The translations under genes were made by a program, and so were the position numbers. From an uncultured bacterium (GTDB taxonomy: Bacteria > DYJV01), in assembly GCA_964543655.1 (NCBI GenBank), contig CAZIZE010000072.1, forward strand, positions 1 through 38,471: a stretch of DNA of 38,471 nt, in the 5' to 3' direction. Below are positions 1-38,471 of this stretch, piece after piece; the stretch's first letter is position 1; each line of letters begins with the position of its first letter. The notes beneath the pieces are model-generated. The model ran no database searches, had not been told where the DNA came from, and saw nothing but the letters and a program-made list of their open reading frames with translations.

Positions 1-7
1 TTTTCAT
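1..7 (-). CDS. Probable 5' end (ATG AAA A...) of a gene running off the left edge of the window
   Basis: Minus-strand ATG at 7-5, preceded by SD-like AAGGAAG (20-14); product unknowable from this window. Confidence 0.5.
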
Positions 8-42
8 TTTTAACTTCCTTTTTAAAAGTTTTTTATTGATGT

Positions 43-58
43 AACAAAAAGTGTGCCA
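43..58 (-). promoter_or_regulatory. Candidate sigma-54 (-24/-12) promoter
   Basis: Minus strand TGGCAC-ACTTT-TTGTT; GG-N10-GT spacing (consensus GC at -12); correctly placed upstream of the SD/ATG at 20-5. Confidence 0.45.
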
Positions 59-127
59 TGTTTTAAAAGAATGGTTTTTGATTTTAAATTGAGATAATAG
101 TAATAATGTAGAAGCAGTTGAGAAATA

Positions 128-252
128 TTATACAAAACCAACTTTAAAGTAAGAGATTTTTCAGGCTAAAGCCCTCAAAATGACAGCTTTTGTGGTAAAT
201 AGAATCAATTGTAGAAAAAATGCTGTTGGATTTTTTATTTGGTTTTGTATTA
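128..252. mobile_element. MITE-like repeat family A, copy 1
   Basis: Terminal inverted repeat ATACAAAACCAA (130-141) / TTGGTTTTGTAT (239-250); internal REP-like GAGATTTTTCAGGCTAAAGCCCTCAAAATGACA (153-185); close homologues at 9816-9937 and 28264-28544. Confidence 0.8.
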
Positions 253-295
253 TTTTAATTTGTTTAAATAAAAATTACTACTTATAAAATTTCTC

Positions 296-511
296 TGAAA
301 GCTTTGTCCCGTAAAAAATAGCAAAATTTTATGAAATAAATATACATGTAAAAACAAACAGTTATAATGGATTCTTCCCCTTCGCACAGCTCAGGGTCAG
401 AATGACTTTTTGAGGGCATTCTGAGGGAGTATAGCAACTGAAGAATCCATAAATTATTAATATTAAATAAAAAATTTACCATATTAATAGAAATACCGTC
501 CAAAGATCTCA
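296..511. mobile_element. MITE-like repeat family B, copy 1 (carries an inverted REP pair)
   Basis: Imperfect TIR TGAAAGCTTTG / CAAAGATCTCA; central palindrome ATGGATTCTTC...CAGAATGAC...CATTCTG...GAAGAATCCAT (367-450); homologous to 34763-34965. Confidence 0.8.
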
Positions 512-544
512 CAATTATTAATTGGCGTCATCATTTTGACAAAA

Positions 545-1123
545 CTAAAGAGTAACAGTATCAGTTGTTAGAATGAAGTTTATAGTATCATATGCATTGC
601 CAACTTCACCTACTTTTAACTCTGAATGTGGAATTTTGTAATAATCGAGGCATAAACCGCAGCTAAATATTTTTACACCTCTTTTTTCAAGCTCTTTCAA
701 TGATTCTAAGTCTTCTTTTGTTGTTAAAAAAACACCTTTATTTACAAATATTATATTTTTAGGTAAATTATCAAATTCAAGTAATGTTTTTAAAAAACCT
801 TTCATAAGTTGCTTACCAAAATCTCCATCTCCTATTTTGTCATCTTTTATAAATAATGTTTTATTTAAAAACTTTCCCTTATTATTATCTGAAATATTGG
901 TAGACTTAACATTTTCTTTGGAAATTTTTAAAATAACTTCATTATTGTTAGAATGAATGGTTTCTACTTGGTATCCTTGATTTGTAGCAAATCTTGTAAC
1001 ATTTGTAACTGATGAGGATGAGTTTAAAATTACCTCAAGATATGGATCTTGAAGTTGTGAAAGGGCATTTTTAGTTTTTATAACAGGTTCAGGGCATGAT
1101 AAATTTCTGCAATCTATTTTCAT
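545..1123 (-). CDS. yedF: Sulfurtransferase-like selenium metabolism protein YedF (TusA/SirA + DsrE domains)
   Basis: N-terminal IDCRNLSCPEPVI (TusA CPxP motif); C-terminal NKGV...SCGLCLDYY...VGEVGN; start moved to ATG 1123, which has an AGGAGG SD. Confidence 0.85.
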   Translation of the reverse strand: MKIDCRNLSCPEPVIKTKNALSQLQDPYLEVILNSSSSVTNVTRFATNQGYQVETIHSNNNEVILKISKENVKSTNISDNNKGKFLNKTLFIKDDKIGDGDFGKQLMKGFLKTLLEFDNLPKNIIFVNKGVFLTTKEDLESLKELEKRGVKIFSCGLCLDYYKIPHSELKVGEVGNAYDTINFILTTDTVTL

Positions 1124-1269
1124 AAAATCCTCCTGATTATTTTTAATTATAATTTTATAAAATATTGAAAAAGTCAAATTGAAATAATTTATTGTTATTT
1201 AAAATTTATAAAAAAAAATTATAAAAATTTTTAGTAGAAAAAAAAATAAAAATATTCTATTATAATTTT

Positions 1270-2097
1270 ATGATAATTAGAGGCAATACTAAAATTTTAG
1301 CATTAATTGGTAAAAATATAAAACATTCCCTTTCGCCATTAATTCATAATTATTTAATCAATTACTATAAATTAGATATGGTGTATGTTGTTTTTGATTT
1401 AAACGAAAAATTTGAAAATTTTTATGAATTTTTTAAAAATTGTAGCAATTTTCTTGGTTGCAATATTACCATACCGTACAAAGAATCTGCTTATAACCTT
1501 GCTGATAATATTAATGAATTAGCCAGAGAGATAAAGGCGGTAAATACTTTGAAACATGAAAATGAAATAATTACCGGATATAATACAGATATTTTTGGCT
1601 TTTTATATACATTAGAAAAAATTATCTGTTTTAATATGGAGAGTAAAAATGTTGTGATTTTAGGCTCAGGTGGCACTGCAAAAACCGCTATTTATGCTCT
1701 TAAAGATAAAGTTGCAGGTATTACTATAGTGAGCCGCTCAAGGAGTAAAATTGAGCATCTGTTATCTGAAAATATAAAATGGAAAGAATTTAAAAATAAC
1801 AAGGAATGCCTGAAATTTTATGATGCTGACATTATTATCAACACAACGCCACTTGGAATTAATGGTGAGTCAATAGATATAAACTGGGATGTTTTGAAAA
1901 AAGAGTTAGCAATTTTTGATTTAATTTATTTTGATACACCATTAATTTTAGATGCAAAAAAAAGAGGTTTTAATTGCAGTAATGGAAAAAACATGTTAAT
2001 TTATCAGGCATTAAAAAGTTTTGAAATTTGGACAGATTTAGATATTTCAGACTCAATGGTTCAAACTATTAAAAAAGAGGTTTTCAATGAGGAATAA
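1270..2097 (+). CDS. aroE: Shikimate dehydrogenase
   Basis: HSLSP, NITIPYK, AVNT, GYNTD, GSGGTA, INTTPLG, DLIY and MLIYQA motifs. Confidence 0.93.
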   Translation: MIIRGNTKILALIGKNIKHSLSPLIHNYLINYYKLDMVYVVFDLNEKFENFYEFFKNCSNFLGCNITIPYKESAYNLADNINELAREIKAVNTLKHENEIITGYNTDIFGFLYTLEKIICFNMESKNVVILGSGGTAKTAIYALKDKVAGITIVSRSRSKIEHLLSENIKWKEFKNNKECLKFYDADIIINTTPLGINGESIDINWDVLKKELAIFDLIYFDTPLILDAKKRGFNCSNGKNMLIYQALKSFEIWTDLDISDSMVQTIKKEVFNEE

Positions 2098-3793
2098 AAC
2101 AAAATTAGGTCAAATATTAGTTAAAAATGGTATAATTACAGAGAAGCAGTTAAAAGAAGCTCTTAAAATTCAGGAAAAAAATCCTGACAAAAGAATAGGA
2201 GAAATTTTAATTGAATTAAAATATATTGGGGAGGAGGAGCTTTTAAATGCTTTAAGCTTGCAGTTTGGCATTCCTGTTGTTGACCTTAATAACTATGATA
2301 TTAAAGAGGATATTATAAAGATTGTTCCAGAAGAGATGATAAAAAAGTATAAGGTTATACCAATTAATAGATTTGGTAATACTCTTCTTCTTGCAATTGA
2401 TGACCCCTCTGATATTAATGCTATTGATGATATAAAATTTTACACTGGTTACAATATAGATGTTGTCATATCTTCCACAAGAGCAATTAGAGAAGTAATA
2501 GATAAAATTTTTGACAATGTGTCAGCTGTGGAAAAGATTGATAGCAAATTTGATCTTGAAGATATAGAGTATGAAGATTATGATGAAGAAGAATCAACAG
2601 ATATTTCCACAATAGAAAAAGAGACTCAAGCAGGGCCTGTTGTTAAGCTTGTAAACTATATTCTTACAGAGGCTGTTAAAAGAAAGGCAAGTGATATTCA
2701 TATTGAGCAGTTTGAAAAGTCTTTTAGAGTCAGGTTCAGGGTTGATGGTGTTTTGTACGAATTTATGAAGCTACCAATGAAATTAAAAAATGCTATAGTT
2801 TCAAGGCTTAAAATTATGTCTCATTTAAATATTGCTGAAAGAAGGCTTCCGCAGGATGGAAGGATTAAATTAAAATATGAAAAAGGTAAGGAGATAGATT
2901 TCAGGGTATCAACTTTGCCAACACTTTTTGGTGAAAAAGTTGTTTTAAGGCTTTTAGATAAATCAAATCTTCAGCTTGATTTAAAAGTTTTAGGTTTTGA
3001 AGAGAGAGAATTAAATCTATTTTATGAAGCAATTAGAAAGCCTTATGGTATGGTTTTAGTTACTGGTCCAACTGGTAGTGGTAAAACAACAACTCTTTAT
3101 TCTGCATTATCAGAGTTAAATAAGATTGATGTTAATATCTCAACAGCAGAAGATCCAGTAGAGTATAACCTTGAAGGTATTAATCAGGTTCAAATTAGAG
3201 AGAATATAGGACTTACCTTTGCAGCTGCGCTCAGGTCATTTCTCAGACAGGATCCAGATATTATTTTGGTTGGTGAGATGAGGGACCTTGAAACAGCTGA
3301 GATAGGTGTTAAAGCAGCATTAACAGGCCATCTTGTTCTGAGCACACTTCATACCAATGATGCACCAAGTACAGTAACAAGGCTTGTTGATATGGGAGTA
3401 GAGCCTTTTTTAATTGCAAGCTCTTTACTAATAGTAATTGCTCAGAGACTTGCAAGAAAGGTTTGTTCAAATTGTAAAAAAGAGATTAAATTAGATAAAA
3501 AAGTACTTTTAAGATATGGTGTTAAAGAGGAAGAAATAGATGATTTTAAAGTTTACAAAGGAGAAGGTTGTGATATTTGTAATGGCACTGGTTATAAAGG
3601 TAGGGTTGCTCTTTATGAGGTAATGCCTATATCTGATACTTTGAAAGATTTAATTACAAGAGAAGCCACTACTCAGGAGATAAAAGAGCAGGCACGTAAA
3701 GAGGGAATGAAAACATTGAGAGAAGTTGGTTTAATAAAGGTGAAGCAAGGAATAACAACAATAGAAGAAGTTTCAAGAGTTACAATTCAGTAA
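2087..3793 (+). CDS. pilB: Type IV pilus assembly ATPase PilB
   Basis: N-terminal MshEN-like KLGQIL/RIGEIL; ASDIHIE, RLPQDGR, GPTGSGKTT, AEDPVE, LRQDPD, HTND; CxxC...CxxC Zn site. Confidence 0.93.
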   Translation: MRNKTKLGQILVKNGIITEKQLKEALKIQEKNPDKRIGEILIELKYIGEEELLNALSLQFGIPVVDLNNYDIKEDIIKIVPEEMIKKYKVIPINRFGNTLLLAIDDPSDINAIDDIKFYTGYNIDVVISSTRAIREVIDKIFDNVSAVEKIDSKFDLEDIEYEDYDEEESTDISTIEKETQAGPVVKLVNYILTEAVKRKASDIHIEQFEKSFRVRFRVDGVLYEFMKLPMKLKNAIVSRLKIMSHLNIAERRLPQDGRIKLKYEKGKEIDFRVSTLPTLFGEKVVLRLLDKSNLQLDLKVLGFEERELNLFYEAIRKPYGMVLVTGPTGSGKTTTLYSALSELNKIDVNISTAEDPVEYNLEGINQVQIRENIGLTFAAALRSFLRQDPDIILVGEMRDLETAEIGVKAALTGHLVLSTLHTNDAPSTVTRLVDMGVEPFLIASSLLIVIAQRLARKVCSNCKKEIKLDKKVLLRYGVKEEEIDDFKVYKGEGCDICNGTGYKGRVALYEVMPISDTLKDLITREATTQEIKEQARKEGMKTLREVGLIKVKQGITTIEEVSRVTIQ

Positions 3794-3826
3794 TTTAATA
3801 AAAATTAAAAAAAATTTACATAAATA

Positions 3827-3855
3827 TTGACAAATAGATTTTTTGGTGCTATAAG
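3827..3855 (+). promoter_or_regulatory. Sigma-70 promoter of the tRNA genes
   Basis: TTGACA(3827-3832)-17 bp-TATAAG(3850-3855) with TG extension, A-tract upstream and GC-rich discriminator, 15 bp before tRNA-Gly. Confidence 0.75.
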
Positions 3856-3870
3856 CCGTCAAAATTTAGA

Positions 3871-3945
3871 GCGGGAATAACTCAGCGGTAGAGTGCGACC
3901 TTGCCAAGGTCGAAGTCGCGGGTTCAAATCCCGTTTCCCGCTCCA
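3871..3945 (+). tRNA. tRNA-Gly(GCC)
   Basis: Cloverleaf GCGGGAA/TTCCCGC; anticodon arm CGACC-TTGCCAA-GGTCG; GGTTCAAATC T-arm; encoded CCA. Confidence 0.97.
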
Positions 3946-3952
3946 TAAGTTT

Positions 3953-4024
<72 letters not shown>

Positions 4025-4057
4025 TAAAGTCATAAAAATATAAGGAGAATAAATTTT

Positions 4058-4138
4058 ATGAACAAAATTTTTTATAATACAAATTTTTATTTCTGGTTTT
4101 ATTTTAAAAAAAATATGAGAGAGGTACGCCCACGGTAG
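4058..4138 (+). CDS. Aromatic amino-acid operon leader peptide, 26 aa MNKIFYNTNFYFWFYFKKNMREVRPR
   Basis: Translated by hand; AAGGAG SD at 4042-4047; seven consecutive aromatic codons (FYFWFYF); directly upstream of a terminator and the aro/tyr/phe/trp genes. Confidence 0.85.
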   Translation: MNKIFYNTNFYFWFYFKKNMREVRPR

Positions 4139-4172
4139 GGTTTTATTTTTTTTATATATAAAAGCCGTGAGC
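4128..4172 (+). promoter_or_regulatory. Predicted antiterminator pairing
   Basis: GCCCACGGT (4128-4136) can pair with GCCGTGAGC (4164-4172) at 8 of 9 positions including one G-U, sequestering the 5' arm of the terminator. Confidence 0.65.
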
Positions 4173-4194
4173 TAAGCCTCACGGCTTTTTTTTT
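4160..4194 (+). terminator. Intrinsic terminator (attenuator)
   Basis: GCCGTGAG-ctaagc-CTCACGGC followed by T9, ending 27 bp before the first structural gene. Confidence 0.9.
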
Positions 4195-4221
4195 GCCAAA
4201 AAAATTTGGAGGTAATTTAAA

Positions 4222-5022
4222 ATGATTGGTAAACTTATTAGGATGGAGAGAATTAAAGATAGGGAGAGTAACAAATTCCTTATCTTGCCACTTGACCATG
4301 GTGTTACAGTTGGGCCCATTCATGGTATTACTAACTTAAAAGAGGTGGTTGATTTAGCTGCTGAAGGTGGTGCAACTGCTGTTGTTGAGCATAAAGGAAT
4401 GGTTACAGCTGGTTACAGAGGTGGGGGAAAAGACATTGGATTAATTGTCCATCTCTCTGCATCAACAAATCTTTCTGAATATGCAAACACAAAAACAATT
4501 GTAGGGACAGTTGAAGAAGCTATTAAACTTGGCGCAGATGGAGTTTCTATTCATGTTAATATTGGTGATGTTAATGAAAGGGAAATGTTGAAAGATTTTG
4601 GATTAATTTCCAAAAAGGCTCATGAATGGGGGATGCCACTTCTTGCAATGGTTTATCCACGGGGCAATGGCATTTCCAATGGATATGACCCAAAGTTAAT
4701 TGCTCATTGTGCAAGGCTTGGTGCTGAGCTTGGTGCTGATATTGTAAAAGTGTCTTACTCAGGGGATATAGAGTCTTTTTCTAAAGTTGTTGAAGCTACT
4801 CCAATACCTGTTGTTATTGCTGGTGGTGAAAAAATGGATTCAGAAAAAGATGTTCTTGTAATGGTGGAGGAAGCATTAAAAGCAGGAGCAGCTGGTATTT
4901 CAATTGGTAGAAACATTTTTCAGAATAAAAACCCAAAAAAGATGATTCAAGCGTTAGCCATGATTATAAAGAATGGAAAATCAGCTGAAGAAGCTGAAGA
5001 TTTCCTGAGAAATGGAGAATAA
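4222..5022 (+). CDS. aroA': 2-amino-3,7-dideoxy-D-threo-hept-6-ulosonate (ADH) synthase, DhnA-type class I aldolase family
   Basis: [39 protein letters not shown]; adjacent to DHQ synthase II. Confidence 0.85.
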
Positions 5023-5023
5023 A

Positions 5024-5998
5024 ATGAGAGAAGTATGGTTAAAAGTGGAAAGTTTTAATAAAGAATTAATTACCACTGCAATAGAGCTTGGTATTAATAC
5101 TTTTTTTGTTACAGATGAAGATGATAAATATAGAATTACAAATTTAGCAAAGGTTAATGTTTTTACCAATAAGGATGTTTATGAATTTATTTATAAAAAT
5201 CGAGATGATGAAGATAAAATAGTTGAACTTTCAAAAGATAATAATCTTATATTAAAAACAGAATCGTGGGAAGTGATTCCGTGGGAAAACTTAATAGCAA
5301 AAAAGGCAAGGTTTTTTGTGTATGTTACCAGTGATACTGAGTTAAAAACAGCTCTTGGAGTTCTTGAAAAGGGAGTTTCAGGGATTATTCTTAAAGTTGA
5401 TTCTGTGGAAAAACTTAGAGACATGGTTAAGTTAATAAAAGATGATGATGCTTCAATAATTTTAGAAGAAGCTGAAATTGTCAATATTCAGGTTCTTGAT
5501 TCTGGTGAACGAGTTTGCATTGATACATGTAATCTTATGTCAAAGGGTGAAGGTATACTTGTTGGTAGTAGTAGTAACTTCTTATTTTTAATTCATTCAG
5601 AATCTTTACAAAATCCTTACTGTGACCCAAGACCTTTTAGAGTTAACGCTGGAGCAGTGTATGCGTATGTTAGAGTTAATCAGGAAAGGACAAAGTATCT
5701 TTCTGAGTTAAAATCAGGTGACGAGGTGCTAATTGTAAATTCAAATGGTAGAATTAGAAAAGGCATTGTTGGGAGAAGCAAAATTGAAACAAGACCCCTT
5801 ATATTAATAGAAGCAGAGTTCTCAGGTCAGGTTTTTTCAGTTATTCTACAAAATGCAGAGACTATTAATCTTGTTTCTCCAGATGGTGAGCCTATATCAG
5901 TTTCAAAGTTAAAAAAAGGTGATAAAGTTTTAATTTCAGCAGAATCTGGTGGAAGGCATTTTGGAAGAAAAATTGAGGAGAATATAGTTGAAAAATGA
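5024..5998 (+). CDS. aroB': 3-dehydroquinate synthase II (archaeal-type, oxidative deaminating)
   Basis: WEVIPWENLIA, RVCIDTC, RPFRVNAGAV, TKYLSEL, LQNAETI, GRHFG; start 5024 (GGAG SD) or 5012. Confidence 0.9.
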   Translation: MREVWLKVESFNKELITTAIELGINTFFVTDEDDKYRITNLAKVNVFTNKDVYEFIYKNRDDEDKIVELSKDNNLILKTESWEVIPWENLIAKKARFFVYVTSDTELKTALGVLEKGVSGIILKVDSVEKLRDMVKLIKDDDASIILEEAEIVNIQVLDSGERVCIDTCNLMSKGEGILVGSSSNFLFLIHSESLQNPYCDPRPFRVNAGAVYAYVRVNQERTKYLSELKSGDEVLIVNSNGRIRKGIVGRSKIETRPLILIEAEFSGQVFSVILQNAETINLVSPDGEPISVSKLKKGDKVLISAESGGRHFGRKIEENIVEK

Positions 5999-6737
5999 CT
6001 TCATTGTTGGGATAATTGGTGGAAATGGTAGAATGGGAGTAGCTTTAAATGATTTTTTCAAATCTAAAAAAGTTGAAACAATAGTTTCTGATATTAATTT
6101 GAAAATTTCAAATAAGGAATTAACAAAAAATGCTGATATTGTAGTTATTTCTACTCCTGTGACAATTTATGAGAAGATTTTAGAAGAAATATATGAAGAA
6201 TTAAATGAAGATAAAATGCTGATGGATATTGGTTCTTTAAAATTTAGAGAAGTAGCTATAATGAAAAAATATTTTTCAGGTGAAATTTTAGCAACTCACC
6301 CTCTTTTTGGCCCTGAGAAGAGATTTAAAGGAAAAGAAAATAATATTGTAATTAGCAGGTTTAATAGCAGTGAAAAAACTGAGTTTGTTCTGAAGTTGCT
6401 TAGAGAAAATCAATTAAATATTATTGAGATGACTCCAGAGGAGCATGACAAAACAATGGCTTATATTCATGGCTTTTACTATTTGATGAATATTACATAT
6501 ATTGAAATTTTGCAGAATAACTTTAAATCATTTGGAAAAATAAAAGATTTAAAAACCACATCATTTTCAAAATATATAGAAAATCTTAAAAATAATATTT
6601 TTAATACACAGGATAGTTTGATTGAGCTTATAGCTTATGAGAATCCATTTATAAAAGAAGTTGTTGATGAATTTCATAAAAACCTTTTCAAAAAGGTTGA
6701 TTTTAGTAAATTGAAAGGATTTCTTGAAAATGAATAA
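5988..6737 (+). CDS. tyrA: Prephenate/arogenate dehydrogenase
   Basis: GIIGGNGRMG, DIGSLK, HPLFGP and EEHD motifs; TTG start with GAGGAG SD. Confidence 0.88.
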   Translation: MKNDFIVGIIGGNGRMGVALNDFFKSKKVETIVSDINLKISNKELTKNADIVVISTPVTIYEKILEEIYEELNEDKMLMDIGSLKFREVAIMKKYFSGEILATHPLFGPEKRFKGKENNIVISRFNSSEKTEFVLKLLRENQLNIIEMTPEEHDKTMAYIHGFYYLMNITYIEILQNNFKSFGKIKDLKTTSFSKYIENLKNNIFNTQDSLIELIAYENPFIKEVVDEFHKNLFKKVDFSKLKGFLENE

Positions 6738-7800
6738 ATGGGAAATTGATTTAAAAAATTATAGAAAGAAAATAGATGAAATTGATGATAAATTAGTTTC
6801 ACTTTTAAATGAAAGAACTATTTATTCAAAAAAAATTGGTGAAATTAAAAATAGATATGGATTGCAATTAATTGATTATTCCAGAGAAAAAGAGGTTATT
6901 AAAAAAATCTTGAAAAAATCTTCTATGATTATCCCTGAACGTGATTTAAAAAATATTTATAGAGAGATAATAGCATCCTCACGAAAAATTCAGAAGTCAT
7001 ACACAATAAGCTTTCTTGGACCAAAGGGGACTTTTTCTAATATAGTTTTTGAAAAATTTTTTGGAAAAAATACAAATTATGATCTTTGTAGAAACATTAG
7101 AGAGATTTTTCAAAATGTTGTTAGTAAAGATTCAAAATTTGGTATAGTGCCTGTTGAAAATTCCATTGAGGGAAGTGTTTCAGAGACACTTGATTATCTT
7201 TATCATTTTGATGTAAATATCTGGGCAGAGTTAAAATTAAAAGTAAGTTTCCATCTTGCATCATATTTCAATTCTGAGAAAATCAGAAAAATATATTCTC
7301 ATCCACATGCAATAGCACAATGCCGTGGGTTTATTGATAAAAATTTCCCTGATGCTGAACTTATACCTCTTTCAAGCACAGCAGAAGGGATAAAATTTTT
7401 AAAAGATGATAGAGAAAGTGCAGTAATTGTTTCACCATATTCAATTGAAATTTATAATCTGAAAGTTATTAGCAAAAATATAGAAGATGCTGTAAATAAT
7501 TTTACACGTTTTTTTGTTATTTCAAAAGATGAAAATAATCTTACAGAAGGTAGCAAAACTTCATTTATTTTTGCTGTGTCACATCAGCCAAAGAGCCTTT
7601 TTAATGCCCTTCAAATAGTTGCTGATAACAACCTGAATATGTGCAAAATAGAGTCACGGCCAATAAAAGAAATTCCATGGGAATATCTATTTTTTGTTGA
7701 TATTGAAGGTAAGGTTAATGAATCTTTTTACACTAATTTTAAAACCAATACTACTTTTTTTAAAAAATTAGGTACATATCCAGTGGAGTTTTTGGAATGA
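6730..7800 (+). CDS. pheA: Chorismate mutase / prephenate dehydratase (P-protein)
   Basis: RKKIDEID..LLNER chorismate mutase domain; LGPKGTFS, PVENSIEG, SHPHAIAQC, NFTRF, IESRP; start 6730 or TTG 6724. Confidence 0.92.
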   Translation: MNKWEIDLKNYRKKIDEIDDKLVSLLNERTIYSKKIGEIKNRYGLQLIDYSREKEVIKKILKKSSMIIPERDLKNIYREIIASSRKIQKSYTISFLGPKGTFSNIVFEKFFGKNTNYDLCRNIREIFQNVVSKDSKFGIVPVENSIEGSVSETLDYLYHFDVNIWAELKLKVSFHLASYFNSEKIRKIYSHPHAIAQCRGFIDKNFPDAELIPLSSTAEGIKFLKDDRESAVIVSPYSIEIYNLKVISKNIEDAVNNFTRFFVISKDENNLTEGSKTSFIFAVSHQPKSLFNALQIVADNNLNMCKIESRPIKEIPWEYLFFVDIEGKVNESFYTNFKTNTTFFKKLGTYPVEFLE

Positions 7801-9251
7801 TTTATCCAGATTATGAAAATTTTAAAAAAATAAAAGAGAAATATGAAAAAATTACAATATATAAAGAGGTTTTTGCTGATACTTTTACACCAATCTCTTT
7901 TTTAATGAATTATGCAACAGAAGATTACATATTTCTACTTGAAAGTGTAAATATAGATAAAACTTTTTCAAGATTTTCATTTTTTGGCATAAAGCCAGCA
8001 AAAATTATTTATGGCGTAAAAGATAAGACCTATGTTGTCAAAGATAATCAAAAAAAAGAAATAGATTTGAATATAGTTGATTATTTACAGATAAATTATA
8101 AAAAACAACCCCAATTTAGTTCAGGTGAGTATGGTGATTTTGCAGGGGGATTGGTTGGATTTTTTGGATATGAATCAATGAATTTTATGAATTTTTTAAG
8201 AAAAAATGTAAAAATGGATAGTAGTATTCACTCAGCTTTTTTTGAAGTAAATGATTTTTTTGTTTTTGATAATTTTAAAAATAAGCTATATTTAGCAAAG
8301 TGTATTAATAACAATGATATAGAATATTTTGAAGCAGTTGAAAATTTAAAAAAATTTCAGATTAAAATAAATGAGAATGCCAATGAGTATAAATCTTTTG
8401 AAAAAATAGATTTTTTACCAGAATACAAAAAGTATGAATTTATTGATAGAGTTAAAGCAATAAAAAATGAAATTATTAATGGTGAGGCGATTCAAATTGT
8501 TTTTTCTCAGAAATTTAGTATTGATGCAAATATTAATCCAATTTCATTTTATAGAGGTTTGAGGAAAATAAATCCATCACCATACATGTTCTTTTTGAAG
8601 TTTAAACAGAATATCATCACTGGTTCATCACCAGAAACACATTTGAAAGTTAAGGATTCATTTGCTCTTCTTAAGCCAATTGCTGGCACTTATCCTGTTG
8701 AAAGAGATATAGATAAAGTGAAAAAAAGATTGTTAAATGATGAAAAAGAGATGGCAGAGCATTTAATGTTGCTTGATCTTGCAAGAAACGACCTTTATCA
8801 AGGTTGTAATATAGATAGTGTGAAAGTTAATAAATCTTTTGTAACAGAGGTATATTCCCATGTTGTTCACATTGTCTCAGAAGTTACAGGAAAACTTGCA
8901 GGTAATTTTAGTTCATTTGACCTTTTTTTAAAAACCTTTCCTGCTGGCACTGTGTCAGGTGCTCCAAAAGTTAGGGCTATAGAGTTAATAAATGAATATG
9001 AAAATTCTGTTAGAGGTTTTTATGCTGGATGTGTTGGATATTTTGGTTATAACCATGATCTTGATACTTGCATTACAATTAGAAGTGCTCATTTTTCAGA
9101 GAACAGTGTTGTTGTGAGAGCTGGTGCAGGTATTGTTTATGATAGTATTCCGGAGAATGAGTTTACAGAAGTAAATAGAAAATTAAAAGCACTTTTTAAA
9201 GCATTTGAAATAATTAAGGAGATTGAATATACCAATGTTTTTGTTAGTTGA
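7797..9251 (+). CDS. trpE: Anthranilate synthase component I
   Basis: LLES, NPSPYM, GSSPE, PIAGT, EHLMLLDLARND, FPAGTVSGAPK, AGAGIVYDS. Confidence 0.92.
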   Translation: MIYPDYENFKKIKEKYEKITIYKEVFADTFTPISFLMNYATEDYIFLLESVNIDKTFSRFSFFGIKPAKIIYGVKDKTYVVKDNQKKEIDLNIVDYLQINYKKQPQFSSGEYGDFAGGLVGFFGYESMNFMNFLRKNVKMDSSIHSAFFEVNDFFVFDNFKNKLYLAKCINNNDIEYFEAVENLKKFQIKINENANEYKSFEKIDFLPEYKKYEFIDRVKAIKNEIINGEAIQIVFSQKFSIDANINPISFYRGLRKINPSPYMFFLKFKQNIITGSSPETHLKVKDSFALLKPIAGTYPVERDIDKVKKRLLNDEKEMAEHLMLLDLARNDLYQGCNIDSVKVNKSFVTEVYSHVVHIVSEVTGKLAGNFSSFDLFLKTFPAGTVSGAPKVRAIELINEYENSVRGFYAGCVGYFGYNHDLDTCITIRSAHFSENSVVVRAGAGIVYDSIPENEFTEVNRKLKALFKAFEIIKEIEYTNVFVS

Positions 9252-9792
9252 TAATTACGATTCTTTTACCTACAATCTTTATGCACTTATGAAAAAATGT
9301 GGAGTTGAAGTTAAAGTTGTAAAAAACAATGAATTTTTTACTGATATTAACCTATCTGCAATTGTAATATCTCCTGGACCATCAAGTCCTGAAAATTCAG
9401 GTACCACTATGCAATATTTAAAAAAATTTGCTGGTATTGTGCCAATTTTTGGAGTTTGTCTCGGAATGCAATGTATTGGCTATTTTCTTGGATATAAGAT
9501 TCATCAATCAAAGAAAATTATGCATGGGAAGGTGGATAAGATAGTAAAAATTAGAGAAAGTTCCCTTTTGCAAGGAATAAATCAAAAATTTAAAGCTGTT
9601 AGATATCATTCCCTATCTGTTGCAGCTAAAAGAGACGATAATATTGTTACAGCTGTTGCAGAGTCTGATAATGAGATAATGGTAATAGAGGATTTAGAAA
9701 AGAAATTATTTGGGGTGCAGTTCCATCCAGAATCTTTTTTAAGTGAGTATGGAGATAAGATTTTTAAAAATTTTTTGAAGTTGGTTGTTTAA
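9235..9792 (+). CDS. trpG: Anthranilate synthase component II (glutamine amidotransferase)
   Basis: DNYDSFTYNL, SPGP, GVCLGMQ, RYHSL, QFHPES; start moved to ATG 9235. Confidence 0.92.
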   Translation: MFLLVDNYDSFTYNLYALMKKCGVEVKVVKNNEFFTDINLSAIVISPGPSSPENSGTTMQYLKKFAGIVPIFGVCLGMQCIGYFLGYKIHQSKKIMHGKVDKIVKIRESSLLQGINQKFKAVRYHSLSVAAKRDDNIVTAVAESDNEIMVIEDLEKKLFGVQFHPESFLSEYGDKIFKNFLKLVV

Positions 9793-9815
9793 TGTGAAAT
9801 ATGGTGGCTATTGAC

Positions 9816-9937
9816 TGATACAAAACCAACTTTAAAGCAAGAGATTTTTCGGGCTAAAACCCTCAAAATGACAGCTTTTGTGGAAAATAGAAGCACTTGT
9901 AAAAATGCTGATAGATTTTTTATTTGGTTTTGTATAA
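9816..9937. mobile_element. MITE-like repeat family A, copy 2, between trpG and trpD
   Basis: ATACAAAACCAA (9818-9829)...TTGGTTTTGTAT (9924-9935); colinear with 128-252. Confidence 0.8.
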
Positions 9938-9958
9938 CAATCATCAATGGGGGAGTAA

Positions 9959-10957
9959 ATGGATAAAAAATTAATTTTAAAAAAAATTGTTGAAAAGCAA
10001 GATTTGCATATAGAGGAAAGTGAGTTTATATTTAATCAAATTTTTCAAGGTAAATTAGATGAAATAGAAATAGCATCATTTTTAACTGCTTTAAAAGTCA
10101 AAGGAGAATCTCCTGAGGAAATAGCAGGAGCTATTAAAATTTTAGATAAAAAAAAGGTTAAAATAGAGAGAGGAAGAGAGTTTGCAATTGATACATGCGG
10201 CACAGGTGGTGATGGTAAAAAGTGTATAAATGTATCAACTGCAGTTGCTATTACATTATCAACCGCCGGGATAAAAGTTGTGAAACATGGAAATTCTGCT
10301 CAAAGTGGCTTTCTTGGGTCAGCTGATATTTTAAAAGAGTTTAATATACCGTTCAATTTTGACACAGATGCAGCAATAAATTTTTTTAAAAATAACTCTT
10401 TTGTTTTTCTATTTGCACCATTATATCATCCAGCTATGAAATATGTTGTACCCATTAGAAAAAAGCTTGGTTTTCCTACAATATTCAATTTTATCGGACC
10501 TTTTATAAACCCTGCTGAGCCAGATTTTCAAGTTACAGGAATCAGCAATATGAAAAATCTTGAGAATATAGTAAATGCGTTAAGTAAAGCTGGGAAGCAA
10601 AATATAATAATTTATTCATCAGAAGATGGTTATGATGAAATATCCACAAAAGCACCAACAAGATGTTTTGAAATAAATTCAGAAATAAAAGATTTTATAA
10701 TTTATCCAGAAGATTATTTTGAACCATTTGAAATGCCAGAAGTTAAAGATAGAGAAGATGCAAAATATATGTTCATTGAAGCTATTTCTGGTAGAAGTGA
10801 TGAATTAGCAAAGTTAATTTCAATAAATGCAATGCTACCCTTTTGCAGAGCAAGAGGTGTTGATTTTAAGGAAGGGTATAATTTCTGTTATGATTTGATT
10901 AAATCAGGAAAAGTTTTAGAAAAATTTAAAAAGTTGCAGAATAGAAAAGGTAATTGA
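9959..10957 (+). CDS. trpD: Anthranilate phosphoribosyltransferase
   Basis: DTCGTGGDG, NVST, KHGN, GSAD, YHPAMK, DGYDEIS. Confidence 0.93.
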   Translation: MDKKLILKKIVEKQDLHIEESEFIFNQIFQGKLDEIEIASFLTALKVKGESPEEIAGAIKILDKKKVKIERGREFAIDTCGTGGDGKKCINVSTAVAITLSTAGIKVVKHGNSAQSGFLGSADILKEFNIPFNFDTDAAINFFKNNSFVFLFAPLYHPAMKYVVPIRKKLGFPTIFNFIGPFINPAEPDFQVTGISNMKNLENIVNALSKAGKQNIIIYSSEDGYDEISTKAPTRCFEINSEIKDFIIYPEDYFEPFEMPEVKDREDAKYMFIEAISGRSDELAKLISINAMLPFCRARGVDFKEGYNFCYDLIKSGKVLEKFKKLQNRKGN

Positions 10958-11052
10958 GTTTAGAATGCTTAGAATGAACTGGAGAAAATGGAGTTTGGAG
11001 TAGGGATGAATATAAATGACTAACAACCAATAACCAATAGGGGATATTTATA

Positions 11053-11802
11053 ATGATAACACTTGAAACAATTTTAAATAGTAAAAGAGAAGAGATTAAA
11101 TCTATAAAAAAGATAAATTGCAAAAGGAATAGAAAAATTTTTGAATTATCTGATTATATCATTGAGAAACCATTTATTGCTGAGGTAAAAAAAAGCTCCC
11201 CTTCATTAGGCCATATTAATCTTAACATTAATCATATTGAGCAGGCAAAAAAATATGAACAATTTGGAGCTGGATGCATAAGTGTTTTAACAGATAAAAC
11301 TTTTTTCAGTGGTGATATTGAATATTTGTATGAAATTAGTAGGTCTGTTAATCTCCCAATTTTATGTAAAGATTTTATTTTAAGTGAAATACAGATATTA
11401 AACGCTTATATTTCAGGGGCAGATGTTGTTTTAATAATTGTTTCTATTTTAAATGACTCAGAACTTGAACTGCTTGTAAATTATTCAAAAAATTTAGGTC
11501 TAAATATCCTTTATGAGCTACATTCATATAGAGACTTTGAAAGGATTAAGAATTTAGAACCAAAATATGTGGGGGTTAATAGCAGAAATTTCAATAATAT
11601 GAAAATAGAAAAAGATAGAGCATTAAACCTTATAAAAAAATTAGAAGGCAATTTTATAAAAATAGCAGAAAGTGGAATAGAAACAGGGAAAGATATTAAA
11701 TTATTTAAAAATGCAGGTGCAGATGCTTTTCTCATAGGGACATCATTAATGCTGTCAAATAATCTAAGAGAAAAATTCAAGGAATTTTACAGTTGTTTGT
11801 AA
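11053..11802 (+). CDS. trpC: Indole-3-glycerol phosphate synthase
   Basis: IAEVKKSSPS, ISVLTD, PILCKDF, GVNSRN, AESGI, LIGTSLM. Confidence 0.93.
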   Translation: MITLETILNSKREEIKSIKKINCKRNRKIFELSDYIIEKPFIAEVKKSSPSLGHINLNINHIEQAKKYEQFGAGCISVLTDKTFFSGDIEYLYEISRSVNLPILCKDFILSEIQILNAYISGADVVLIIVSILNDSELELLVNYSKNLGLNILYELHSYRDFERIKNLEPKYVGVNSRNFNNMKIEKDRALNLIKKLEGNFIKIAESGIETGKDIKLFKNAGADAFLIGTSLMLSNNLREKFKEFYSCL

Positions 11803-12338
11803 AAATTTGTGGAATTAGAGAAAAGAGAGAGATAGATTGGGCTGTTAGTCTTGGGTATAATGCAATTGGTATTGTTGTTTATCCTTTAAGTAAGAGATTT
11901 GTTCCCACCAATAGAGCAATAGAATTAATAAATTATGCTAAAGGAAAAATTTTAACAGTAGTTGTTAGTTTGAATTATAGAGATGTAAAAGATTTTGAAA
12001 ATATATCTGATTTTGTTCAAATATATGAGTATGTTAATTTAAAGGGTTTAATTTATGCAACAGATTCTCCACCAAAATATCAAAATTTTTCTTATCTGCT
12101 TTATGATTCAAGTAAAGGTTCAGGTAAATTTAAAGAGATTCCTGAATGGGTTATTGATTTCAGAGATAGATTAATTGTTGCTGGTGGTTTAAATAGCAAA
12201 AATGTAAAAGATGTGATTGATTATATACAGCCATTTGGAGTGGATGTGTCAAGTTCAGTGGAAAAAGATGGGAAAAAAGATTTTAAATTAATGAAAGAGT
12301 TTATGGAGTATGGAGTACGTAGGAATAGGGATGTTTAG
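11793..12338 (+). CDS. trpF: Phosphoribosylanthranilate isomerase (compact)
   Basis: VKICGI, SKRFV, AGGLN, GVDVSSSVE; TTG start. Confidence 0.9.
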   Translation: MFVKICGIREKREIDWAVSLGYNAIGIVVYPLSKRFVPTNRAIELINYAKGKILTVVVSLNYRDVKDFENISDFVQIYEYVNLKGLIYATDSPPKYQNFSYLLYDSSKGSGKFKEIPEWVIDFRDRLIVAGGLNSKNVKDVIDYIQPFGVDVSSSVEKDGKKDFKLMKEFMEYGVRRNRDV

Positions 12339-12420
12339 GGTATAGTTATTAAAGGTTGATATACAATTATTTTATTAGCTATTAACGACTAAAGAATAAC
12401 AACAAACTCTGGAGGAGAGA

Positions 12421-13572
12421 ATGAAAGGATTTTATGGGGAGTTTGGTGGACAGTTTGTGGCAGAGACATTGATTCCATGTCTTGATGAACTGGAAAACTG
12501 TTTTTTGGAAATTAAAAAGAACAGGGAATTTAAGAAAGAATTAAAAGAATTATTGCACAATTTTGCTGGAAGACCAACACCTATTTATTTTTGCAAAAAT
12601 CTGTCAAAAGCGTATGAGATTGAGCTTTATTTAAAAAGAGAAGATTTACTACATACTGGTGCACATAAAATTAATAATACCATAGGTCAGGCTTTACTTG
12701 CAAAATTCATTGGAAAAAAGAGAGTTATTGCTGAAACAGGTGCTGGTCAGCATGGTGTTGCCACAGCTACAGCAGCAGCATTACTTAATCTTGAATGTGT
12801 AATTTATATGGGTAGGATTGATGCAGAAAGGCAGAAAATTAATGTGGAAAGAATGAAATTACTTGGAGCAGATGTAAATATAGTTAATTCAGGCTCAAAA
12901 ACTTTGAAAGATGCTGTTAGTGCAGCACTTAGAGATTGGGTTTCTTCTTTCCCTTATACACATTATATTATAGGCTCTGTTGTTGGTCCGTATCCTTTTC
13001 CTGAGGTAGTTGCTTATTTTCAATCAATTATTGGAAAAGAAGCAAAAAAGTATTTTAATAAAATTGGAAAAATTCCAGACTATGTTGTGGCATGTGTTGG
13101 TGGTGGCAGCAATGCAATTGGAATTTTTAAAGGATTTTTAAAAGATAAGGTTAAATTAATTGGAGTTGAAGCTGGTGGAGTCACAGGTGACCCAGGTAAG
13201 CATGCTATGAGTATAGGCAAAGGAGAAAAGGGTATTTTTCAGGGCAGTTTATCGTATGTTATTCAAAATGATAATTTTCAGATAAATGATGTTCATTCTA
13301 TCTCAGCAGGACTTGATTATCCAGGAATAGGTCCAGAACATGCATATTTAAATGATATAAGAAGAGTAAAGTATGTAAGTGCCTCAGATAATGATGCACT
13401 TTTTGGATTTTATGAACTTAGCAGAAAAGAAGGAATAATTCCTGCACTTGAATCAAGCCATGCTGTTGGATATGTTTTGAAAAATAGAGAAAAGTTTAAA
13501 AATAAGATAGTATTAATTAATCTATCTGGAAGAGGAGATAAAGATATTGGTATTGTTTTAAAGATGAATTGA
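12421..13572 (+). CDS. trpB: Tryptophan synthase beta chain
   Basis: [49 protein letters not shown]. Confidence 0.96.
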
Positions 13573-13634
13573 GATTGGAGAATGGATATAGGTTGCCTAA
13601 CAACTAAGAAATAACAACCAACATTGGAGGGATT

Positions 13635-14327
13635 ATGAAAGGTATTTACATTGTAGGTGGGTATCCTAATTTAAATGATTTTAAAAAGCAAATTGAGATT
13701 ATCAATAATATTAATATTGATTTTATAGAAATAGGAATTCCTTTTAATGATCCAGTTGCTGATGGACCTGTTATAGCAAAAGCTATTAATGAAACAGTTA
13801 ATCATAATTATAGTGTAGATGAAATTTTAGAAATAGCACAGCAAACAGATAAGCCTTTTTATATTATGACATATGCAAACATTATTTACAAATATGGAGC
13901 TGAAAAATTTTCAGAAAAGTATGGTAATGTTATTAAAGGTTTAATTATTGCAGATTTACCCAATAGATTACATAAATATTTTTACAATCTTGGACTTAAA
14001 ATTCCTATAATACCTTTTGTTACAGTTGAAACAAGAGAAGAAGATTTTGAACTTATTAAAAAATTAAAAGGTGATTTTATCTATTTTATTGGAACAAGGG
14101 GAACTACAGGAGTAAAGGTTGATTTTAATAGTAAATTATTAAAGGATAGAGCAATTGAAATTAGAAATAGATTGAATAAGAAATTTATTATTGGATTTGG
14201 AATTAAAAATAGAGAAGATTATATGAAGGTTTTAGAGTATGCTGATGGTTTTGTTATTGGTACAGAAATAGTAAAAAAGCAGGATAATTTAAGAGAATTT
14301 GAAATCTTTTTAAAAAGTTTATTTTAG
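13635..14327 (+). CDS. trpA: Tryptophan synthase alpha chain (compact, 230 aa)
   Basis: IEIGIPFNDPVADGPVI, MTYAN, GTTG, GFGI, DGFVIGT. Confidence 0.92.
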   Translation: MKGIYIVGGYPNLNDFKKQIEIINNINIDFIEIGIPFNDPVADGPVIAKAINETVNHNYSVDEILEIAQQTDKPFYIMTYANIIYKYGAEKFSEKYGNVIKGLIIADLPNRLHKYFYNLGLKIPIIPFVTVETREEDFELIKKLKGDFIYFIGTRGTTGVKVDFNSKLLKDRAIEIRNRLNKKFIIGFGIKNREDYMKVLEYADGFVIGTEIVKKQDNLREFEIFLKSLF

Positions 14328-14336
14328 AGGGGAAAA

Positions 14337-15587
14337 ATGATAGAAATAGATATTCCTGGTTCTAAGAGTATAACCCAGAGGGCAATAATTTGCTCCTGTT
14401 TGGCAAATGGAGAATCAATTTTAACTAATCCACTTTTGTGTGAAGATTCCATTTACTTAATCAAAGGATTAAAAAGACTTGGAATTAAAATAGATTGTTT
14501 GGAGAATAGAATAGAGATTAATGGAAATGGTGGTATTTTTAAGGATAACGGTAAAGCTGAAATTTTTATGGGAAACAATGGCACAGGTTACAGATTTTTA
14601 TTAACACTTTCCAATTTCTATAAAAATCAACTAATCTTAACTGGAAATGAAAAATTACAACAAAGGCCAATAAAACCACTTGTGGATTCATTGCTTAATT
14701 TAAGGTTTAATATTGAATATTTGAAAAGGAAAGGTTATCCACCAGTTAAAATTTTACCAACAAAAGTTAATTTTAATAAAAAAATTAATGTTAAAATAGA
14801 TGCATCAGTTAGCAGCCAATTTATTTCATCTCTTTTATTATCAGGGATATTTTTTAAAAAAGGTATTGAGGTAATTACAGAGGGAAGAGTTGTTTCTACA
14901 CCTTATATTGAAATAACATTAAAGGTAATGAAAGATTTTGGAGTAGATGTTTTTACCAGTAAGAACAGATTTACAATCCCAGAATTTTCAACATATAAAT
15001 GCAGAACGTATAATATAGAGGGGGATTTTTCCTCTGCATCATATTTTATGGGTGCTGCTTTTTTTTTAAAAAAGGAGATTAAATTAAAAAATCTAAATTA
15101 TGAAACTTCATTGCAGGGAGATAAACATTTTATAAAAGTTTTAGAGAAAATGGGTGGAAAATTTGAAATTTTGAAAAATGAAATAGTTGTTAAACCAGCT
15201 CCTTTACATGGTATTACTATTGATATGAATAAAATGCCTGATATTGTACCAACACTATCTGTAGTGGCAAGTATTGCAAAGGGCAACACATTAATAAAAA
15301 ATATAAAGCATCTCAGATATAAAGAAACAGATAGGATTAATGCAATTTGTAAAAATTTAAATTCTATTGGTATTATTGCAGAAAATGGCGATGATTATAT
15401 CTTGATAAAGCCTTTTATTGGTAAAGAAAGATGTTTTAACAAAGTTATAGACCCAGAAGATGACCATAGAATTGCTATGAGTTTTGCACTGTTTAAACTT
15501 ATTGGCTGGGATGTAAATATATTAAACAAAGAATGTGTTAAAAAATCTTTTCCAGATTTCTGGAAATTATTTGAAACATTGTTTTAA
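14337..15587 (+). CDS. aroA: 3-phosphoshikimate 1-carboxyvinyltransferase (EPSP synthase)
   Basis: PGSKSITQR, GNNGTGYR, SSQFISS, EGDFSSA, LRYKETDR, DHRIAMSF, KSFPDF. Confidence 0.94.
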   Translation: MIEIDIPGSKSITQRAIICSCLANGESILTNPLLCEDSIYLIKGLKRLGIKIDCLENRIEINGNGGIFKDNGKAEIFMGNNGTGYRFLLTLSNFYKNQLILTGNEKLQQRPIKPLVDSLLNLRFNIEYLKRKGYPPVKILPTKVNFNKKINVKIDASVSSQFISSLLLSGIFFKKGIEVITEGRVVSTPYIEITLKVMKDFGVDVFTSKNRFTIPEFSTYKCRTYNIEGDFSSASYFMGAAFFLKKEIKLKNLNYETSLQGDKHFIKVLEKMGGKFEILKNEIVVKPAPLHGITIDMNKMPDIVPTLSVVASIAKGNTLIKNIKHLRYKETDRINAICKNLNSIGIIAENGDDYILIKPFIGKERCFNKVIDPEDDHRIAMSFALFKLIGWDVNILNKECVKKSFPDFWKLFETLF

Positions 15588-15771
15588 TTTTTTTTAAAAA
15601 AGTGTTGACTTTGAAAAAAATTAATGTTAATTAAAAAAAGTTAATTTTGGCCGATAATAATTTGTAAATAAAATTATTTGAGAAAGAAAGGAGGTGGAAG
15701 ATAGTTTTCAAAGAGTTAATATTTATAAGTAGTGCCAATAATATTAAAATTCTTAAAGGAGGGTATCAAAA

Positions 15772-17235
15772 ATGAAGAAGTGGTTAAGTTTTTTATTTGT
15801 AGCTATTGTTCTTTGTTGGGCAGCTAATTCATTTGCTGCTATGGGTTATGTTAGTGCAAAATCAAGTGATGTTGATATTAAATTGTTTGGTTCTGAGCAA
15901 ATGTGGCCTACATTTATCCACAATGCAAGCTTTAACAGTGATGACAAAAAGTTTGACTGGATAGGTAGAGAAGATGGCCATGAAAAGCAATTTGATATTA
16001 GAAACCAGTTTAGAATGGGCTGGAAAATTACAGGTAATAAATGGTCTGGATTTTTTATTTTAGAAGATGATGTTAATGCCACTAAAACTAATATTGATAG
16101 ATCTGAAAATGGTAACAATGGTTCAGCTGCATTTGGTTTAGAAAAATTAGAGTTCCACTATAACTTCAGTAAATATTTCATCTGGGAATTAGGTTGGAAT
16201 GGTAAAGCTCTTGATATTAAAACAGGTGGTTTAGTTTATACAGATGACCACCCATTTATAGGCTTCAAAGGTGGAGATAAAAACTGGAAATACGAAGTTC
16301 TTTTTATGGCAATTAGAAATGATGGAAAAGATGGTTTGCATATTAGGACTGGTGTAAACAACTGGTCTGGTGTTCAGGACAACCTTTTTGCTTACACAGC
16401 TAAATTATACTACACATTTGATACAGGTAGTGGTAAATTAACATTTGCTCCTTTCTTTGCATGGCAACAAAATCAAATAGCAAGAGCTGATGCTTACTAC
16501 TTTGGTTTTGAATTGTTTGGAAAACTTGGAATTATTGTTCCAAGATTAGAGTTAGTATATGTTACTGGTAAGCAGGATGGTGTAACTCTTGCTAATGGAA
16601 CTAAAGATGATTTAGATATTGATGCTTGGGCAGGTTTCTGGTCATTAGAATTTGATCTTAACAAAGCATTTAATCCATACTTTGGTATGTGGTATATTCA
16701 GGGTGATGATGATGGTAATGATGGTGATGAGCACAACTTCCAAGGTATTACTAATATAGCTAAGTTTACTCCTACATTTGGTATGGGTTATGGTGACTCT
16801 TTAACAGATACAAACATTATTCTTGGTACAGTTCTCTACTCAATCAACCCAACACTTGCTAACTTAAAAGGTGGAGCAGGATATGGTGCTATTGGTGGTT
16901 CTGCTAAAACAGGTGGCCCTGGTGTTATCTTCTACGGGATTGGTTTTAAAGGTGATTTAAGTGATGTTATGGCTAAAGGACTTAGCTATAAACTTCAAGG
17001 TTACTATATGGAATATGAAGATACAGGTGCTATGGAAGATTACTATGGCAAGGATATTGATGAAGAAATGGGCTGGGGTATTGCATTTAACTTAAAATAT
17101 CAAATTAACAAACATTTCTATATTTTAAACACATTTAATGTATTTGATCCAGGTGATGGTATTGAAGATAAATGGGGAAATGATTATGATGACACAATGT
17201 ACACAAATACTACAGAATTTGCATGGAAATGGTAG
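15772..17235 (+). CDS. Outer-membrane beta-barrel / porin-like protein
   Basis: Signal peptide ending SFA-A; Gly/Asp/aromatic-rich; C-terminal TEFAWKW; frequent TAC/AAC/TTC codons; own terminator. Confidence 0.75.
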   Translation: MKKWLSFLFVAIVLCWAANSFAAMGYVSAKSSDVDIKLFGSEQMWPTFIHNASFNSDDKKFDWIGREDGHEKQFDIRNQFRMGWKITGNKWSGFFILEDDVNATKTNIDRSENGNNGSAAFGLEKLEFHYNFSKYFIWELGWNGKALDIKTGGLVYTDDHPFIGFKGGDKNWKYEVLFMAIRNDGKDGLHIRTGVNNWSGVQDNLFAYTAKLYYTFDTGSGKLTFAPFFAWQQNQIARADAYYFGFELFGKLGIIVPRLELVYVTGKQDGVTLANGTKDDLDIDAWAGFWSLEFDLNKAFNPYFGMWYIQGDDDGNDGDEHNFQGITNIAKFTPTFGMGYGDSLTDTNIILGTVLYSINPTLANLKGGAGYGAIGGSAKTGGPGVIFYGIGFKGDLSDVMAKGLSYKLQGYYMEYEDTGAMEDYYGKDIDEEMGWGIAFNLKYQINKHFYILNTFNVFDPGDGIEDKWGNDYDDTMYTNTTEFAWKW

Positions 17236-17258
17236 AAATTTGTTAAATATTTAAAATT

Positions 17259-17288
17259 AAAGCGGGGTTTTGCCCCGCTTTTTTTTTT
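17259..17288 (+). terminator. Intrinsic terminator after the porin gene
   Basis: AAAGCGGGG-TTTTG-CCCCGC followed by T10. Confidence 0.9.
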
Positions 17289-17480
17289 GCTTTTTAATTT
17301 TGTTATTGATAAAAAGGTGAAAATGGGATAATTAGTTGTTAGTGAAAGGTAATATTTATTTTGAAGTGGGAAGAATGGATAAATGGGAGTTGATATTCAG
17401 TAAGTTTGTAATTAAAAGTGGTTAATTTTCAGTTGATTTGTATGAACAATAAGTATTGAGCAACAACAAAAGGGGTAAAG

Positions 17481-18437
17481 ATGAAAAAAATAGCCATACT
17501 TACAAGTGGCGGAGATTCATCAGGAATGAATTCTTGTATTAGAGCAGCCACAAGGTTTGCTTTAAATGCAGGATTGGAAGTTGTTGGTATTAGACGAGGT
17601 TATGCAGGACTTCTTGATAGAGACTTTGTAAGCCTTGAATCTCGTAGTGTTAGTGGAATTTTGCAAAAAGGTGGCACAATTCTTTTAACAGCAAGGTGTG
17701 AAGAGTTTAAAACAGATAAAGGACAGGAAAAAGCAGTATCTATTCTTAATGAGGAGAAAATAGATGGTTTGATTGTTATTGGTGGTGATGGCTCTCTCAC
17801 AGGAGCCAATGTTTTGCATAAAATGGGAGTTAAAGTTATTGGTGTTCCAGCAACTATTGATAATGACATTTTTGGCACAGAGATGGCAATAGGTGTTGAT
17901 ACATCACTTAATATAATTGTAAATGCAGTGGATTGTATAAAAGATACTGCTTCATCTCATGAAAGAGCATTTATTATAGAAGTTATGGGTAGAAATTGTG
18001 GTTATCTTGCTCTTGCATCAGCAATAGCCTGTGGAGCTGAAGCAGCTCTTATACCTGAAGTGCCATACAACCTTGAAAAAATAGGGGATCTCCTTTACAG
18101 ACGATACAGAGAAGGAAAAACTAACAGTATAATTATTGTTGCTGAAGGTGCTGCAAGTGCTTATGAAATTCAACGTAAATTAAAGAATATTGCAGGTTAT
18201 GAAACAAGGATTACAGTTTTGGGGCATTATCAAAGAGGTGGATACACGTCTGTTTTTGATAGAATCCTTGCAAGCAGATTTGGAAGGGTTGCTGTGGAAT
18301 CTTTACTTTACAATAGAAGTGGTGAAATGGTTGGACTCTGGGAAGGTAAAGTTGTTCTCACTCCTTTGGATACTGTTCTTGGAACAAAAAAATTGCTTGA
18401 CTTTAGATTGTTGAAACTTGCAGAGGTTTTAGTATAA
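17481..18437 (+). CDS. pfkA: ATP-dependent 6-phosphofructokinase
   Basis: TSGGD, GGTIL, IGGDGS, TIDND, EVMGR, LGHYQRGG. Confidence 0.95.
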   Translation: MKKIAILTSGGDSSGMNSCIRAATRFALNAGLEVVGIRRGYAGLLDRDFVSLESRSVSGILQKGGTILLTARCEEFKTDKGQEKAVSILNEEKIDGLIVIGGDGSLTGANVLHKMGVKVIGVPATIDNDIFGTEMAIGVDTSLNIIVNAVDCIKDTASSHERAFIIEVMGRNCGYLALASAIACGAEAALIPEVPYNLEKIGDLLYRRYREGKTNSIIIVAEGAASAYEIQRKLKNIAGYETRITVLGHYQRGGYTSVFDRILASRFGRVAVESLLYNRSGEMVGLWEGKVVLTPLDTVLGTKKLLDFRLLKLAEVLV

Positions 18438-18438
18438 G

Positions 18439-19014
18439 ATGATTCGAGATATTTTTTGTAAAAGCATAGAATTGAAACAACATTTATTGGCTAATGAGGA
18501 TTTTTTCAAAAGTATAGAGAGAGCTGTTAAGATAATTGTAGATTGTATTAAAAATGGCAATAAAGTTTTGATTATGGGGAATGGTGGCTCAGCTGCTGAT
18601 GCACAACATTTTGCAGGAGAATTTGTTAACAGATTTTTAATTGAGAGAGCACCTTTACCTGCAATATCTCTTTCAACAGATACTTCTGTTATAACCTGTA
18701 TAGGTAATGATTATTCATTTGAAGAAATTTTTAAAAAACAGGTTGAAGCTATAGGTTGTAGGGGAGATATTTTATTTGGGATAACTACCTCTGGAAATTC
18801 AGCAAATATTATTCAAGCATTTAAAGTAGGAAAAGAGAGGGGATTATTGAATATTGGATTACTTGGAAAAGATGGAGGTATTGCAAAAGATATCTGTGAT
18901 ATAAGTATAATTGTGCCATCAAACTCAACACCACGTATTCAAGAGGTTCATATTACTGTAATTCACATTATCTGTGAAATAGTTGAAAGAGAAATAAATT
19001 TAAAAGGAGCATAG
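18439..19014 (+). CDS. gmhA: D-sedoheptulose-7-phosphate isomerase
   Basis: [26 protein letters not shown]. Confidence 0.94.
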
Positions 19015-19015
19015 A

Positions 19016-20062
19016 ATGGCTGTAAAAGGTAAAAATTTTGATAATAAACATGAAGCACTTGATTCAGCGCTTTACCAGATTGAAAAGCAATTTGGCAAAG
19101 GCTCAATTATGAAACTTGGTGACACAGAGAGCCTTGTAGATATTCCAGCAGTGAGCACAGGCTCAATAACCCTTGATGCTGCTATAGGCATTGGAGGTGT
19201 GCCAAAAGGGAGGGTGACAGAGATTTATGGTCCTGAATCTTCTGGTAAAACAACCCTTGCTTTACATATAGTAGCTGAATCTCAAAAAGAGGGAGGTGTT
19301 GCTGCTTACATTGATGCTGAACATGCACTTGATTTAAATTATGCAAGAAAGCTTGGTGTTAAAGTTGATGAAATTTTATTATCGCAACCTGATTGTGGCG
19401 AAGATGCTCTTGAGATAGCAGAAATCCTTGTTAGGAGCAATGCTGTTGATATTATTGTTATAGACTCAGTTGCAGCTCTTGTTCCAAAAGCGGAGTTAGA
19501 GGGACAGATGGAAGATTCGCAAATAGGGCTTCAGGCAAGATTAATGTCAAAAGCATTGAGAAAATTAACAGCCCTTGTGAGTAAGACAAACACAGTGCTT
19601 CTTTTTATTAATCAGATTAGAATGAAAATTAATACAATGGGTTTTGGTGCCAATCCTGAGACTACTACAGGTGGAAATGCATTGAAATTTTACTCTTCAG
19701 TTAGACTTGATATTCGTAAAATTGCAACTTTAAAAAAGGGGAATGACCCAGTTGGAGGCAGGACAAGGGTTAAAGTTGTTAAAAATAAAGTTGCACCACC
19801 ATTTCAAATTGCAGAGTTTGATATATTGTATGGTCAGGGGATTAATAGATTGGGAGAACTAATAGATGTAGGGGTTAATAAGAACATTATTAAAAGAGTT
19901 GGTGCATGGTATTCATATGGAGATGAAAGGCTTGGTCAGGGACGTGATAATGCTATTGAAACATTGAAGAATAATGCAGAATTATTAAAAGAGATAGAGG
20001 AGAGGGTGTTTAATGAGCTTGGGTTGAAGAAATATGAAGAAAAGAAAATAAGTGAGGAGTAA
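19016..20062 (+). CDS. recA: Recombinase RecA
   Basis: [39 protein letters not shown]. Confidence 0.98.
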
Positions 20063-20063
20063 A

Positions 20064-21170
20064 ATGGAAGTAACTCTTGATAATATTTTAAAAATTTCCT
20101 TAAAAATAGGAGCTTCAGATACTCATTTAAAAGTTGATAGACCACCAAATTTTAGAATAGATGGCAAAATAAAGACAGTAAAAGATTTACCACCATTATC
20201 AGCAGAAGATTTACAGAAAATGGTGGATACAATATTAACAAGTGAAGAAAAGAGAGCTGAGTTAGCCAAAAGACGAAGCGTTGACCCTGCTTATGAAATA
20301 CCTGGTGTTGGAAGATTTAGAGTAAATATTTTTTATCAAAGAGGTTCACTTTCAATTGTTCTTAGAAGTATTCCTACAAAAATTCCAAATATTGATGATA
20401 TAAATCTACCACCTGTTATTAAAGAGATAGCAATGGAAGAGAGAGGATTAATTCTTGTTACAGGAATTACAGGTAGTGGTAAATCAACCACACTTGCTTC
20501 AATGATAGATTACATTAATGAAAGGAAAAATGCTCATATTCTAACAATTGAGGATCCAATTGAATCTGTGCATAAAGATAAAAAATGTGTTGTTAATCAG
20601 AGAGAGATTGGTACTGATGCTACAACTTTTGCAGATGCATTAAGAGCTGCTTTGAGGCAGGACCCTGATATAATTCTGGTTGGTGAAATGAGGGACCTTG
20701 AAACCATTGAAACAGCACTTCATGCTGCTGAAACAGGACACCTTGTAATGAGTACTCTTCACACTCTTGATGCAAAAGAAACAGTTAATAGAATTATTTC
20801 GCAATATCCGCCACATCATCAGGAGCAGGTTAGAATTCAGCTTGCTGAAGTTTTAAAAGCTGTAATTTCACAGAGGCTTTTACCTAAAAAAGAAGGTAAG
20901 GGAAGAGTTCCTGCAATTGAAATATTAAGAACTTCAGCGAGGGTTAGAGAGTGTATTAAAGTTAAGGAGAAAACTTCAGAGTTGTCAGATGCAATGGAGC
21001 AGGGACGTATTACTTCAGGAATGCAGACATTTGACCAATGCCTGCTTGATCTTTACAATAAAGGTTTAATAACTTTTGATGAAGCAATGAAAAATGCTAA
21101 TAATCCTAATGATTTTGCATTAAAAGCACAAGGTATTGGCGGTGGTGATGCAATGAGTTTTAGTGAATAA
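20064..21170 (+). CDS. pilT: PilT/PilU-family twitching motility ATPase
   Basis: GRFRVN, GITGSGKST, TIEDPIE, ALRQDPD, STLHT, GMQTFDQ; start moved to ATG 20064 (GAGGAG SD). Confidence 0.88.
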   Translation: MEVTLDNILKISLKIGASDTHLKVDRPPNFRIDGKIKTVKDLPPLSAEDLQKMVDTILTSEEKRAELAKRRSVDPAYEIPGVGRFRVNIFYQRGSLSIVLRSIPTKIPNIDDINLPPVIKEIAMEERGLILVTGITGSGKSTTLASMIDYINERKNAHILTIEDPIESVHKDKKCVVNQREIGTDATTFADALRAALRQDPDIILVGEMRDLETIETALHAAETGHLVMSTLHTLDAKETVNRIISQYPPHHQEQVRIQLAEVLKAVISQRLLPKKEGKGRVPAIEILRTSARVRECIKVKEKTSELSDAMEQGRITSGMQTFDQCLLDLYNKGLITFDEAMKNANNPNDFALKAQGIGGGDAMSFSE

Positions 21171-21197
21171 GAATTTTCTATAAATTGGGGGATTATA

Positions 21198-23837
21198 ATG
21201 ACAGGAAGTGAAATTAGAAAAAGGTTCCTTGAATATTTCAATAATAATGGTCATACCATTGTTAAAAGCTCATCTTTAATACCACAAAATGATCCTACTT
21301 TACTTTTTACAAATGCAGGAATGAATCAATTTAAAGATGTATTTTTAGGGTTTGAAAAAAGAGATTACAAAAGGGCAACTTCATCTCAAAAATGTGTTAG
21401 AGCAGGTGGTAAGCATAATGACCTTGAGAATGTTGGTAAAACAGCGAGGCATCACACTTTTTTTGAAATGCTTGGTAACTTTTCTTTTGGTGATTATTTT
21501 AAAGAAGGTGCAATAAATTTTGCATGGGAATTTTTAACAGAGGTTTTAAAATTAGATAAAGAAAAATTATGGGTTACAATATATCTTGATGATGATGAAG
21601 CATATAAAATTTGGAATGAGCAAATAGGAGTTTCAGAGGATAGAATAGTTAGATTAGGTGAAAAAGACAATTTCTGGTCAATGGGAGATACAGGGCCATG
21701 CGGACCATGTTCTGAAATTATATATGACCAGGGTGAAGAGATGAGTTGTGGTGATAATTGTGGAATAGGCAAATGTGACTGCGACAGGTATCTTGAAATA
21801 TGGAACCTTGTGTTTATGCAATATAATAGGGATGATAAAGGTGTGATGACTCCACTTCCGAAACCAAGTATTGATACAGGAATGGGGTTAGAAAGAATTA
21901 CTGCAATAATGCAGAATGTAAGAAGTAATTTTGAAACAGATCTTCTGTTTGATATTATAAAATTTATTTCAGAGCTTGCAGGTTGTAAATATGGTGATAG
22001 TGAAGATAATGATATATCCTTAAGGGTAATTGCTGATCATTCAAGAGCAATAACCTTCCTTATAAATGATGGAGTTTTACCATCTAATGAAGGGAGAGGA
22101 TATGTGTTAAGGCGAATAATGAGGAGAGCTGCAAGGCATGGTAAGTTGCTTGGTTTTAATGAGCCGTTTTTATTTAAAATTTCTGAAAGTGTAGCAATTA
22201 AAATGGAAGATGAATATCCTGAATTAAAGGAGAATCTTAAGTATATTCAAGAAATTACAAAGATTGAAGAGGAGAGATTTTTAGAGACTCTTGATAAGGG
22301 ATTGTTTATTTTAAATGATGAAATAAAAAAATTGCAGAATCAGAAAAGTAATATTTTATCTGGTAAGGTTGCTTTTAAATTATACGACACATATGGATTT
22401 CCACTTGATCTTGTGCAGGATATAGTGGAAAAAGAGGGTTTATCAGTTGATATAGATGAGTTTAATTCTGAAATGAAAATACAGCAAGAAAAATCAAGAC
22501 AGGCATGGGCAGGTTCAGGTGATGAGGAAGTAGATACAGTTTTTAAAGAATTATTGTCTCAAAAAGTAGAGACAGAGTTTATTGGTTATTCCACAATAAA
22601 ATCAACAGGAAAGATAGTTAAAATAATTAAAAATGGAAAGTTTGTAAATAGCTTAAAAGAGGGAGAAAAGGGTGAACTAATCTTTGATAAAACTCCATTT
22701 TATGGTGAATCAGGTGGTCAAGTTGGAGATAAAGGTTTTTTGAGAGGGTTGTATTTTGAAGCTGAGGTTACAGATACTAAGAAAAAACTTGATATTATTA
22801 CCCATTATGTGAAAGTTAAAAAAGGAGAAATTAAATTAAATGATAATTGTGAATTGATGGTTTATGAAAATTTAAGATTTTTAACAGCTGCAAATCATAC
22901 AGCTACCCATCTTTTGCAGTATGCACTTAGAGCTGTTTTAGGTGCTCATGTAAAACAGGCAGGTTCTCTTGTGAACTCAGATAGATTGAGATTTGATTTT
23001 ACTCATTTCAAAAACCTAACTTTTGAGCAAATAGCAGAAATAGAGGATATTGTTAATAGAAAGATAAGAGAAAATGTAAAATTGAAAATAGAGATTATGA
23101 ATATAGATGATGCAAAAAGATTAGGTGCAATGGCACTGTTTGGAGAGAAGTATGGTGAAAAAGTAAGAGTTGTAAATATTGGTGATTTTAGTATAGAGCT
23201 TTGTGGTGGCACACATGTTGAAAGGACAGGGGATATAGGGTTTTTTAAAATAATTTCAGAAACGAGTATTGCAAGTGGTGTTAGGAGGATAGAAGCATTT
23301 ACCTGTCAGAAAGCTATTGATTACATAAGAGAAATAGAGCTTGATTATATGAAAAGTATAAATCTTTTAAAGGTTAAAAGAGGATTATTATTTGAAAAAA
23401 TAGAGACACTTTTAGAAAATAATAGAGCTTTATTAAAAGAAGTTGAAAAGTATAAAAAAGAATTGGCATCCAATGCTTTACTTGATATGATTGATAAATC
23501 TACAAAAGATATTAATGGAATAAAACTTCTGACCTTAAAAGTTGAGGATAAAAAGCAGAAAGAATTGAGAGAATTGCTCGATATTTTAAAAGGTAAGATT
23601 TCAAATGGTGTTATTGTGCTTGCTGGTGTTGAAAAAGATAAAGTTTCTCTAATTATTTCAGTTACAAAAAATTTAACAGATAAAATTAAAGCAGGTGATT
23701 TAATGAAAAATGTGGCACCTTTAATAGATGGTAAAGGTGGCGGTAGACCAGAAATGGCTCAAGGTGGTGGGAGTAATCCTTTAAAACTAAATGATGCTTT
23801 TAATAAAATAGAAGAATTGGTAAAGGAAGTGATTTAA
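21198..23837 (+). CDS. alaS: Alanine--tRNA ligase
   Basis: DPTLLFTNAGM, HHTFFEMLGNFS, HTATH, ELCGGTH, GGGRPEMAQGGG. Confidence 0.98.
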   Translation: MTGSEIRKRFLEYFNNNGHTIVKSSSLIPQNDPTLLFTNAGMNQFKDVFLGFEKRDYKRATSSQKCVRAGGKHNDLENVGKTARHHTFFEMLGNFSFGDYFKEGAINFAWEFLTEVLKLDKEKLWVTIYLDDDEAYKIWNEQIGVSEDRIVRLGEKDNFWSMGDTGPCGPCSEIIYDQGEEMSCGDNCGIGKCDCDRYLEIWNLVFMQYNRDDKGVMTPLPKPSIDTGMGLERITAIMQNVRSNFETDLLFDIIKFISELAGCKYGDSEDNDISLRVIADHSRAITFLINDGVLPSNEGRGYVLRRIMRRAARHGKLLGFNEPFLFKISESVAIKMEDEYPELKENLKYIQEITKIEEERFLETLDKGLFILNDEIKKLQNQKSNILSGKVAFKLYDTYGFPLDLVQDIVEKEGLSVDIDEFNSEMKIQQEKSRQAWAGSGDEEVDTVFKELLSQKVETEFIGYSTIKSTGKIVKIIKNGKFVNSLKEGEKGELIFDKTPFYGESGGQVGDKGFLRGLYFEAEVTDTKKKLDIITHYVKVKKGEIKLNDNCELMVYENLRFLTAANHTATHLLQYALRAVLGAHVKQAGSLVNSDRLRFDFTHFKNLTFEQIAEIEDIVNRKIRENVKLKIEIMNIDDAKRLGAMALFGEKYGEKVRVVNIGDFSIELCGGTHVERTGDIGFFKIISETSIASGVRRIEAFTCQKAIDYIREIELDYMKSINLLKVKRGLLFEKIETLLENNRALLKEVEKYKKELASNALLDMIDKSTKDINGIKLLTLKVEDKKQKELRELLDILKGKISNGVIVLAGVEKDKVSLIISVTKNLTDKIKAGDLMKNVAPLIDGKGGGRPEMAQGGGSNPLKLNDAFNKIEELVKEVI

Positions 23838-25184
23838 ATGAAAGGTTTTAAATTCTTTTTTATAATATTTGTTTTATTAATATTTATTACAGGGTTAAAT
23901 GCAGAGAATCTTATTACTTATAAATTGAAGAATGGCTTAACAGTTATTTTGTATAAGAAAAAAGGTCTTCCTATTGTTAATGTTAATGTTGTTTACAAAG
24001 TTGGTTGCAAAGATGAGCATAATGGCATTACTGGTATAGCGCATATGTTAGAGCATATGAATTTTAGAGGGTCAAAGAATTTTAAAGATGGTTTTATTGA
24101 AAAATTTATAACCAACAATGGTGGTATTGAAAATGCCACCACCTCATTTGATTTTACAAAGTATTATGTTACAATAAATAAAAAGGCTTTACCCACTATT
24201 TTAAAGATTTATGCTGACAATATGCACAATCTGTTAATTGATAATAGCAAATTTCAGAAAGAGAGAAATGTTGTGTATCAGGAGCGATTATGGAGAACTG
24301 ATAATTCTCCAGATGGGTATTTATACTATACATTAAACAGAATAGCTTATCTTGAAGCTCCATACAGATGGACTCCTATAGGTTTTGCAAGTGATATATT
24401 ACATTGGTCAAGAGATGATGTTTATAATTTTTATAAAAAATATTACAATCCTTCTAATGCTACACTTGTAATAGTTGGTGATTTTAATATTAAGAAGACA
24501 AAGAGATTAATTAAAAACAGTTTTGGCAAAATAAAAGGGAAGAAGATTAATTTTTATTTTACAAAAGAGCCAGAGCAAAAAGGTGAAAGAAGAGTAACTT
24601 TAAAATTTGTATCATCTAATAAAAAGCTTGCAATTGCTTTTCATATTCCAGCTCTTTCTGAATATTCTACACCAGTGCTTGATATTATAACATATATGCT
24701 CTTTGCTCGTGATAATGCTATATTGGAAAAGATACTGGTAAGAGAAAAGAAACTTGCCTCATCAGTTTATGGTGGCAATAATGAAAGGTTGCATACAGGC
24801 TTATTCTATGTATTTGCAACATTAAACAAAGGTGTAGAATTTAAAGATGTTGAATCTATAATTTATAATGAATTTGAAAAACTTAAAAATGGAAAGTTTT
24901 CAAAAGAAGATTTTGAATTATCTAAAAAACGGGCTTTAATAGATTATATTTATTCAAAAGAAACAGTAACATCACTTGGTAATATGCTCTCTTTTTATGG
25001 GGGGCTTGGTAGGTTACAATATTACAAAGATTATCCATCTCTTATAAAAAATGTTACTAAAAAAGATATTATTGAAATTTCAAGAAAATATTTTAATAAA
25101 TCAAATAGAACAGTTGTGGAGCTTTACCCTATTGAGGGAAAAAGTATTAATTATACACCGCCAATTTCAGGGGGGATTAGGTAA
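23838..25184 (+). CDS. M16-family Zn peptidase, exported
   Basis: Signal peptide; LKNGL, AHMLEH (HxxEH), NATT, YYNPSNA. Confidence 0.88.
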   Translation: MKGFKFFFIIFVLLIFITGLNAENLITYKLKNGLTVILYKKKGLPIVNVNVVYKVGCKDEHNGITGIAHMLEHMNFRGSKNFKDGFIEKFITNNGGIENATTSFDFTKYYVTINKKALPTILKIYADNMHNLLIDNSKFQKERNVVYQERLWRTDNSPDGYLYYTLNRIAYLEAPYRWTPIGFASDILHWSRDDVYNFYKKYYNPSNATLVIVGDFNIKKTKRLIKNSFGKIKGKKINFYFTKEPEQKGERRVTLKFVSSNKKLAIAFHIPALSEYSTPVLDIITYMLFARDNAILEKILVREKKLASSVYGGNNERLHTGLFYVFATLNKGVEFKDVESIIYNEFEKLKNGKFSKEDFELSKKRALIDYIYSKETVTSLGNMLSFYGGLGRLQYYKDYPSLIKNVTKKDIIEISRKYFNKSNRTVVELYPIEGKSINYTPPISGGIR

Positions 25185-26353
25185 TGAAAATTACACCTTC
25201 AGATAAAGCTAATCTATTTGAAGAATCTGTTATAAGAGAGATGTCAAGAATAGCAAACAAGCACAGTGCTATTAATTTAGCTCAGGGATTTCCTGATTTT
25301 CCAGCACCAGATTTTATAAAAAAATATGCAGTTGAAGCTATTAATAATGATATAAATCAGTATGCAATAACATGGGGGAGTAAAAACCTTAGAAATGCTA
25401 TAGTAAACAAATTTAAATTGTTTTATGGAATGGAATATAATCCTGAAACAGAGGTTACTGTTTGCTGTGGCTCAACTGAATGTATGATTGCAGCACTTCT
25501 TGGAGTTGTTAATAAAGGTGATGAAGTTGTAATTTTTGAGCCATTTTATGAAAATTATGGGCCAGATGCTATACTTTGTGATGCAAAGCCAGTTTATATT
25601 AAGTTAAAAGCTCCTGATTTTACATTTTCAGAAGATGATTTAAAAAGAGTATTTAATGAAAAAACTAAAGCAATAATTATAAACACACCTCATAATCCAA
25701 CTGGTAAGGTTTTTTCAAAAGAGGAGTTACAATTAATTGCTCATTATTGCATTAAATTTAATGTAATTGCAATTACTGATGAAATATATGAGCATATTTT
25801 TTATACTGAAAAGCCTCATATTCCAATAGCAACAATAGATGGAATGAGGGATAGGACTATAACTATTAATGGTTTAAGCAAGACTTTTAGTGTAACTGGT
25901 TGGAGGATTGGCTATATACTTGCACCAGAAAATCTTACAAATGGTATAAGAAAGGTGCACGATTTTCTTACTGTTGGAGCTCCTGCGCCACTTCAGGAAG
26001 CATCTGCTAAAGCGTTACAAACAGAAACTGTTTATTATAAAAATTTGAGAATTTTTTATGATATTAGAAAAAATCTTATGATAAATGCTTTAAAAAATGT
26101 TGGCTTTAATGTAGTAGAGCCTGAAGGTGCATATTATATTATGGCTACATTTGAAAATTTTGGTTTTGATGATGATATTAAATTCACTGAATATTTAATC
26201 AGGGAGATTGGTGTAGCTGTTGTGCCAGGTAGCAGTTTTTACACTAAAAATTCTCCTGATAGAAAAAAATATGTTAGATTTTGTTTTTGCAAAACTGAGG
26301 AGACTTTAAATGCAGCTATTAAAAGATTAAGCAAGTTACAAAATGCGGTGTAA
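25184..26353 (+). CDS. PLP-dependent aminotransferase class I/II
   Basis: INLAQGFPDF, NTPHNPTG, DEIY, SKTFSVTGWRIG, RFCF. Confidence 0.9.
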   Translation: MKITPSDKANLFEESVIREMSRIANKHSAINLAQGFPDFPAPDFIKKYAVEAINNDINQYAITWGSKNLRNAIVNKFKLFYGMEYNPETEVTVCCGSTECMIAALLGVVNKGDEVVIFEPFYENYGPDAILCDAKPVYIKLKAPDFTFSEDDLKRVFNEKTKAIIINTPHNPTGKVFSKEELQLIAHYCIKFNVIAITDEIYEHIFYTEKPHIPIATIDGMRDRTITINGLSKTFSVTGWRIGYILAPENLTNGIRKVHDFLTVGAPAPLQEASAKALQTETVYYKNLRIFYDIRKNLMINALKNVGFNVVEPEGAYYIMATFENFGFDDDIKFTEYLIREIGVAVVPGSSFYTKNSPDRKKYVRFCFCKTEETLNAAIKRLSKLQNAV

Positions 26354-26355
26354 AT

Positions 26356-27570
26356 ATGGCTCTTTTTAAACTCTTAATCTTGCTCATTCTTATGGTAATC
26401 CTTATAATAAAAAAATTAAAAGTGGGATATGTGCTGCTTCTTGCAGCTCTTTTCACAGAGTTTCTTTTCTATATCAATCCAGTAAAATTTTTTAAAGCAA
26501 TATTTCTCAGCACATTTGCTCCTAAAACCCTTGATATAATGTTAATTATATTTTCCATATTAATTTTGAGCAATTTTATGCAGGATAAAAAAGTTTTATA
26601 CCGTCTTATAGAAGGATTAAAATCGTTTATTAAAAATAAAAAGATTCTTGCAGCAAGTTTACCTGCATTTATTGGGCTACTTCCAATGCCAGGTGGTGCT
26701 CTTTTCTCTGCTCCAATGGCTGATGAAGCATTAAAAAATGAAGCATTAACACCAGAAGAGAAAACATATGTAAATTACTGGTTCAGGCATATCTGGGAAT
26801 ATATTTTTCCTCTATATCCTGGTATAATTTTAACTTCAGGGTTACTGAATGTATCCCATAAAACACTTTTTTTCCTGCATCTCCCTTTTACTTTTTTAAT
26901 GTTAATAATAGGATATTTTGTTGTATTTTATGGAAAAAGTTTCGAAAAATCAGATAAAACAATTTCTATTAAACACTCTCTTGAAAATATTGTAAAAGGA
27001 ATTTTTCCTGTTATTTTAATAATTTTACTTGCAATAGGATTCAATTTTAACACAGGGGTCTCAATAGTTATTTCTCTGTTAATATCATTTGTTTTATACA
27101 AAGTGTCAATAAGGGAAGCTTTTGTTTTTATTCAAAAAGGGTTTAAAATAGACATGCTTTTAATGGTGCTTGGTATATTTTATTTTAAAAAAGCAATTGA
27201 GGTAACTGGAGCAATATCTCTTTTACCAGCTGTTTTTTCCGGACATGATATGGTGCTATTTCTTTTATTTTTTCTTCCATTTATAACAGGATTACTTACT
27301 GGAATTACACTTGCTTATGTTGGAATAACTTTTCCAATATTATCAACATATTTAATTTCAGGTGGCCATGTAAATCTGTCATATGAAATGGTTGCCTATG
27401 TTTCTGGATTTTTGGGAGTATTACTTTCTCCTGTTCATTTATGTTTGCTATTAACAAATGAATATTTCAACTCTGACCTTAAAGGTGTTTACAAATATTT
27501 GCTCAAGTCAGGTGCAGTTCTTGCCATTTTTATTTTTATAATCTATTTTATAAGGGTGAAGTTAAGTTAG
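26356..27570 (+). CDS. DUF401 / TIGR00529-like multi-pass membrane protein
   Basis: GLLPMPGGALFSAP, NYWFRHIWE and SPVHLCL motifs; hydrophobic throughout. Confidence 0.75.
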   Translation: MALFKLLILLILMVILIIKKLKVGYVLLLAALFTEFLFYINPVKFFKAIFLSTFAPKTLDIMLIIFSILILSNFMQDKKVLYRLIEGLKSFIKNKKILAASLPAFIGLLPMPGGALFSAPMADEALKNEALTPEEKTYVNYWFRHIWEYIFPLYPGIILTSGLLNVSHKTLFFLHLPFTFLMLIIGYFVVFYGKSFEKSDKTISIKHSLENIVKGIFPVILIILLAIGFNFNTGVSIVISLLISFVLYKVSIREAFVFIQKGFKIDMLLMVLGIFYFKKAIEVTGAISLLPAVFSGHDMVLFLLFFLPFITGLLTGITLAYVGITFPILSTYLISGGHVNLSYEMVAYVSGFLGVLLSPVHLCLLLTNEYFNSDLKGVYKYLLKSGAVLAIFIFIIYFIRVKLS

Positions 27571-28152
27571 ATGTCTCCTTATTTATTTAATTTTGACAGA
27601 TTAGAGGAAAAAGATTATCTTTTTATTTCAAAAATTTTAAAAAATCGAGGTACAATTATTTATCCAACAGAAACTATTTATGGAGTAGGTGGGAAGGGCT
27701 TTGATAAAGAAGTTACTGAAAAAATTTTTCAAATAAAAAATAGGCCTCAGAGCAAAAGCTTTCTTTTACTCTTTAAAAATAGAGATATGTTGGAAAAGTA
27801 TGTTGTTATTAAAAGCAAGTTAGAAAATAAAATAATAGAAAAGTATTGGCCCGGTGAAATTACCTTGATTTTACAGGATAGACATGGAAACTCCAATATA
27901 GCATGTAGAATTTCATCACATCCATTTGTGCAGAAATTGTTTGAATTTATTGATTTTCCATTAATTTCTACAAGTGCAAATCTTTCAGGGGAAAAATATA
28001 ATGGAAATTTTGAAAGAATTTATCAAATTTTTAAAAATAAAGTTGATATTTTTGTGAATAATGGCAATAGAGATGGAGAGCCTTCAACTATAGTGAAAGT
28101 TGAAAATAGTAGAGTAAAAATTATTAGAAAAGGTAAAATTAATACTATTTAG
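27571..28152 (+). CDS. tsaC: L-threonylcarbamoyladenylate synthase (YrdC/Sua5 family)
   Basis: YPTETIYG, IKNRP, WPG, STSANLSG, PSTIV. Confidence 0.88.
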   Translation: MSPYLFNFDRLEEKDYLFISKILKNRGTIIYPTETIYGVGGKGFDKEVTEKIFQIKNRPQSKSFLLLFKNRDMLEKYVVIKSKLENKIIEKYWPGEITLILQDRHGNSNIACRISSHPFVQKLFEFIDFPLISTSANLSGEKYNGNFERIYQIFKNKVDIFVNNGNRDGEPSTIVKVENSRVKIIRKGKINTI

Positions 28153-28263
28153 ACTGTTGCACAAATAAAAATAGCAAAAGTTATAATGATTTTTCCAATT
28201 CGCTCTGCTCAGGGGTAGAATGATTTTTTTGGCATTCTGAAGGAGTATAGTTCACTATAAATA

Positions 28264-28544
28264 TAATCCAAAACCAACCCTGAAGCAAGAGATTTTTCGG
28301 GCTGAAGCCCCTATGTTAGTTATCAGTTATCAGTTTAAAGTTTAAAGTTTTTAAAATATTATAGATGTTATTTCAAATGAAAAGGTATATAATACAAGTT
28401 TACAGTTCAACGTTCAGAGTTCAACGTTGAAAAATACTTTAATAACAGTAAGTTAAAAATATTGCAAATGTCATTTCAAGTAGAAAACTATATAAGAACG
28501 CTTATAATAAATTGCTGCTGGATTTTACATTTGGTTTTGTATTA
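28264..28544. mobile_element. Repeat family A, copy 3, with an internal insertion
   Basis: TAATCCAAAACCAA...TTGGTTTTGTATTA ends; homology to copies 1 and 2 stops after GCTGAAGCCC (28310) and resumes near TGCTGCTGGATTTT (~28513). Confidence 0.75.
28390..28447 (+). repeat. Repeat family C (heptamer GTTCAnn array), copy 1
   Basis: 52/58 identical by hand alignment to the reverse complement of 34972-35029. Confidence 0.8.
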
Positions 28545-28591
28545 GATGAAATTTTAGCAAATAGCTAAAAACAATGTAAAAAGGCATTCTA

Positions 28592-29407
28592 TTACTTTAA
28601 GGATGTTTTAGCGTTAATGGATTTTATTGCTTCATCCACAAGATACCTTGCAATGCTTGCTTCAGGTGGTAAAATAGGTAAGTTGCTAATATCAAACCAT
28701 TTTGCTTCTTCAAGCTCTAATGAGTCTATTTTTATTTCACCTTTTTTATAATCAGCATGAAAACCTATCATAAGCTGGTATGGAAAAGGCCAGAATTGAG
28801 AGGCAATATATTGTAAATTAGTAATTTCAAGAGCAGTTTCCTCAAAAACTTCTCTTATAACTGCTTCTTCTGCTGTTTCTCCATACTCTATGAATCCGGC
28901 AACTATACCATATCTATTTGCTTTCCATTCTTTCTTTCTTGTTAGTAATATCTTATTTTCTTTTTTTATTGCAACAATAACAGCAGGATTTAATTTTGGA
29001 AAATATAAAGTATTACAATTTTCGCAAAATTTAGCAGATTCTTTGTTATGATAAAGGAGATTTTTACCACATAAGCTGCAAAACTGAGTGGCTTTATCCC
29101 ATTCATTTACTGACTTTGCAACACCAGCTATAAATCTTTCTTTCTCAGAAATTTTTTGACTAATAATATTGTGGTAATTGTTTTCATTACTTGGAATGTT
29201 ACTTTTTTCTATTACAAAAAAATTTTTTCCTCTTGAAAAACCAAAGGATAAAAGTTTTTCATTATAATTTTCTTGAAATCTATCAACTTTAAAACTGTAT
29301 TTATGAATAGTTATTAGAAAATCTCCTTTTTCTGGTTTTTTTAATGTAAGAGCAAAATGAAATTCTTTAAAAGTAGCTCTTGAAAAAGGTAGCATAATAT
29401 TGAGCAT
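28592..29407 (-). CDS. nudC: NAD(H) diphosphatase
   Basis: FCSLCG...CENC Zn ribbon; Nudix box GFIEYGETAEEAVIREVFEE; SQFWPFP. Confidence 0.9.
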   Translation of the reverse strand: MLNIMLPFSRATFKEFHFALTLKKPEKGDFLITIHKYSFKVDRFQENYNEKLLSFGFSRGKNFFVIEKSNIPSNENNYHNIISQKISEKERFIAGVAKSVNEWDKATQFCSLCGKNLLYHNKESAKFCENCNTLYFPKLNPAVIVAIKKENKILLTRKKEWKANRYGIVAGFIEYGETAEEAVIREVFEETALEITNLQYIASQFWPFPYQLMIGFHADYKKGEIKIDSLELEEAKWFDISNLPILPPEASIARYLVDEAIKSINAKTSLK

Positions 29408-29525
29408 AAATAATATTATATTGTGCTTTTAGATTTGTCAACAATTATAATAAAAAACTTAAACTTGCTTTTTTATAATTTTTATATTAAAGATTATTAA
29501 TAATTGTTTATTTTAGGAGGTACCT

Positions 29526-30350
29526 ATGAAAAAGGTTGTTGGAATCTCATTTTCGCCACGAAAGCTTGGAAATTGTGAGATAGCTATTAAAGAGATAGTT
29601 AATAATATTCCAGAAGATTTGGATTTTGAATTTATTCAAATGAGTAAATTCAATATTAAACAGTGTATTGCCTGCTATAAATGCCTTTTTGAAGGAAGTA
29701 AATGCAAACTTGATGATGATTTTTATGAAGTATTTAATAAAATTATAGAAGCTGATGGGTTAATTTTAGCAGTGCCAAGTTATTTTTTAGGCCCTAACAG
29801 TAGTTTTAAAGTCTTTATAGACAGATTTTTAATTTCATATAATTATTATAAACAGCTTTACATGAAGCCAACTATTTTAATTACACTTGCAGGAGTAAAG
29901 CCAAGTGGTGAAGGTTATGTTGATCTTGCTCTTAAAACAACAGCAAGAGCATTAAACCTTGATGTTAAAGGCTCTGCTGTATTATATGGTGCATTACCTG
30001 GTGAAGTATTGCTGGATGATGATAATATAGAGACTTTGAAAAGACTTGCTAAAAACTTGTTTGGTGAAAAGGAGAAAATTATTGAAGAGCATGGAAATGT
30101 TTGCTCTATTTGTGGAAGCAATTATTTTGAATTTTTAGAAAATAATTTTGTTAAATGTATTGTTTGCAAAAATAAAGGTAGAATTGTAATTGAAGATAAT
30201 AAATTGAACATTTATATGGAGCAAACTGGAGAGCCTTTTTATGGTACAAAAGAAGCTAATATAAAGCATAAACAATGGTTAATGAATATGAAAGAGAGAT
30301 TTATTTCTGAAAGAAAGAAATTAAAAGAAATAACAAAAAAATATCTCTAA
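29526..30350 (+). CDS. Flavodoxin-family iron-sulfur flavoprotein with C-terminal Zn-ribbon-like motif
   Basis: SPRKLGN, CIACYKC...C..DDD, ADG..P.Y, FIDR; CSIC...CIVC. Confidence 0.8.
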   Translation: MKKVVGISFSPRKLGNCEIAIKEIVNNIPEDLDFEFIQMSKFNIKQCIACYKCLFEGSKCKLDDDFYEVFNKIIEADGLILAVPSYFLGPNSSFKVFIDRFLISYNYYKQLYMKPTILITLAGVKPSGEGYVDLALKTTARALNLDVKGSAVLYGALPGEVLLDDDNIETLKRLAKNLFGEKEKIIEEHGNVCSICGSNYFEFLENNFVKCIVCKNKGRIVIEDNKLNIYMEQTGEPFYGTKEANIKHKQWLMNMKERFISERKKLKEITKKYL

Positions 30351-31462
30351 TGATAGCATGTTATTTGAATCTTTTTAGTGGTGTAAGTGGTGATATGCTC
30401 CTTTCTGCATTTCTTGATGCAGGGTTACCACTTAAATTTATAACTGATAATATAAAGAAAATATTAAATGAGAAAGAGTTTCAAATAGATGTTATTCCTT
30501 TCCAGTCCTACGGTTTAACAGGTAAACAGATAAATATTTGGGAAAAACCTATAAAATGTAGAAATCTTGTTGAAATTAAAAAATTAGTAAATAATTCAAA
30601 ATTGTCTGAAAATATCAAAAAAATTACAATTAAGACTTTTGAAATTTTAGGCTCTGCTGAGGCTAAAATTCATAATATTCCTCTTGAAAATGTACATTTT
30701 CATGAAATAGGGGCAGTTGATACAATTATTGATATTGTTGGAGTTGTTTCTGCTATAGAGTATTTTAAAATAGAGAAGATTTTCATTTCCTCTATACCTG
30801 TTGGCGAAGGGGAAATAGATTGCCAGCATGGAAAATATCCAAATCCAGCACCTGCTACTGTTGAAATTTTACGAACATTTAAAGTAGAAAAAATCCCTGT
30901 TAAAGCAGAAATAACAACACCTACAGGTGTTGCAATTTTAAAAGGAATAGGAGCTATACAAACAGATTCTTTTTCTTTTAAAATAAGTAAAACAGGATAT
31001 GGCTTTGGAAAGAAGAGAATTGAGAATAGACCAAATTGTTTGCAGGTTATAATTGGTGAATTAGTTAATGAAATTTTTGAAAATTCTTATATTTATGAAA
31101 TAGAGTTTAATATTGATGATATGACAGGTGAGCAGATAGGCTACTTTATTGAAAATATTTTTAAATTTAACATTGTTGATATTCAATGCATATCCACAAT
31201 TACAAAAAAAAATAGACCTGGGTATATTTTTAAAATTTTAAGCAAAGAACTTGATTTTAATTTAATAAAATTTATATTTCAATATAGCACAACTTCTGGC
31301 ATTAGATATTCGAAGAGAGAGAGAATAATTCTGGAGAGATTTTTTAATATAGAAAACCTAAATGGAAAATCTGTTAAAAATAAAATTTATAAAAGCAGCA
31401 TTCTTGATATTACAAAGAGTAAATTAGAATTTGACGATGTTATAAAGAAGGGCTCAAAGTAG
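30350..31462 (+). CDS. larC: LarC-family nickel insertion protein
   Basis: SGVSGDM, AEAKIH, VHFHEIGAVD, PAPAT, TPTG, NIDDMTGE, KKNRPG. Confidence 0.88.
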   Translation: MIACYLNLFSGVSGDMLLSAFLDAGLPLKFITDNIKKILNEKEFQIDVIPFQSYGLTGKQINIWEKPIKCRNLVEIKKLVNNSKLSENIKKITIKTFEILGSAEAKIHNIPLENVHFHEIGAVDTIIDIVGVVSAIEYFKIEKIFISSIPVGEGEIDCQHGKYPNPAPATVEILRTFKVEKIPVKAEITTPTGVAILKGIGAIQTDSFSFKISKTGYGFGKKRIENRPNCLQVIIGELVNEIFENSYIYEIEFNIDDMTGEQIGYFIENIFKFNIVDIQCISTITKKNRPGYIFKILSKELDFNLIKFIFQYSTTSGIRYSKRERIILERFFNIENLNGKSVKNKIYKSSILDITKSKLEFDDVIKKGSK

Positions 31463-31467
31463 AGCCC
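31450..31467. terminator. Hairpin between convergent larC and PxxKW genes; probable terminator of the minus-strand transcript
   Basis: GGGCTC-aaagta-GAGCCC; followed on the minus strand by TTCTTT. Confidence 0.55.
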
Positions 31468-31473
31468 AAAAAT

Positions 31474-31758
31474 TTATCTTCTGCCAGCTCCTCTTTTTGA
31501 TGCTTTAAGAGGGTTAATTCTTTTACTTTCTTCAACAAATTCAGGCTTTTTATGAGTAGCAAAATTACAAAGTCCAAGTCTCCATTTAATAGCTGGCTCT
31601 GGGAAAACTTTACAATATTTCACTCCATTAAATTCCTCAATTCTTTCACAGCCATTACACTCATCAACAATTGGTTTACATGCTCCATCTTTATATTTGC
31701 AGCCTTTTGGTGTCATAAATTTGCATTCTTTTTCAGGTTTAACTGTAGTGCAAACCAT
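31474..31758 (-). CDS. PxxKW-family cysteine-rich protein
   Basis: Eight Cys; PAIKW; CNFATH; INPLKASKR; AAGGAG SD. Confidence 0.85.
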   Translation of the reverse strand: MVCTTVKPEKECKFMTPKGCKYKDGACKPIVDECNGCERIEEFNGVKYCKVFPEPAIKWRLGLCNFATHKKPEFVEESKRINPLKASKRGAGRR

Positions 31759-31816
31759 TTTACTCTCCTTTTAAATTAATTTGAGGTGTGCTTTTAGCAG
31801 AAAAGTATCAGGTTTG

Positions 31817-32566
31817 TCAAATAATTTTTATATTTAACTGTTCAAATTTGTTAAAAACTTGATATTTGCTTATTTCAACAACAATTAAAGAAGCAACAAA
31901 AGAAGAAACAACTATCATTGTAATAATTATAACCTGATAAATTGCTGCTTTTACAGGATTTGCTCCACCTAAAATCATACCTGCCATTAGACCAGGAATC
32001 CAGACAAGACCCAATGATTTCATATTGTTAATTTTGGGAAGCATTGCCACTTTAACACAAGGTTTTTTTATTTTATTAAATGCATATTTTCCAGGTAAAC
32101 CAAGGCTAAGCATTGTTTCAATTAGCAATTTTTTATCTTTGAGCTCTCCTTTTAATCTGTCAAACGCAAGTGACACACTATTCATTGCATTGCCAATTAC
32201 CATTCCTCCAAGTGGAAGCACTATTTGGGCTTTATTATCTATGGCTTTTGCAACAATCATTATTAACAATATGGAGAAAGATGAAGTATAAATTGATAAC
32301 ATTGTAATAAAAAAGGATTTTTTTAGAAACTTTCCATGCGGATATGCAGTAAGGGTGCCGAAAAAAGCCATAATAATAAGGGCAATGAATGTGAAAAAAT
32401 TAGATAGTTGAAATAGTTTGAGAATTATAAAAGATAAAATAATTACCTGGACCAATGCCCTTATGAAGCCAATTATTATATCTTTCTCAAGATTCAGCTT
32501 TAAATAATATGCCACAGAAAAAGTGGCTAAGATTAATATAGCACATACAAGCAAAGGATATATCAT
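31817..32566 (-). CDS. fetB: FetB/UPF0014-family ABC permease
   Basis: RALVQ, GMVIGNAMN, GLVWIPGLMAGMILGGANP..A..YQ. Confidence 0.82.
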   Translation of the reverse strand: MIYPLLVCAILILATFSVAYYLKLNLEKDIIIGFIRALVQVIILSFIILKLFQLSNFFTFIALIIMAFFGTLTAYPHGKFLKKSFFITMLSIYTSSFSILLIMIVAKAIDNKAQIVLPLGGMVIGNAMNSVSLAFDRLKGELKDKKLLIETMLSLGLPGKYAFNKIKKPCVKVAMLPKINNMKSLGLVWIPGLMAGMILGGANPVKAAIYQVIIITMIVVSSFVASLIVVEISKYQVFNKFEQLNIKII

Positions 32567-32575
32567 TAAAACTCC

Positions 32576-33208
32576 TTAAAAATTTTGCAAACTGCCTTTT
32601 TTTAACAAATACTTTCTATTTGCAATTATATTTCCAAATTTTAAATTATGTGTTACCACAATAAAAGAAATTTGAAATTTACTATTTAATTTTTTAATTA
32701 TTTCTATTAAAATTTCAATATTTTCTTCATCAAGAGAGCTTGTTGGCTCATCTAATAAAATGATTTCAGGTTTATTAATTATGCCTCTTAAAATTGATAT
32801 TCTCTGCTGTTGACCAATTGATAGGTTATTCATTGATTTATTTAATATATTTTCATTTAATTTAAATTCATGCAAAAGATGAGCAACATCTTCTTTTTTT
32901 ATTTCTGGGTTAATTATTTTAAATTCATTAAAAACATTTTCTGAGATAGCAATTGGTACCTGCGGTATAAAACAAATTTTTTTCCTAAGATTGGAAGGAT
33001 TATAGGAATAAATATCTTTACCATTAAAAAATATTTTACCTTTTGTTGGTGGAATTAATGCATTTAATAACTTTAAAAAAGTAGATTTGCCACTACCTGA
33101 CTCACCTATGATAACTATAATATCACCTTTATTAACAGATAGATTTATGTTATTTAAAATAATATTCTCATTATATTTAAATGTAATATTTGACACCTGC
33201 AATAACAT
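32576..33208 (-). CDS. fetA: ABC ATP-binding protein (FetA-like)
   Basis: GESGSGKST, LSIGQQQR, LLDEPTSSLD, VTH; directly upstream of fetB. Confidence 0.78.
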   Translation of the reverse strand: MLLQVSNITFKYNENIILNNINLSVNKGDIIVIIGESGSGKSTFLKLLNALIPPTKGKIFFNGKDIYSYNPSNLRKKICFIPQVPIAISENVFNEFKIINPEIKKEDVAHLLHEFKLNENILNKSMNNLSIGQQQRISILRGIINKPEIILLDEPTSSLDEENIEILIEIIKKLNSKFQISFIVVTHNLKFGNIIANRKYLLKKGSLQNF

Positions 33209-33227
33209 AAAATGAGGATAGCAAAAT

Positions 33228-33992
33228 ATGATAATAAGTGCAAGTAGAAGAACAGATATACCTGCTTTTTTTGGTAAAAATTTTTTTGATTCACTGATTA
33301 ATGGAACATTTAAAATAGTTAATCCATTTAATAGAAAAGTTAGCTATTTAACATTTCAACAAAGTGATATTGATGGAATAGTTTTTTGGAGTAAAAATCC
33401 AAAGCCTTTTTTCCCATATTTAAGAGAGATAAAAGATAGAGGTTTTCAATTTTATTTCCAGTTTACTTTAAACAATTATCCTGAAAAAATTGAGCCATAT
33501 TTGGCAAATATAAAGGAGAGAATAGATATATTCAATGAATTAGCTACAATTATAAAACCTTACAAAATTATCTGGAGATATGATCCTATAATTTTAAGTT
33601 CAAATTTTAATAAAGATTTTCATAAAGAGAACTTTGAAATGATTCTCTCTCAGATAAATGAAAATACATATAAAATAACAGTTTCAATAGTGACGATGTA
33701 TAGAAAAATAAAAAAATTTTTCCCAAATATTGAAAAAAATAAAAAACAGGAAGAAGCCATTATAAAAGAGCTTAATTTAATTGCTAAAAATTATGGAAAA
33801 ATTGTTACCACATGCTGCTACAAAGTGGCTGGAATAGAATCTGCAAAATGTGTTGATGGAAAAATTTTTAACCCAAAGTTAGCAGTAAAAAAGCATTATG
33901 GTCAGAGGGCTCAATGCAGATGCGATAAAAGCGTCGACATTGGAGAGTATGGAACGTGCAAGTATCGATGCTTATACTGCTATGCAAGATAA
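33228..33992 (+). CDS. DUF1848-family protein
   Basis: MIISASRRTDIPAF, VFWSKNP, WRYDPI, DIGEYGTC...CLYCYA. Confidence 0.85.
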   Translation: MIISASRRTDIPAFFGKNFFDSLINGTFKIVNPFNRKVSYLTFQQSDIDGIVFWSKNPKPFFPYLREIKDRGFQFYFQFTLNNYPEKIEPYLANIKERIDIFNELATIIKPYKIIWRYDPIILSSNFNKDFHKENFEMILSQINENTYKITVSIVTMYRKIKKFFPNIEKNKKQEEAIIKELNLIAKNYGKIVTTCCYKVAGIESAKCVDGKIFNPKLAVKKHYGQRAQCRCDKSVDIGEYGTCKYRCLYCYAR

Positions 33993-34753
33993 TCAAGCTC
34001 TGATATATTCAAATCTTTTCTTATTCCAAAACGGGTTAAAACAAAATCGTATTTAACTGGATCTTCAGGAGTAATTTCCCTAAAATTATTAGTAATCTCA
34101 ATAGCTGTTTTTAAAGTTGCATTTTTATTGGTTGTAAATTTTAACATATTTGAAATATTTAGCATATGTGTGTCAACAGGTACTATTAAGCAAGATGAAG
34201 GAATTTTATCCCAGATTCCTATGTCAACATTATCATTCCTGATTAACCATCTTAGAAATAAAAATAACCTTTTACATGCACTTCCTTTACTAACATCTGG
34301 GATAAGGGTAGGGGATTGTTTAAAGTATTTTGAAAAAACTTTTAAAGTATCAATTATATTAGTATTGTTTTCATTATAAATACCAAAAAAAAAGTCAAAT
34401 AAAGAATCATAAGACTCATAAATCCTTTTTAAAGCAATTAGTAGGTTTGATATTTCTTCACCAGTAGTAAATCTATGCTTAAAATCCTTAAAATCTTTTT
34501 TTATTTTTGCTTCTGGTGCAGAAAGAATGTAGATATAAGGATTTTTCATAGTTAATGTAACTTTTTTTATATTTTTTAAAATAGTTGTAACATTCCCATA
34601 AGCAAGAGATGAAGCAATTAAAGCTATAATTTCAATATCAGCTTTTTCTCTATATTTGTATAAAAATTGCAGTGGATCAGGTGAAATAAATTCCTGTTTA
34701 TTATATTTTTTGTATAGCTCTTCAAGGTATGTTTTTAATTTTTTTTTATCCAT
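33980..34753 (-). CDS. TIGR02757 / DUF2400-family protein
   Basis: DPLQF, LAYGN, SACKR..LFLRW..R, D.G.W, PVDTH, DPVKYDF. Confidence 0.85.
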   Translation of the reverse strand: MDKKKLKTYLEELYKKYNKQEFISPDPLQFLYKYREKADIEIIALIASSLAYGNVTTILKNIKKVTLTMKNPYIYILSAPEAKIKKDFKDFKHRFTTGEEISNLLIALKRIYESYDSLFDFFFGIYNENNTNIIDTLKVFSKYFKQSPTLIPDVSKGSACKRLFLFLRWLIRNDNVDIGIWDKIPSSCLIVPVDTHMLNISNMLKFTTNKNATLKTAIEITNNFREITPEDPVKYDFVLTRFGIRKDLNISELDYLA

Positions 34754-34762
34754 TATAAAGTG

Positions 34763-34965
34763 TGAAAGCTTTGCGCAATAAAAAATAGCAAAATTTTACA
34801 AAATAAATATATATGTAAAAACAGACAGTTATAATGGATTCTTCGCTTTGCTCAGAATGACTTTTTTGGGTCATTCTGAATGAGCGTAGCAACTGAAGAA
34901 TCCATAAGTTATTATTATAAATAAAAATTTTAGCATATCACTAAAGACACTGTGCAAAGGTCTTT
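34763..34965. mobile_element. MITE-like repeat family B, copy 2
   Basis: Ends TGAAAGCTTTGCGCA / TGTGCAAAGGTCTTT; inverted REP pair 34834-34905; colinear with 296-511. Confidence 0.8.
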
Positions 34966-34971
34966 AATTGT

Positions 34972-35029
34972 TGTTATTAAAGTGTTTTCCAACGTTGAAC
35001 TATGAACCTTGAACCGTAAACTTATATTA
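34972..35029 (-). repeat. Repeat family C (heptamer array), copy 2
   Basis: AACGTTG AACTATG AACCTTG AACCGTA AACTTAT (34991-35025); inverted homologue of 28390-28447. Confidence 0.8.
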
Positions 35030-35060
35030 CCCCTCAAAAGAGGGGGGAGGGGTCATGAGT

Positions 35061-35636
35061 TTACCAGTTTTCAGCAACAAGCTGAAAATGATCTCTTTTG
35101 TGAGCACATGCTGGACAAACATCAGGTGCTTCACTACCAGTGTGAATATATCCACAGTTTCTACATTGCCAAACAACTTCTGAGTCTTTTTTAAATACTT
35201 TATTATTTTCAATATTTTCAGCAAGCGCTTTATATCTTTTTTCATGAAATTTTTCTGCAACAGCTATTGATTCAAAAATTTTTGCAATATGCTCAAAGCC
35301 TTCTTCTCTTGCAATTTTTGCAAATTCTGGATACATAACTGTATATTCATGATTTTCACCACCTGCTGCTTCTTTTAAATTTTCAAGTGTTGAACCAATA
35401 ACACCTGCTGGAAAACTTGCCTGAATTTCTACTTCACCACCTTCAAGTAATTTAAATAATCGTTTAGCATGCTCTTTTTCCTGATTGGCAGTTTCTTCAA
35501 ATATTGCAGCTATTTGAACATAACCCTCTTTCTTAGCTTTAGATGCAAAATATGTGTATCTGTTCCTTGCCTGAGATTCACCAGCAAAAGCTGTTAAAAT
35601 ATTTTTTTCTGTTTTTGTACCTTTTAATGAAGCCAT
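35061..35636 (-). CDS. rbr: Rubrerythrin
   Basis: AFAGESQARNRY, EKEHA, GENHE..MYP, AEKFH; rubredoxin-like CRNCG...CPACAH. Confidence 0.95.
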   Translation of the reverse strand: MASLKGTKTEKNILTAFAGESQARNRYTYFASKAKKEGYVQIAAIFEETANQEKEHAKRLFKLLEGGEVEIQASFPAGVIGSTLENLKEAAGGENHEYTVMYPEFAKIAREEGFEHIAKIFESIAVAEKFHEKRYKALAENIENNKVFKKDSEVVWQCRNCGYIHTGSEAPDVCPACAHKRDHFQLVAENW

Positions 35637-35654
35637 AAAACCTCCTTCTATTTT

Positions 35655-35675
35655 TATTAATAATAATTACTAATA
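35655..35675. promoter_or_regulatory. Candidate PerR/Fur-family operator upstream of rubrerythrin
   Basis: 10-1-10 palindrome TATTAATAAT-A-ATTACTAATA (one mismatch) between a minus-strand TTGACT (35695-35690) and the SD. Confidence 0.5.
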
Positions 35676-35712
35676 CGAAATAAGAAAAAAGTCAATAGAA
35701 AATTACCTGCTT

Positions 35713-38082
35713 TTAATTAATTTGTATTAATTTTTCAAGTAATAATTCAGGTTTTATTGGTAATGATGATATTCTAATATTGGTTGCATTTTTTATTGCA
35801 TTGGCAATTGCTGGAGCAACAGGTATTAACCCAATTTCACCAATTCCCTTTGCACCAAATGGGCCTTTTGGATCAGATTTTTCTATAAGTTTTATTTTTA
35901 TATCAGGAGTATCCATAATTGTGGGAATTTTATAATCAAGAAAATCAGGATTTAAAAGCTTACCATTTTCTAATATCATCTCTTCATAAAGTGCAAAGCC
36001 AATTCCTTGCATAACTCCACCATAAATCTGTCCTTCAAGCAGCAATGGATTAATTGCTTTTCCAACATCATGAGCTGCTATAAATTTTATAATATTTATT
36101 TCGCCAGTTTCTCTATCAACTTCAACTTCTACACCATGCGCAGCAAATGCGTATGTTTCACTTAAATTACCTTTTGAAGTTTTTGGATGCAACATCTCTG
36201 TATCAGGTTCAAAAAAAGTCTCTGTAACAATCATATTACCACTTTTATTTCCTCTAAAATGAATTCTTCTTAAAATCTTATCAAAAGAAACGTAGTAATC
36301 TTTTAATTCAGGAAATCTTTTAAGAAAAACCTTTCTATGTTTAATTTCTAAATTTTCTGGATCAAAAAGATAATCAAGATACTCTTCATTAAAATTGGGA
36401 TTATTTTTGTTCTGTTTTAATACTTCATCTTTCATAAATTTAGAGGCATAATCAAGTATTTTTTCTTTAGCTGCATTAGCACATCTAATTGCAGCTTTGC
36501 AAGATACATACATTTGTCTGCTTGCATGGGTACCTACATCCCATGGACAAACATCTGTATCGTGCCTAACAATTCTAACATCTTCTAAAAATACACCAAG
36601 CACTTCAGCAACTGTTTGGGCAATTGCTGTTTCTGAGCCTTGGCCTATTTCAGCTGCTCCTGTATAGACAAAAACTGTTCCAAAATCATCTATTCTCATT
36701 ATCATTCCATGTCCATCTGACCTGTATATCCTTGCAGCACCACCTACATGTATTAGAGAAGCAACACCAACTCCTCTATTTTTTTCTCTTTTTTCATTCC
36801 ATTTTAACTCTTTTTTTACCTGTTCAAGGCAATCTTTTAATCCACATGATGTAACTTTTAAACCCATTGGTGTGGTCTCATTTGGCTCATTGGCATTTAT
36901 AAGCCTGAATTCAACAGGGTCAATGCCTGCTTCATTTGCAAGCTCATCAATTGATGATTCAATTGCAAAATTTGCCTGAGGGTTGCCATAACCTCTGAAA
37001 GCCTGAGCATAAATATTATTGGTGTAAACACATACTGCATCAAATTTTACAGCTTCCAATTTGTATAAAGAACTCATAGGCACAAACATTACTGAAGGTG
37101 TTGTTGCTCCCCAAGAGGTATATGCACCATTATCAAGAATAGCTCTTGCTTCTCTAAAAGTTAACTTTCCATTTTCATCACAACCTTGAGATATTTTTAT
37201 AATTGAAGGTTGTCTTGGTGCCATTGCAAGAAATTCTTCAGCTCTGTCAAAAAGTATTTTTACAGGCTTTTTACTTAACCATGAAAGAAGAATAGCTATA
37301 TATTCATAGCAGTGAGTATCAAGTTTATTTCCAAAAGCACCACCAATTGTGGGTATAACAACACGAGTTGTTTTATTTCTCAACCCAAGTGCTCTTAAAA
37401 GTTGATTAAAGTCATTTTGAACAAGATTTGGAATTTGAGTGGGTAGGTAAACAGTTAAGTTATTGTTCAAATCAAAATTTGCAATTATTCCAGTAGTGCC
37501 CATGCAGCAGTGATGAGCCCATGAAGTTCTATACTCAGATTCAACAATATATTTTGATTTTTTCTTTGCTTCCTCTAAATTTCCATGCTCTAAATGCCAT
37601 TTAACAGGCAAAATATTATTTTTGATTTCTCTGCCCATAAAATCTTTTTCATGTATTTTAGGTGCATCTTCTTTCATTGCTTCCACTGGATCAAAAACAG
37701 CAGGTAATGGCTCATATTCAACTTTAATTAAATCACATGCTTCTTCTGCTATTTCCTCTGAAATTGCTGCAACTGCTGCAACTTCATCTCTAAATTGTCT
37801 AACTCTGTCACATTTTAAAGGGGGATTATCTTTTATAAATCCTATTTTAAAATCTTTTACAGGATTATTTTCTCTTGTTAAAATAGCTTTTACTCCTGGA
37901 AGCTTTTCAGCTTTTGATGTATCAATATTTTTTATAATAGCATGGCAATATTCAGCTCTTTTAATTTTGCCATACAACATTTTAGGTAGACTCAAATCAT
38001 GAATATATTCTGCTTCTCCTGACAATTTTTCAGGAGCATCAAGTTTTGCTACTCTTTTTCCTATAAAAGAAAAATTAGACAT
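35713..38082 (-). CDS. Xanthine dehydrogenase-family molybdopterin-binding subunit
   Basis: IGGAFGNK, DNGAY, AFRGYGNPQ, EIGQG, HDVGKAINP, GQIYGG, GAKGIGE; start moved to ATG 38082 (GGAGG SD). Confidence 0.9.
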   Translation of the reverse strand: MSNFSFIGKRVAKLDAPEKLSGEAEYIHDLSLPKMLYGKIKRAEYCHAIIKNIDTSKAEKLPGVKAILTRENNPVKDFKIGFIKDNPPLKCDRVRQFRDEVAAVAAISEEIAEEACDLIKVEYEPLPAVFDPVEAMKEDAPKIHEKDFMGREIKNNILPVKWHLEHGNLEEAKKKSKYIVESEYRTSWAHHCCMGTTGIIANFDLNNNLTVYLPTQIPNLVQNDFNQLLRALGLRNKTTRVVIPTIGGAFGNKLDTHCYEYIAILLSWLSKKPVKILFDRAEEFLAMAPRQPSIIKISQGCDENGKLTFREARAILDNGAYTSWGATTPSVMFVPMSSLYKLEAVKFDAVCVYTNNIYAQAFRGYGNPQANFAIESSIDELANEAGIDPVEFRLINANEPNETTPMGLKVTSCGLKDCLEQVKKELKWNEKREKNRGVGVASLIHVGGAARIYRSDGHGMIMRIDDFGTVFVYTGAAEIGQGSETAIAQTVAEVLGVFLEDVRIVRHDTDVCPWDVGTHASRQMYVSCKAAIRCANAAKEKILDYASKFMKDEVLKQNKNNPNFNEEYLDYLFDPENLEIKHRKVFLKRFPELKDYYVSFDKILRRIHFRGNKSGNMIVTETFFEPDTEMLHPKTSKGNLSETYAFAAHGVEVEVDRETGEINIIKFIAAHDVGKAINPLLLEGQIYGGVMQGIGFALYEEMILENGKLLNPDFLDYKIPTIMDTPDIKIKLIEKSDPKGPFGAKGIGEIGLIPVAPAIANAIKNATNIRISSLPIKPELLLEKLIQIN

Positions 38083-38126
38083 TTTATCCTCCAAATAATT
38101 AGGATTTAATAAAATTCAATTAAATC

Positions 38127-38471
38127 CTAAATTATTTTTTTAACAGATTCTATTATCTGAACGTATCCAGTGCATCTGCAAAGATTGCCTGATAAGGCTC
38201 TTTTTATATCTTCATCTGATGCACCTTTGCCATTCAAATTATCAATAAAAGCTTTTGTGCTCATAATCATTCCAGGAGTGCAAAAGCCACATTGGACACC
38301 GCCATTTTCAAGAAATGATTTTTGAATTGCAGAAAGCTCTCCATTTTCTGAAAGCCCTTCAATTGTAACTACTTCTTTTCCTTCTATTTCCATTGCAGGA
38401 TATAGGCAGCTATCAACATTGAGACCATTTACAAGCACTGTGCATGCACCGCATTCACCTTCTCCACAGCC
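38127..38471 (-). CDS. [2Fe-2S] small subunit of a xanthine dehydrogenase-family enzyme (5'-truncated by the window edge)
   Basis: Frame is open to the edge: GCGEGECGACTV...SC; QCGFCTPG; GNLCRCTGY. Confidence 0.92.
   Translation of the reverse strand, partial: GCGEGECGACTVLVNGLNVDSCLYPAMEIEGKEVVTIEGLSENGELSAIQKSFLENGGVQCGFCTPGMIMSTKAFIDNLNGKGASDEDIKRALSGNLCRCTGYVQIIESVKKII

Follow-up and report, generated by a model that had tools for sequence, protein, structure and literature searches.

In Escherichia coli, pheL-pheA, pheM-pheST and trpL-trpEDCBA are governed by a leader peptide: a short open reading frame (ORF) led by a Shine-Dalgarno (SD) sequence carries clustered cognate codons and precedes a choice between terminator and antiterminator, its stop codon is sited such that the antiterminator strand is hidden under a terminating ribosome, and a 1:2-like local hairpin together with the terminator makes "off" the default state. 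The corresponding Rfam families are RF01859 and RF00513. A single leader can also hold the codons for several products of a branched pathway, as in E. coli ilvGMEDA (Ile/Leu/Val) and thr (Thr/Ile). The aromatic supra-operon of Bacillus subtilis is controlled by TRAP. For the first enzyme of the shikimate pathway, the aroR leader of Corynebacterium glutamicum, which contains Phe-Tyr-Phe, lies upstream of aroF (Neshat et al. 2014; PMC11802643, PMC4046766) and is reported to respond to Phe and not to Tyr (PMC11802643). The uORFC-13-1 motif upstream of aroF in Acholeplasma is described as a predicted Phe-codon uORF next to a terminator (PMC8632094), and the accessible part of Rodionov 2004 (PMC545781) does not mention aromatic attenuation.

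We analyzed a 38,471-nt stretch of DNA from an uncultured bacterium, hereafter the window, in which a short ORF rich in Phe, Tyr and Trp codons and an intrinsic terminator precede a 12-gene aromatic operon. We conclude, with a probability of roughly 0.85, that this region is a real and conserved ribosome-mediated transcription attenuator of the classical leader-peptide type. It shares with the E. coli phe and trp leaders the SD-led ORF, the clustered cognate codons, the terminator/antiterminator choice, the masking position of the stop codon and a local hairpin which, with the terminator, would set the default to "off". Unlike them, it mixes the codons of three amino acids, precedes an operon that combines the common pathway with all three branches and begins with the archaeal-type genes aroA' and aroB', and would be fed from a tRNA promoter. 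As in ilvGMEDA and thr, the codons of several end products stand in one leader, multi-amino-acid sensing being a prediction here, whereas the pathway is different and the sequences are unrelated. The aroR leader, going by its published description, is likewise a mixed aromatic peptide attenuating the first shikimate-pathway enzyme, but has three control codons, no Trp and a DAHP-synthase operon behind it instead of a 12-gene supra-operon. The motif uORFC-13-1 similarly combines a predicted uORF with a terminator before a shikimate entry enzyme; it differs in being U-run/Phe only and in belonging to another clade and another entry enzyme, without a described Tyr/Trp mix. The mechanism is textbook; the Phe+Tyr+Trp version before aroA' is widely conserved, and our literature search found no description of such a leader before aroA' or a supra-operon, although earlier studies (Vitreschak 2004, Lopatovskaya 2010, Neshat 2014) may hold relevant predictions.

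The leader region and the operon behind it

The features on which the argument rests all lie on the forward strand:

3827-3855 (+), promoter-like site, TTGACA (3827-3832), 17-nt spacer and TGcTATAAG (-10 at 3850-3855), assigned by eye
3871-3945 (+), tRNA-Gly(GCC), found by ARAGORN and Rfam (tRNA, 69.4 bits)
3953-4024 (+), tRNA-Cys(GCA), found by ARAGORN and Rfam, ending 33 nt before the leader ATG
4042-4047 (+), Shine-Dalgarno sequence AAGGAG, 10 nt before the leader ATG, read directly
4058-4138 (+), leader ORF of 26 codons plus TAG, MNKIFYNTNFYFWFYFKKNMREVRPR, with ATG at 4058 and TAG at 4136-4138
4085-4105 (+), control codons F-Y-F-W-F-Y-F (TTT TAT TTC TGG TTT TAT TTT), seven in a row
4116-4154 (+), predicted local hairpin P1, outer helix 4116-4126/4144-4154 around GCCC/GGGU (4128-4131/4138-4141), in minimum free energy and centroid folds, -12.8 kcal/mol at 37 °C
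4128-4136 (+), putative antiterminator 5' strand, GCCCACGGU, which overlaps the three final codons and base 1 of the TAG
4160-4194 (+), intrinsic terminator, 12-bp stem 4160-4171/4178-4189 with a 6-nt loop (hairpin -17.5 kcal/mol) and T9 at 4186-4194
4222-15587 (+), aromatic operon of 12 genes (ORFs and Pfam), starting at aroA' 4222, aroB' 5012, tyrA 5988, pheA (CM-PDT) 6724, trpE 7797, trpG 9223, trpD 9959, trpC 11053, trpF 11793, trpB 12421, trpA 13635 and aroA (EPSPS) 14337

The original prediction, made from the letters of this DNA, had described the SD sequence, the 26-codon aromatic ORF with its uninterrupted FYFWFYF run, and a terminator with a stem at 4164-4185 followed by T9; direct reading returned each at exactly these coordinates, and A-U pairs were found to extend the stem from the core GCCGTGAG/CTCACGGC (4164-4171/4178-4185) to 4160-4189. 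The leader ORF has 5 Phe, 3 Tyr and 1 Trp codons, so that 9 of its 26 codons are aromatic; seven are consecutive, two more lie at 4070-4075, and the only Trp codon is the TGG at 4094-4096. An SD sequence, a start codon and a short ORF within a 5' leader are the arrangement of the trpL/pheL/ilvL class, to which belongs also a cluster of codons cognate to the products of the downstream genes, here the Phe, Tyr and Trp branches. Pfam recognized aroA' as a DeoC-type aldolase, aroB' as DHQS II and aroA as EPSP synthase, and bore out the view that the operon covers all three aromatic branches, as a 12-gene supra-operon from aroA' to EPSPS. As expected for an attenuator, too little space is left for a promoter between the terminator and aroA', whose ATG follows the T-run after 27 nt. 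A search of 4200-16000 revealed no strong internal terminator. Given a 4-nt overlap of pheA with trpE, the trp genes are here without a leader of their own.

Upstream of the leader the only candidate promoter is the site at 3827-3855, which was missing from the output of a consensus scan because the scan rule demands a T at the final -10 position. A similar TTGACA-type site stands directly 5' of the leaders in the related loci L003-L005. Given the 27 nt separating the T-run from aroA' and the 33 nt separating tRNA-Cys from the leader ATG, 3827-3855 is the sole promoter-like site, and since it lies 5' of the tRNAs the operon would be expressed only by read-through of the terminator, which would also end the tRNA unit. 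No terminator was found between tRNA-Cys and the leader. The tRNA-Gly and tRNA-Cys genes between the promoter-like site and the leader had not figured in the original prediction. This tRNA pair precedes the leader only in the genus of the window (the window's own genome, G000, and its congener G001); it was not found upstream of the leader in L003, L004, L005 and L055, the promoter directly preceding the leader in the other relatives. Among 22 sequencing runs listed, only two, both of DNA, contained at least half of the sampled words, the better of them perhaps being the source sample; the six RNA runs shared 0.06-0.09 of the words, presumably the conserved tRNA part.

Conservation and codon content of the leaders

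The phylum comprises six species genomes, five of which have an aroA' orthologue, and upstream regions were read at 12 loci. Before the aroA' orthologues (80-100 % identity) the leader-terminator unit was present in 5/5 genomes having the gene, consisting of an SD sequence, an aromatic ORF of 24-27 codons ending in CGG TAG or CGG TAA, a terminator of the form GCCGTG(A/G)G...C(T/C)CACGGC, and a T9-T10 run. Across the relatives the orthologous ORFs have 22-27 codons. The conservation of aromatic-rich uORFs before aroA' orthologues, by which the original prediction could be judged, holds in 5/6 genomes of the phylum. The unit was not found at the other 7 of the 12 loci, which are two paralogues and five distant homologues. 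Metagenome contigs added L031, identical to the window in its leader region, L053 and L055. An SD-like motif occurs in all seven aligned leaders, the in-frame stop within ACGGTA(G/A) is kept across them, and each orthologue retains an aromatic run, in contrast to the variable remainder of the peptide.

The genome has a GC content of 29.7 %, which makes TTT and TAT cheap codons, a caveat that the original prediction had raised itself. The caveat is correct as to composition but does not account for the run. Only 12 of the 75,048 small ORF starts (12-45 codons) of the whole genome have a 7/7 aromatic window, and of the 20 small ORFs genome-wide with both an SD-like motif and a perfect-stem terminator, two are aromatic-rich, namely the window leader and a paralogue at G000:C50:9891-9944. 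A chance origin of the leader-terminator unit is excluded. A Leu-rich small ORF on contig C41 was considered as a candidate leader and dropped, as it lies within a 353-aa ORF.

The unit extends beyond the phylum. Species genomes scanned with an AroA' alignment gave 80 loci, 77 with at least 200 nt of upstream sequence. A uORF with at least 6/7 aromatic codons in a window of seven preceded aroA' at 44/77 loci, as compared to 1/77 in a reverse-complement control; Trp occurs in 35 of these 44 and the full set of three residues in 34. By record title these loci are mostly Desulfobacterota (Desulfobacterales, Pseudodesulfovibrio, Desulfobotulus, Desulfosudis, Desulfobacca), with one Syntrophorhabdus and one Aquificota metagenome-assembled genome in addition. 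The aromatic uORF was not found at Aquificaceae-type aroA' loci. Among metagenome contigs a leader was recognized by eye in 12/24, L032 and L039 having been dropped as they lack upstream DNA, and none was found on the archaeal-looking ones. Terminator and pairing were examined in 49 loci, i.e. the 44 and five of the six with a 5-of-7 window (L136 was omitted): a terminator was present in 48/49, and pairing of the uORF 3' end with the terminator 5' arm averaged -15.7 kcal/mol against -10.9 in shuffled sequences. This complementarity reached z < -2 in 22/48 and z < -1 in 33/48 loci, the excess being absent (z > -1) in 15/48. Judged by its sequence features, the predicted tri-aromatic leader-terminator element is not unique to the lineage of the window.

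The most telling evidence is that the codon mix of the leaders tracks the content of the operons behind them. Where the trp genes are fused to the aromatic operon under a single leader, Trp codons stand inside the Phe/Tyr run, one in the window's genome and two in G001. In G002 the operon aroA'-aroB'-tyrA-pheA has a leader without a Trp codon, and trpEGDCFBA with a second aroA' forms a separate operon whose own leader (L145:1472-1531) carries WWW and is followed by terminators. In G003 and G004, too, trpE stands apart and is preceded by a W-rich leader (L150:3094-3159 and L149:3035-3103); the trp leader of G004 ends in CCG CGG TAG followed by the terminator GCCGTGGG, the same 3' architecture as in the aromatic leader. 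The dedicated trp leaders of these three genomes carry 3-4 Trp codons. A paralogous leader present in all six genomes, with two copies in G004, has Phe and Tyr codons only and no Trp in 7/7 copies; the gene behind it is a 75-aa ORF with a sub-threshold match to the DAHP-synthase ferredoxin-like domain (24.1 bits, cut-off 27). In 5/6 distinct aroA' leaders of the phylum TGG lies within the aromatic run. The aroA' leaders of G003 and G004 keep one Trp codon despite a separate trpE leader, and the correlation is therefore not strict; the aroA' operon of G003 encodes common-pathway enzymes, and the contig of G004 ends too soon after aroA' to be compared. Another WWW leader occurs elsewhere in the window's genome, at C85:36816-36875.

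Outside the phylum ten named genomes were tried for the same comparison and three were read (G042, G045, G046), the contig of G041 ending before aroA'. In Pseudodesulfovibrio G042 the leader of a supra-operon that includes trp genes is of the F/Y/W type, and that of a stand-alone aroA' paralogue, behind which an MltC-like gene lies, is F-only. In G046 a W-containing leader is followed by trpE at a distance of 5.2 kb, and in G045 trpE lies about 7 kb upstream of a W-less one.

Alternative pairings and the proposed switch

The region 4025-4200 folds with z = -4.27, and 0/200 shuffled sequences folded equally well. The original prediction had pointed to a complementarity between 4128-4136 and the 5' arm of the terminator. 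This was recovered: 4128-4136 pairs with 4164-4172 (GCCGUGAGC) through 8 pairs, including one G·U, that flank a single C·A mismatch (RNAduplex, -13.4 kcal/mol), and the two pairings of the terminator 5' arm are mutually exclusive, as in the known attenuators. In the alignment of seven sequences the antiterminator core (4129-4136/4164-4171) is paired in 54/56 cells, against 34-53 % when the partner is slid along the sequence, the only mismatches being the C·A of the window and that of G001. The terminator is paired in 94 % of cells. As to compensatory changes in the stem, another suggested check, one compensatory A-U/G-C pair was seen in the terminator, but covariation was not significant, the antiterminator score being reached by 354/500 and the terminator score by 10/500 shuffles, since an alignment of seven sequences is too shallow.

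The hairpin P1, which is absent from the original prediction, competes for the antiterminator strand. In the predicted folds it sequesters this strand within an outer helix rich in A-U and G·U pairs, and it may act as an anti-antiterminator or a pause-like element. For the window the antiterminator is predicted to be the weaker of the two at 37 °C (-11.8 versus -12.8 kcal/mol). We folded the leaders with a ribosome stalled with its A site on the last aromatic codon and with the terminator 3' arm not yet transcribed. At 37 °C the predicted probability of the antiterminator core was 0.99-1.0 in L003, L005 and L055 (3/6 distinct sequences), 0.51 in G001, 0.37 in L004 and 0.21 in the window. Upon heating P1 melts first, owing to its A-U and G·U pairs, and at 60 °C the probability in the window lay between 0.39 and 0.90 across the stall positions tested; the 30 tRNAs of the window's genome have a mean GC content of 58.8 %. 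With the ribosome placed at the stop codon, only the terminator formed in the predicted folds of all six sequences. Of the two ribosome positions invoked originally, termination by a ribosome that reaches the TAG at 4136 is thus reproduced throughout, whereas release of the antiterminator by a stall at 4085-4105 is reproduced in L003, L005 and L055 and remains marginal in the window. The modelled geometry fits the classical mechanism, with a predicted antiterminator margin that is thin in the window at 37 °C.

In the mechanism that we infer, including its ribosome positions, its kinetics, the co-transcription of the tRNAs and the contribution of the single Trp codon, transcription would most likely start at the TTGACA/TATAAG site (3827-3855), cross tRNA-Gly and tRNA-Cys and enter the leader, where the 26 codons would be translated by a ribosome. 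Given an ample supply of charged tRNA-Phe, tRNA-Tyr and probably tRNA-Trp, this ribosome would reach the TAG at 4136 and mask 4128-4136 and the bases around it, the terminator (4160-4189 and T9) would form, and transcription would stop 27 nt before aroA'. Poor charging of one of these tRNAs would stall the ribosome within FYFWFYF (4085-4105), leaving 4128-4136 free to pair with 4164-4172 before the terminator 3' arm exists and allowing read-through into the 12-gene operon. With no translation, or with a stall far upstream, P1 (4116-4154) would hold the antiterminator strand and termination would again result. The SD sequence and start codon, the clustered codons, the terminator, the maskable alternative pairing and the conservation all support the trpL/pheL-type reading offered originally.

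Range of the sensing and competing explanations

The proposal that one leader integrates Phe, Tyr and Trp stands in part. The composition of the leader follows the content of the operon, and the predicted sensing of Phe and Tyr is well supported by the comparisons; sensing of Trp through the single codon appears plausible, at about even odds. The attenuator could instead be real and sense only Phe and Tyr, with the Trp supply set elsewhere, e.g. by feedback inhibition of TrpE/TrpG. We consider this sub-case of our reading less likely than not, although several observations speak for it. The leader has one Trp codon against eight for Phe and Tyr, the dedicated trp leaders of G002-G004 have 3-4, and for a stall on the Trp codon of the window the predicted antiterminator probability is 0.00, 0.04, 0.39 and 0.76 at 37, 50, 60 and 70 °C, respectively. 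Moreover, aroR of C. glutamicum, with Phe-Tyr-Phe, is reported to answer to Phe and not to Tyr (PMC11802643), and the presence of a codon is therefore no proof of sensing. On the other hand TGG is not favored at 29.7 % GC and is nonetheless found in the run of 5/6 leaders of the phylum and in 35/44 of the others, it is lacking in 7/7 paralogous leaders before a non-trp gene, the leader of G001 has two Trp codons, and the fused trp genes, given the 4-nt overlap of pheA and trpE, are without any other leader.

Far less probable is control of the terminator by a trans-acting factor or ligand (a T-box/tRNA, a riboswitch ligand or a TRAP-like protein), the uORF being incidental. Switches between terminator and antiterminator are indeed common to many mechanisms, but the leader is about 100 nt long, consists mostly of A/U and has no conserved structured domain 5' of the switch. 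Rfam cmscan at E ≤ 1 returned 15 matches in the window, of which only the two tRNAs passed the gathering score; the leader-type matches, rimP and L20, fell far below theirs, and no leader family of an amino-acid operon, Phe_leader and Trp_leader included, was among the matches. Seven related loci gave 0 hits at gathering, and no T-box was found in the window or in these loci. TRAP (mtrB, PF02081) had 0 matches in the window's genome (94 % complete), whereas a B. subtilis control scored.

Only a few chances in a hundred can be given to a TnaC-like arrest, in which the nascent peptide is the sensor and its C-terminal Pro-Arg-stop, responding to a free aromatic amino acid, arrests the ribosome at termination and thereby alters the formation of the terminator. 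The leaders do end in Arg-stop in 7/7 aligned sequences and in Pro-Arg-stop in 5/7, and the paralogous leaders end similarly, but the peptide is otherwise unconserved except for its aromatic character. The leaders that lack the penultimate Pro codon have Leu in its place (CCA to TTA/CTA), through C-to-U changes that turn a G-C pair into G·U and keep the pairing with the terminator arm, which points to selection on the RNA rather than on the peptide. A stall at the stop codon would also mask the antiterminator and favor termination, although a biosynthetic operon in shortage requires read-through.

That the hairpin is the plain terminator of the tRNA-Gly/tRNA-Cys unit and the small ORF an artefact of AT-rich composition is equally improbable and is contradicted by the comparative data: the tRNAs do lie directly upstream, the hairpin is the first terminator behind them and a GC content of 29.7 % makes TTT and TAT frequent, but G002, G003, G004 and contig L055 carry leader and terminator with no upstream tRNA, the aromatic frame, the SD sequence and the stop position are conserved, only 2/20 ORFs with SD and terminator are aromatic-rich genome-wide, and no promoter would remain for the 12-gene operon.

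Within the attenuator reading, a fuller account is possible, which we advance tentatively and hold to be slightly less probable than not. The window leader would belong to an old and widespread attenuator family in which the mix of aromatic codons is matched to the genes downstream; in this genus the trp genes would have been fused behind pheA and have lost their own leader, so that the lone Trp codon would be the only transcriptional sensor of Trp in a three-way attenuator driven from a tRNA promoter. If this is true, F/Y/W leaders are to be expected before supra-operons containing trp genes, F/Y or F leaders before Phe/Tyr operons, stand-alone aroA' and the protein resembling the DAHP-synthase ferredoxin-like domain, and WWW leaders before trp operons.

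The concept of attenuation itself is unchanged by this leader. It offers a concrete element by which aromatic amino-acid synthesis would be regulated in an uncultured and little-studied phylum of six species and, by extension, in many sulfate reducers with the archaeal-type aroA'/aroB' entry route, for the regulation of which we found no description. An aromatic uORF with a terminator upstream of aroA' offers a simple rule for annotation, and the fission and fusion of operons with matching leader codons would constitute a natural experiment on the re-programming of attenuators.

tRNA genes ahead of the leader and other sequence around the operon

The leader is separated from its promoter-like site by a tRNA-Gly and a tRNA-Cys gene (window 3827-4024), and such a pair upstream of the aroA' leader is restricted to this genus. 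Since the two genes occupy this position, the operon RNA would be a tRNA-mRNA co-transcript: the aromatic operon would be transcribed from the tRNA promoter, and the attenuator would also serve as the tRNA terminator. Within the operon, the 166-nt trpG-trpD gap (window 9793-9958) includes a stretch (...GATTTTTCGGGCTAAAACCCTCAAAATGACAGCTTTT...) closely resembling intergenic sequence on contig C20 of the same genome, and this stretch may be a small dispersed repeat. One further ORF was listed, for which no Pfam match at E <= 1e-5 was found:

Window 15772-17235: 487-aa ORF, just downstream of the operon

Two further leaders in the genome

C50:9891-9944 (L137:1892-1945): second, paralogous leader MISRSNFYFYFYFKRPR, with Phe and Tyr as its only aromatic codons
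C85:36816-36875, minus strand: third leader, with WWW, preceding a small orphan gene and hisF

The C50 leader has a Shine-Dalgarno sequence, a TTGACT promoter-like site and two terminators in tandem, which reach to about C50:10034. Downstream lies a 75-aa ORF with a sub-threshold match to the DAHP-synthase ferredoxin-like domain, followed by genes for an XRE-cupin regulator and 2-oxoacid:ferredoxin oxidoreductase subunits and by an IorA-like gene. This Phe/Tyr leader is kept in 5/5 relatives, and in one of them (G004, L143) the leader-terminator unit is doubled in tandem. The C85 leader carries the shared GCCGTGAG...CTCACGGC terminator. In G002 and G003 the leader of the trp operon begins with MM; because the C85 leader does so too, it may be a remnant of a trp leader, left when the trp genes moved behind pheA.

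Additional aroA' genes and Phe-only leaders

Two genomes of the phylum carry a second aroA' copy, with 62-68 % identity to the window aroA':

G002, C150 (L145:7881-8705): last gene of the trp operon
G003, C88 (L026): stands alone, without a leader

In three Pseudodesulfovibrio records (L117, L096 and L128), stand-alone aroA' paralogues distinct from the supra-operon copy are preceded by Phe-only leaders (e.g. MTHNSARFFFFFSFNDRNACGLGVR); the gene 3' of aroA' was checked in L117 only. These paralogues with their Phe-only leaders are reminiscent of E. coli and its amino-acid-specific DAHP-synthase isozymes, except that their putative mode of control is attenuation.
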